In this document: positions 1 to 64,000 of the stretch, piece after piece
Layout: each line of letters begins with the position of its first letter
Position numbering within the stretch: position 1 is the first letter of the stretch
Assembly: GCF_032444005.1 (NCBI RefSeq)
Contig: NC_091286.1
Span: 433,814,001 to 433,878,000, forward strand
Direction of reading: 5' to 3'
DNA from: Ranitomeya imitator
Lineage: Eukaryota
DNA: 64,000 bases
Program-made: the position numbers and the translations under genes
Notes under the pieces: generated by a model
What the model was told of the DNA's origin: nothing
Seen by the model: only the letters and a program-made list of their open reading frames with translations
The model's database searches: none

Positions 1-2452
1 CCCTTCACTACTAGGGCAGCCCCTTCTTGAACTAAATGTTTGCCTGTGAATGGATGTAGGGTGTCATATCATTATGGGGCTGAATGTGGACTTACAGCTT
101 TAATTAATAATTTACTATGTATTGGGAAAAAGGAACTCCAACATCAAAGGGGCGATTATTGAGTTAGAAGACATGGCCACTTTCCTAGGGAAAACTGCAA
201 TAATAGGCACAATGCATGGTTCCTGTATTCTAATCCTCTACTTAATTTACCATAATCTTATTTGGAAGATTTCCTTTGTCAAATTCATTTTTGCAGAGTT
301 GAAATGGATTTTGCTATTGCATCTGAGAGAAGCACTATGTACGGGCAAAGACTTTGATTCCAGCAATGTGTCACTTACTAGGCTGTTTACTGCACACACA
401 CCAATTTTAAGCAAGGTCATGCCATTTTGCCGGACAACGCGCAGAAAGGGTCTAAAACACTTTACAAACATAGTCCAAGTCATGAAAGGCATTTTATGGA
501 GAGAATTGTGTCAGAATCTTGATAAATCTCAACAGTGTATGCTGGGCCTAACAGATTTACAATGGCGGGGACGGTACGTTCAGCCACAATGCACATTTCC
601 TGCCCTAATGCAGAATACCAAAGTGGGTTAAAGAGTGATCTGGTTAAAATACTAATTTCCACTCCCTTCAGAAGTGCACCCTGGAGAATGCACAGCTCGG
701 TGCATGCAGAACACTAATGTGGACATATTTTCAGCTTGATTAAAATGTCGCTCTATTAATTGGACTAAGTGCAGTGGGGGGAATTGACACACAAATTCTG
801 TTAATGACTCCAGTTATATTGCGGGTGAGATCATGGAGTAATCCTGCATTTAGGTGAATGGTTATTGATGATGGGATTTCCCGCTCTGCAGATCAACACA
901 TCATGTTCCCTCCTGATTTTAAGGATTATCCCTTATTACGATTAAAGCCACAAAACTAGATTAGGATGAAAAATAAAATATGACTTTTAACAAGTGAATG
1001 TTGACTGAATCTGCATTGCCGTGCTTACGGTTCATCGTGCTTAGAATTACAAATTCAATGATAAAGTTTCTTGAGTTATTAGAAACATGATGAGAAGTTG
1101 TCTTACACAATAAATACACATTGCTCCATGCATAGGAATTCATGTAATCTCATTCTATACAATGGTAACATATCACATGGCTGAACAGAACCATAGATTA
1201 GACCATACAATGGTGATATACCAACCACAGAGATAAACCAGGTGACTTCTATCTTTGCAACTTCTTGGGGACGGAGGGCCTGTCAAATTTCTTGTGTTGC
1301 ATTCACTAACACTATCATAAATGGGGTTTTCTACTACTTTATCAAGTGCAAAGAAAAGATGGATAGAACTTGTGTTTAATACATCATATTAAAAGTGAGG
1401 TTACAGGAAAAGGGAAAAAGTGCTACACGTGCAGGCAATGACCATGTCACAGTCACTAGTGCTTCTACAGGCCTTTTATTCAGCACTCAAAGAAGCACTA
1501 GTGAGTGCGAAACGGCCATTGCTAGCACATTGTATTTTATCCTCTTGCTTGTAAACTCATGTTTAATGTGACATAATAAAGAAGAGTTTACCATATTTGT
1601 AGAGTGCCGCTGGAAATTCTTTACCCTCGATATGAATATTTGGAACACTTCCTCAATGGCTGAGGACCTCCTCCTGGAATAAGGTAGCACAACCTGATCA
1701 GAGAGAACGCAATCTTCATTGGATAATAGAAGTCAACGGGATCCAAAGTAGTGACAAGTGGTTTTGCTTGTTTTTTTGTTTTTTTACTAGTATGATATAA
1801 ATGTGCTATCCCAGTGTTGGACTGATGTGCCAGCGGCCCACTAGTAACACTGATATTGGGGGTCCACTGTTCAGCTACATGCAATATTATCCATAAATTC
1901 ACTTAAGCTTTTATTTAAAATTAAGGTGGGTAGTTTGTTAAAAGAATGATGAGATGCTCCCTTTGTCTGTAAGTGCTGCAATAAGTGTACTGCCACAACA
2001 CAGCTCATGTGGGCGACCTACTCCTACCCAGGGGTCCGTCAGAGGATTCACCTGATACCCAATGGGCCAGTGCGATCCTGGCGAATCCTGTTTATTGTCC
2101 GCTGTCAGATACTCATGATCAGGTCTTATAATTTCAATAGAGGCAGATCTGCAATACCCAGCAGCAGAGCTCTGAACAAGGTTTACATCTGGATGTTGCC
2201 AGCAATGGTAACAGCTGATCGGTGTTGTGCCAGGTATCAAGCTGATCTGTCCCATGGATAAGTCATCAATATTTTAAACGTGAAAAACTCCTTTAAAAGG
2301 TTCATACATCCACTAATGACTTTAGTAATCTTATTTTCCATTCAAGAGGCACTGGTGTGTAATAGGTTCACACTATATGCAGGTGTTACATGTTTAGCTG
2401 AAATGTATGATAATCTCCCCTAGACATAAGCCCAGAGCTTGCATATAACTAA

Positions 2453-3618
2453 GAGTGCTTTCACATTGCGCTTCTGCACCCGTTCAATGGCCCCGTCAGG
2501 GTTACGTCCTAACTCCCCCGCAAAATAGGGATCGGATGTATGCCCCAACGGGACCATAGATCATAATGGTGACGGCAGAACGAACATGCGCTCTGACTTG
2601 TATAGTTTTCAGGTGTATATGTAAGCGGAAGAACAAGATCGGGTATACCTTTCTCACATTGGTTACGGAACTACCAGGACTGTCATCAATGTTGCAGGGG
2701 GGAAAATTTTCAGACAGGGACCGATCCTTGCATGTGACTTCGGTAGGCAGGGCCGATTTAAAAAATGCTGCGTGCAGGAAAGGAGACAGAGTCGATGCGG
2801 TAAAGCTAAGCGGACAGTCAGGTGCAGTGTTAGCGGTGACTGCAGAGCACCTCTTGAGCGCAGGCTAACTTCACAGATCCCCTGCGTATCGGTCTACTGT
2901 AAGTGGACGACAGGCTGCCAGTTTCCCACTAATCTGCATGCCTGGAGGCGACTCTGAGTTGAGACCAGTGACTAACGTGCGCACAGCACAGTGAGAAGCA
3001 GGTGACTAGGCCAGAGCCCCTTAGCCAGGTACCTGTGTACACTGTTGAGCGAGGCTTTGTTCCGGCAGTACTTCGTACTGGACTGAGCACAGCATTTGGC
3101 ATTTGGAAGTGCAGGAGCACTCCGCATACTTCAAAGACCCATCACCCGCTCCATGGATTGGAATCCCGCCTCTACAGACACCTGAGATTTCACGTGCCGC
3201 TGTTGTTGGTGCGACCGTTGGAGAACCGAGACGCTGCAATCAAGAATACTACAGACTGATAAGTTTTATTGCCTTTGTTTCTTCCTACTGATCTATAATT
3301 TGTCCCTGTCCCTTCCTAGCTCCCAGTTCTGCCCTACTCCCTTACACTCCCTGCGTGGAGTATACGTGTGGTTAATAAACCTGTTAACTCTTGATCTGCC
3401 TCCTGTCTGTGACGACATCTCACATTCCTACATATACACCGACAGTCTACTATATCTGAGTGTCCGCTTTTAGTAGGAGGACACTCCAGAAATGATGCAC
3501 GGCAGAGTGCATCACCATTACAGTCTACGGCTCCATTGGCACATTCTTGCGAACCCTGTTCAGACGTAAACCTAATTGCATCTATGCACCCTTTCAGTGG
3601 CCCAATGTGAAAGCACCG
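2453..3618. mobile_element. PIF/Harbinger-type non-autonomous element (MITE) with internal insertion
   Basis: TIRs gagtgctttcacattg / caatgtgaaagcaccg (14/16), TAA on both sides (2450-2452, 3619-3621); the arms are partly complementary (gtgtatatgtaag vs ctacatatacac). Confidence 0.6.
2680..3424 (+). mobile_element. LTR-like relic inside the MITE
   Basis: Non-palindromic block between the MITE arms, AATAAA at 3374, ends ...ctcaca. The left boundary and TSD are not resolved. Confidence 0.3.
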
Positions 3619-3975
3619 TAACACTAGGTGCCAATAAAAGCAAAAAAACAACAAAAAACATATATTGCTTTGATTTATTTTTCTGTGTTGTGGCTGTCGA
3701 ACAACCGCTAGACATGCAGGTATGGGAACTCGAACATATTATTCGAGCACACCACAATCACTCGGTTAGCCCCCGAGCATACTGGGATAACACCTTATTC
3801 AAGCATGTTACATCTATTACATCTATGGCATTTAATCCTGATCGCCGTGAGTAGTAATAGGGCACTGGTTACTTACTAGTAAAGCAATTTATTTCAATTT
3901 TTTTTACAACATACAGTAGTGCTTGAAAGTTTGTGAACTCTCCAGAGCTTGGCATTCTGGATAAATTTGACCTGA

Positions 3976-4167
3976 GGTAGGGGTCACGCTTGCGTGTGTA
4001 ATAGAGAAGCTCGCGTCAGTCTCTCGCATTAATACCCGGCACTGCCGGAGTGTGCGGCTGCATAGAAATACATGTAGTCGCAAACTCCATTCCCAAGCGC
4101 CGGTGGCAGCGCCGGGGATATTGATGCATGAGTTTCTCGCATTACACACACAAGTGTGACACCGGCC
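3976..4167. mobile_element. Palindromic Harbinger-type MITE
   Basis: Arms complementary (ggtcacgcttgcgtgtgtaat / attacacacacaagtgtgac); flanks tga/taa. Confidence 0.6.
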
Positions 4168-4175
4168 TAAAACTG

Positions 4176-4513
4176 CAATACTGTGCAAAAGTTTTAGGCA
4201 GGTGTGACAAATTGTTGCAACATAAGAATGCTTTCAAAATTAGAAGTGTTTGTTTTTATCAATTAACAAAATGAAAAGTGAATGAACAGAAATCAAATCA
4301 GTATTTGGTGAGACCATCCTTTGTCTTCAAAGTAGCGATGACGTATCACATCTACTAGGTACTCAAGCACGCAATTTTTGAAGGAGCTACACTGTTCCCA
4401 ACATTATTTTGCATTTTGTTAACTGATAAAAAAAAACTACACTTCTATTTTTGGAAGCTTTCTTACTCTGCAGCATTTTTTCCACACCTGCCTAAAACTT
4501 TTGCACAGTGCTG
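4176..4513. mobile_element. Internally deleted Tc1/mariner element
   Basis: ~31-bp TIR ca(a/g)(t/c)actgtgcaaaagttttaggcaggtgtg at both ends; TA at the right end. Confidence 0.7.
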
Positions 4514-5291
4514 TACATCATATTTTTCACACAGGAAAATGATTCACTAATCTGTGAATGGCTGCGAATGGCAATAGTATGTGAACCTTTGCTTTCAGAA
4601 TTTGGTGTGCCCCTCCCCCCCCCCCTAGTGCAGCAATAACTGCATCTAAACATTTTGTTGTTGATTGGTCCTTCACATCAGCTTGGAGGAATTTTAGCCA
4701 ATTCTCCTTAAAAAAAAAAACAGCTTCATCTTGGTTATGATGGATTTTCTGCCTGCCATAACCTGCTCGCTTCTGGTCCTTTCATAACATTCCTGCAGGA
4801 TTGAGGTAAGGATCCTGACTTGACCATTCCAGAACTGTAACTTTACTCTTCTTTAATCATTCTTTTGTAGAAAGACTTGTGGGTCCTTTTTGCTGTATGA
4901 GCCACGTTCTCTTAAGATTCAGCTCAAGGACAATTGTCTTAACATTTTCCTTTCAAATTATCTAATAAAATTTAGAATTGATTGTTCCATCAATGATGGC
5001 AAGTAATTCTGGCTTAGATGCAGAAAAACTGAATTGCAGTACAAAGTATAAGCAATCAAGCAATTTTGCGTTCAAAACCCTTAAAAGGACTTGGAAATAA
5101 TTAAAAAATGAACAAAAAAACCCCCCAAAAAACTGAGAAGTCGAATAACCACCCTTGTACTCCTTTACAAACTCAAGGAAAGTGCATTCTGGAGCATATT
5201 CTTGATGCAGTTCCTCTGTTATTTCTCATAGAAATGTATTAATAACTTGGCAAACAAGTGTTACCATTCAACATGGTGCGGAAGTACCTAA

Positions 5292-5766
5292 GGCCTCTTT
5301 CACACTTCAGTCAAATAGCGAACCCGCCATTTTTCTGGGGGGCGGATCCGCTATTTTCCCATAGACTTGCATTAGCGACGGATTGTGGTGGATGGTCGTC
5401 CATTCCATCCACCATGTGACGGATCCGTCGAAATTTGGCAGACGTCATCTAGACATTGATGGACATTGCAAAGTTTTTTGTCTGCGCCGAAATGGCGGTT
5501 CGCGACGGATCCGTCATGTCCGCCATTTCATAGAATGGCCGCCTATGGGCGACGGATCAGTTGCGACCGTCATTTGGCGGATCCGTCACACCAATCCGCT
5601 TTTTCAATTGAGCATGCTCCAAAAAGTACATATTTTTCCCAGATACATGAATGCGTCAAAAAAACGGATCCGTTAGAACCGTTTGCTCAACAATTTTGAC
5701 GGATCCGTCGATCCATCACAATGTCGGAGCAGACTGATGCCAAACAACTGAAGTGTGAAAGAAGCC
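5292..5766. mobile_element. PIF/Harbinger-type MITE
   Basis: TIR ggc(c/t)tctttcacacttcagt, TAA TSD (5289-5291, 5767-5769), repeated internal GACGGATCCGTC palindromes. Confidence 0.8.
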
Positions 5767-6635
5767 TAAGGTCTGACAGTCCAGGGAACCAACTTTGACA
5801 AGTGAAATGGTAATTGTTACGGTATCTAGTGCTGGTTCACATAGGTAGAATTAACACTGAGCATAGACTGATGACATAACCCAAGGATAGAGGATATGAA
5901 AATAACTCTTTAGCTAGACATTCCCGCTTCCAGAGGCATCGATGTCACATCTACAGATATGTGTCGGGTCACGTGTGAGTTGCAGATATCATGTACCTGT
6001 CCTATGTTAATGAATCCGACAGGTGCAGGATACCTGCTGCTCAGAGACGACCCAGCAGACGGCCATAGATGTGAGGTCACTGGCCCTTCTCAACTCCCAA
6101 TGCTGAAGCGAGTGACGCCAGGATAACCCTTCAGTGACATATGATATGATATTAATCTGGTAGGCACAAATTATTAGGGCAAGGTTGGGGCACTGCACGA
6201 TTCTTCACGAGAGCGAAGCTCCATATTTATCCAGATACTGAATGTTATACTCGTGCACAAAGCCTTGGGGAAACAATGCTACCAATTTATATTTGCAGAG
6301 TTCAGCAGTAATTTGATGTTCAGTAAGCATAATTTCAGAATATCCTTTTTCCTCCTCTTTTATCATTGTGAAGGGACGGCATTTTTTTTTATTGTCGTCC
6401 ACACTATACAGTACAAATATAAACTTCCAATATTTTCTTACATATAATTTAGTACATATTGCATCGCCTTCTCTGAAATCTGAAGTTTTATCATTCGCTA
6501 GTATGTTGAATGTCAAGCGTTGTCTCATATTGTAACATAAATCTCATATATTTACTAATAGAAAGAAAGTTCATATTAATTGCTTGCCTTCCATAGTTTT
6601 ATCAACTAAAAACTGAATTTCGGTGAAGCTTTTAA

Positions 6636-6909
6636 AGAGAATCTGTCAGCAGGATTTCACCCCTCAAACTCTTTCTATCAGTATGGAGCTCTTTCTAAAA
6701 TAAGTCCAGCAATACCTTTACATGGCCGGTCTGGTCCTTCGTTACTGAGAAATCAGAGTTTGAATTAATATGCAAATGAGGCTAAAGAGCTATTTGTAGA
6801 TCTGAAACCTCTGTCACTCCAGCTCTATTACCCCTACCCAGCGGCAACCTTCTCCTGCACATGCACATACCAATAGTTTTGGAGATAAAATCCTGCCTAC
6901 AGATTTCCT
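6636..6909. mobile_element. Kolobok/T2-type MITE
   Basis: TTAA on both sides, TIR ag(a/g)(g/a)aatctgt(ca/ag)gcaggattt; homologous to 45005-47293; contains ATGCAAAT at 6770-6777. Confidence 0.75.
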
Positions 6910-7410
6910 TTAAAGCCATTGCACGTACAGTCGTACAGTAGGTTATGGTTATTATTTGCTGCTGACTTTTCAGATTTCTATAAGATGGCATTGGCTACTC
7001 GTATGTAGATACGGTGTCACATTATTGAACAATCCCTCGAGTGCTGTCATTTTTATATAACTTTCCTTCTGAAATTTTACAAGCAGTAATAACAAGAAAA
7101 TGATTTGGAAAGTGTTACTCTGCATACTGGAAAGGCTTCCTGCTGCCAGACCCTTCTTTGACACTTGGTGTTGTTACGTTCACATGAATTATGAGTTTGT
7201 TATTTTAGCTCTAGATCAGCTGCTTTGTCAGTGCTGAATTCCCATGTGCCTGCCTCAAATGCTCAAGTCAGCACATTCAAGGCAGACAGCTTTGGAAAGG
7301 CTGTGCAAGGCTGAACATGCAGATTTAACTCATTGGATATACAGTATGCGACTCTCATGCAAAACATGACCACTGCCTTATTAGATCTTGTCCAGGTGCA
7401 ATGACATTAA

Positions 7411-8773
7411 AGGGAATCTGTCACCTCATTTTTCACATATAAACTGCGGCCACCGCCATAAGGGGCTTATCTACAGCATTCTGTTATGCTGTAGATAAGC
7501 CCCCTGATGTAACCTGGAAGATGAGAAAAACAAGTTAGATCATACTTACCCATGGGCGGTCCGGTCCGATGGGTGTCGCAGGTCCGGGTCCAGCACCTCC
7601 TATCTTCATGCAATGACGTACTCTTCCTTGCTTCCGTAGCGGCTCCTGCGCAGGCGTACTGATGTGCTCTGATGAGGGCAGAGCAAAGTACTGCAGTGCG
7701 CAGGCACCGGGAAAGGTCAAAGAGGCCAGGCATCAACGCTCTGCAGTACTTTGTTCTCAACAGGGCAGACAGGAAGCAAAGAAGAGGACGTCATCGTATG
7801 AAGATGGGAGGGCTGGACCTGGCCCTGTGACGTCCATTGGACCCGGACCACACTGAACCGCCCCTGGGTGAGTGTAATCTAACTTGTTTTTCTTTCAGGT
7901 TACATCGGGGGGGCTTATCTACAGCATTACAGAATGCTGTAGACAAGCCCCTAATGGAGGTGGCCACAGCTTATATACGAAAAAATAGGTGACAGATTGT
8001 TAGGTGTCGAGTTCCCACCGCTTCACAAGGGGAATTTCGAACCATGTCTGCTGCGGTCTCCCATTCTCCTCCAGCCGCAGTGGAGCCTGCTCAGCAGAGA
8101 CGTCGGTCCCACCATGTGGTTCAGGCTGATATTGGACGACTGGTTACTACTGCCCTTCCAGGCTCTGTCATTGTAGCCAGCAATGTTCAGCAGCGAGCAA
8201 GTCTTTCTGGGACTAAGTCCCGCTTTTCCCATACTGAGCATGCCCACGGGACGACCTCCCATTGGAGGTCTGGGGTCACATGCTCAGGTCCTGTAGCAGC
8301 TCCTATTGGACCACCAGGAAGGTCCTTATCTGATACAGCTAGTATCAACCTATGTTTTGAGCCTTGCTATTGTGTGGTCATGTTTGCATGAGGTCAGGGT
8401 TGGCTGAAATAAGCCACTAGAATACCGGCACCTCCGGTGGGGAGTTTTGTGTGTTTGAATTCAGGTCTTGGCTGAAATAAGCCCCTAGAATACCGACACC
8501 TCTGGTGAGGAGTTGTTTGTGTGCTATGCTAACTGCATGACCACAGTTTTGCTCTGTTTGGTAGCTGTGTTCCTCTGTGAGGTTAACAGGGCACAGCGTT
8601 TCCCTATCCTAGCGATTCTGTGAAGTAACAGAGTTTGCTAATACCGCCATATAGCGCCGCCAATTGCTAGCAGCCGTTTCCTCTCCTGCACGGTGGACCC
8701 CAGGTTGCGAACGGACCAATTACTACATATATTTATGCTCGGTACGTTCCACCAACCCTAACACAAATTCCCT
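7411..8773. mobile_element. Kolobok/T2-type palindromic MITE whose right TIR is split by a solo LTR
   Basis: TTAA TSD (7407-7410, 8774-8777); left TIR agggaatctgtcacct; the right TIR aggtgacagat|tccct is rejoined after removing 7998-8768. Confidence 0.8.
7998..8763. mobile_element. Solo LTR (766 bp)
   Basis: TGTTAGG...CCTAACA termini; 5-bp TSD cagat/caaat (1 mismatch); internal ~68-bp duplication at about 8394-8523. Confidence 0.8.
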
Positions 8774-9247
8774 TTAAGGTCTCTGTCATCTATAGAAAAT
8801 AAGCCCAACTAATTTCCACCCCTTACAGCCTCCACTATGTTATTCTTAACTCATGTATAAAAATGTTTTAGACTTACAAAGTACCCTATGTATAAAAAAA
8901 ATCAATGAATACTTGACAGCACTGTAAAATTCTTGTACAAGTCTGATATTCCAGCTCTTGTTTGTAAATATTATGGGCTGAAAACTATTTGACATGTCAC
9001 AAAACTACAATCACATGTCTAAGGCAAATTTCACATGTCCATTCACGGTCTATGGACAGCGATCTCCAGACCAGCTGTGGGTCTCCTAATCTGAACTCCA
9101 CAGCCTGATAGGCATGTATGAGGCTGCTGAGTTCAGTTCAGGAGACCCACGTCCACTTCGCCGTCTGTTCCTGGATCGTGAGTGTTAGGGTATGTGCAGA
9201 CATTTAGTATTTGCAGCAAATTGTTATAGTATTTGGATGCACACATA

Positions 9248-9425
9248 CAGTTGTGCTCAAAAGTTTACATAGCCCGGCAGAATTCTTGGCCTTTTTTCAG
9301 AGAATATGAATAATACCAAAACTTTTTCTCCACTCATGGTTAATGGTTGGGTGAAGCCACTTATTGTCAAACTACTGTGTTTTCTCTTTTTAAATCATAA
9401 TGACAGCCAAACAAATCCAAATGAC
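9248..9425. mobile_element. Tc1-like TIR fragment
   Basis: TA + cagttgtgctcaaaagtttacat; no partner end found. Confidence 0.45.
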
Positions 9426-9815
9426 ATTATTTCTTCTGGCGTTGCCACCCTTAGTCATGCTCTATTTTCTAGTATATTTACCGTTTGGCAGCGGTAATGG
9501 ATTGACGCACGCTCATAATTGGAATTACAGCCTACATTTTCGCAAGGTGAGGCTTTTCTTTTACCAATTTTGATTTTCCAAGTTTCTTCAGACAAAAAAA
9601 TACTAAAAAATTATTTATACGAGCATATAAGTAAAATAGATTTTCCATACAAATGAATAGGAAGAGTTTTACAAATATTTTTGTAGTGGTTATTAAAGAT
9701 AATAGACTCCAAAAAACCTTCAAAAACATTGTGTTAACAGTCTTAATAAGGGGTTGTCCAGTAGTGATCTAACCCTTTACGCAATTTCCCAATGATAAGG
9801 TGATCATTAGGGGTC

Positions 9816-10562
9816 TGTTGTGGATTCTGTTTTTGGGCTCCCTCTGGTGGTTACAGATGGTACTGGGTGACTTGTGTTCTCTGCGGTCTCTGGTGTCCAC
9901 CTGTTCTATCAGGATATGGGAGTTTCCTATTTAACCTGGCTTTCTTGTCATTTCCTCGCCGGCGATCAATGTAATCAGTGTGTCTTGTTACCTCTGCTTT
10001 CCGCTTCTGTAATCATCAGGACAAGCTAAGTTTTATTTTCCTGTTCCACGTTTTGCTTTATTTTTGTTTTAGTCCAGCTTGCAGTTATGTGATTCCTTGT
10101 TGCTGGTTGCTCTAGTGGGCTGATATTACTCCTCATGTTCCATGAGTTGGCACATGAGTTCAAGTAATTTCAGGATGGTTTTTTGTAGGGTTTTTCGCTG
10201 ACCACGCAGTTCACTTTTGTATCCTCTGCTATCTAGTTTTAGCGGGCCTCATTTTACTGAATCTGTTTTCATTACTACGTATGTGCTTTCCTCTCATTTC
10301 ACCGTCATTACATGTGGGGGGCTGCTATTTCTGTGGGGTGTTTCTCTGGAGGCAAGAGAGGTCTTTGTTTCTTCTAATAGGGGAAGCTAGTCCTTCGGCT
10401 GGCGCGAGACGTCTAGAATCATCGTAGGCACGTTCCCCGGCTACTGCTAGTGTTGTGAATTAGGTTCAGGATCGCGGTCAGCTCAGTTTCCATCACCCTA
10501 GAGCTTGTTCTGTTTTTTTTGTGCTTGTCCTTTTGTGATCCCCTGCCATTGGGATCATGACA
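9816..10562 (+). repeat. 5' LTR of element 1
   Basis: Direct repeat of 14803-15549; TATA-like tatttaa at 9928-9934. Confidence 0.97.
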
Positions 10563-10564
10563 GT

Positions 10565-10573
10565 ATCGCCGGC
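10565..10573 (+). promoter_or_regulatory. Primer-binding site of element 1 (self-priming type)
   Basis: ATCGCCGGC starts 2 nt after the LTR end, lacks the TGG tRNA signature and is the exact reverse complement of GCCGGCGAT at 9958-9966. Confidence 0.75.
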
Positions 10574-10740
10574 CCGAAAAGTGGTAATCGTATTGCTGAA
10601 GTAGGAGGAAAAGTAGTCTGAGGAAGGTTTTTTTTTTTTTTTTTCCCTTCCCTCAGAGTTTGCTGCCTAGCCTTAATTGCAGCCTGGCTGCGTCTTACCT
10701 CCTCTTAATCCTTGAATGGCTCTGACCTCAGCTGTTTATC

Positions 10741-13700
10741 ATGGACGTCCAGAGTTTGGCTTCCAGCCTGAATAATCTTGCTGCTAAGGTTCAAAATATA
10801 CAAGATTTTGTTGTACATGCTCCTATGTCTGAACCTAGAATTCCTATCCCAGAGTTTTTTTTCTGGAGATAGATCTAGTTTTCTGAATTTTAGGAACAAT
10901 TGCAAGTTGTTTCTTTCTTTGAAATCTCGCTCCTCTGGAGACCCTGCTCAGCAAGTCAAGATTGTAATATCTTTCCTGCGGGGTGACCCTCAGAATTGGG
11001 CGTTTGCATTGGCACCAGGGGATCCTGCGTTGCTCAATGTGGATGCGTTTTTTCTGGCATTGGGTTTGCTCTATGAGGAACCTAACCTAGAGATTCAGGC
11101 TGAAAAAGCTTTATTGGCTCTCTCTCAGGGGCAAGATGAAGCAGAAATATATTGTCAGAAATTTCGGATATGGTCGGTGCTTACTCAGTGGAATGAGTGC
11201 GCTCTGACTGCAAGATTCAGAGATGGCATTTCTGAGGCCATTAAAGATGTTATGGTGGGGTTCCCGGCGCCTACAGGTCTGAATGAGTCCATGACTATGG
11301 CTATTCAGATTGATCGGCGTTTACGGGAGCGCAAACCTGTGCACCATTTGGCGGTGTCTTCTGAACAGGCACCTGAGACAATGCAATGTGATAGAATTCA
11401 GTCCAGAAGTGAACGGCAAAACTATAGGCGGAAAAATGGGTTGTGTTTTTATTGTGGTGATTCAGCTCATGTTATATCAGCATGCTCTAAACGCACAAAA
11501 AAGGTTGATAAGTCTGTTGCCATTAGTACTTTACAGTCTAAGTTCATTCTGTCTGTGACTCTGATTTGTTCATTATCAGCCATTTCCGTCGATGCCTATG
11601 TGGATTCAGGCGCTGCCCTGAGTCTTATGGATTGGTCATTTGCCAACCGCTGTGGGTTTAGTCTGGAGCCTCTGGAAGTCCCTATTCCTTTGAAAGGAAT
11701 TGACTCTACACCTTTGGCTATGAATAAACCTCAGTACTGGACACACGTGACCATGCGTATGACTCCCGTTCATCAGGAGGTGATTCGCTTCCTGGTACTG
11801 TATAATTTACATGATGTCTTAGTGCTTGGTCTGCCATGGTTACAAACTCATAACCCAGTCTTGGACTGGAAAACGATGTCTGTGTTAAGCTGGGGATGTC
11901 AGGGGGTTCATGATGATGCACCTCCGATTTCTATCGCTTCATCTACTCCTTCTGAGGTTCCTGTATTTTTGTCTGATTATCGGGATGTTTTTGAGGAGCC
12001 TAAACTCAATTCGCTTCCTCCTCACAGGGATTGCGATTGTGCTATAGATTTGATTCCTGGCAGTAAATTTCCTAAAGGTCGTTTGTTCAATCTGTCAGTG
12101 CCAGAGCATACTGCTATGCGGGAGTATGTTAAGGAGTCCTTGGAAAAGGGACATATCCGTCCATCTTCGTCTCCTTTGGGAGCAGTTTTTTTTTTCGTGG
12201 CCAAAAAAGATGGTTCCTTGAGGCCTTGTATAGATTACCGTCTTTTGAATAAGATTACGGTCAAATATCAGTATCCTTTGCCATTGTTGACTGATTTGTT
12301 CGCTCGCATTAAGGGGGCTAAATGGTTCACTAAGATTGATCTTCGGGGTGCGTATAATCTTGTGCGGATTAAGCAGGGTGATGAGTGGAAAACCGCATTT
12401 AATACGCCTGAGGGCCATTTTAAGTATTTGGTGATGCCTTTTGGACTTTCTAATGCTCCTACTGTCTTCCAGTCCTTTATGCACGATATTTTCCGTGAAT
12501 ATCTGGATAAATTTATGATTGTGTATTTGGATGATGTTTTGTTTTTTTCTGATGACTGGGAGTCCCATGTTCAGCAGGTCAGGAAGGTGTTTCAGGTCCT
12601 GCGGGCCAATTCTTTGTTTGTAAAAGGTTCAAAGTGTCTCTTTGGAGTCCAGAAGATTTCTTTTTTGGGGTATATTATTTCCCCTTCTAATATTGAGATG
12701 GATCCCGTCAAGGTTCAAGCTATTTGTGACTGGACGCAGCCTACATCTCTTAAGAGTCTACAGAAGTTCTTGGGCTTTGCTAATTTTTATCGTCGTTTCA
12801 TAACTAATTTTTCTAGTGTTGTTAAGCCTTTGACGGATCTGACTAAGAAGGGTGCTGATGTTGCTGATTGGTCTCCTGCGGCTGTGGAGGCCTTTCAGGA
12901 ACTTAAGCGCCGGTTTTCTTCTGCTCCTGTGTTGCGTCAGCCAGATGTTTCGCTTCCTTTTCAGGTTGAGGTTGATGCTTCCGAGATTGGAGCGGGGGCG
13001 GTTTTGTCACAGAGAAGCTCCGATTGCTCGGTGATGAAGCCATGTGCGTTCTTTTCTAGAAAGTTTTCGCCTACTGAGCGGAATTATGATTTTGGTAATC
13101 GGGAGCTTTTGGCCATGAAGTGGGCATTTGAGGAGTGGCGTCATTGGCTTGAGGGTGCTAGACATCGTGTGGTGGTCTTGACTGATCACAAAAATCTGAT
13201 TTACCTTGAGTCTGCCAAGCGTCTGAATCCTAGACAGGCTCGTTGGTCACTGTTTTTCTCCCGTTTCGATTTTGTGGTTTCATACCTGCCAGGTTCAAAG
13301 AATCTGAAGGCGGATGCTCTTTCTAGGAGTTTTGTGCCTGATTCCCCTGGAAATTCTGAGCCCACTGGTATCCTTAGGGATGGGGTGATTTTGTCGGCTG
13401 TCTTCCCAGACTTGCGACGTGCTTTGCAGGAGTTTCAGGCGGATAAACCTGATCGTTGTCCGCCTGAAAGACTGTTTGTTCCGGATAATTGGACCAGTAG
13501 AGTCATCTCCGAGGTCCATTCTTCTGCGTTGGCAGGTCATCCTGGAATATTTGGTACTAGAGACTTGGTGGCCAGGTCTTTTTGGTGGCCTTCCTTGTCG
13601 AGGGATGTGCGTTCTTTTGTGCAGTCTTGTGAAGTTTGCGCTCGGGCTAAGCCTTGCTGTTCTCGGGCCAGTGGATTGTTGTCACCTTTGCCTATCCCGA

Positions 13701-14857
13701 AGAGGCCTTGGACGCACATTTCCATGGACTTTATTTCGGATCTCCCTGTCTCTCAAAAAATGTCCGTCATCTGGGTTGTGTGTGACCGCTTTTCTAAGAT
13801 GGTTCATCTGGTACCCTTGCCTAAGTTACCTTCCTCCTCTGAGTTGGTCCCTCTGTTTTTTCAGAACGTGGTTCGTTTGCATGGGATTCCGGAGAAGATT
13901 GTTTCTGACAGGGGATCCCAGTTTGTGTCTAGATTTTGGCGGACGTTCTGTGCTAAGATGGGCATTGATTTGTCCTTTTTGTCTGCATTCCATCCTCAGA
14001 CGAATGGCCAGACGGAACGAACTAATCAGACCTTGGAAACTTATTTAAGGTGTTTTGTTTCTGCTGATCAAGATGACTGGGTTACCTTTTTGCCGCTTGC
14101 CGAATTTGCCCTTAATAATCGGGCTAGTTCTGCTACCTTGGTTTCTCCTTTCTTTTGTAATTCGGGGTTTCATCCTCGTTTTTCCTCTGGTCAGGTGGAG
14201 CCTTCTGATTGTCCTGGAGTGGACATGGTGGTGGATAGGTTGCATCAGATTTGGAGTCATGTGGTGGACAATTTGAAGTTGTCCCAGGAGAGGGCTCAGC
14301 AGTTTGCTAATCGCTGTCGCCGCGTGGGTCCTCGACTTCGTGTTGGGGACTTGGTGTGGTTGTTTTCTCGTTTTGTTCCTATGAAGGTCTCTTCTCCTAA
14401 GTTCAAGCCTCGGTTCATCGGTCCCTATAGGATCTTGGAAATTCTTAACCCTGTGTCGTTTCGTTTGGCTCTCCCGGCATCGTTTGCTATTCATAATGTG
14501 TTCCATCGGTCGTTGTTGCGGAGGTATGAGGTACCTGTTGTTCCTTCGCTTGAGCCTCCTGCTCCGGTGCTGGTGGAGGGAGAATTGGAGTATGTTGTGG
14601 AGAAGATCTTGGATTCTCGTGTTTCCAGACGGAAACTTCAGTATTTGGTCAAGTGGAAGGGTTATGGTCAGGAGGATAATTCTTGGGTGGTTGCCTCTGA
14701 TGTTCATGCTGCTGATTTGGTCCGTGCATTTCATAGGGCTCATCCTGGTCGCCCTGGTGGTTCTCGTGAGGGTTCGGTGACCCCTCCTCAAGTGGGGGGT
14801 ACTGTTGTGGATTCTGTTTTTGGGCTCCCTCTGGTGGTTACAGATGGTACTGGGTGA
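10741..14857 (+). pseudogene. Gag-Pol polyprotein of element 1 with a +1 frameshift near the start
   Basis: Likely ATG at 10741 (MDVQSL..., aligns with element 2 MDIRSL...). A T8 run at 10855-10862 shifts the frame (TAG at 10870). The downstream frame has CCHC knuckle CFYCGDSAHVISAC, protease VDSGA, RT YLDD, RNase H, HHCC + D-D-E integrase, GPY motif and a chromodomain. Confidence 0.92.
14791..14802 (+). promoter_or_regulatory. Polypurine tract of element 1
   Basis: agtggggggtac immediately upstream of the 3' LTR TGT. Confidence 0.8.
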
Positions 14858-15549
14858 CTTGTGTTCTCTGCGGTCTCTGGTGTCCACCTGTTCTATCAGG
14901 ATATGGGAGTTTCCTATTTAACCTGGCTTTCTTGTCATTTCCTCGCCGGCGATCAATGTAATCAGTGTGTCTTGTTACCTCTGCTTTCCGCTTCTGTAAT
15001 CATCAGGACAAGCTAAGTTTTATTTTCCTGTTCCACGTTTTGCTTTATTTTTGTTTTAGTCCAGCTTGCAGTTATGTGATTCCTTGTTGCTGGTTGCTCT
15101 AGTGGGCTGATATTACTCCTCATGTTCCATGAGTTGGCACATGAGTTCAAGTAATTTCAGGATGGTTTTTTGTAGGGTTTTTCGCTGACCACGCAGTTCA
15201 CTTTTGTATCCTCTGCTATCTAGTTTTAGCGGGCCTCATTTTGCTGAATCTGTTTTCATTACTACGTATGTGCTTTCCTCTCATTTCACCGTCATTACAT
15301 GTGGGAGGCTGCTATTTCTGTGGGGTGTTTCTCTGGAGGCAAGAGAGGTCTTTGTTTCTTCTAATAGGGGAAGCTAGTCCTTCGGCTGGCGCGAGACGTC
15401 TAGAATCATCGTAGGCACGTTCCCCGGCTACTGCTAGTGTTGTGAATTAGGTTCAGGATCGCGGTCAGCTCAGTTTCCATCACCCTAGAGCTTGTTCTGT
15501 TTTTTTTGTGCTTCTCCTTTTGTGATCCCCTGCCATTGGGATCATGACA
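14803..15549 (+). repeat. 3' LTR of element 1
   Basis: 744/747 identical to the 5' LTR by manual comparison. Confidence 0.97.
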
Positions 15550-15887
15550 GGGGTCTTCCAGTGGTGATCCTCAATGATCAACTGCTATCATCACAGAAAG
15601 AGGTGGTTACTAGGAATGAGCGGACGCAGGGCCGGCGTCAGCACCCGGCATACCCAGGCAAGTGCCGGGGCCCTGGCGAGACAGGGGACCCATTCAGGGC
15701 CGGCGTTAGGGGCAGGCAGCTAGGGCCCCCGCTCCCCCGGGGGCCCTCAGCTAGTGGCACATCACGCAGCCGCAATGGGGCCTCTGTGAGGCAGGGGGGC
15801 TCGCCTGTCACCAGGGCCACCTCCCCTGCCGCCGCATTGAACTATAACGGCGTCTGCCAGTAAAGTTCAAAGCAAATGATGGAGGAG

Positions 15888-16690
15888 TGTTATGAGAGGC
15901 AATTCAGTATCACAATGGACATGGAGGTCAGAGCACATACAGTGATCTGACAATAACCCAAAATAATAGAACGAGCTCTGAGATGTGGGAACTCTGCAAA
16001 CCGCAATCCCTGCTCCTCTCCAAACACAACTAGAGGCAGCCGTGGATTGCGCCTAACGCTACCTATGCAACTCGGCACAACCTGAGAAACTAACTAGCCT
16101 GAAGATAGAAAAAATAAGCCTACCTTGCCTCAGAGAAATACCCCAAAGGAAAAGGCAGCCCCCCACATATAATGACTGTGAGTAAGATGAAAAGACAAAC
16201 GTAGGGATGAAATAGATTCAGCAAAGTGAGGCCCGATATTCTAGACAGAACGAGGATAGGAAAGATAACTTTGTGGTCTACACAAAACCCTAAAGAAAAC
16301 CACGCAAAGGGGCAAAAAGACCCTCTGTACCGAACTAACGGCACGGAGGTACACCCTTTGCGTCCCAGAGCTTCCAGCAAAACAAATAGACAAGCTGGAC
16401 AGAAAAAATAGCAACAAATAGCAAAGAAGCACTTAGCTATGCAGAGCAGCAGGCCACAGGAATGATCCAGAGAAACACAAGTCCAACACTGGAACATTGA
16501 CAGGAAGCATGAATCAAAGCATTTGGTGGGGTTAAGTAGAGAAGCACCTAACGACCTCACCAGATCACCTGAGGGAGGAAACTCAGAAGCAGCAGTACCA
16601 GTTTCCTCCACAAACGGAAGCTCCCAGAGAGAATCAGCCGAAGTACCACTTGTGACCACAGGAGGGAGCTCTGCCACAGAATTCACAACA
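15888..16690 (-). repeat. 3' LTR of element 2
   Basis: Direct repeat of 20887-21689. Confidence 0.97.
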
Positions 16691-19600
16691 GTACCCCCCC
16701 TTGAGGAGGGGTCACCGAACCCTCACCAGAGCCCCCAGGCCGACCAGGATGAGCCACATGAAAGGCACGAACAAGATCGGGAGCATGAACATCAGAGGCA
16801 AAAACCCAGGAATTATCCTCCTGAGCATAACCCTTCCATTTAACCAGATACTGGAGTTTCCGTCTTGAAACACGAGAATCCAAAATCTTCTCCACAATAT
16901 ACTCCAATTCCCCCTCCACCAAAACCGGGGCAGGAGGGTCAACAGATGGAACCATAGGTGCCACGTATCTCCGCAACAATGACCTATGGAAGACGTTATG
17001 TATGAAAAAAGAATCTGGGAGGGTCAGACGAAAAGACACAGGATTAATAACCTCAGAAATCCTATAAGGACCAATGAAACGAGGTTTAAACTTCGGAGAG
17101 GAAACCTTCATAGGAATATGACGAGAAGATAACCAAACCAGATCCCCAACACGAAGTCGGGGACCCACACGGCGTCTGCGATTAGCGAAACGTTGAGCCT
17201 TCTCCTGGGACAAGGTCAAATTGTCCACTACATGAGTCCAAATCTGCTGCAACCTGTCCACCACGGTATCCACACCAGGACAGTCCGAAGACTCAACCTG
17301 TCCTGAAGAGAAACGAGGATGGAACCCAGAATTGCAGAAAAATGGCGAAACCAAGGTAGCCGAGCTGGCCCGATTATTATGGGCGAACTCAGCCAAAGGC
17401 AAAAAGGACACCCAGTCATCCTGATCGGCAGAAACAAAGCATCTCAGATAGGTTTCCAAGGTCTGATTGGTTCGTTCGGTCTGGCCATTAGTCTGAGGAT
17501 GAAAAGCCGAGGAAAAAGACAAGTCAATGCCCATCCTACCACAAAAGGCTCGCCAAAACCTCGAAACAACCTGGGAACCTCTGTTAGAAACGATATTCTC
17601 TGGAATGCCATGCAAACGAACCACATGATGGAAGAACAATGGCACCAAATCAGAGGAGGAAGGCAACTTGGACAAGGGTACCAGATGGACCATCTTAGAA
17701 AAGCGATCACAGACCACCCAAATGACTGACATCTTTTGAGAGACGGGAAGATCTGAAATAAAATCCATAGAGATATGTGTCCAAGGTCTCTTCGGGACCG
17801 GCAAGGGCAAAAGCAACCCACTGGCACGAGAACAGCAGGGCTTAGCCCGAGCACAAATCCCACAGGACTGCACAAAAGAACGCACATCCCGCGACAGAGA
17901 CGGCCACCAAAAGGATCTAGCCACTAACTCTCTGGTACCAAAGATTCCAGGATGACCAGCCAACACCGAACAATGAACCTCAGAGATCACTTTATTTGTC
18001 CACCTATCCGGGACAAACAGTTTCTCCGCTGGAGAACGATCAGGTTTATTAGCCTGAAATTTTTGCAGGACCCGCCGCAAATCAGGGGAGATGGCAGACA
18101 CAATTACTCCTTCCTTGAAGATACCCGCCGGCTCAGATAAACCCGGAGAGTCGGGCACAAAACTCCTAGACAGAGCATCCGTCTTCACATTTTTAGAGCC
18201 CGGAAGGTACGAAATCACAAAGTCAAAACGGGCGAAAAACAGCGACCAACGAGCCTGTCTAGGATTCAAATGCTTAGCAGACTCGAGATAAGTCAGGTTC
18301 TTATGATCAGTCAATACCACCACGCGATGCTTAGCTCCTTCAAGCCAATGACGCCACTCCTCGAATGCCCACTTCATGGCCAGCAACTCTCGGTTGCCCA
18401 CATTATAATTCCGCTCAGCAGGCGAAAACTTCCTGGAAAAAAAAGCGCATGGTTTCATCACTGAACAATCAGAACCTCTCTGCGACAAAACAGCCCCTGC
18501 TCCAATCTCAGAAGCATCAACCTCGACCTGGAACGGAAGAGAAACATCAGGTTGACACAACACAGGGGCAGAAGAAAAACGACGCTTCAACTCTTGAAAA
18601 GCTTCCACAGCAGCAGAAGACCAATTGACCAAATCAGCACCCTTCTTGGTCAAATCGGTCAATGGTTTGGCAATACTAGAAAAATTGCAGATGAAGCGAC
18701 GATAAAAATTAGCAAAGCCCAGGAACTTTTGCAGACTTTTCAGAGATGTCGGCTGAGTCCAATCATGGATGGCTTGGACCTTAACAGGATCCATCTCGAT
18801 AGTAGAAGGGGAAAAGATGAACCCCAAAAATGAAACCTTCTGCACACCAAAGAGACACTTTGATCCCTTTACAAACAAAGAGTTAGCACGCAGGACCTGA
18901 AAAACCGTTCTGACCTGTTTCACATGAGACTCCCAATCATCCGAGAAGATCAAAATGTCATCCAAGTACACAATCAGGAATTTATCCAGGTACTCTCGGA
19001 AGATGTCATGCATAAAGGACTGAAACACTGATGGAGCATTGGCAAGTCCGAATGGCATCACTAGATACTCAAAATGACCCTCGGGCGTATTAAATGCCGT
19101 TTTCCATTCATCGCCTCGCCTGATTCTCACCAGATTATACGCACCACGAAGATCAATCTTGGTGAACCAACTAGCCCCCTTAATCCGAGCAAACAAATCA
19201 GATAACAAAGGCAAGGGGTACTGAAATTTAACAGTGATCTTATTAAGAAGGCGATAATCTATACAAGGTCTCAGCGAACCATCCTTTTTGGCTACAAAAA
19301 AGAACCCTGCTCCTAATGGCGACGATGACGGGTGAATATGCCCCTTCTCCAGGCATTCCTTCACATAACTGCGCATAGCGGTGTGCTCAGGCACGGATAA
19401 ATTAAACAGTCGACCTTTTGGGAATTTACCACCAGGAATCAAATTGATAGCACAATCACAATCCCTATGCGGAGGTAGGGCATCGGACTTGGGCTCATCA
19501 AATACATCCCGGTAATCAGACAAGAACTCTGGAACCTCAGAAGGGGTGGATGACGAAATTGACAAAAATGGAACATCACCATGTACCCCCTGACAACCCC

Positions 19601-20750
19601 AGCTGGACACCGACATGGATTTCCAATCCAATACTGGATTATGGGCTTGTAGCCATGGCAACCCCAACACGACCACATCATGCAGATTATGCAACACCAG
19701 AAAGCGAATATCCTCCTGATGTGCAAGAGCCATGCACATGGTCAGCTGGGTCCAGTATTGAGACTTATTCTTGGCCAAAGGCGTAGCATCAATACCTCTC
19801 AATGGAATAGGACACTGCAAGGGCTCCAAGAAAAACCCACAACGCTTAGCATATTCCAAGACCATCAAATTCAGAGCAGCGCCTGAATCCACAAACGCCA
19901 TGACAGAATATGATGACAAAGAGCAGATCAAGGTAACGGACAGAAGAAATTTTGACTGTACCGTACCAATGGTGGCAGACCTAGCGAACCGCTTAGTGCG
20001 CTTAGGACAATCAGAGATGGCATGAGTGGAATCACCACAGTAGAAACACAGCCCATTCAGACGTCTGTGTTCTTGCCGTTCAACTCTGGTCAAAGTCCTA
20101 TCGCACTGCATAGGCTCAGGTTTAAGCTCAGGTAATACCGCCAAATGGTGCACAGATTTACGCTCACGCAAGCGTCGACCAATCTGAATAGCCAAAGACA
20201 TAGACTCATTCAAACCAGCAGGCATAGGAAATCCCACCATGACATCCTTAAGGGCTTCAGAGAGACCCTTTCTGAACATAGCTGCCAGCGCAGATTCATT
20301 CCATTGAGTGAGCACTGACCATTTTAGAAATTTCTGGCAAAATACCTCTATCTCATCCTGACCCTGACAAAGAGCCAGCAAATTCTTTTCTGCCTGATCC
20401 ACTGAATTAGGCTCATCGTACAGCAATCCGAGTGCCAGGAAAAACGCACTGATATTACTCAATGCAGGATCTCCTGGCGCAAGAGAAAATGCCCAGTCCT
20501 GAGGGTCGCCGCGCAAAAAAGAAATAATAATCAAAACCTGTTGAACTGGATCACCAGAGGAACAAGGTTTCAAGGCCAGAAATAACTTACAATTATTTTT
20601 GAAACTCAGAAACTTAGTTCTATCTCCAAAAAACAAATCAGGAATAGGAATTCTTGGTTCTAACATAGATTTCTGATCAATAGTGTCTTGAATCTTTTGT
20701 ACTCTTGCCGAGAGCTGATCCACAAATGAAGACAGACTTCTAATGTCCAT
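16683..20750 (-). CDS. Gag-Pol polyprotein of element 2 (1355 aa), integrase catalytic Asp changed to Asn
   Basis: Open frame from ATG 20750 (MDIRSLSS) with CCHC knuckle, VDSGA, YLDD, RNase H, integrase (SMDFI / SNRG instead of SDRG / TERTN) and chromodomain; the stop lies inside the 3' LTR. Confidence 0.92.
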   Translation of the reverse strand: MDIRSLSSFVDQLSARVQKIQDTIDQKSMLEPRIPIPDLFFGDRTKFLSFKNNCKLFLALKPCSSGDPVQQVLIIISFLRGDPQDWAFSLAPGDPALSNISAFFLALGLLYDEPNSVDQAEKNLLALCQGQDEIEVFCQKFLKWSVLTQWNESALAAMFRKGLSEALKDVMVGFPMPAGLNESMSLAIQIGRRLRERKSVHHLAVLPELKPEPMQCDRTLTRVERQEHRRLNGLCFYCGDSTHAISDCPKRTKRFARSATIGTVQSKFLLSVTLICSLSSYSVMAFVDSGAALNLMVLEYAKRCGFFLEPLQCPIPLRGIDATPLAKNKSQYWTQLTMCMALAHQEDIRFLVLHNLHDVVVLGLPWLQAHNPVLDWKSMSVSSWGCQGVHGDVPFLSISSSTPSEVPEFLSDYRDVFDEPKSDALPPHRDCDCAINLIPGGKFPKGRLFNLSVPEHTAMRSYVKECLEKGHIHPSSSPLGAGFFFVAKKDGSLRPCIDYRLLNKITVKFQYPLPLLSDLFARIKGASWFTKIDLRGAYNLVRIRRGDEWKTAFNTPEGHFEYLVMPFGLANAPSVFQSFMHDIFREYLDKFLIVYLDDILIFSDDWESHVKQVRTVFQVLRANSLFVKGSKCLFGVQKVSFLGFIFSPSTIEMDPVKVQAIHDWTQPTSLKSLQKFLGFANFYRRFICNFSSIAKPLTDLTKKGADLVNWSSAAVEAFQELKRRFSSAPVLCQPDVSLPFQVEVDASEIGAGAVLSQRGSDCSVMKPCAFFSRKFSPAERNYNVGNRELLAMKWAFEEWRHWLEGAKHRVVVLTDHKNLTYLESAKHLNPRQARWSLFFARFDFVISYLPGSKNVKTDALSRSFVPDSPGLSEPAGIFKEGVIVSAISPDLRRVLQKFQANKPDRSPAEKLFVPDRWTNKVISEVHCSVLAGHPGIFGTRELVARSFWWPSLSRDVRSFVQSCGICARAKPCCSRASGLLLPLPVPKRPWTHISMDFISDLPVSQKMSVIWVVCDRFSKMVHLVPLSKLPSSSDLVPLFFHHVVRLHGIPENIVSNRGSQVVSRFWRAFCGRMGIDLSFSSAFHPQTNGQTERTNQTLETYLRCFVSADQDDWVSFLPLAEFAHNNRASSATLVSPFFCNSGFHPRFSSGQVESSDCPGVDTVVDRLQQIWTHVVDNLTLSQEKAQRFANRRRRVGPRLRVGDLVWLSSRHIPMKVSSPKFKPRFIGPYRISEVINPVSFRLTLPDSFFIHNVFHRSLLRRYVAPMVPSVDPPAPVLVEGELEYIVEKILDSRVSRRKLQYLVKWKGYAQEDNSWVFASDVHAPDLVRAFHVAHPGRPGGSGEGSVTPPQGGVLL

Positions 20751-20875
20751 CGCTACACCTGTGTACTGAACCACCCAAATGTCTAGGGGAAAAAAAAGAC
20801 AAAACACAAAGCCAAGAAAAAAAAATGGTCTCAGAACTTCTTTTTTCCCTCTATTGAGAATCATTAGTACTTTTG

Positions 20876-20884
20876 GCTTCCTGT
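20876..20884 (-). promoter_or_regulatory. Primer-binding site of element 2 (self-priming type)
   Basis: ACAGGAAGC (element sense), 2 nt after the LTR end, is exactly complementary to GCTTCCTGT at 21507-21499. Confidence 0.75.
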
Positions 20885-20886
20885 AC

Positions 20887-21689
20887 TGTTATGAGAGGCA
20901 ATTCAGTATCACAATGGACATGGAGGTCAGAGCACATACAGTGATCTGACAATAACCCAAAATAATAGAACGAGCTCTGAGACGTGGGAACTCTGCAGAC
21001 CGCAATCCCTGATCCTCTCCAAACACAACTAGAGGCAGCCGTGGATTGCGCCTAACGCTACCTATGCAACTCGGCACAGCCTGAGAAACTAACTAGCCTG
21101 AAGATAGAAAAAATAAGCCTACCTTGCCTCAGAGAAATACCCCAAAGGAAAAGGCAGCCCCCCACATATAATGACTGTGAGTAAGATGAAAAGTCAAACG
21201 TAGGGATGAAATAGATTCAGCAAAGTGAGGCCCGATATTCTAGACAGAACGAGGATAGGAAAGATAACTTTGCGGTCTACACAAAACCCTAAAGAAAACC
21301 ACGCAAAGGGGCAAAAAGACCCTCCGTACCGAACTAACGGCACGGAGGTACACCCTTTGCGTCCCAGAGCTTCCAGCAAAACAAATAGACAAGCTGGACA
21401 GAAAAAATAGCAACAAATAGCAAAGAAGCACTTAGCTATGCAGAGCAGCAGGCCACAGGAATGATCCAGAGAAACACAAGTCCAACACTGGAACATTGAC
21501 AGGAAGCATGAATCAAAGCATTAGGTGGGGTTAAGTAGAGAAGCACCTAACGACCTCACCAGATCACCTGAGGGAGGAAACTCAGAAGCAGCAGTACCAG
21601 TTTCCTCCACAAACTGAAGCTCCCAGAGAGAATCAGCCGAAGTACCACTTGTGACCACAGGAGGGAGCTCTGCCACAGAATTCACAACA
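20887..21689 (-). repeat. 5' LTR of element 2
   Basis: Direct repeat of 15888-16690; TATA-like tacttaa at 21537-21531. Confidence 0.97.
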
Positions 21690-21925
21690 GAGGAGAGAGC
21701 GTCACCTGACGCTCCCTCTCCCATCATTCCCCACTCTGTCTCAGACACTGTCGCTGTGGGTGCGCGATGACATCATCGCGCACTCACTGTGCGTCAGGCA
21801 GTGCAGCGGCAGCCGCCGAGAACGGAGCAGGGAGCAGTGCGGGCACGTTGAGAGGTGAGGAGTGTTTTTTTTTTGTAACTATAACAGTGAGTACTGGACT
21901 ATGGGGCCATTCTTGGGGGGAGAGG

Positions 21926-22310
21926 GGCTGTGCTGTATACTACATGTCTGTGCTATATGCTACATGGGCCGTGTTATATACTACGTGGGCTGTGCTATAT
22001 ACTACATGGGCCATGTACATGGGCCATGTTATATACTATGTGGCTATGCTATATGGGCTGTTATATGCTACGTGGGCTGTGCTATATATTACGTGGCTGT
22101 GTTATATATTATATGGGCTGTTATATGCTATGTGGGCTGTGCTATATACTACATGGCTGTTCTATATACTACATGGGCCGTGTTATATACTATGTGGCTG
22201 TGCTATATACTATATGGGCTGTTATATGCTACATGGGCTGTGCTATATACTATGTGGCTGTGTTATATACTACGTGGGCTGTGTTATACACTACATGGCT
22301 GTGTTATATG
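21926..22310. repeat. ~20-bp minisatellite (gctgtgctatatactacatgg-like) inside the hAT-like element
   Basis: Many degenerate tandem units; explains the three repetitive overlapping ORFs here. Confidence 0.9.
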
Positions 22311-23289
22311 CGATCATAAATCGTGGTATGTGTTAAAGGGGGGGGGGGCCCACTGAGACTCTTTCGCCCAGGGACCTCAAAAACCTGGAGCCGACCCTGA
22401 GAGGACCCTTGGGTTCATCGGACTCTGGTACAAGAACTCTACCAGAACCTCGTAGAACCCGAACTTTGATGCTGTGGAGCTGCCAAAGGAAGCAGGGGGC
22501 CCTCCACAGAATCCCTCAATCTTACAAAAAAAGTTACATATAATTTTATATGCATTTGTAATTTACCGTTTCCTTTTTTTACACAATGTAGAATATTTGA
22601 TAAGACTTCTAATGACACATTAAAGAAATTCTACTCTAATCATTGGTATTAACACTTTTCCTTTCTGTAAAATATATTTTTGATTCTTTTTTTACCCAAT
22701 TTAGATAATAAAATACATTGAAATGTTTCAGGACTCCTTTAACTTTTACGGATAGTAAAGCCAGAGAAATTCACAATGGCAGAAATAGTTCAGATGAACT
22801 GCTTATTTCATGGTTATGCTTAATGACTTTACAATTACTTCTGGGATTCATCACATCAAAGACATTAACAATAATACACAATGCGGACAAAGTAAGGAGC
22901 TGCCTTGTGCTTGCAATAAAATGTGCAAGATCAGCTCTGCATTATCCAGGGAACATCAGAGTACTTATTGCTGTACTTGTTACGGTGAATGTTGTGGGAA
23001 TTTCAGCAAAAAAAAAAAAAAATCAATTCTGGGTGGAAGCATTGATAGCAGGCTATTACTGTACATTATTGCAACTTTAATAAAACGGGATTAGAATGGT
23101 GGTTAGTTTTAAAAAATAATTATAAGGAAAAATTATATATATAAACACTTTTTCGAGATCTCACTAATCACCTTTAAGGCATTTCCCATGAGACTAACAG
23201 AAGATTTTCCAATCTCCCAATATAGATATTCAAATTTGATTCCCAATGCTGTTCTCAGTGACAGCAGCTTTTTATGGGAGCAGGGTATT

Positions 23290-23431
23290 TTTTTTACTTA
23301 CCAAAGGTGTTTAGCCGTTTGGATATAAAACTTCACCAATTTATTAGTACAGCTTAAGAGGATCCAGGTACACTAAAAATAATTCAGCAAGGCAAAAACC
23401 GACGCGTTTCAGATATAGAACTGTTCACTAG
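23290..23431 (-). mobile_element. Penelope-like terminal relic with a degenerate hammerhead-like motif
   Basis: Minus strand ctagtgaa-cag..ctg-aaacgcgtc; the GAAACGCGTC end motif is typical of Penelope-like termini. Confidence 0.4.
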
Positions 23432-24240
23432 ACATGGTATATTTTTACTTTGATCAGTTATCATTTAGTTAAATGGACAGGAAATGTTTAGTGTTTATTC
23501 TTTTTTTGTCAGCTGTTTTGATCTCTCAAAATTTCTACAGCAATATACAGGTGACAAGGAGAGCGGTTGGAATATACCTATCTTGCATGGCCATGCAAGT
23601 CGCATGACTCCCGAGGATTAATCCCATTGCTCTGTGACTGCAACTGTCCGTGCTGTTGGCAATTTCAAGGGGTGGAATTGCTGACAGACTCGCATTAAAC
23701 TGACGCATTTTACATCCAGCGTAGCCTTATAGTTGTAAATAAAAGACAACCTCGCTCCATGTGATCACTAACACAAATACTTGGTGATCAGACAGCAGAG
23801 AACTTTTCAGCATCTTTTTACATATGGAAGTATAGTAGTGATATAGTTGAATAGGTGGTGGCCCCTCCATTATAAATGTTTTTTTTGTAGAGATACGATG
23901 TTTGCTAACAAATCTAATGTAGAAGGGAAACATAAATTAGCATGGAAGTGTTTTGAGGCGTGTTAGTGTACTTGGACAGCTTCTTCCTAGTGCATTGACA
24001 CGTCCCATTGCACTTCAAATCTGATTTGCATATGGCTTCTAAGCTACATTTCTCATGACTGGTACATCAGATCTATAAAAAAAAAATATTTCTATTGATG
24101 GACAAGCGCCTATTCAGCCATATTACTACTTTCACATATTTAATAGAGTCATAAGGAAGTAATAACTCTTGCTTACTATATTTCTATGAATATAACATTA
24201 TGTGAACAGTTGTAAACTATAAAAACAGGATATGCACCTC

Positions 24241-24956
24241 TGTAACATTATACATCCAGATAGACAAGAGATTCAGAGATCCAAAGAACCAGAGACTCTT
24301 AAGAAAACCAAAGCCAGGAACACTCTACAGGATAGCTGCCAAATAATGGATCCATCATGAGGGACACAGATTTGACATTCTACAAGGTGCCACCTTAGGA
24401 GACCACGGCCCTGGCTGAAAAAATACAGATCTGCTAAATTGAACATCATAGATGTGATTGTGGTAGTCAGGATTTGGACCCACCAGTCACCTTTAACCCC
24501 ATAGATATGTTTGGGAAAGCCAGGATTGGGACTCACCAGTCACCTGATTCTATGGAGATGTTCAGAGAAGCCAGGTTGTTTAATTCTGATCACCTGGTCT
24601 TGTACCTCAATGGACCATCAGCTTCCTTAGCTTGTCGTTACCTTCTCTGTGTGCATCATACAGGTGGGGTAGTCAGTCCTGGAAGCTCTGATGAAACAGC
24701 TGCTCTTATCCTGGTCAGCGGAAGGGTGAGACTCTGTAATTTGTTGGGTAATTTTCAGGGACTGTTCTATATGTTATATGCCTGTTCAATAAAGTATTGC
24801 CACATGGTTTTACCTTCACCCTGTGTGGTCTGAGTAGTATTATGCCCACGGTAAAAAAAAAAAAAAGTGGGCGTTCAGTGGGATGATCCCTGGTCCATAC
24901 GGTTTATGCTTTAGGCTAGCGGACTAGAGCACCCGCTGACCCTGAGTGTCTCCACA
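24241..24956 (+). mobile_element. Solo-LTR-like relic
   Basis: TGT...ACA candidate ends, AATAAA at 24788, internal ~53-bp duplication; no matching TSD found. Confidence 0.45.
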
Positions 24957-25989
24957 GTTACTATATATTCAAGTCAAAATGTATAGTTTGTCTCACAGGC
25001 TTGTGCTGTACAGACCAATAATATGCTGACCAAAGACTACAAATAATAGTCCAAATAATACGTCCTTGTGCCTCATCTGGAGACACACAGAAACATTTTC
25101 TCACAGAAGTTCACTCAAGCTTATAAAAAACTGTCCAAGTTTCGACCAGAAAAAAATGGTTGATTTTCAACTCAATTAGCACCCATACTGGTATCTCTGT
25201 TATCTGAGTTGAAAACTATTAATCCCCCAGACATGGCTTACAGCATGGGACAGAACAACGGAGAGGTGAGCGATATTGTTGTTTTTTTGGTTTGCTTTAT
25301 TACAGAAATCGAGGTCTTCAATGGAATTAAGCGTTAGCCGAGTATAACTTTGTTAGTTATTTTTAACCCCTTAAGCCCCAAGGGTGGTTTGCACGTTAAT
25401 GACCGGGCCAATTTTTACAATTCTGACCCCTGTCCCTTTATGAGGTTATAACTCTGGAACACTTCAACAGATCCTGATGATTCTCACACTGTTTTCTCGT
25501 GACATATTGTACTTCGTGATAGTGGTAAAATTTCTTCGATAAGACTTGCGTTTATTTGTGAAAAAAACTGAAATTTGGCAAAAATTTTGAAAATTTTGCA
25601 ATTTTCCAACTTTAAATATTTATGCCCTTAAATCACAGAGATATCTCACACAAAATACTTAATAAGTAACATTTCCCACAGGTCTTCTTTACATCAGCAC
25701 AATTTTAGAACCAAAATTCTTTTTTGTTATGGAGTTGTAAGGGTTAAAATTTGACCAGCAATTTCTCATTTTTACAACACCATTTTATTAGGGACCACAT
25801 TTCATTTGAAGTCATTTTGAGGGGTCTATATGATAGAAAATAACCAAGTGTGACACCATTCTAAAAACTGCACCCCTCAAGGTGCTCAAAACCACATTGA
25901 AGAAGTTTATTAACCCTTCAGGTGTTTTACAGGAATTTTTGGAATGTTTAAATAAAAATGAACATTTAACTTTTTTTCACACATTTACT

Positions 25990-27310
25990 TCAGCTCCAAT
26001 TTGTTTTATTTTAACAAGGGTAACAGGAGAAAAGGGACCCCAAAAGTTGTTGTACAATTTGTTCTGAGTACGCGGATACCCCATATGTGGGGGTAAACCA
26101 CTGTTTGGGCGCATGGCAGAGCTTGGAAGGGAAGGAGCGCTATTTGACATTTCAATGCAAAATTGACTGGAATTGAGATGGGACACCATGTTGCGTTTGG
26201 AGAGCCCCTGATGTGCCTAAACATTGAAACCCCCCACAAGTAGACCCCCTAAGGAACATATCTAGATGTGTGGTGAGCACTTTGACCCACCAAGTGCTTC
26301 CCAGAAGTTTATAATGCAGAGCCGTAAAAATAAAAATCATATTTTTTCACAAAAATGATTTTTTGCCCCCAATTCTTTATTTTCCCAAGGGTAGGAGAAG
26401 AAATTTGACCCCTAAAGTTGTTATGCAATTTGTCCTGAGTATGCTGATACCCCATATGTGGGGGTAAACCGCTGTTTGGGCGCATGGCAGAGCTCGGAAG
26501 GGAAGGACCGCAGTTTGACTTTTCTATGCAAAATTGACTGGAATTGAGATGGAACGTCATGTTGCGTTTGGAGAGCCACTGATGTGTTGTGTTGTGAGAG
26601 CTTTAAACCCCCAAGTGTTTCACTACAGTTTATAACGCAGAGCCGTGAAAATAAAAATTATTTTTTTTCCCACAAAAATTATTTTTTAGCCCCGAGTTTT
26701 GTATTTTCCCAAGGGTAACAGGAGAAATTAGACCCCAAAAGTTGTTGTCCAATTTGTCCTGAGTACGCTGATACCCCATATGTGGGGGGAACCACATGGC
26801 ATGGCAGGGCTCGGAAGGGAAGGAGCGCCATTAGGAATGCAACCTTAGATGGAATGGTCTGCAGGCGTCACATTGCATTTGCAGAGCCCCTAACGTACCT
26901 AAACAGTAGAAAACACCCACAAGTGACCCCATATTGGAACCTAGACCCCCAAAGAACTGATCTAGATGTGTTGTGAGAACTTTGAACCTCCAAGTGTTTC
27001 ACTACAGTTTATAACGCAGAACCGTGAAAATAAAAAATAATTTTTTTCCAAAAAAAATATTTTTTTATCCCCCAGTTTTGTATTTTCCCAAAGGCAACAG
27101 GAGAAAATGGACCCCAAAATTTGTTGTACAATTTGTCCTGAGTACGCTGATACCCCATATGTTGGGGTAAACCCCTGTTTGGGCGCATGGGAGAGCTCGG
27201 AAGAGAATGAGCACTGTTTTACTTTTTCAACGCAGAATTGGCTGGAATTGAGATCAGACGCCATGTCGCGTTTGGAGAGCCCCGATGTGCCTAAACAGTG
27301 GAAACCCCCA
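25990..27310. repeat. Four ~320-380-bp tandem units inside the piggyBac-like element
   Basis: Anchor ttgt(c/t)ctgagta(c/t)gc(t/g)gataccccatatgt recurs near 26059, 26430, 26754 and 27132. Confidence 0.85.
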
Positions 27311-27322
27311 ATTGTAACTGAA

Positions 27323-27401
27323 ACCCTAATCCTAGCCCCAACCCTAACCCTAGCCCTAACCCTAGCCCTAACCCTATACCTAACCCTATACCTAACCCTA
27401 A
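27323..27401 (+). repeat. Telomere-like (CCCTAA / CCCTAG / CCTAT) array
   Basis: Tandem hexamer variants of CCCTAA over ~80 bp. Confidence 0.85.
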
Positions 27402-28261
27402 TGGGAAAATGGAAATAAATTTTTTAAATTTTATTATTTTTCCCCAACTAAGAGGGTGATGAAGGGGGGTTTGATTTACTATTTATACCTTTTTTAGTGG
27501 ATTTTTATGATTGACAGCCGTCACAGACGAAAAGACGCTTTTTATTGCAAAAAATAGTTTTTGTGTCTCCACATTTTGAGAGCTATAATTTTTCCATATT
27601 TTGGTCCACAGAGTCATGTAAGGTCTTGTTTTTTGCGAGACGAGTTGACATTTTTATTGGTAATGTTTTCGGGCACGTGACATTTTTTGTTCGCTTTTTA
27701 TTCCAATTTTTGTGAGGCAGAATGACCAAAAACCAGCTATTCATGAATTTCTTTTGGGGGAGGCGTTTATACCGTTCCACATTTGGTAAAATTGATCAAG
27801 CAGTTTTCTTCTTCAGGTTAGTACGATTACAGCGATACCTCATTTATATCATTTTTTTATGTTTTGGCGCTTTCATACGATAAAAACTAATTTATAGAAG
27901 AAATAATTATTTTTGCATCGCTTTATTCTGAGCACTATAACTTTTTTATTTTTTCGCTGATGATGCTGTTTTTGGCTCGTTTTTTGCGGGACATGATGAT
28001 ATTTTCAGCGGTACCATGGTTATTTATATCCGTCTTTTTGATCGCGTGTTATTCCACTTTTTGTTCGGCGGTATGATAATAAAGCATTGTTTTTTGCCTC
28101 ATTTTTTTTTACCGCGTTCACTGAAGGGGTTAACTAGCGGGAGCTTTACAGGTGGGGTCGTTACAGACGCGGTGATACTAAATATGCGCACTTTTATTGG
28201 TTTTTTATTATTTAGATAAAGAAATGTATTTGTGGGAACAATATTTTTTTTTTCTTTAGGA

Positions 28262-28293
<32 letters not shown>

Positions 28294-29211
28294 GTGAATA
28301 TTTTTTTTTCTCCTTATAACATTGCCCCACGGGGGGCATCATGCTATAGGGTCAGATCACTGATCTGACACTTTGCAGAGCACTGTGTCAGATCAGCGAT
28401 CTGACATGTAGGGCTGCAGGCTTATCAGCGCTTGCTCTGAGCAGGTGCTTGGTAAGCCACCTCCCTCCAGGACCAGGATGTAGCCCTGCAGCCATTTTGG
28501 ATCCAGGCCCTGCAGGGAGGAGACGCTCGGTACAAGGTGAGCACATCGCCTGGTACCGAGGGTCTCAGGGAAGAACGCAGGGAGCCCTTCCTGCGCGATG
28601 CTTCCCTGTACCGCCAGAACACTGCGATCATGTTTGATCGCAGTGATCCGGGGGTTAATGTGCCAGGGGCGGTCCGTGACGGCTCCTGGCACATAGTGCC
28701 AGATGCAATAGTCAGCTGACACCCGGCCGCGATCGGCCGCACTCCCCCCGTGAGCGCGGTCGATCGCATAAGCCGTACTATCCCGTCACTGGGAACTAAG
28801 TCCCAAGTCACCTCGACAGGATAGTACGTCATATGGGATTAAGGGGTTAAATAAAAATGGAAAACTGTGTTTTGTTTTATTTGTAATGAAAGACTTTATT
28901 CTTGTTGTGTTTTTATTTACCAAATAACTATAGGATTAGTAATGGATAGATGTCTTATAGATGCCTCTCCATTAGTAATCCGTGGGCTTGATATCACCAG
29001 ACAGTACAAAGGTGACATCAACCCCACAAATATGAATCCCACTTGCCACCACTACAGGGCAAGCAGGAAGAGCCGGGCAAAGCGCCAGAATTGGCGTATC
29101 TAATAGATATTCCTTTTCTGGGCAGCTGCGGGCTGCTAATTTTGGGCTGGGGGTCAATATCCATGGCCCAATTACCAGCCTGAGAGTAACAGCCCCTAGC
29201 TGTCAGCTTTA

Positions 29212-29406
29212 GGCTGCCGTCACACTAGCAGTATTTGGTCAGTATTTTACATCAGTATTTGTAAGCCAAAACCAGGAGCGGGTGATCAATGCAGAAGTGG
29301 TGCATATGTTTCTATTATACTTTTCCTCTATTTGTTCCACCCCTGGTTTTGGCTTACACATACTGATGTAAAATACTGACCAAATACTGCTAGTGTGACG
29401 GCAGCC
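29212..29406. mobile_element. Young Harbinger-type MITE (195 bp)
   Basis: 65-bp TIRs with 1 mismatch; TTA TSD on both sides. Confidence 0.9.
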
Positions 29407-30124
29407 TTAGCGAGGCTGACTGTCAAAAATGAGGGGGAACCCACGCCTTTTTTAAAATTTAAATAATTAAAAAAAAAAAAACAGCATGGGGACCCCTCTA
29501 TTCTTGATGACCAGTCTTGCTGAGGCTGACAGCTGTGAGCTTTGCCTGGCTGGTAAGGCCGGCATCACACTAGAGAGAAATACGGACGAGTGAGAGGCGC
29601 AAAAACAACGCATTGCACTCGGACCAATGTTTCTCTATGGGGCAGCTCCCATCAGCCATATATTTCTCGGCCGTATTTTACGGGCTGAGAAAATCGCAGC
29701 ATGCTGCAATTGTCACCATATTACGCCTGAAATACGCTAATGCAAGTCTTTGGGTGCGAGAAAAACTCGCACACCACACGGACCGTCAGTGTGACTTGCG
29801 AGAAATACGCAGCGGTGTTCTATAGAAAAGCTGGCAATTCAGTGCGGTGTACAGCAAAATCACACTGACAGGTTAAAATAGAATAGATAGAATAAATGTC
29901 TACACATATGAATAGGTATATATATCTATATACAGTATGTCATTGACACATTATATATATATATATATATATATATAAGAAAATGGAACAGCACAATGCT
30001 CACCAATGGTGGGTGCCCAGCCCCCTGGATAAAAATGGTCCAAACATTAATCCAACATGTATACCAAATAGCAAAAAGAAGGCAGCACTCCAAAAGTTTC
30101 AGATGAAAAAGAGGTGAAGTTTTA

Positions 30125-30903
30125 GGCTATATTCACACTTAGCGGTTTTTACCGCGGAACCGCTGCGATTTTGATGCTGCGGGTCCGCAGCAGTTTCCAT
30201 AGCGTTTACAGTAACATGTAAACCCTATGGAAACCGCAAACCGCTGTGCACATGCTGCGGGAAAAACCGCGCGGGAACGCAGCGGTTTACAACCCGCAGC
30301 ATGTCACTTCTTTGTGCAGAATCGCTGCGATTCTGCACCCATAGGAATACATTGAACCGCTTACTTCCCGCATGGGGCTGTGCCCACGTTGCGGGAAGTA
30401 AGCGGATAATGTGCGGGTGGTACCCGGGGTGGAGGAGAGGAGACTCTCCTCCAGGCCCTGGGAACCATATTTGGGGTTAAAAAATAAAAAATCTGGTTAT
30501 ACTCACCCTCTGATGTCCTGAGCTCCTGGGCGCTGCACGCGGCCGTCCGGTCAGAGTTGCTGTGCGACCAGGACCTGCGGTGACGTCGTGGTCACATGAC
30601 CGTGACGTCACGAAGGGTCCTTCTCCCACAGCATCTTAGGAACCGGACCGCCGGGTGCAGCGCCCAGGAGATCCGGACATCAGAGGGTGAGTATAACCAA
30701 TTTTTATTATTTTTAACATTACTATTGATGCTGCATATTGCTGCATATGCAGCATCAATAGTATAGGCGGAAACCCGCAGCGGAAAACGCGGAACAAACC
30801 GCGATAAATCTGCAGGGAGAACCGCAGTTGTTTTGCCCTGCAGATTTATCAAATCCGCTGCGGGAGAACCCGCAGGGACCCGACGCAAGGTGTGAACATA
30901 GCC
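30125..30903 (+). mobile_element. Harbinger-type MITE (779 bp) in the Penelope terminal region
   Basis: TIR ggctat(a/g)ttcacac; flanks tta/taa; same family as 49771-50548 in opposite orientation. Confidence 0.85.
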
Positions 30904-30910
30904 TAAATCG

Positions 30911-30965
30911 ACCCACATCACTGCGCGACGTTTCGGCTCCCTGAGCCTTTTTCAAGCAATGGGTG
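30911..30965 (-). ncRNA. Minimal variant hammerhead ribozyme motif
   Basis: 5'-ACCCATTGC-TTGAAAAA-GGCTC-AGG-GAGCC-GAAAC-GTC-GCGCAGTGATGTGGGT: 5-bp stem II, palindromic ACGT stem III, GUC site (30929-30927), partial stem I. Confidence 0.6.
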
Positions 30966-32140
30966 TTAACAATGACTGTGCTTTTATAAAAACAATTTCA
31001 ATAAATTTGCATATTACAATTGCCATCAATAAATATATAAACAAACAGTTGTACAGTGTTCTTATATCGTGCATATAGTATCTCTTTAGTGCAATATCTG
31101 TGTCTATTAAGGTGCTTTGTGCTATGTTCTTTATAAAATATTACACTTCCCCGTTATCTCCTCTGTTTCACAGACTCTCATTAGCATATATTTATATTAA
31201 TATTCATAGTGATCACACTTTATGACCCTCACCTTGCCGCTACCTGATGACTCCACATGGAGGACTCTGTATCGGCCGTTATCGGCGTTCATATAACTCC
31301 ATTGCGCATGTCTACAAATCCAATTACTATGTCACACAATGTCGGCCAATAGGAGTTCCAATATGCTTTCATTTTACTAGCGCATGCGCACTAGCGTTAT
31401 GTCCGCGCCGCGGCGCCATCTTGGTAGTGGCAGAACATTCCGTTATATCTATATGCGCCACTATTACGATCAGGCACCAGCGCTCATTTTACTATTATGT
31501 GGACCACTGATCTAATCTTGTATCAGCGCTCTAGACGAGCAGCTTTGTACTTTATATCAAATGAGTAGTACTAAGTGCATTTAGGCTGTATGTCTAAAGA
31601 ACGGATAATATTCCTTAATTGGATACAAAATGGCTATGAGGATATATAAATCACTCAGACATAACGGATGAAAGCCTTATTCAGGCTATCTCCCTTAGTC
31701 TATGTTGTTCCAAGAAGACGTACAGCCTCTCCAGGCCATAACATCGTACTTTAGAACTAACAAAAAAGTGAACATCTACTGTACCATATATCCAAATATC
31801 AGACAACAGCTATTGATATTTCATTTGCAGACATTTTTATTATGAATAAGGAACTTTTACCATAAGTCGACATTCGTGACAAGCAAAAATAGGCAGAGCA
31901 TTTTATAAGAAATTAAATTTCATTATCCAAAAAGAACAGAGAAAAAAATTAAATGATTAATTTGATGCCTCCATATGGGTACTTCATCAAGCGGCTGGTG
32001 AGGAAATATAGAAGACCCACCGGTCATACGGATATCTATGAAACAACAAAAAAATATTAAAATCATAATAAAATCAATGCACTCTTGAGAGTACAACCAG
32101 GAGCCTATATACATCCAATTCAGAATTACATCATAGGAGA

Positions 32141-34113
32141 TTATCTCATACTTGACTGGATTTTAAATTCTACATTAAGTCCTTTTGGTTTTAAAGTGTT
32201 CAACTCGTAAATCCATCTCAATTCTAATTTTTTTAGAAGGCATATTCTATCCCCTCCTCTCCTCTGTATGGGAACCCTATCTATTATTTTACATTTAAAG
32301 GGAACCTGTCACCCCGTTTTTTGAGATTGAGCTATAAATACTGTTAAATAGGGCCTGCGCTGTGTGTTCCTATAGTGTATGTAGTGTACCCCGATTCCCT
32401 ATGTATGCTGAGAAATAACTTACCAAAGTCGCCGTTTTCGCCTGTCAATCAGGCTGGTCAGGTCGGGAGGGCGTGGTGACATCGGTGGTTCTTCCTCAGC
32501 TTTACGTTGGTGGCGTAGTGGTGTAGTGGTGAAGACACAGCGCGCGATCTGCGCTGTAATCCCTTGCATCGGTGGGGGCGGCCATCTTCCTGGGGCCGCG
32601 CGTGCGCAGATCGAGTGCTCTGCTGCACGGGGCTTCAGGAAAATGGCCGCGGGATGCCGCGCGTGCGCATTAGAGATCGCGGCGGCCATTTTCCTGAAGC
32701 CCCGTGCAGCAGAGCACTCGATCTGCGCACGCGCGGCCCCAGGAAGATGGCCGCCCCCACCGATGCAAGGGATTACAGCGCAGATCGCGCGCTGTGTCTT
32801 CACCACTACGCCACCAACGTAAAGCTGAGGAAGAACCACCGATGTCACCACGCCCTCCCGACCTGACCAGCCTGATTGACAGGCGAAAACGGCGACTTTG
32901 GTAAGTTATTTCTCAGCATACATAGGGAATCGGGGTACACTACATACACTATAGGAACACACAGCGCAGGCCCTATTTAACAGTATTTATAGCTCAATCT
33001 CAAAAAACGGGGTGACAGGTTCCCTTTAAGGTCTTTTTCTGTATGTTGAAACTCTGTAAAATGTTTCGAAACCGGAAGATCTAATCGCTTTTTCCTTATT
33101 GAGTGCCGATGGTTATTTAAACGCATTTTTAACTCACAGGTCGTTTCCCCTATATACCACAATTTACAAGGACATTCAAGTAGGTACACTACATAATCAG
33201 AGTTGCATGTCAAAAAATGTTTGATTGTATATACCTTATTTGTCTCTGGATGTTTAAATGTAGAGCCTTTTAATATGTTTGGGCAGTTTACACAGGACAA
33301 ACATGGAAAGCAACCTCTTTGAGTCCTGCCTGTAATCGTGGTCTGACTGGAATTTTTTAAAGAACCAATATCTGCTTTGACCACATAGTCTTTGATGTTT
33401 TTAGCCCTACGATATGAAAATAATGGGGGCTCCCCTAGTTCCTTAATCCTTGGTAAGCAATTGCCTAACATCCCCCAATGTTTTTTAATAATGTTTGCCA
33501 CCGCACCACTTTCCTCCGAGTAAGTCATCACACAAGGAACTCTACTCAATCTTCTTTTTCCATGATCATTGTTTCTTAATAGACCTTTTCGATCTTTTTG
33601 CATAACTTTATTTCTAGCAATGTCAATCACATTTTGAGGATATTTCCTTTTTAGAAATTTTTTTGCTAAATTATCCATAACTCCATCCATCTCTTTGTCC
33701 TCTTTCACAATCCTACGCACTCTTAGAAGTTGACTAAAAGGTATTGACCTCACCATACTGCGTGGATGTTGGCTGTCATATGTAAGGAGATTGTATGTGA
33801 AAGAGACAGATAAGAACAATGTAGTTGTTAATACTCCCTCGTTCTGTGTCACAGATACGTCTAGAAATTGTATTTTAGTTCTGGAGAAGTTTAAAGTAAA
33901 TTTAATTGTATCATCTATTCCATTTAGGAACTGATGAAAATTATTCAACTCTTCTTCAGTATCTTTCCATAGGAGGAAGACATCGTCTATGTATCTCCAC
34001 CACACCAGAACATGCCGGAAGTGGTGGGACACATAGACGAGGTCTTCCTCCAAGGTACTCATTACCAGATTTGCATATGCGGGGGTCATATTGGCCCCCA
34101 TGGCTGTACCTCT
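32141..34113 (-). pseudogene. Penelope RT C-terminal half + GIY-YIG endonuclease, split by a MITE
   Basis: GTAMGAN...RYIDDVF...VVY..YIGET..MRLNNH. After removing 32299-33029 the frame continues EKDLK-CKIIDRVP...ELRWIYELNTLKPKGLNVEF...MR* (TAA at 32143-32141). Confidence 0.88.
32299..33025. mobile_element. Kolobok/T2-type foldback element (727 bp)
   Basis: TTAA TSD; 344-bp arms perfectly complementary apart from an 8-bp duplication in the left arm; 31-bp loop. Confidence 0.92.
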
Positions 34114-34489
34114 TACAGATGCGCCTTTTCTGGGGTGGCTGGGGCAGATATTTTTAGCCAGGGAGGGGGGCAATAACCATGGTCCCTCTCTATGCTATTA
34201 ATATCTGCCCTCAGTCACTGGTTTTCCCTCTCTGGGGAGAAAATTGTGCGGGAGCCCACGCCAGTTTTTTCTGTGAATTAACACTTTATTTTAACACCTA
34301 GAGCTCCCATATTTTGCACACACACACACACACACTACTAACATTATTAGTGAGAGATATCAAAAAATATAACGGATATGTCATGGTTTCCTGTATGTAA
34401 ACCATGTCTCATATCCTGTCGGGTTCGGTAAGTATTTAGCAAAAGCTGACAATTGAATTACCGGCTTTTATGCTATTTAGCTCTGTATG

Positions 34490-34536
<47 letters not shown>

Positions 34537-34797
34537 TATACACACACACCGTATATACTCGAGTATAAGCCGACCGAGTATAAGCCGACCCCCCTAATTT
34601 TGCCACAAAAAACTGGGAAAACTTATTGACTTGAGTATAAGCCTAGGATGGAAAATGCAGCAGCTACCGATGAATTTCAAAAATAAAAATAGATGCTCCA
34701 TACCATTCATTATTGCCCCATAGATGCTCCATATAAAGCTGTGCCATATATAATGCTCCATACCATTGATTATTGCCCCATAGATTATCCATATATA

Positions 34798-36433
<1,636 letters not shown>

Positions 36434-36841
36434 TAGATGTGGCATATAGAATGCTCTGCACCGTTCATTATGGCCCCATAGATGCTCCATATAAAGTTGT
36501 GCCCCACATATAATGCTCTGCACCGTTCATTATGGCCCTATAGATGCTCCACATAAAGCTGTGCCATATATGCTCTGCACCATTCATTATGGCCCCATAG
36601 ATGCTCCACATAAAGCTGTGCCATATATGCTCTGCACCGTTCAGTTTGGCCTCATAGATGCTCATTATAAAGCTGTGCCCTATATGCTCTGCACAGTTCA
36701 GTTTGGCCCCATAGATGCTCCTTATAAATCTGTGCCCTATATGCTCTGCACCGTTTATTATGGCCCCATAGATGCTCCTTATAAAGCTGTGCCATATATG
36801 CTCTGCACCGTTCATTATGGCCCCATAGATGCTCCTTATAA

Positions 36842-37916
36842 GGCCATGTTCACACAGTGCGTTTTTTACTGCGGAACCGCAGCGGTTTTGCCGCTGCGGT
36901 TCCGCAGCTGTTTTCCATGCAGGGTACATAACAATGTAACCCTATGGAAAACAGTCACTGCTGTGCACATGATCCGTAATTTCGTTTAAAAAGCCGCGCA
37001 GAATAGCTGCGGCAAAAAAGAAGGAGCATGTCACTTCTTTTTCCTGAACCGCAGCGGTTCTGCACCCATAGACCTCCATTGTGAGGTCAAAATCGCAGTA
37101 AAACCCGCAGATCAAAAATATATCTGCGGGTTTTACTGCGATTTGATGTGCAGAACCGCTGCAGCAGGAAGTGCGGGGGAGCGGGCGGAAGTGCGTGGGC
37201 GGAGTGTGGCTGCCCCCCCGTGCTCCGATCCCGCCCCCCCGTGCTCCGATGCCCCCCCCCCGTGCTCCGATGCCCTCCCCCCGTGCTCCGATGCCCCCCC
37301 CCCGTGCCCTAATCTCCCCCCCTTATACTTACCCGTCGTCCCGGTGTCCGTCCGGCCGTCTTCTCCCTGGGCGCCGCCATCTTGCAAAATGGCGGGCGCA
37401 TGCGCAGTGCGCCCGCCGAATCTGCCGGCCGGCAGATTCACTCCAAAGTGCATTTTGATCACTGAGATATAACCTATCTCAGTGATCAAAATAAAAAAAT
37501 AGTAAATGACACCCCCCCCCACTTTGTCACCCCCATTGNNNNNNNNNNNNNNNNNNNNNNNNNNNNNNNNNNNNNNNNNNNNNNNNNNNNNNNNNNNNNN
37601 NNNNNNNNNNNNNNNNNNNNNNNNNNNNNNNNNNNNNNNNNNNNNNNNNNNNNNNNNNNNNNNNNNNNNNNNNNNNNNNNNNNNNNNNNNNNNNNNNNNN
37701 NNNNNNTTAGCCCTAAAAAGCTTCCTAGGAAACACACAGTCTCTGCATAGAAAACTGCATAAAAAAAGGATAAAAAAACGCATCAAAAAACGCATCAAAA
37801 AAGGACAAAAAAAGGACCAAAAAAAGGACCTGCGTTTTCTGCCAAGAGCTGCAGTTTTTTAAAAAAACTGTCCTGAAAAAAAAAAGGATGGAAATCCTGA
37901 ACGTGTGAACATACCC
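36842..37916. mobile_element. Harbinger-type MITE or composite spanning an N-gap
   Basis: TAA TSD on both sides, TIR gg(c/g)(c/t)atgttcacac; the left part is related to the 30125 family; contains a ~21-bp C-rich minisatellite at about 37213-37310. Confidence 0.55.
37539..37706. other. Assembly gap (Ns); other gaps at 41641-41851, 45430-45570, 47505-47825, 48095-48257
   Basis: Runs of N. Confidence 1.
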
Positions 37917-38781
37917 TAAAGCTGTGGCATAAATGCTCTGCACCGTTCATTATGGCCCCATAGATGCTCATTATAAAGCTGTGCCCTATATGCTCTGCAC
38001 CGTTCAGTTTGGCCCCATAGATGCTCATTATAAAGCTGTGCCCCATATACAATGCTCTGCACCGTTCAGTTTGGTCCCATAGATGCTCATTATAAAGCTG
38101 CCCCATATAGTGCTCTGCACCGTTCAGTTTGGCCCCATAGATGCTCCACATAAATCTGTGCCATATATAACGCCGCTGCTGCTGCAATAAAAATAAAAAA
38201 AACACATACTCACCTTTCTTGCTTGCAGCTCCCCAGCGTCCAGTCCCGGCATCTCTCCGCACTGACTGATCAGGCAGAGGGCGCCGCGTACACTATATGC
38301 GTCATCGCGCCCTCTGACCTACACAGTCAGTGCGGAGAGTCGCCGGGAAGATGGAGCGGCGCCCGGCGTGTGGATCGTGGACAGGTAAATATGACATACT
38401 TACCTGCTCCCGGCATCCCGCTCCTTCCCCCGGACAGCTGGTCTTCGGGTGCCGCAGCTTTTTCCTCTATCAGCGGTCACCGTTACCGCTGATTAGAGAA
38501 ATGAATACGCGGCTCCACCCCTATGGGAGTGGAGTCCATATTCATAAGTTTAATGAGCGGTCCCACGTGACCACTGTACAGGGGAAGAGCTGCGGCACCC
38601 GAAGACAGTGTGACGGGCAGGGGGAGCGTCAGGATCGCCGGTACTAGGTAAGTATGCCTCAGACCTCTCCCCACCTCACCCGCCGACCCTGCCACAGACC
38701 GTGACTCGAGTATAAGCCGAGAGGGGCACTTTCAGCCCAAAAATTTGGGCTGAAAATCTCGGCTTATACTCGAGTATATAC

Positions 38782-38834
<53 letters not shown>

Positions 38835-38838
<4 letters not shown>

Positions 38839-41640
38839 AAGCTGCAGTAGCTTCGTACGCAGTGAAGAAGAAGGGCCAAAAAAATTCAAACACAAAAGTC
38901 TCTCTTCACAGCAATAAAGTCCACTTCACATAAATGCATATAACTTCAGTGGTCAGTTTACACCAGTTCAAAGTAATGCATATCACATGGCTTTAGATTT
39001 GCGGTCCCTAAACAGGCCAGACTTCCCTTGTCCAGTTTCCCTGGGCGACCGCACGCCATCTCACAGTTTCTATACGTCTCCATACACACAGCCTCATATG
39101 TTGCAGACACTACACACGCCAGCCCTCCTCTAACTAGTTCTCGTGGGTGTCCTGCATCGCTGTATCACAGTCTCTTTACAGACTCTTTACTCACACATTC
39201 GTACACAGTTCAGGATATCCTCCGGATAGCAGCCGGGCACCATATCCACCTGTTTGCAATCGTTGCACATGCTAGTCCTCTTTCGGGTACAGGACTGTCC
39301 ACATCCGAGACCAGTACCATGGACAACTTGCATCTCTGTGTACGCTGCGGGTGCCAGGCTATTCAGCTGCCCTGGGTGCTGGCTCTGCTAGCCTCTGCCT
39401 CCATGCACTTGGCAGACCAGCACACACCAGACTGACACTGACATACACCTGGCCTCTCCTGGCCAGACACCTGACACCCCCATACCCCTTACTACAGGGC
39501 TTTTAAACACACACAACCCTGTGGCCTCCAGCCACAGGGAAAACCCGGACCGGAGAACCGTGACTCTCATGCACACCTATGGACTTCATCCGTCTGCATG
39601 CACATTCTGGGGAGAACAAACAGCGCCCCCTAGCTGTATCAGAGGCCACAGCCTCACATATCCTTTTCCCTGTTCATACCTGTGGGGTTGAACATTTGTT
39701 ATCCCGTTAGCGTGAAAGACAGGGCATCGGTATGCCCCCCTGACAACCCCACTCACTACATTAAGAAACCAAAGTAGGGACCGGAACCATCGATCAACGC
39801 ACGCATCCCTCCCCTTTGCGTTTCTCCTCCATATTTCATTACGGGACCACCCACCCCGAGCTCCATTGCAGAAGCCAAACCCTCTTTTCTGATTAACTGC
39901 AGATTTGGGCCAGTTCTGGGTGGTCTTTACTTTGTTTACTTCAGGTTCACTAACCCCACGGGTCATCCTGTCACCTAAGTATCTGCTTTCGGGCCCCTGG
40001 TACTGCTTCCTCTGTACCCTTACCCGTGCCTCAGTGACTATATCATGGTGAAACGCCACGGACTGCGCTGGCAACTTTGAGCATATATCTGTACTACGCC
40101 GAACCCGAACCGGAGCCTCCCGACAATGCTGTCTAACAAGCACTCTATCAAATTTACTCTAACCCCGGCCCCTTCCTTGACCGGTGCCAGAGGGTTCCTC
40201 GTGTGCACATCCCCAGTCGCCTCTGCGATCGTACACTCTCGGCTCTTCTCATACCTGCGTCTTTTATATCTGTGTCTCCGAAAGAGACCCTGGATCTGAG
40301 CTGTCCCAACCTTATCAGGGAACACCTCCAGCTCAGGGTTCAATGGGGTTTCCACAACCTCTACTGCCACAACCTCTAGAGGGAGCCTATCGGGATTACA
40401 CTCTAATCCTAAATTGGCGACCCCTGTTACATACACTTTATGATCTTTGGGTTCTATGCCCAAAACAGTACATAAACACATTCTCTGCTGCAACTGCAGC
40501 GCCTCTAGCTGCTGCTGCCAGAACTGCAGCTCCTGCTGCGCAGACTTCGTGGACCCGCCGATCCACAGCAAATCTTTGTAACCCCACCGAGTTACCGCCA
40601 GAAGCCTTCAATCTTCATGGCCCCGCCGAGCCACAGCAAGACAGTCTTGAGAAGAGAAAAAAAATAATTCCAGCCGACTTTGCACAATGCTATGCAGAAC
40701 GCTTTGGGGTATGCCTCAGTTCACACTGCCCCTCGCATTCTCCACCATATGTAAGGCTGCAGTAGCTTCGTACGCAGTGAAGAAGCAGTGACCCACAAAT
40801 TCAAACACAAAAGTCTCTTTTAATGTGTTTCTTCACAGCATTAAAGTCCACTTCACATAAATGCATATAACTTCAGTGATCAGTTTACACCAGTTCAAAG
40901 TAATGCATATCACATGGCTTTAGATTTGCGGTCCCTAAACAGGCCAGACTTCCCTTGTCCAGTTTCCCTGGGCGACCGCACGCCATCTCACAGTTTCTAT
41001 ACGTCTCAATACACACAGCCTCATATGTTGCAGACACTACACACGCCAGCCCTCCTCTGACTAGTTCTCGTGGGTGTCCTACATCGCTGTATCACAGTCT
41101 CTTTACAGACTCTTTACTCACACAGTCGTACACAGTTCAGGATATCCTCCGGATAGCAGCCGGGCACCATATCCACCTGTTTGCAATCGTTGCACATGCT
41201 AGTCCTCTTTCGGGTACAGGACATCCACCTCCGGGCACAGGACTGTCCACATCCGACTCCTTCGGGTATAGGACATCCACCTCTGGGAACAGGACTGTCC
41301 ACATCCGAGACCAGTACCATGGATGACTTGCATCTCTGTGTACGCTGCGGGTGCCAGGCTATTCAGCTGCCCTGGGTGCTGGCTCTGCTGGCCTCTGCCT
41401 CCATACACTCGGCAGACCAGCACACACCAGACTGACACTGACATACACCTGGCCTCTCCTGGCCAGACACCTGACACCCCCATACCCCTTACTGCAGGGC
41501 TTTTAAACACACACAACCCTGTGGCCTCCAGCCACATGGAAAACCCGGACCGGAGAACCGTGACTCTCATGCACACCTATGGACTTCATCTGTCTGCATG
41601 CACGTTCTGGGGAGAACAAACAGCGCCCCATAGCTGTATC
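38835..41640 (-). mobile_element. Internally deleted non-autonomous Gypsy-type LTR element (right end in gap)
   Basis: LTRs 38835-39745 and 40750->41640; ~1-kb interior with RT-like fragments (HDIVTE..RVR, RYLG..NKVKTTQNWP); purine-rich tract before the 3' LTR. Confidence 0.8.
40734..40747 (-). promoter_or_regulatory. tRNA-Ala primer-binding site
   Basis: TGGTGGAGAATGCG, 2 nt after the 5' LTR, is complementary to the 3' end of vertebrate tRNA-Ala (...CGCATTCTCCACCA). Confidence 0.75.
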
Positions 41641-43139
41641 NNNNNNNNNNNNNNNNNNNNNNNNNNNNNNNNNNNNNNNNNNNNNNNNNNNNNNNNNNNN
41701 NNNNNNNNNNNNNNNNNNNNNNNNNNNNNNNNNNNNNNNNNNNNNNNNNNNNNNNNNNNNNNNNNNNNNNNNNNNNNNNNNNNNNNNNNNNNNNNNNNNN
41801 NNNNNNNNNNNNNNNNNNNNNNNNNNNNNNNNNNNNNNNNNNNNNNNNNNNTGAATATTTGAGCTTATGGATCCGTTATATGTCCATTTTGCAAGCCGGC
41901 AAGAAAATCTCGCTGTACGGATGCCATACGGATGCCATACGGATGACACATGGATACTTTGGAGGAAAAATTGCATCCTCGCATTGAATACGGATGACAT
42001 ACGGATCACTGTTCATGAACATTTCTGCGTATCTCGGCAGTAAAAAACAGACCATATTTTTATAAATTAGGTGTGAAACCGGCCTAATAGAAAATACAGG
42101 AGAACCCACACCATTTTTTTCATTGATTTGTTTATAGTGCAGGCAGCGGGTGATGAATACTCCCATCAGACGCTCCTCCTGTCACTTTTATTAGTTGCAG
42201 CAGGTGTGGGCTGATGGGAGTAATAGTCCCATCAGCCGCCGCCTGCTTTCATTATTATCACTTGAATATAACTCTCATCATTCTCTCCTGCTTGTGCTGA
42301 TCGCCAGCAGAGCTTTGGAGAATGATGAGAGTTGTCTTCAACACCCGGCGTTGGGGAACAGCGCTTACTGTACTGCTGCAAAATTTAACTTCTTACAGTG
42401 TTTTTGAAAGCAATGAGTAAGTGCAAAACCGCAGCAATAAACATAGGTTTGAGGTTTTTCGTACATCATGAACTTTTGGGGGGCACTAAACTTTATTAGC
42501 ATGCACAAGAGACAATAAAAACACAGCAAAAATGCAGCAAAACCTGCTTTTTGTAAGCAAAAACACAATGTGTGAACACAGAATTAGCACTGATACTTAG
42601 GCTATCATATTAATTGCTGGGCAGGTTCTATAATATATTGAGATGTATTGTGTCTTGTTTTTAACAGAAAAGTCTGCTGTTCTCACACTGAAAGGTGGAA
42701 ATTTGTACTGCCAAAAGCTGGATGATGTTTGCTTAATTACCCCATCATTTGGCGTCATTTGATTCACATCGCTGATTGATTGCACGAGGCTCTGATTAGT
42801 CTTTATTTCTCAGCAATTGCGGTTTCATACCCCAGTAGATTTTACTGTACTGAATAAATTAGGGGGAGCTGTGTTCACATTACATGACCACTAGGGTATT
42901 GTCAGAATTCAATTTCTTCTGACAATTTCTTTCTGCCTTCAGAGATACAGATTTGGGAACAATAAGAAAATGCTGCAGGAACTGTATGTTGGCGAGAAGT
43001 CTGATTCCATATTGGCTTACACGATCTCAATTCAACTAGGGGTATATTGCAATCATTATTCTAGGTTCACACGTATACTTGGTGCACGTTATGCTTGGAA
43101 TTCTAAACTGAAATCTGCATCCTTACTGAATCTAAGATC

Positions 43140-43750
43140 TCCTTCTAGACCAGTCCTCTACTTTCAACACAATTGACCACTGCCTCCTACTACAGATCCT
43201 CTCATCCTTTGTCATCAAAGACCTTGCCCTATCCTGGATCTCCTCATATCTTTCCAACCGTACATTCAGCGTCTCCCACTCCCATACTACCTCCTCGTCC
43301 CACCCTCTCTCTGTTGGAGTCCCCCAAGGCTTCTAGGACCCCAGACTCTTCTCAATCTCTACACTTGGCCTGGGACAACTCATAAAGTCTCATGGATTCC
43401 AGTACCACCTTTATGCTGATGGCACTCAGATCATCACTCAAATCTGGCCCAGACGTCACCTCTCTACTGTCCAGAATCTCGGAGTCTCCATCCTCCTTCT
43501 TCTCCTCTAGCTTCCTCAAACTCAATGTGGACAAATATTTCCTCCATCTCATAGATCTTCCTTACCTGACCTATCTATCACAATTAACGACATCACGCTT
43601 TCCCCCATACCGGAAGTTCACTGCCTCGGAGTAACCCTTGACTCTGCCCTGTCCTTCAAACCGCACATCCAAGCTTTTTCTACCTCCTGTCCCCTCCAGC
43701 TCAAAAATATCTCCAGAATCCGTGCTTTCTTCAACCGTCAATCTACTAAA
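43140..43750 (+). mobile_element. L2-clade LINE reverse-transcriptase relic
   Basis: Frameshifted [44 protein letters not shown](T)Q. Confidence 0.75.
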
Positions 43751-43751
43751 A

Positions 43752-44307
43752 TGCACCAGGCAGCACACAGGGGCCCCAGGCAGCGCACAGGGACCCCTGG
43801 CAGCACACAGGGGGCAGAGACAGCGCATGGGGCCCCAGACAGCACAAGGGGCCCCAGACATCGAACAGGATTGAGTGATATACTCAAGAACGGGGCCTCA
43901 GGCAGCGCATGGGGCCCCAAACAGTGCAAGGGGCCCCATACATTACACAGGGTCCCCTGACATAGCACAAGGGCCCCAGACATCACACATTGCACAGGGG
44001 CCCCAGACTTCACACAGGGGCCCCAAACATCGCACAGGATTGAGTGATCTACTCAAGAACGGGGCCCCAAACATCGCACAGGGGTCCATAACAGTGCACA
44101 GGGGTCCCAGACAGCTCACAGGGGGGCAAAGACAGCACACAAGGGCCCTGCACATTGTTTCTTCCCCCTGCGTGCTGTCTCTGGCCCCCTGTGCGCTGTC
44201 TGGGGCCTTGTACGTTGCCTAGGGCCCTGTGCACTGCCTGTGGCCCCTGTGTGCTGCCTGGGGTCCTGTTTGCTGCCTGGGGCTCCATTATTGAGTATAT
44301 CACTCAA
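43752..44307. repeat. ~20-bp GC-rich minisatellite (cagcacacaggggccccaga) with an orientation switch and 17-bp hairpin punctuation
   Basis: Units flip strand near 44148; TTGAGTGAT(A/C)TACTCAA at 43871 and 44040, inverted at 44291. Confidence 0.85.
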
Positions 44308-45004
44308 TGGTTTTCAAAAGCCTGAAAAATATGATCCACAGCAACTGGGGTATATTCTGACCCGGAAGGGTATAATCTGGTCTAGGCCACTTTAAACCCG
44401 GGTATATTCTGTGTGGGGGGGTTACACAAGCGATGTTCTCGATGGTCTTGATGAGGGGGCATGGTAGAGTCAAACGCTACTGATTCATGAAGAGAACTCT
44501 TCATAAATCAGAAGTGTCTGACAAGTGGTGTGCTCCTTTTAATAAATTATTTTAATAAATCAGATGTCCTGTCATACCCCAGCTCCACCCATTGTCATGC
44601 AACAGAGAGAAACTGGCATGAAAATGGCACATTTTTTTGTGCAACTCTCAGTTGCAGACTTTTGACAGCTATTTATGGCAGAATTCTGGTAAATTTGCTT
44701 TAAAGAATGGGGGCCTTAGTCTTTCCTTTCAAATGAATGAGTAAAACCTGTACGAAAAAGTTGTTTTTCCAAACTGAACAGAAACTGATGTCCTGCAGAT
44801 TTTTAAAAAAATAATATAATTAAAAAAAATGATGATATGAGCAAATTAAAAATCATCCATCTTTCTGGTTCTGATGAATTCTGCGCTTTTGACATACTTA
44901 AAATGTGAACCAAATATGTAGAATGTGAACTAAGGTCAAAAATTTAGTCACTTTGTTTTAATGATTTATTCATACTTATTTGTACCAATGTCAATTGTTC
45001 CTTA

Positions 45005-46642
45005 GCTCTTTCAAAGATTAATCCAGCAATTCTTTCACACGGCCAGTCTATTTCACTGTTACAGAGGATCAGTGTTTGAATTAGGCCAGCGTCACACTAC
45101 CGTGTTTTACGGACGTAAGTGGGGTGCTGAAAATACAGATTGCATATGGTACAATGCTTCTCTATGCCCCAGCTCCTATCAGCCGTATTTTACTGATCCG
45201 TATTATACGGTCTTCTACGGCCGTAGAAAATCGCAGCATGCTGCGTTTGTCACTGTATTGCGCAAAAAATACGCCAATGAAAGTTTATGGGGGTGAGAAA
45301 AATATGGATTACACACGGACCATGCATGTGACTTGCGAGAAATACGCAGCGGTGTTAGAGAGAAAAGCCGGCAATTCAGTGCGGTGTACAGTAAAATCAC
45401 ACTGACAGGTTACAATAGAATAGGTAGAANNNNNNNNNNNNNNNNNNNNNNNNNNNNNNNNNNNNNNNNNNNNNNNNNNNNNNNNNNNNNNNNNNNNNNN
45501 NNNNNNNNNNNNNNNNNNNNNNNNNNNNNNNNNNNNNNNNNNNNNNNNNNNNNNNNNNNNNNNNNNNNNAGATAGCTTAAAAGCCGGTAATTCAATTGCC
45601 GCCTTTGCTATCTCTTTCCTAAGCCCGACATGATATGAAACAGGGTTTTGCGCCCTCTGCTGGATGTCCTCATATGACCTCGAGGCTGGGAAAATATTCA
45701 GAAAAGTTTCCACGCTCGACGTCATATGAGGACATCCAGCAGAGGGCGCATCACCGCGAATGAAGGTAACTACAGGTCATTGACCTACATTCCATTCATT
45801 CCCCGGGGTTTTACAGGCACGAGCACAGCTGCATTATAGCAGAGCTCCTGCCTGTAAAATAATATAACCCCTTCAGATGGATTTACATCGTGGGACATAT
45901 CGACGGAAGGTATGAGATATTGTTGGTTTATTATTTTTAATTTGTTACAGGTCGAGGGTCTTCAGGTGGATTGAGAGTGGAATAAAATATTACAACAACC
46001 TGTGTGTTTATTTCATTAAAATACTTTGCAATATTGTGTGTGTGTTTTTTTTAACCATTTCATGCTATTGGATTAATAATAGATAGGTGTCATAATTGAC
46101 GCCTCTCCATTATTAATCTGGCTTAATGTCATCTTACAATAGCAAGGTGACATTAACCCTTCATTACCCCATATCCCACCACTACACGGGAGTGGGAAGA
46201 GAGTGGCCAAGTGCCAGAATAGGCGCATCTTCCAGATGTGCCTTTTCTGGGGTGGCTGGGGGCAGATGTTTTTAGCCAGGGGGGGGCAATAACCATGGAC
46301 CCTCTCCAGGCTATTAATATCTGCCCTCAGTCACTGACTTTACTACTCTGGCGGAGAAAATTGCGCGGGAGCCCACGCCAATTTTTTCCGCCATTTAACC
46401 CTTTAATTTAATAGCTAGACAGCCCAAATTTTGCACATACACACTACTAACATTAGTAGTGTGGATTATGCAAAAAAATGGGGATATGAGATGGTTTACT
46501 GTATGTAAACCATGTCTCATATCATGTCGGGTTTTGGAAGGAGATAGCAAAAGCTGGCAATTGAATTACCGGCTTTTAAGCTATCTCGCGCTGGCTAAAA
46601 TATTAATATATATATATATATGTGTCTCACTGACATTATATA

Positions 46643-46688
<46 letters not shown>

Positions 46689-47293
46689 GACAGTACATAT
46701 GTTTTTAGGTTTTTTGGAGCACATGGATCCATTGTATGTCCGTATGTCGGTTTTGCAAGCCTGCGAGAAAATCTCGCAGTACGGATGCCATACGGATTAC
46801 ATACGGAGGATGCCATGCGCTAAGTACGCTGACACACCCTGCCTACGGAGGAGATACGGACCACTATTTTGGGGACTTTTCTGCGTATTACGGCCGTAAA
46901 TTACGGACCGTATTTTTATACACGGAGTGTGACGCCGGCCTTAATATGGAAAAGAAGCTAAAGAACTATTTGTAGATCTGCTGTCACTGTCACTCCAACT
47001 CTATTCTCCTCCCAGCTCAGTCACCGCCTGCTTGACTGGCAGCTTTGTACCTGAAGTCACACAATATTGAGACTGTCAGTCAAGCAGGAAGAGGTGGCTA
47101 TGGACTGGCAATAGAGCTGGAGTGACAGAGGCTTCAGATCTACTCTTATTGGCATATCAATTCACATGCTGATTTCTCAGTAACAGAGAAATGGACTGGC
47201 CTTGTAAAGGTATTGGTGGGCTTCTCATTGGAAGAGCTACATGGGCATGTAAATAGTTTGCGGAGGGGGTTAAAATTCTGCTGACAGATTCCT
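45005..47293. mobile_element. Kolobok/T2-type MITE (family of 6636-6909) interrupted by a Harbinger-type element
   Basis: Flanks of 45084-46940 rejoin as gtttgaa-tta-atatg..gctaaagaactatt, matching 6758-6795; right TIR ...ctgacagattcct-TTAA. Confidence 0.65.
45084..46940. mobile_element. Harbinger-type non-autonomous element (1.86 kb including gap)
   Basis: TIR ggcc(a/g)gcgtcacact, TTA TSD on both sides, internal (TA)n and hairpins. Confidence 0.85.
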
Positions 47294-47490
47294 TTAAAAC
47301 ATATCCTCGGTAAATTGCTAATTCTGTAAATTGTGTACAATAATTGTATAAAACAAAATTTACATGTGGGACAAACCTTTTAAGTTATATGTGTTTTTTG
47401 TCTGAATCGTATTAAACATATTTCTCTTGTTTTTCTACTTATTCTAATCCCAAGTATTTACATAAAAATAAAAAAGTGCAAGACTTGCAT

Positions 47491-48296
47491 GTATATGTAT
47501 ATAGNNNNNNNNNNNNNNNNNNNNNNNNNNNNNNNNNNNNNNNNNNNNNNNNNNNNNNNNNNNNNNNNNNNNNNNNNNNNNNNNNNNNNNNNNNNNNNNN
47601 NNNNNNNNNNNNNNNNNNNNNNNNNNNNNNNNNNNNNNNNNNNNNNNNNNNNNNNNNNNNNNNNNNNNNNNNNNNNNNNNNNNNNNNNNNNNNNNNNNNN
47701 NNNNNNNNNNNNNNNNNNNNNNNNNNNNNNNNNNNNNNNNNNNNNNNNNNNNNNNNNNNNNNNNNNNNNNNNNNNNNNNNNNNNNNNNNNNNNNNNNNNN
47801 NNNNNNNNNNNNNNNNNNNNNNNNNAAAGGTGTGTATGTGTGTGTGTATGTGCATGTGTATGTATGGGTGTGTATGAGTGTGTATGTATGGGTGTGTATG
47901 CGGGTGTGTATGCGTGTGTGTATGTGTGTGCATGTATGTGTGTGCATATGTATGGGTGTGTGTATGTGTGTGTGCATATGTATTTATGTGAGTATGAGTG
48001 CGTATGTATGAGTGTGTATGTGCATGTGTATGTATGTGTCTATGAGTGTGTGTGTGTGTATGCGTGTGTATGTATGTATGACTGTGCATGTATGNNNNNN
48101 NNNNNNNNNNNNNNNNNNNNNNNNNNNNNNNNNNNNNNNNNNNNNNNNNNNNNNNNNNNNNNNNNNNNNNNNNNNNNNNNNNNNNNNNNNNNNNNNNNNN
48201 NNNNNNNNNNNNNNNNNNNNNNNNNNNNNNNNNNNNNNNNNNNNNNNNNNNNNNNNNGTATGTATGCATGTGTTTGTGAAGGTGTGTATGTGTGTG
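47491..48296. repeat. Compound (TG)/(TATG) microsatellite with two gaps
   Basis: Low-complexity gtgtgtatg repeats. Confidence 0.95.
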
Positions 48297-49770
48297 TTTG
48301 TAGCACCTGCCTATTAATCAACCTTCGATTTTCCCACCTTTGATGTTTCCTAATGTTAGGAGTAGAAAAAGAAGAAGCAGCAGCTGCTCTCCTGTGCTTT
48401 CATGTTCAGCAATGAATGGGGATCACCTGCCTAAAGAAAACCTCAACAAATGGCAAACAGTAATAAAAGGTGTCAGGGTAACTGCTGCTCTCTGTAGATC
48501 CCTGACATAATTACAAATCACACATAACTAATAATGAACGCCAGAGATTATCTACAGGCTTCATATAATAATGCCTACCGTTGTCATGAAATGCTACCAA
48601 TGCACGATCTGTTATTGCTACGGAGGACTCTGATTTAGAGAATCTAAAATGTGCCTCACGTCATTGTGAGAACTGGAAAAAAGCCCTGACTTGTCTGAGT
48701 CATATCCATTTGTTATGTTCTCCACATGTGCAATGCAGTAAACATGGGAGGAGCATCTGTCCGTTTCCTTGCTCAGGAATACCAGACAGGACAGTGACTA
48801 AAATACTGAAGCCAGACTGTACCTGCCAAGTTCTGCAGTCAGAGACCTTATAAATCGGATATCTAACCACACAGGAGACGTAATAACACATCAATGGAGT
48901 AATCAAATTACTTAGGCATCCTGTAGACCAACTCTAATGTAAGCTGCTGTTTTTAATCATCAACATTCTCATATACCGAGCCTTATATATTCAGAAGCCT
49001 TTCGGTTCTCATTTACTTAATATACTGATTAAATAATAGGCATTGAGCACATATTATAATATGGCCATGAGATTCTGTCCTAAATCAGATTAAGTATATT
49101 AGTATGAAGAAAGTGTGTGGCGCTCACCCATAATGTTTAAAGGGGACTTGGCATGTGAAAAACTCTAATAACCTGCAGCTATGAGGTTAATCTGCAGGTT
49201 AATAGGCCACCGCATTGACAGCCCGGCTGCCGAGAGAAAATGAACTTTATTCTCCTGGCAGCCTTAGGCTTTCAGTCATAGAGGTGCAGCCGGCGCTGCT
49301 TCAGTTACCGCTCAGTGCATAGCGAGTGCAGCTGTAACAGCGCCACTGCACTGACTGAAAGCTGAACAAACACTTTTGCATGTAGAGCCGACTGTTAATC
49401 GATGCTACCTAGCTAAGTGTAATCATTTGATAAGACAACAATAAGACTATGTTCACAGTGTCCTTTGAGGCATTCAAACACTGAGCGGCCGATTCATTAA
49501 GACTGGTGTTGCGCATGCCAATCTTAATGAAGGGCTTGCTAGAATATAATGCGCCTAATTCATTAAGCGACATACACCATTGAATGAACTAAGAGGTTTT
49601 AGAGCAGAAATTCCTCCTCAAACACTTAAAACTCTTTAAAAACTTCGAGGTTCTGCTCAATTTCTACTCTGATTTGCAAAAAGACTCTGTATACATACAG
49701 CCTCTAAGAGGAAACTAAGTTTTTGAGTTTTGTATTTCTGTATTTTATTCATTAATTTGTGCCCCTTTTA

Positions 49771-50548
49771 GGCCACATTCACACGTTGCGTCCTGTCCTG
49801 CGGGTTCTCCCGCAGCGGATTTGATAAATCTGCAGGACAAACCCGCTGCGGTTATCCCTGCAGATTTATCGCGGTTTGTCCTGCGGGTTCCGCTGCGGGA
49901 TTTTACTCCTACTATTGATGCTGCATATGCAGCAATATGCAGCATCAATAGTAATGTTAAAAATAATAAAATAATGATATATTCACCCTCTGACGTCCCG
50001 ATCTCCTCGGCGCTGCAGGCAGCGGTCCGGTTCCAAAGATGCTGTGCGACCAGGACCTTCGTGACGTCACGGTCATGTGACCGCGACGTCACCGCAGGTC
50101 CTGGTCGCATAGCAAACCTGAGACCGGACGGCCGCGTGCAGCGCTGAGACTTCAGAGTATATAATGATTTTTTTATTTTAATTCTTTTTTTTTTTTACTC
50201 AAATATGGTTCCCGGGGCCTAGAGGAGAGTCTCCTCTCCTCCACCCCGGGTACTACCCGCACATCATCCGCTTACTTCCCGCATGGTGTGCACAGTAAGT
50301 AAGCGGATCAATGCATTTCTATGGGTGCAGAATCTCTGCGATTCTGCACAAAGAAGTGACATGGTCCTTCTTTTTTTCCGCAGCAATTCAGTGCGTTTTT
50401 TTTCGGGATTTTCCGCAATGTGGGCACAGCGGTTTTTGTTTTCCATAGGGTAACATTGTACTGTACCCTGCATGGAAAACAGCTGCGGACCCGCAGCGGC
50501 AAAATCGCGGCGGTTCCACAGTAAAAACCGCATAGTGTGAACATACCC
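49771..50548 (-). mobile_element. Harbinger-type MITE (778 bp), sibling of 30125-30903
   Basis: TTA TSD on both sides; reverse-complement homology along its length. Confidence 0.85.
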
Positions 50549-50930
50549 TTAAAGTTAATTTGACTTTGTTTTGCCTTTTTTTGGCATTGTGAGCATCATT
50601 TTAGTTATACACATGTTTTAGACAAACCCGTCAGTTTCAACTTTTTGAAATGTTGCAAAATGTTTGCAAAATTGTACTTCAGTAACCTAGTAAAGAACAA
50701 ATGAAAAATAATAATGCAATGCATTTCGAAGGATCGTGAAGCTTTTGGCTCTAAAAAACACAAAAAAAGTAAGAGACAAAAGCATCTGTAATTCTACACA
50801 AAATTCACCAACCCAAGTCCCATTTTGAAGAATTTGGTGCAAAAAAAGGACAACGAAGACTACAACACAAAAAAGAAGAGTCACTTAAAAAAAAAAGCAA
50901 ATTATGAATTTGGGTCTCAGAATAGACAAA

Positions 50931-51410
50931 CTGAGAGGCACAGAAGCAGCCATCTGCAGACCGGACATAACTGCAAGAGAAGTATGCTGCCTTCCAGGTG
51001 CGATGATCAAGGATGTGACCGATAGGATACCAAAGCTCTTTAGCTCCAAGGACGTCCACCCATTTCTTCTGATACATGTTGGCACCAATGACACGGCAAG
51101 GAAGGACCTACCGACAATCTGCAAAGACTTTGAAGAGTTGGGGAAGAAAGTAAAGGAACTGGATGCACAGGTAGTTTTTTCTTCTATCCTTCCAGTAGAC
51201 GGGCATGGCACCAGGAGATGGAACAGGATCCTTGATGCAAACAACTGGCTAAGACGATGGTGCAGACAACAAGGATTCGGATTCCTGGACCACGGTGTGA
51301 ATTACTTGTACGATGGACTCCTCGCCAGAGACGGACTACACCTCAACAAACCTGGGAAACACACATTCGCCAGAAGACTCGCTACACTCATCAGGAGGGC
51401 GTTAAACTAG
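50931..51410 (+). pseudogene. CR1 ORF1 C-terminal SGNH/GDSL esterase domain, 5'-truncated
   Basis: LRGTE...LIHVGTND...ARDGLHL; the truncation removes the GDS(L) nucleophile motif expected just upstream. Confidence 0.85.
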
Positions 51411-54325
51411 AAGAAGAGGGGACGGGAAGAAAAACATTAGACTTGAACAAAGAAGATCCAGGAATACATACTCAGAAGGGAGGTAAGAACATTTCTAAAA
51501 CAATCCACAGTGAGGAGATTGGAACAAAACAAAATCCTCTAAACTGCATGCTCGCAAACGCCAGAAGCCTGACAAACAAGATGGAAGAACTAGAAGCAGA
51601 AATATCTACAGGTAACTTTGACATAGTGGGAATAACCGAGACATGGTTAGATGAAAGCTATGACTGGGCAGTTAACTTACAGGGTTACAGTCTGTTTAGA
51701 AAGGATCGTAAAAATCGGAGAGGAGGAGGGGTTTGTCTCTATGTAAAGTCTTGTCTAAAGTCCACTTTAATGGAGGATATTAGCGAAGGAAATGAGGATG
51801 TCGAGTCCATATGGGTCGAAATTCATGGAGGGAAAAATGGTAACAAAATTCTCATTGGGGTCTGTTACAAACCCCCAAATATAACAGAAACCATGGAAAG
51901 TCTACTTCTAAAGCAGATAGATGAAGCTGCAACCCATAATGAGGTCCTGGTTATGGGGGACTTTAACTACCCGGATATTAACTGGGAAACAGAAACCTGT
52001 GAAACCCATAAAGGCAACAGGTTTCTGCTAATAACCAAGAAAAATTATCTTTCACAATTGGTGCAGAATCCAACCAGAGGAGCAGCACTTTTAGACCTAA
52101 TACTATCTAATAGACCTGACAGAATAACAAATCTGCAGGTGGTCGGGCATCTAGGAAATAGCGACCACAATATTGTACAGTTTCACCTGTCTTTCACTAG
52201 GGGGACTTGTCAGGGAGTCACAAAAACACTGAACTTTAGGAAGGCAAAGTTTGACAAGCTTAGAGATGCCCTTAATCTGGTAGACTGGGACAATATCCTC
52301 AGAAATAAGAATACAGATAATAAATGGGAAATGTTTAAGAACATCCTAAATAGGCAGTGTAAGCGGTTTATACCTTGTGGGAATAAAAGGACTAGAAATA
52401 GGAAAAACCCAATGTGGCTAAACAAAGAAGTAAGACAGGCAATTAACAGTAAAAAGAAAGCATTTGCACTACTAAAGCAGGATGGCACCATTGAAGCTCT
52501 AAAAAACTATAGGGAGAAAAATACTTTATCTAAAAAACTAATTTAAACTGCCAAAAAGGAAACAGAGAAGCACATTGCTAAGGAGAGTAAAACTAATCCC
52601 AAACTGTTCTTCAACTATATCAATAGTAAAAGAATAAAAACTGAAAATGTAGGCCCCTTAAAAAATAGTGAGGAAAGAATGGTTGTAGATGACGAGGAAA
52701 AAGCTAACATATTAAACACCTTCTTCTCCACGGTATTCACGGTGGAAAATGAAATGCTAGGTGAAATCCCAAGAAACAATGAAAACCCTATATTAAGGGT
52801 CACCAATCTAACCCAAGAAGAGGTGCGAAACCGGCTAAATAAGATTAAAATAGATAAATCTCCGGGTCCGGATGGCATACACCCACGAGTACTAAGAGAA
52901 CTAAGTAATGTAATAGATAAACCATTATTTCTTATTTTTAGGGACTCTATAGCGACAGGGTCTGTTCCGCAGGATTGGCGCATAGCAAATGTGGTGCCAA
53001 TATTCAAAAAGGGCTCTAAAAGTGAACCTGGAAATTATAGGCCAGTAAGTCTAGCCTCTATTCTTGGTAAAATATTTGAAGGGTTTCTGAGGGATGTTAT
53101 TCTGGATTATCTCAATGAGAATAACTGTTTAACTCCATATCAGCATGGGTTTATGAGAAATCGCTCCTGTCAAACCAATCTAATCAGTTTTTATGAAGAG
53201 GTAAGCTATAGGCTGGACCACGGTGAGTCATTGGACGTGGTATATCTCGATTTTTCCAAAGCGTTTGATACCGTGCCGCACAAGAGGTTGGTACACAAAA
53301 TGAGAATGCTTGGTCTGGGGGAAATTGTGTGTAAATGGGTTAGTAACTGGCTTAGTGATAGAAAGCAGAGGGTGGTTATAAATGGTATAGTCTCTAACTG
53401 GGTCGCTGTGACCAGTGGGGTACCGCAGGGGTCAGTATTGGGACCTGTTCTCTTCAACATATTCATTAATGATCTGGTAGAAGGTTTACACAGTAAAATA
53501 TCGATATTTGCAGATGATACAAAACTATGTAAAGCAGTTAATACAAGAGAAGATAGTATTCTGCTACAGATGGATCTGGATAAGTTGGAAACTTGGGCTG
53601 AAAGGTGGCAGATGAGGTTTAACAATGATAAATGTAAGGTTATACACATGGGAAGAAGGAATCAATATCACCATTACACACTGAATGGGAAACCACTGGG
53701 TAAATCTGACAGGGAGAAGGACTTGGGGATCCTAGTTAATGATAAACTTACCTGGAGCAGCCAGTGCCAGGCAGCAGCTGCCAAGGCAAACAGGATCATG
53801 GGGTGCATGAAAAGAGGTCTGGATACACATGATGAGAGCATTATACTGCCTCTGTACAAATCCCTAGTTAGACCGCACATAGAGTACTGTGTCCAGTTTT
53901 GGGCACCGGTGCTCAGGAAGGATATAATGGAACTAGAGAGAGTACAAAGGAGGGCAACAAAATTAATAAAGGGGATGGGAGAACTACAATACCCAGATAG
54001 ATTAGCGAAATTAGGATTATTTAGTCTAGAAAAAAGACGACTGAGGGGCGATCTAATAACCATGTATAAGTATATAAGGGGACAATACAAATATCTCGCT
54101 GAAGATCTGTTTATACCAAGGAAGGTGACGGGCACAAGGGGGCATTCTTTGCGTCTGGAGGAGAGAAGGTTTTTCCACCAACATAGAAGAGGATTCTTTA
54201 CTGTTAGGGCAGTGAGAATCTGGAATTGCTTGCCTGAGGAGGTGGTGATGGCGAACTCAGTCGAGGGGTTCAAGAGAGGCCTGGATGTCTTCCTGGAGCA
54301 GAACAATATTGTATCATACAATTAG
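51407..54325 (+). pseudogene. CR1 ORF2 (APE endonuclease + RT) with one premature stop
   Basis: One reading frame (first ATG 51548); NARS, ITETWL, MGDFN, SDH; RT PQGSVLGP, FADD; TAA at 52544-52546 is the only interruption. Confidence 0.93.
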
Positions 54326-54569
54326 GTTCTGTAGAAGGACGTAGATCTGGGGATTTATTATGATGGAATATAGGCTGAACTGGATGGACAAATGTCTTTT
54401 TTCGGCCTTACTAACTATGTTACTATGTTACTATGTTACTATGTTACAAAATTAAAATATTCATGTTGGGTGAAACAATTTAAGCATCTTTAGCCGGTCC
54501 AGGTTTAAATCATCTATTTGTCAATTTCCTTTCAAACCACATTTTAAATTAAAAAAAAAAAATGGAACA

Positions 54570-55870
54570 CTTATTAAATTTGGGATATTGATGACGTTTT
54601 CTTCATATGGGACGGTTCCCCAGATTCCTTAACATTGTTTCTTAATGTGATCAATAATAACGATTACTTATTACATTTGACTTCAACAGTGCGAAAAGAA
54701 GAGAGTTAACTTTTCGGATTCTACTATTTTTATCAACAAGGATCATCTACCAAAAGCTATTGGTTTCTGAATATTCCAAAAGGTCAATTTACTAGCCTTC
54801 ATCTTAGATGTGCTCCTGAGGAGGACTACGAACACAGGCGATATTCCTAAACAATCAATTTATCAACTGGGATAATGATGAGGAAAATGTAACGTGTAAA
54901 TAGGAACAAGTCAGTATGACGGAACGAAAGCATCTAATCCATAAAGCAACAATTAGCAGTTTTTCCTTACAAGAACAAATAGGCCAAGTACCAATACACT
55001 CAATTTCCGAATCAAGCAGGTAATTAAAGAATATTGTTCATGAATACTGGCTGATCTTAACACAGGATAACATCACTGGTAGTTACCTTCCACACAAAAC
55101 CAAATTTGTCTTTCGTAAAACTAAAACTTTGGGTCAAATGATGGCACGTATTATAATGGGAAGCAATATTGTAGAATAAAGACCCACGAACATCATGGAG
55201 AGGATAATGAAAATGGTAAGAGTAAGAAAAGGGATTTTTTACTCCATCCTTTAGGAATTGCTCTGGATGAAAACAAACTGTCCAAAATTATACATCCAAC
55301 CAACAATTCCATAATAGTAATGGGTCACAATTGTTTAGAATTAGATACTGTACACTGTTACATGCTGTACAAAAGAGATAAAAAGATCTATGTTGGCCGC
55401 AAAAAGAGAAGCTTCTCTAAACGTATTAGGCTACTCAACATTTTTTGGTGCCGACGGTCCGACTCAACACGACGCAACCGTAGCAAGAAGGTTGAGACGT
55501 GTGGCAATGCGTCGCTAATACAAGCCTATGGAGAAAAAACGCATCCTGCAGACAACTTTGCAGGATGCGTTTTTCTGCAAAACGACGCATTGTGACGGAG
55601 GCCAAACGACGCTACTGTGAAAGTAGCCTTAGGGAACATTACTCCAATATAACGAGGCTTTACGGGACATCCTCTCGCACATCACTATGTTGATGTCCAT
55701 AATTAATTTTGTCAAAGCATAATCTTTAATGGCACATAAAAAATATTAAAGGGATGGAGAAGGGGGTATTTTGAAAGTAAGATGTCCAGAGCCTAGTCTA
55801 AATGCATTTTTTCATTCAATGCTCTAGCCCCAAAGGTGTTAAATTGTGATATTGAACTACATGCCTTTTT
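54570..55870 (+). mobile_element. Decayed Penelope-like element (RT + GIY-YIG remnants)
   Basis: DIDDVFFIW, FVFRKTKTLG, IYVGRKKRSFSKRI|REHYSNI (rejoined across a MITE), APKG..NCDIEL. Confidence 0.7.
55429..55628. mobile_element. Harbinger-type MITE (200 bp)
   Basis: TTA TSD on both sides; TIR ggctact; splits the KRI|REH motif. Confidence 0.75.
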
Positions 55871-56097
55871 ACATTGATGAGGTCCTTTATACGGGCAGCT
55901 ATGAGTGTAGTTTGTATATCTGCATGTGTGTATAGTTGTACATATGCCCCAACCCTCTTCCCTCTGTCTCCTCCATTCCTCATTTTCCCTCTTATTATGC
56001 CTATATGTGCATTTATACAAGTGTGGTGTAGGTGCATATGTTTCATACACATTGATGGTACTCATTTTTCTGTGTATAGTTTTCATGCACCTTTGCT

Positions 56098-56512
56098 ATG
56101 TGAAAAAAATGTTCCTGTGTTGAGAAAATCTTATAAATGTGCCCCTGCTACAGTATGTACTGTGTAATGACCGTGTCTGACCATGCAGGAACTTGGTCTG
56201 ATCATACCACATCTCCTGGGCAGGGGAGGAAGCAAAATAGTGTACGGACATTACAGCAGGGGAACAGAGCTGATTCTTTTTGTGAGGTAAAACAAGTTTT
56301 AAACAGGCAGGGAAATGTTTTACCTCACAGAAAACCAACAGCCGTGATCCCCTGCTGTAATGTCTGTATACTCTCTTTTGCTTCCCCCCCTGCCCAGGAG
56401 CTGTGGTATGATCAGACCATGTTCCTGTACGGTCAGACACAGCCATTACACAGTACACAGCAGGGGCACATCTATAAGATTATCTCCACGCAGGAACATT
56501 TTTTAAACACAT
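56098..56512. mobile_element. Palindromic foldback element (~410 bp)
   Basis: Arms are reverse complements around about 56305; explains the similar plus and minus ORFs here. Confidence 0.8.
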
Positions 56513-59500
56513 CCAATTGTAAAACATATCATTATTACAAGATCTATTACCGTATATACTTTGTTCTTGGGACAACTCATTTAAGAAAGCTGTGGACAGA
56601 TGCAGACAGGTGACGTTACTAGATAACATTAGAAAAAATTCCTAGAATATTCCCTAATGCCAGCCTGAAGGAGCCGACTTTCATGAACACTGTCTATTTA
56701 AATCTTCCACTGGTTTATTTAAAGTACTGCATAAACCAGTGCAACGTTGGCAAAAACAATCCCGGTCTTCCTGGTCTAACAGAAAAAACAAAACATAATG
56801 TATGGCACAGTCCTTGTTGCTATCGGAATCCACCCATTTCAGGAACAAACAACAAAAGGTTAAGTTATTCTTAACATGCAAAACACAGCTCCAGAGCTTT
56901 GCACCTCCTGGTACACCCCTTCTGAATGTTCTAGAAGACTGTCTCCTCTCACTCTACAGCTGTTCAATTAACCTACCACTAAACATGGCTGATTAACCCC
57001 TTCTAGCACTTAGTGTGCTGGAGCAATTTCCTAGGTTACTGTCACTGAAGCTAAAACCCTTAGTGAAACATAGCGCCCCTCCAATACTTTCCCAGTGACT
57101 TTGCACAGTATGTTTAAAGCTAGTGATAGAATCAAATTAATTTCTTAATGTGGTTTTCCATCCCAGGGCAAGTTTTTGTCAAGCACTGTAGCATGCCAAA
57201 TCTTATAAGTATGTACACTATGGTACTTTTCCGAGTTTACAGTGAATAAAAAAAACACCTCCACCAGGACTACATCTATGTGAATGCACCAGTAAGTAAA
57301 ATACTAATAACTCTAGCAAAAATATGCCATTATATTTTTTTATTTTGCTGTCACAAAATAAAAAGTGAATGTATGGAATCTTTAAATCTAAATGGCACAA
57401 CATGCTGCACCGTGACAATTATTCTTTGCATTCAGACTGAATCCTACTTGCAGGATTTCACCTCTGCATAGCTCTTGGGTATTGAATGTTTCAATGGCTA
57501 ATTGTCGTAAGCAGAGAACCTGAACTGTTTTCGTTACGCAGTTCTGCAAGTACCTAAATGTTAACAATAGAACATACTCCAGGAGGTAAGTCAGAACTAC
57601 ATTATTACACCAGTTCGGCTCTCTAAAAAGTCAAGTGGGCGGTAGAAGTGGGCAGCAGAACATTATGATGTAAGAACCCGCTTTAAAATATCCCACAGAT
57701 TATTGATTAATTTTCATCACGCTTTGGTAAAAAATACAGTATATTCTGTATTATGATTATGATATGTACCATATACATTTTATTATGATAAGTATACATT
57801 TTACTGAATAATGGGAAAGTTTTCCTTTAGAGCTACTCTTTACACAAATCTGATGAAAGGAAAGCAGGGCTATGATATATCAAAATTCTAAAAGAACAAA
57901 AGAACAATATATGTGCCACGATGCATTATGGCAGACTAAACACTTGTAGTTTATTGTAAGGAGATAGACGAATGAAAAGCGGCACACAGATAATGCCTAA
58001 CAGAGTGTTTTGCAAGCGAACAACGTCATCTGTTAGTCCAAGTTGATAAAGTGAATGCAGAAAGAATTGCATTAGCAGGAACTCAAGGGTGAAGTGCATG
58101 TTCCGTCAGGTAAGAGATTGGAGAAGACACCAGGCCCAGGAAAGCAGTGAAGGGATGGAGTTGGTGCTTGAACCTGTAGTAGAACGGATGGAACAGCGAG
58201 CTAGCTTATAACCGTCATTATGAGAGACCACATCCGATTAAAGAGGCCAAGAAACCAGACCCAAGTAAAGACCAGAGAAAGACCAAAACCGGGTAATGAT
58301 TTGAAAGAAACCATAGCCGAGTAAAGATCTGAAAGAGACCAGAGCCGAGTAGACCTGAGAGACCAAAGCTGGGGGAGCTGGGCAAAGCAAGCAGAACTTG
58401 ATCTGAGAGAGAGCGACGACTAGTCTGCAGTAGAGGGACACTCATGGGAGCTGCGTACACGTACGGTACAAAGCGGGAACCAGGGAGGAACAAGAAAGGC
58501 CAGTGTGACGAGTATGAAGTTACTTACCATCCTCGGACTTGCGGTCTAGTGGGTAGCATCGTTGATCCTCTTTAGGGCCTGTGTGATGTTTTGTAGTGTC
58601 TAGAAAGTGACAACAGTGACGAACCCGGTAGCAACAGTGACGCCCTTTAGGTTGGGGTATTAGCATTAAAAATCACCAAAATAACAGTTATTTAATGGTA
58701 ATAATAGAACAACACAGTGTAATTAGCTTTATGTCAATATCATGTTCAGCTGAACTATGTATTTGTCTTTTAACATAACTTTCTCAATTTTTACTTTTTG
58801 CATTACCCACTGACTGGTACTGTGCCAAAAGGCATCCTTTTGAGTATTAATAGAACAAATAGTTGTTGGTTTATGTACCACTGTCTCCTCATTGTTTGCG
58901 CAGTTGCATCCACGTACCTGTTAACATTACATAGATTGGATACAGTATGCAAAAATGACTGTTTATTATTGCTTATTTAGTGGACAAGTAAAGATGAGCA
59001 AATTTGGCAGATCACTGACTTTGGCAGGAAAATTCAAGCTGTTTGCTGTCAATTGAATGTTTATTTTTGCTCTATGGTCTCTACTGAGCATAATAAACAA
59101 AGGTTGTAAAGAAAAAAATATTAATACTTGCCTTACCACTCATCTGTTCCGCTGCCATCACAGCCTGACGTTCTGTTCTCTGTGCCATTCAGCCCCTTCT
59201 TTCCAGTTTCCCTCATCACTTGACAACCTCTTTGGCCTTCTTCACATTGCTTTGGGGTTTCCAGTGCCTTTGAAGTCAAGGTACATGTCATGTCGGTAAG
59301 ACTTGCATCGCACAAGGCCTAGTCAGCGTCTAGGGTGATGCAAATGTTGTGATTTCATGTTGCATTGTACGCCTTCATGTCAAAGACTTATTTGACACCA
59401 GATGACCCAGCACAGAGTGAAGAAGGTCGAAGATTTCAAGCGACCGTGGACTGTGGAAAGAAGATGTCAGGTAGTGGACTCCAGTAGCATCCAAAATGGC

Positions 59501-60034
59501 AAAGTAAATATTCATTTTCATTTTGTAACTCATTTCTATAACTCCACATTTCAGTAAAATGGAGGCCAGCTAAGCACCAATTTGCTAAATTCACAGTAAG
59601 CAAATTATTATTTCTTTGCAAAATTCAATTTACCTCAAACAAATTTGCTCATTTTTACTGACCACACTATTGACAACTACCAGTGAGACAAGCTGAATTA
59701 TGATGGCCATCTTGACAAAGAAAAAAAAAACAGATTTCCCAGCTATACTGATTATTAGTGTCACAGAATTACAGCAACAGAGAGGAGCCAGAAGACCGCA
59801 GTGTCTGATTGCTCTTACTCCTGTGCTGAGAAGCACTTCTTCTTTTTAATCGTGTTTATTTCTTTTGGCAGAACAGGGGTTAATCAGCCATGTTGGAAAC
59901 TCTGAGCTCTCAGCTGAGCTCAATTAGCCACTTCTTTCCCCTTTATAATCTGGGTCCTGATTCAAACCCATGTCAGAGCTAGCTTTCTCTGCATAGCTTA
60001 GGAGGAGAGGTGTTAATATGTTTACGTGTTATAT

Positions 60035-60203
60035 ATTATTATTATTATTATTATTATTTATTTATATAGCACCATTGATTCCATGGTGCTGTACATGAGA
60101 AGGGGTTACATACAAGTTACAAATATCACATACAGTAAACAAACTAACAATGACGGACTGATACAGAGGGGCGAGGACCCTGCCCTTGCGGGCTTACATT
60201 CTA
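60035..60203 (-). mobile_element. 3' end of an L2-type LINE/SINE with (AAT)n tail
   Basis: Minus strand ...agcacca-tggaatcaa-tggtgct hairpin followed by ataaataataat... Confidence 0.75.
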
Positions 60204-60639
60204 CAGAATGTAAGAATAAGAATAAGCATAAGAATATATGCTTATGTGTTATGGTTTTTCCCATTCTACACTGCCCGATGCATTCCTCTGTTATATGTGA
60301 GTGAATATTTGCATGCCTGGTATTTGCAGTTACCCCCTTGTTTCTGTAGCTATGTTTGTAGGGTTGGTGTACTACGGTGCACAGTAGAGCCCCTACTGGA
60401 GGGCTAACTCAAGAAATAAGGAACGGGGGGATGGCCCCGGCATCTTCACCTTCAGAAGTATCCCGGGGAATAGGGCAAGCTAGAGTGCCCCCTAATGGTA
60501 AGGACATGGAAGGAGTCCCTGGTGCCGGGTCACCCAACAGCTGAGCCATAACAATTAGCTATTTAAAGCCTGCATCAAAGTTTAATTTTGTGACCTTTTG
60601 ACCTGTAATTTTCTGGTTCAAATTGCCTTAAATGGTTAT

Positions 60640-60938
60640 AATATTAGAAAGTACCTCCAATTAGAAATGTACTATAGTTCTCCTGATTAACTAAGTCGCT
60701 TACCTTATGCGCAGGGCTTTGCAGTAGCTTAGGTATCCATGGTTATGACCACTCATATAGTAAAAGTTAGTGTTCATAACCATGGATACCTAACCTACTG
60801 CAATGCCCTGCACATGGGGTAAGTGGCATAGTGAATCAGAAGAACTATACTATATTTCTAATTGGAGATATTTGTTAATATTATTTTTATTACACCTACT
60901 ACATACTGGGATAGAATCTTAGAGATGGGAATTTCCTT
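60640..60938. mobile_element. Palindromic Kolobok/T2-type MITE remnant
   Basis: Arms complementary around about 60760 (aggtatccatggttatga / tcataaccatggatacct); right end ...cct-TTAA-like. Confidence 0.6.
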
Positions 60939-61389
60939 TTAAGCCCTGGCAGTGCGTGTGCCCAATGTTGCCATAACAAGTATATTAACTTCCTGCTGTC
61001 TGTACTTCATTGTCCATTTGTTGCTAATTCTTGCTTACCAAATGGATGTTGCAGTTAATATCAGCGATTTCGGCAGATCATCTAATGTGTATTGAGGCTT
61101 CACACCTCTTTCCTGACAGATGATGTTGGGGAGAGGAGGATTTAGCAGTGGTCCTACCTTTGAAATTACAGGAGCATCTGGCTGAGTCAAGCGTTTCTCT
61201 GTATGGGAGTCAGGAGAGATAGTTGGAGGCTGAATGATTGTTCTGCCATCAGCTAATTTGTATGGCCAGCTTTAGCATGGATTAGTACATTTGTGCCTGT
61301 TACGTCAGGTAACCACTTGCTCTGGTGAATTTTACTATGCCTTAGTCAGAGAGAACTTGTATGTTGTTATTGGACTAATAAAGTGCCAA

Positions 61390-62097
61390 TGTCACGCTCG
61401 GACATAGGTGAGTCAGGCGGACAACACAGAATGCAAAAACAACAGGATGGAAAAGGGAAAGGAAAGCCCGAACCGTAGGGAGCGAGGGATGCGCACACCT
61501 CCTGACGCAAATCTGTGCCTGTCCCTAAGCTCCCCTAACTCCCTATGTGAGTCCTTCCCCCCACCATCATGTGCCTAGTCCCTGATTGTCACCTCAATAT
61601 ACCCTGGCTAGTGCACTGGCCAGCAAGGATGCTAGCCTTACCACTGCAGATGGTGATGCACAGAGGAAGAGACAAAAAAGGGACAGACAAAGAAAAAGGG
61701 AGAAAACTGCTCAGCTTCAGGCTCTGCTGCTAAGCTCCAAAGCAGCATAGAAAACAGCACCAGGAATCTCAAGTCCCATAGCAGCAACACCACCGAAAAA
61801 AAGAGAGCTCCAAACCGGTAGCTGGTCTGAATAAAACTCTATTACCGATGATCAGCTGATGGGTCATGTGACTATTTAGGAAGGTGGGAGTGGTTACCAA
61901 CCAACATCAGCTGACCAACCTAAAACAGCCAGCAAGAGACTGACATTAACTCTTGCTGAACCAAAAGGAAATAACAACATTTAAATTTCAGCAGAACCAG
62001 AGCTTCCAAGAATCCCTTAATGAATCCCAATGGATAAAGGTTGCCCAAAAAGTAAAATGTGCAATCCTGTTTGGTTGTGCATCAGCATAGTCTGACA
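61390..62097. mobile_element. Solo-LTR-like relic
   Basis: TGTCA...TGACA ends and LTR-like composition; no TSD match. Confidence 0.4.
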
Positions 62098-62238
62098 GAT
62101 TTTAGGGGATTTCTGTGGAAATCTGAATTACAATGCAAGTACTGTATGGGAACATTCCTGTTCCTCTATTGTTTTTTGTAGAAGGCATGGCAATTTCCCA
62201 TAACATGTTTTCCCATGATTCAATTACGGTATATGTAT

Positions 62239-62380
62239 CCTATGATTAAGGGCGTTTCCGTGAGCTAGAAATGCGTCAGGTTTTAAAATTCCCCTTCTGG
62301 ATCCTGATTTTAATGGATACTCAAAAAAGATTGCTTTTACCGGATGGATGTGCCGTATACTCCTCCTGCTCTTCATTGTT
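62239..62380 (+). mobile_element. Penelope-like terminal relic with a degenerate hammerhead-like motif
   Basis: cct-ATGATTAA-gggc...gagcta-GAAA-tgc-GTC-agg, followed by a Penelope-like terminal segment. Confidence 0.45.
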
Positions 62381-62516
62381 CCTCGGCTGTGCTCTGTCAG
62401 CTGGATCCAGGCACCCTCTGGGGAATCATTCAGTACATTACGGAGGTGGTGCGCTTCTACTCACCCCCCTCTTTCCAAGTACTGTATGGGCTCTTTCAAA
62501 ACCTAAGGGTTAAGAG

Positions 62517-62838
62517 AATGTAGAAAACCATGCCGTATGCTTCCACCAAGATAGCAAGGATCCAAAAAATTGTGGAATGAAACATTATGGCGTTTTAATG
62601 TAACTCTTATATGACCTTATTTAGCCTTTATCCACTGCTCTACATGTGGGGAGAAGGTGGAAGTTTTCTTTCAGTCTATCTGAAAGGAAGATTTCTTACC
62701 CCCTATGTGGAGCAGTGGATAAAGGCCGAATAAGGGTATATACAGTAAGTATTATAAAACTCCATGAGGTTTTTTTACCCCGATTTTTTGGATCCTTGCT
62801 ATCTTGGGTGGAAGTGTCTCGGCATGGTTTTCTACATT
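62517..62838. repeat. Foldback element (~320 bp, imperfect arms, ~60-bp loop)
   Basis: aatgtagaaaaccatgccg / cggcatggttttctacatt and ccttatttagcctttatccactgct / agcagtggataaaggccgaataagg. Confidence 0.8.
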
Positions 62839-63635
62839 CTGTCCACTCATTACACGTTGGAACTCTACTAAGGAATGGTCCCCGGTAACCACGCTGGCAG
62901 CAAACCACCACCGGGGAACATTACCGGAATTTTGTTCTTTCCAAAGTTGAGCCTGGTTGCACAACTCCACAAGGATGAGCAAAGCCATTTCTCACCTTTC
63001 TCTGGTTTTAAACTGACATACTACGCTTACATAGTGCTCCCATATTTCTCCTTTCCTCCCAGATTACAACCCAAAACAAAAGGGTTAATAATAATTGACT
63101 TGTGGTACCAACATATTCCACAGCACTTACAGGGCTACATCTGGCAAATCAGCCTTTTACAGATTTGGATATGGATATTTTAGCTGCTTCCAGAGTATTT
63201 TTTTGTATTTTTTTGTTGTTGTCAAACACCAAAATTACAAATCTGTATAAAGTCCAAGTTGTCCAGAAATAAAAATCTGTCTCTTGTAGAAAACTATGGG
63301 GTATGTTGTACCTCATTATGCCTCTGGCTTCATATAGAGGAACTATCAAGTGAAAATATGAGCAATGTTACAATGATTTTGTATTTCCATATTTCTACAT
63401 GAGAATATTTCTGCTTTCTGGTGCCATATGGATTCACCGTATGTTGGCATGCAGATTGCCTATGAGACTTTGTGTGCTACCATACAGAGATAGGAGAAGT
63501 CAACAGATGTTTCTCATTGCAGTGGGTCTAACAAGATGTGTAGGAGAAAAGGAAAAGGACAAAATAAGGAAACACTGTATGGGGAAACTATAAAGGGAAT
63601 GGAACATTGAGGTCCCTTCTTTCTCAGGACTGGTA

Positions 63636-63732
63636 TGAGTCTTGGCAATCACACTGGCACCAATCAGAAAGTGATGGCACATCATTGAGTCTTGGCAATC
63701 ACACTGGCACCAATCAGAAAGTGATGGCACAT
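63636..63732 (+). repeat. 50-bp period tandem duplication
   Basis: 47 identical bases at 63636-63682 and 63686-63732. Confidence 0.95.
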
Positions 63733-64000
63733 ATTACTTTCTGAGATGGGAATAACTCAGTAATAGGTATTTTGACTGTACTAATATTCACTATACCTTA
63801 CTCAGATTTCTATTTTGAAGAATAATATTCATATTTGTTTTGTAAAATTGAATCTCAGGCCTCCCATCTGATCACAGTAGAAGGAAGCAGTAAAAAAAAA
63901 TAAACATAAAGCGCTAATAAGGGTGAGAACATGACATTACAATAGAAGATAATGGCAAAAATGGTTCATGCCTAAGATATAAAATATAGGATTGATAAGG

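What the first reader, a model, noticed from the sequence alone, without database searches (positions are those of the whole stretch)
9928..21537. Covarying self-priming signal in two frog chromoviruses (tRNA-independent reverse transcription)
Seen: neither element has a TGG tRNA-type PBS. Element 1: TATTTAA-23 nt-GCCGGCGAT-caatgt (9958-9966), with PBS gt-ATCGCCGGC (10565-10573). Element 2: TACTTAA-23 nt-GCTTCCTGT-caatgt (21507-21499), with PBS gt-ACAGGAAGC (20884-20876). The spacing is identical. The two 9-mers differ at 5 of 9 positions, and every change is compensated in that element's own PBS. Known: S. pombe Tf1 primes from the 5' end of its own RNA, and this has been proposed for the vertebrate Tf1/sushi group. 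Inference: transcription starts at the 9-mer, which folds onto the PBS and is cut to form the primer. The divergent 9-mers could act as family-specific priming codes.
Basis: partly seen in the sequence, partly recalled or inferred. Interest (0 to 1): 0.82.

Follow-up and report, generated by a model that had tools for sequence, protein, structure and literature searches.

The report
Self-priming frog retrotransposons, drifting primer pair
Two young jumping genes in a frog genome, and their relatives in four lineages there, carry a primer site that pairs exactly with a short stretch of their own terminal repeat instead of showing a tRNA signature, so they likely start copying themselves with their own RNA end, a trick shown for yeast Tf1 and already proposed for this group in vertebrates.

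Summary
Observation confirmed. The window holds two recent, full-length Ty3/gypsy chromoviruses. In each, a 9-mer starting 30 bases after a TATA-like box is the exact complement of the PBS. The genome has more than 10,000 such LTR-PBS junctions. Four lineages give 25 PBS types, each complementary to its own LTR at 30-31 bases after a TATA-like motif; cross-type matches were 3 of 600. In a sample not chosen for pairing, 31 of 34 copies pair perfectly. This is Tf1/sushi-type self-priming, shown for yeast Tf1 and proposed in print for vertebrates: a new member of a known kind. The scan noted the same signature in other genomes. Start site and cleavage stay untested, as no raw reads were available. 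The 'family code' idea is weak: the primer middle changes about as fast as neighbouring LTR bases, and RT-less elements carry their own pairs. The more interesting lead is that rare variants are compensated within one copy (8 of 54) and half-way states exist. This suggests the PBS is rewritten from the primer during replication (about 55%).

The parts
9810..9815 (+). Element 1, left target-site duplication (6 bp; right copy 15550-15555)
9816..10562 (+). Element 1, 5' LTR (747 bp, 99.6% alike to 3' LTR)
9928..9934 (+). Element 1, TATA-like box, 30 bases before the predicted start
   Evidence: function inferred
9958..9966 (+). Element 1, predicted self-primer (predicted first 9 bases of the RNA)
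   Evidence: exact complement of PBS; 9 of 9 pairs in the unconstrained MFE, mean pair probability 0.89
10535..10558 (+). Element 1, predicted U5 hairpin just before the PBS; not conserved in the folds of other families
10563..10564 (+). Element 1, 2-base spacer between LTR and PBS; reverse complement of the 2 bases between PPT and 3' LTR (14801-14802), as expected for symmetric cDNA ends trimmed by integrase
   Evidence: role inferred
10565..10573 (+). Element 1, PBS (no TGG start)
10741..14857 (+). Element 1, gag-pol. The long open frame is 10772-14857; the apparent gag start at 10741 lies in another frame, with the break in the gag 5' part near 10850
14790..14799 (+). Element 1, polypurine tract
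14803..15549 (+). Element 1, 3' LTR; predicted source of the 9-mer for both LTRs of a daughter copy
   Evidence: role inferred
20887..21689 (-). Element 2, 5' LTR (803 bp, 98.9% alike to 3' LTR); 6-bp duplication at 21690-21695 and 15882-15887
21531..21537 (-). Element 2, TATA-like box
   Evidence: function inferred
21499..21507 (-). Element 2, predicted self-primer
   Evidence: exact complement of PBS; 9 of 9 pairs in the MFE, mean pair probability 0.98
20876..20886 (-). Element 2, 2-base spacer (20886-20885) and PBS (20884-20876)
16683..20750 (-). Element 2, single gag-pol ORF: Gag with CCHC, protease-like region, RT, RNase H, integrase, SH3, chromodomain
16694..16702 (-). Element 2, polypurine tract
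15888..16690 (-). Element 2, 3' LTR

Best explanation
Both elements are recent vertebrate chromoviruses whose PBS is the exact complement of a 9-mer in their own LTR, and they likely prime reverse transcription with the first nine bases of their own RNA, as Tf1 does. Shown: the pairing, its position 30-31 bases after a TATA-like motif in four lineages, and its covariation. Inferred: RNA polymerase II starts at the first base of the primer; the 5' end folds onto the PBS 390-640 bases downstream; the element's RNase H would cut after base 9 or 10; RT would extend across the 2-base spacer into U5. Also inferred (about 55% on its own): the pair drifts because it is self-correcting. A daughter would take the 9-mer of both LTRs from the parent's 3' LTR, while plus-strand synthesis would copy the primer into the PBS. 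One LTR mutation would then become a compensated pair in two rounds. The differing sequences are likely drift markers, not a recognition code; only the first three bases and the last base look constrained.
For: 25 types, each complementary to its own LTR at the same offset; cross-type matches 3 of 600 (representatives were picked for perfect pairing). Samples not picked for pairing: 31 of 34, 26 of 30, 21 of 30 (clade B), 24 of 30 (clade C). The 5' edge stays at TATA+30/31 while primer length is 9 or 10. The helix (8 or more pairs) is in the unconstrained MFE for 14 of 20 representatives. Rare PBS variants are compensated in the same copy: 5 of 26 and 3 of 28 readable. Half-way copies exist, with both LTRs changed and the PBS parental. 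The primer middle changes at about the spacer's rate. Tf1 RT copies its self-primer into DNA in about half of cDNAs (PMC11042837, passage). The RT tree puts the elements among fish and amphibian chromoviruses.
Against: No start-site, cleavage or strong-stop data. The helix is absent from the MFE in 6 of 20 representatives, with a forced cost of up to 9.5 kcal/mol. The three-duplex 'pretzel' of Tf1 was not recovered as a conserved structure. One clade C family has a 4-base spacer and a different last primer base. Against the rewriting step: Ty1 and Ty3 are reported to inherit the PBS strictly (PMC7472051 section 4.3); 0 of 25 readable variants at PBS position 7 are compensated; most both-LTR variants at primer position 7 keep the parental PBS, with 2 of 10 compensated; and the LTR tree is too poorly resolved to count independent origins.
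Confidence: 0.88

Rival explanations
1. Self-priming as above, but with the PBS inherited strictly as in Ty1/Ty3. Compensation needs two independent mutations, and selection then amplifies the repaired lineages. (A rival to the rewriting step only.)
For: Ty3, the closest solved RT, is reported to inherit its PBS. Most rare variants are uncompensated. The compensated position-5 variant (11 of 11 readable copies where the LTR variant occurs as a pair of hits) may be one expanded lineage. Several steps can pass through G-U wobble, and wobble copies are seen.
Against: Several steps between established types are transversions with no wobble path. Two-step compensated series exist inside young subfamilies. 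The primer middle is not slower than the spacer.
Confidence: 0.4
2. The 9-mers act as family-specific codes that restrict priming, RT use or recombination to one family.
For: Major families do differ, by a mean of 4.3 of 9 positions between types. Priming between co-packaged RNAs would be type-restricted in principle (inference).
Against: In the Tf1 model pairing is within one RNA, so no code is needed. Types one base apart occur in lineages 1-2% apart. A hybrid copy exists (L078/L311). RT-less elements carry their own pairs and must borrow an RT, though unsampled autonomous partners are not excluded (one search lists further types).
Confidence: 0.12
3. Priming by a host tRNA, tRNA half or other small RNA; the LTR match is secondary.
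For: The tRNA comparison could not be completed: the tRNA search returned mostly tandem arrays at a few places.
Against: None of the 25 PBS types starts with TGG. Low-copy variants track the element's own LTR. About 25 different host primers would be needed.
Confidence: 0.04
4. The complementarity is a structural or historical inverted repeat (packaging, translation control, duplication) unrelated to priming.
For: In clade C the PBS runs straight into the gag start codon, so the helix could also affect translation.
Against: The helix occupies the PBS position 2 bases after the LTR, no other primer site is visible, and its 5' edge is fixed relative to the TATA-like box.
Confidence: 0.06

Closest known systems
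Tf1/Tf2 of Schizosaccharomyces pombe, Tj1 of S. japonicus, Tosmo/Tcry elements (10.1101/2022.12.06.519325, passages; PMC4600332, passages)
   Same: Chromovirus; PBS just after the 5' LTR complementary to the predicted 5' end of the RNA, downstream of a TATA box; no tRNA signature.
   Different: Primer here is 9 or 10 bases (11 in Tf1, recalled). Gag has CCHC, which the fission-yeast elements lack. The pretzel was not confirmed. There is no experiment on the frog elements. More than 10,000 junctions and at least 25 pair types occur in one genome.
[quoted passage not shown] 2001, seen only as cited
   Same: Vertebrate chromoviruses for which self-priming and the pretzel were proposed from sequence. 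The RT tree groups these elements with fish and amphibian relatives, with fungal ones outside.
   Different: No named reference sequence was in the tree. Clade A has one gag-pol frame (the group mostly frameshifts) and 6-bp target duplications. I found no paper with within-genome covariation or half-way states, but Butler 2001 and the Levin papers were not readable.
PBS rewriting by the tRNA primer in retroviruses and ERVs (PMC7472051 section 4.3, read whole)
   Same: A primer copied into the plus-strand PBS and inherited 50:50 is the model for the rewriting step.
   Different: There the primer is a fixed host tRNA, so copying pulls the PBS back to one sequence. With a self-primer it would let the pair drift. 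The same paper says Ty1 and Ty3 do not do this.
Tcn1 (moss) and TAR/Houba (plant copia) predicted self-primers (PMC6317226, passages)
   Same: Self-primer predicted from complementarity between LTR and PBS.
   Different: Other hosts and, for TAR, another superfamily.

Membership tests
Ty3/gypsy chromovirus | Order RT-RNase H-integrase with a C-terminal chromodomain, between TG...CA LTRs with a PPT | tested here: met
Tf1/sushi group (V-clade) | RT phylogeny with vertebrate and fungal chromoviruses | tested here: inconclusive
   nested among fish and amphibian relatives (support 1.0 for the vertebrate group), fungi outside; no named reference (sushi-ichi, Amn, Tf1) and no tRNA-primed plant clade in the tree
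Tf1/sushi group (V-clade) | No tRNA-type PBS; PBS complementary to own LTR downstream of the TATA box | tested here: met
Tf1/sushi group (V-clade) | Three-duplex 'pretzel' around the PBS | tested here: inconclusive
   central helix in 14 of 20 MFE folds; a short stack next to it and a U5 hairpin in element 1; no conserved third duplex; no covariation test of the flanks
Tf1/sushi group (V-clade) | Gag CCHC motif (non-fission-yeast members) | tested here: met
   visible in translations; feature
Tf1-type self-priming | Transcript starts at the first primer base | not testable with these tools
   Only contigs were offered; the TATA+30/31 geometry is indirect
Tf1-type self-priming | RNase H-dependent cleavage and pairing-dependent priming | not testable with these tools
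   needs bench data
tRNA-primed LTR elements | PBS starting TGG, complementary to a tRNA 3' end | tested here: not met
   0 of 25 types start with TGG
half-tRNA-primed LTR elements | PBS complementary to an internal tRNA stretch | not tested
   The tRNA set obtained was too narrow and the comparison was not carried out

The most novel reading that the evidence does not exclude
In these vertebrate chromoviruses the primer and its binding site form a self-correcting pair. The element rewrites its own PBS from its own 5' end at replication, so the priming helix drifts almost freely, and the genome preserves the half-way and completed states. Tens of megabases of a giant frog genome would then have been built by elements that need no tRNA and offer no fixed PBS target for tRNA-fragment silencing. 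It would also make PBS inheritance in self-priming elements testable from one assembly.
Probability: 0.5. Interest if true: 0.62.

Novelty: new member of a known kind. Interest (0 to 1): 0.42.

Why it matters
In the papers I could read, self-priming outside fission yeast is described as predicted or implicated from complementarity, not shown. Here one genome gives 25 covarying pair types in four lineages about 60% alike in RT, plus rare within-copy compensations. That is strong comparative support for a proposal made in 2001. The half-way states bear on an open mechanistic point: whether a self-primer is copied into the PBS (as in retroviruses) or not (as in Ty1/Ty3). Gypsy elements make up about 1 Gb in a related poison frog (PMC6278860, passages), so tRNA-independent priming may matter for genome expansion; that link is speculation. 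The basic mechanism is known, so surprise is moderate.

Tried and rejected
Start-site mapping: no RNA holder on record and only contigs were offered; the lay of four runs gave no start or end sites. tRNA control: the Rfam search returned 63 hits, mostly tandem arrays; the match test was not done. The PBS-side pattern mostly hit unrelated repeats without gag and without a positioned complement; these and L085/L087 were dropped as non-elements. Variant searches at primer positions 2-3 hit positions that are pyrimidines in all 25 types and gave no compensation. A conserved pretzel was not found. The LTR tree had too little resolution to count origins. The tree has four long branches (L073, L076, L077, L081), probably from insertions, so its change counts are rough. 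A per-element cross-table of the listings was not computed. Primary papers (Levin 1995, Lin and Levin 1997 and 1998, Atwood-Moore 2006, Esnault and Levin 2015, Wilhelm 2001) were not held, and Butler 2001 was seen only as a citation; bioRxiv supplements are closed. These may already show vertebrate primer-PBS pairs.
Full report
Observation. The window holds two full-length LTR elements tail to tail. Element 1 spans 9816-15549 (+) with LTRs 99.6% alike. Element 2 spans 21689-15888 (-) with LTRs 98.9% alike. Both have 6-bp target duplications. Both encode RT, RNase H, integrase, a Tf2-type SH3 and a chromodomain above Pfam cut-offs; Gag and protease score weakly. Their internal regions are 80% alike in DNA. 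Element 2 has one open gag-pol frame; in element 1 the apparent gag start is out of frame with the long ORF. In each, a 9-mer starting 30 bases after a TATA-like box is the exact complement of the 9 bases that follow the LTR after a 2-base spacer. That spacer is the reverse complement of the 2 bases between PPT and 3' LTR, which fits symmetric cDNA ends and a primer ending exactly there (inference). All 60 protein hits to the gag region are named Ranitomeya imitator, so the host is likely a poison frog.

Covariation in the own genome. A pattern built from the PBS flanks gave 10,586 hits against 419 for the reversed control. Of the first 30 loci, 27 had the TATA-anchored motif; 26 paired 9 of 9 and one had a single mismatch. 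Of the other three, one paired 9 of 9 behind an altered TATA box and two showed no gag match and no complement. The 30 closest copies of element 1, itself included, paired exactly in 26. A pooled sample that excluded the targets of variant searches paired perfectly in 31 of 34, with one wobble and two mismatches. Searches with distant Gag and Pol proteins found more lineages about 57-64% alike in RT. Clade B had an exact 9-base complement at the promoter site in 21 of 30 loci. Clade C had a 10-base complement in 13 of the 14 loci with a readable junction out of 20 examined, and in 24 of 30 further loci. A group of 3.1-3.6 kb elements (D) keeps gag-protease and the chromodomain end but has no RT or integrase core (one copy checked; no RT hit inside the others). 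It carries its own 9-base pairs. One representative for each of 25 types, picked for perfect pairing, shows the complement starting 30 or 31 bases after a TATA-like motif. The script found the motif in 24 and it is visible in the printed flank of the 25th; the motif list was widened by hand. The first base is the same in 25 of 25, positions 2 and 3 are pyrimidines in 25 of 25, the last base is the same in 24 of 25, and the middle is free. Cross-type exact matches were 3 of 600. One clade C family has a 4-base spacer. In listings for the element 1 group, PBS-side and LTR-side patterns gave 6,435 and 11,024 hits with 0 control hits.

Structure. Folding the natural stretch from the predicted start to 60 bases past the PBS put 8 or more primer-PBS pairs in the unconstrained MFE for 14 of 20 representatives, including both window elements (mean pair probability 0.89 and 0.98). 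In 6 the helix was absent and cost 0.2-9.5 kcal/mol to force. The start was chosen at the primer, so this shows feasibility, not proof. A conserved three-duplex pretzel was not recovered.

How the pair evolves. Rare PBS variants were collected from the PBS side. At position 7, 0 of 25 readable loci (30 examined) were compensated; this position faces primer position 3, a pyrimidine in all types. At positions 5 and 3, 5 of 26 and 3 of 28 readable loci (30 each) had the compensating base in their own 5' LTR. Independent mutation at about 1% divergence would give well under one (arithmetic). From the LTR side, copies with the same variant in both LTRs fall in two classes. Some keep the parental PBS: 4 of 4 readable at primer position 3, and 8 of 10 at position 7 in one background, one of them only partly read. 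Others are compensated: 11 of 11 readable (12 examined) at position 5, three of them one tandem array and three with the two LTR hits 7-16 kb apart; and 4 of 4 double variants at positions 6-7. By eye, the listings show one more rare compensated copy (C1, 23.6 Mb) and one mismatch between two established types (C1, 17.9 Mb); no count was made. On a rough tree, primer positions 3-8 changed 14 times over 6 sites, the spacer 61 times over 23 and the downstream 20 bases 77 times. This is what one expects if daughters take the 9-mer from the parent's 3' LTR and the PBS can be rewritten from the primer. Tf1 RT does copy its primer into DNA in about half of cDNAs (PMC11042837, passage), and retroviruses inherit the primer copy 50:50; but Ty1 and Ty3 are reported not to (PMC7472051 section 4.3). 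Amplification of a few twice-mutated lineages is not excluded, because the LTR tree could not count origins. I put rewriting at about 55%.

The code idea. Types one base apart sit in lineages 1-2% apart, a hybrid exists (L078/L311), and RT-less elements have their own pairs. I sampled only part of the B/D diversity (one search lists more types), so an autonomous partner with the same pair is not excluded. The constant features (first three bases, last base, short spacer) look like promoter and enzyme constraints shared by all families (inference).

Comparison with what is known. Self-priming is described as a common feature of the Tf1/sushi group of fungi and vertebrates (10.1101/2022.12.06.519325, passages; PMC6317226, passages; PMC4600332, passages). 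The RT tree groups clades A-C with fish and amphibian elements, with fungal ones outside, but holds no named reference. The elements therefore work like Tf1 by every sequence test available and are very probably V-clade members. Searches found no paper on within-genome covariation or PBS inheritance in self-priming elements. The primary papers were not readable, so this is weak evidence of absence. Other papers seen: PMC3601003, PMC4340606, PMC5006619, PMC2864245 and PMC6278860 (passages). Earlier scan notes report the same signature in other genomes and none in this genome; I did not test them.

Verdict. The feature is real, strongly supported by covariation, and of a known kind. Interest is 0.42, carried mainly by the scale of the covariation and the visible half-way states, which make PBS inheritance testable. 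Start site, cleavage, the tRNA-fragment control and other species remain open.

Noticed in passing
window 9810-9815/15550-15555 and 21690-21695/15882-15887; L177, L304, L306, L308, L314: Clade A makes 6-bp target-site duplications (7 of 8 copies with both ends resolved), while clades B, C and D show 5 bp wherever one was found. Six is unusual for Ty3/gypsy (recalled; one search listed no paper with the term).
   Followed up: partly
L169, L170, L171, L172, L173, L180; L273: Several clade C families have LTRs ending in TA (one in GA) instead of CA, in both LTRs, with a 5-bp duplication fixing the end: a non-canonical integrase end in young copies.
   Followed up: partly
L235, L242, L243, L246, L257, L258, L261: Non-autonomous 3.1-3.6 kb elements with gag-protease and the chromodomain end but no RT or integrase core; one type shares about 82% of the last 250 LTR bases with clade B.
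   Followed up: partly
L151-L156, L168-L174, L204-L233: In clade C the PBS runs almost directly into the apparent gag start codon, so the priming helix may also gate translation.
   Followed up: no
G000 C1:36.69-36.70 Mb, C1:259.00-259.01 Mb, C4:258.885-258.900 Mb: Tandem arrays of elements at about 5 kb spacing, recalling the tandem Tf insertions made without integrase (PMC11042837).
   Followed up: no
L172; L171: L172 lacks most of the PBS through a short deletion and L171 has a deletion just after it; both have LTRs about 98-99% alike.
   Followed up: no
G000 C4:660.78-660.84 Mb: A tRNA gene tandem array with a period of about 1008 bp.
   Followed up: no
window 51236-54325 (+); 34965-35798 (-); 32977-34194 (-): A LINE-type endonuclease and RT split by a stop, a Tc1-type transposase, and a weak RT remnant; a long near-perfect inverted repeat at 32295-33029.
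   Followed up: no
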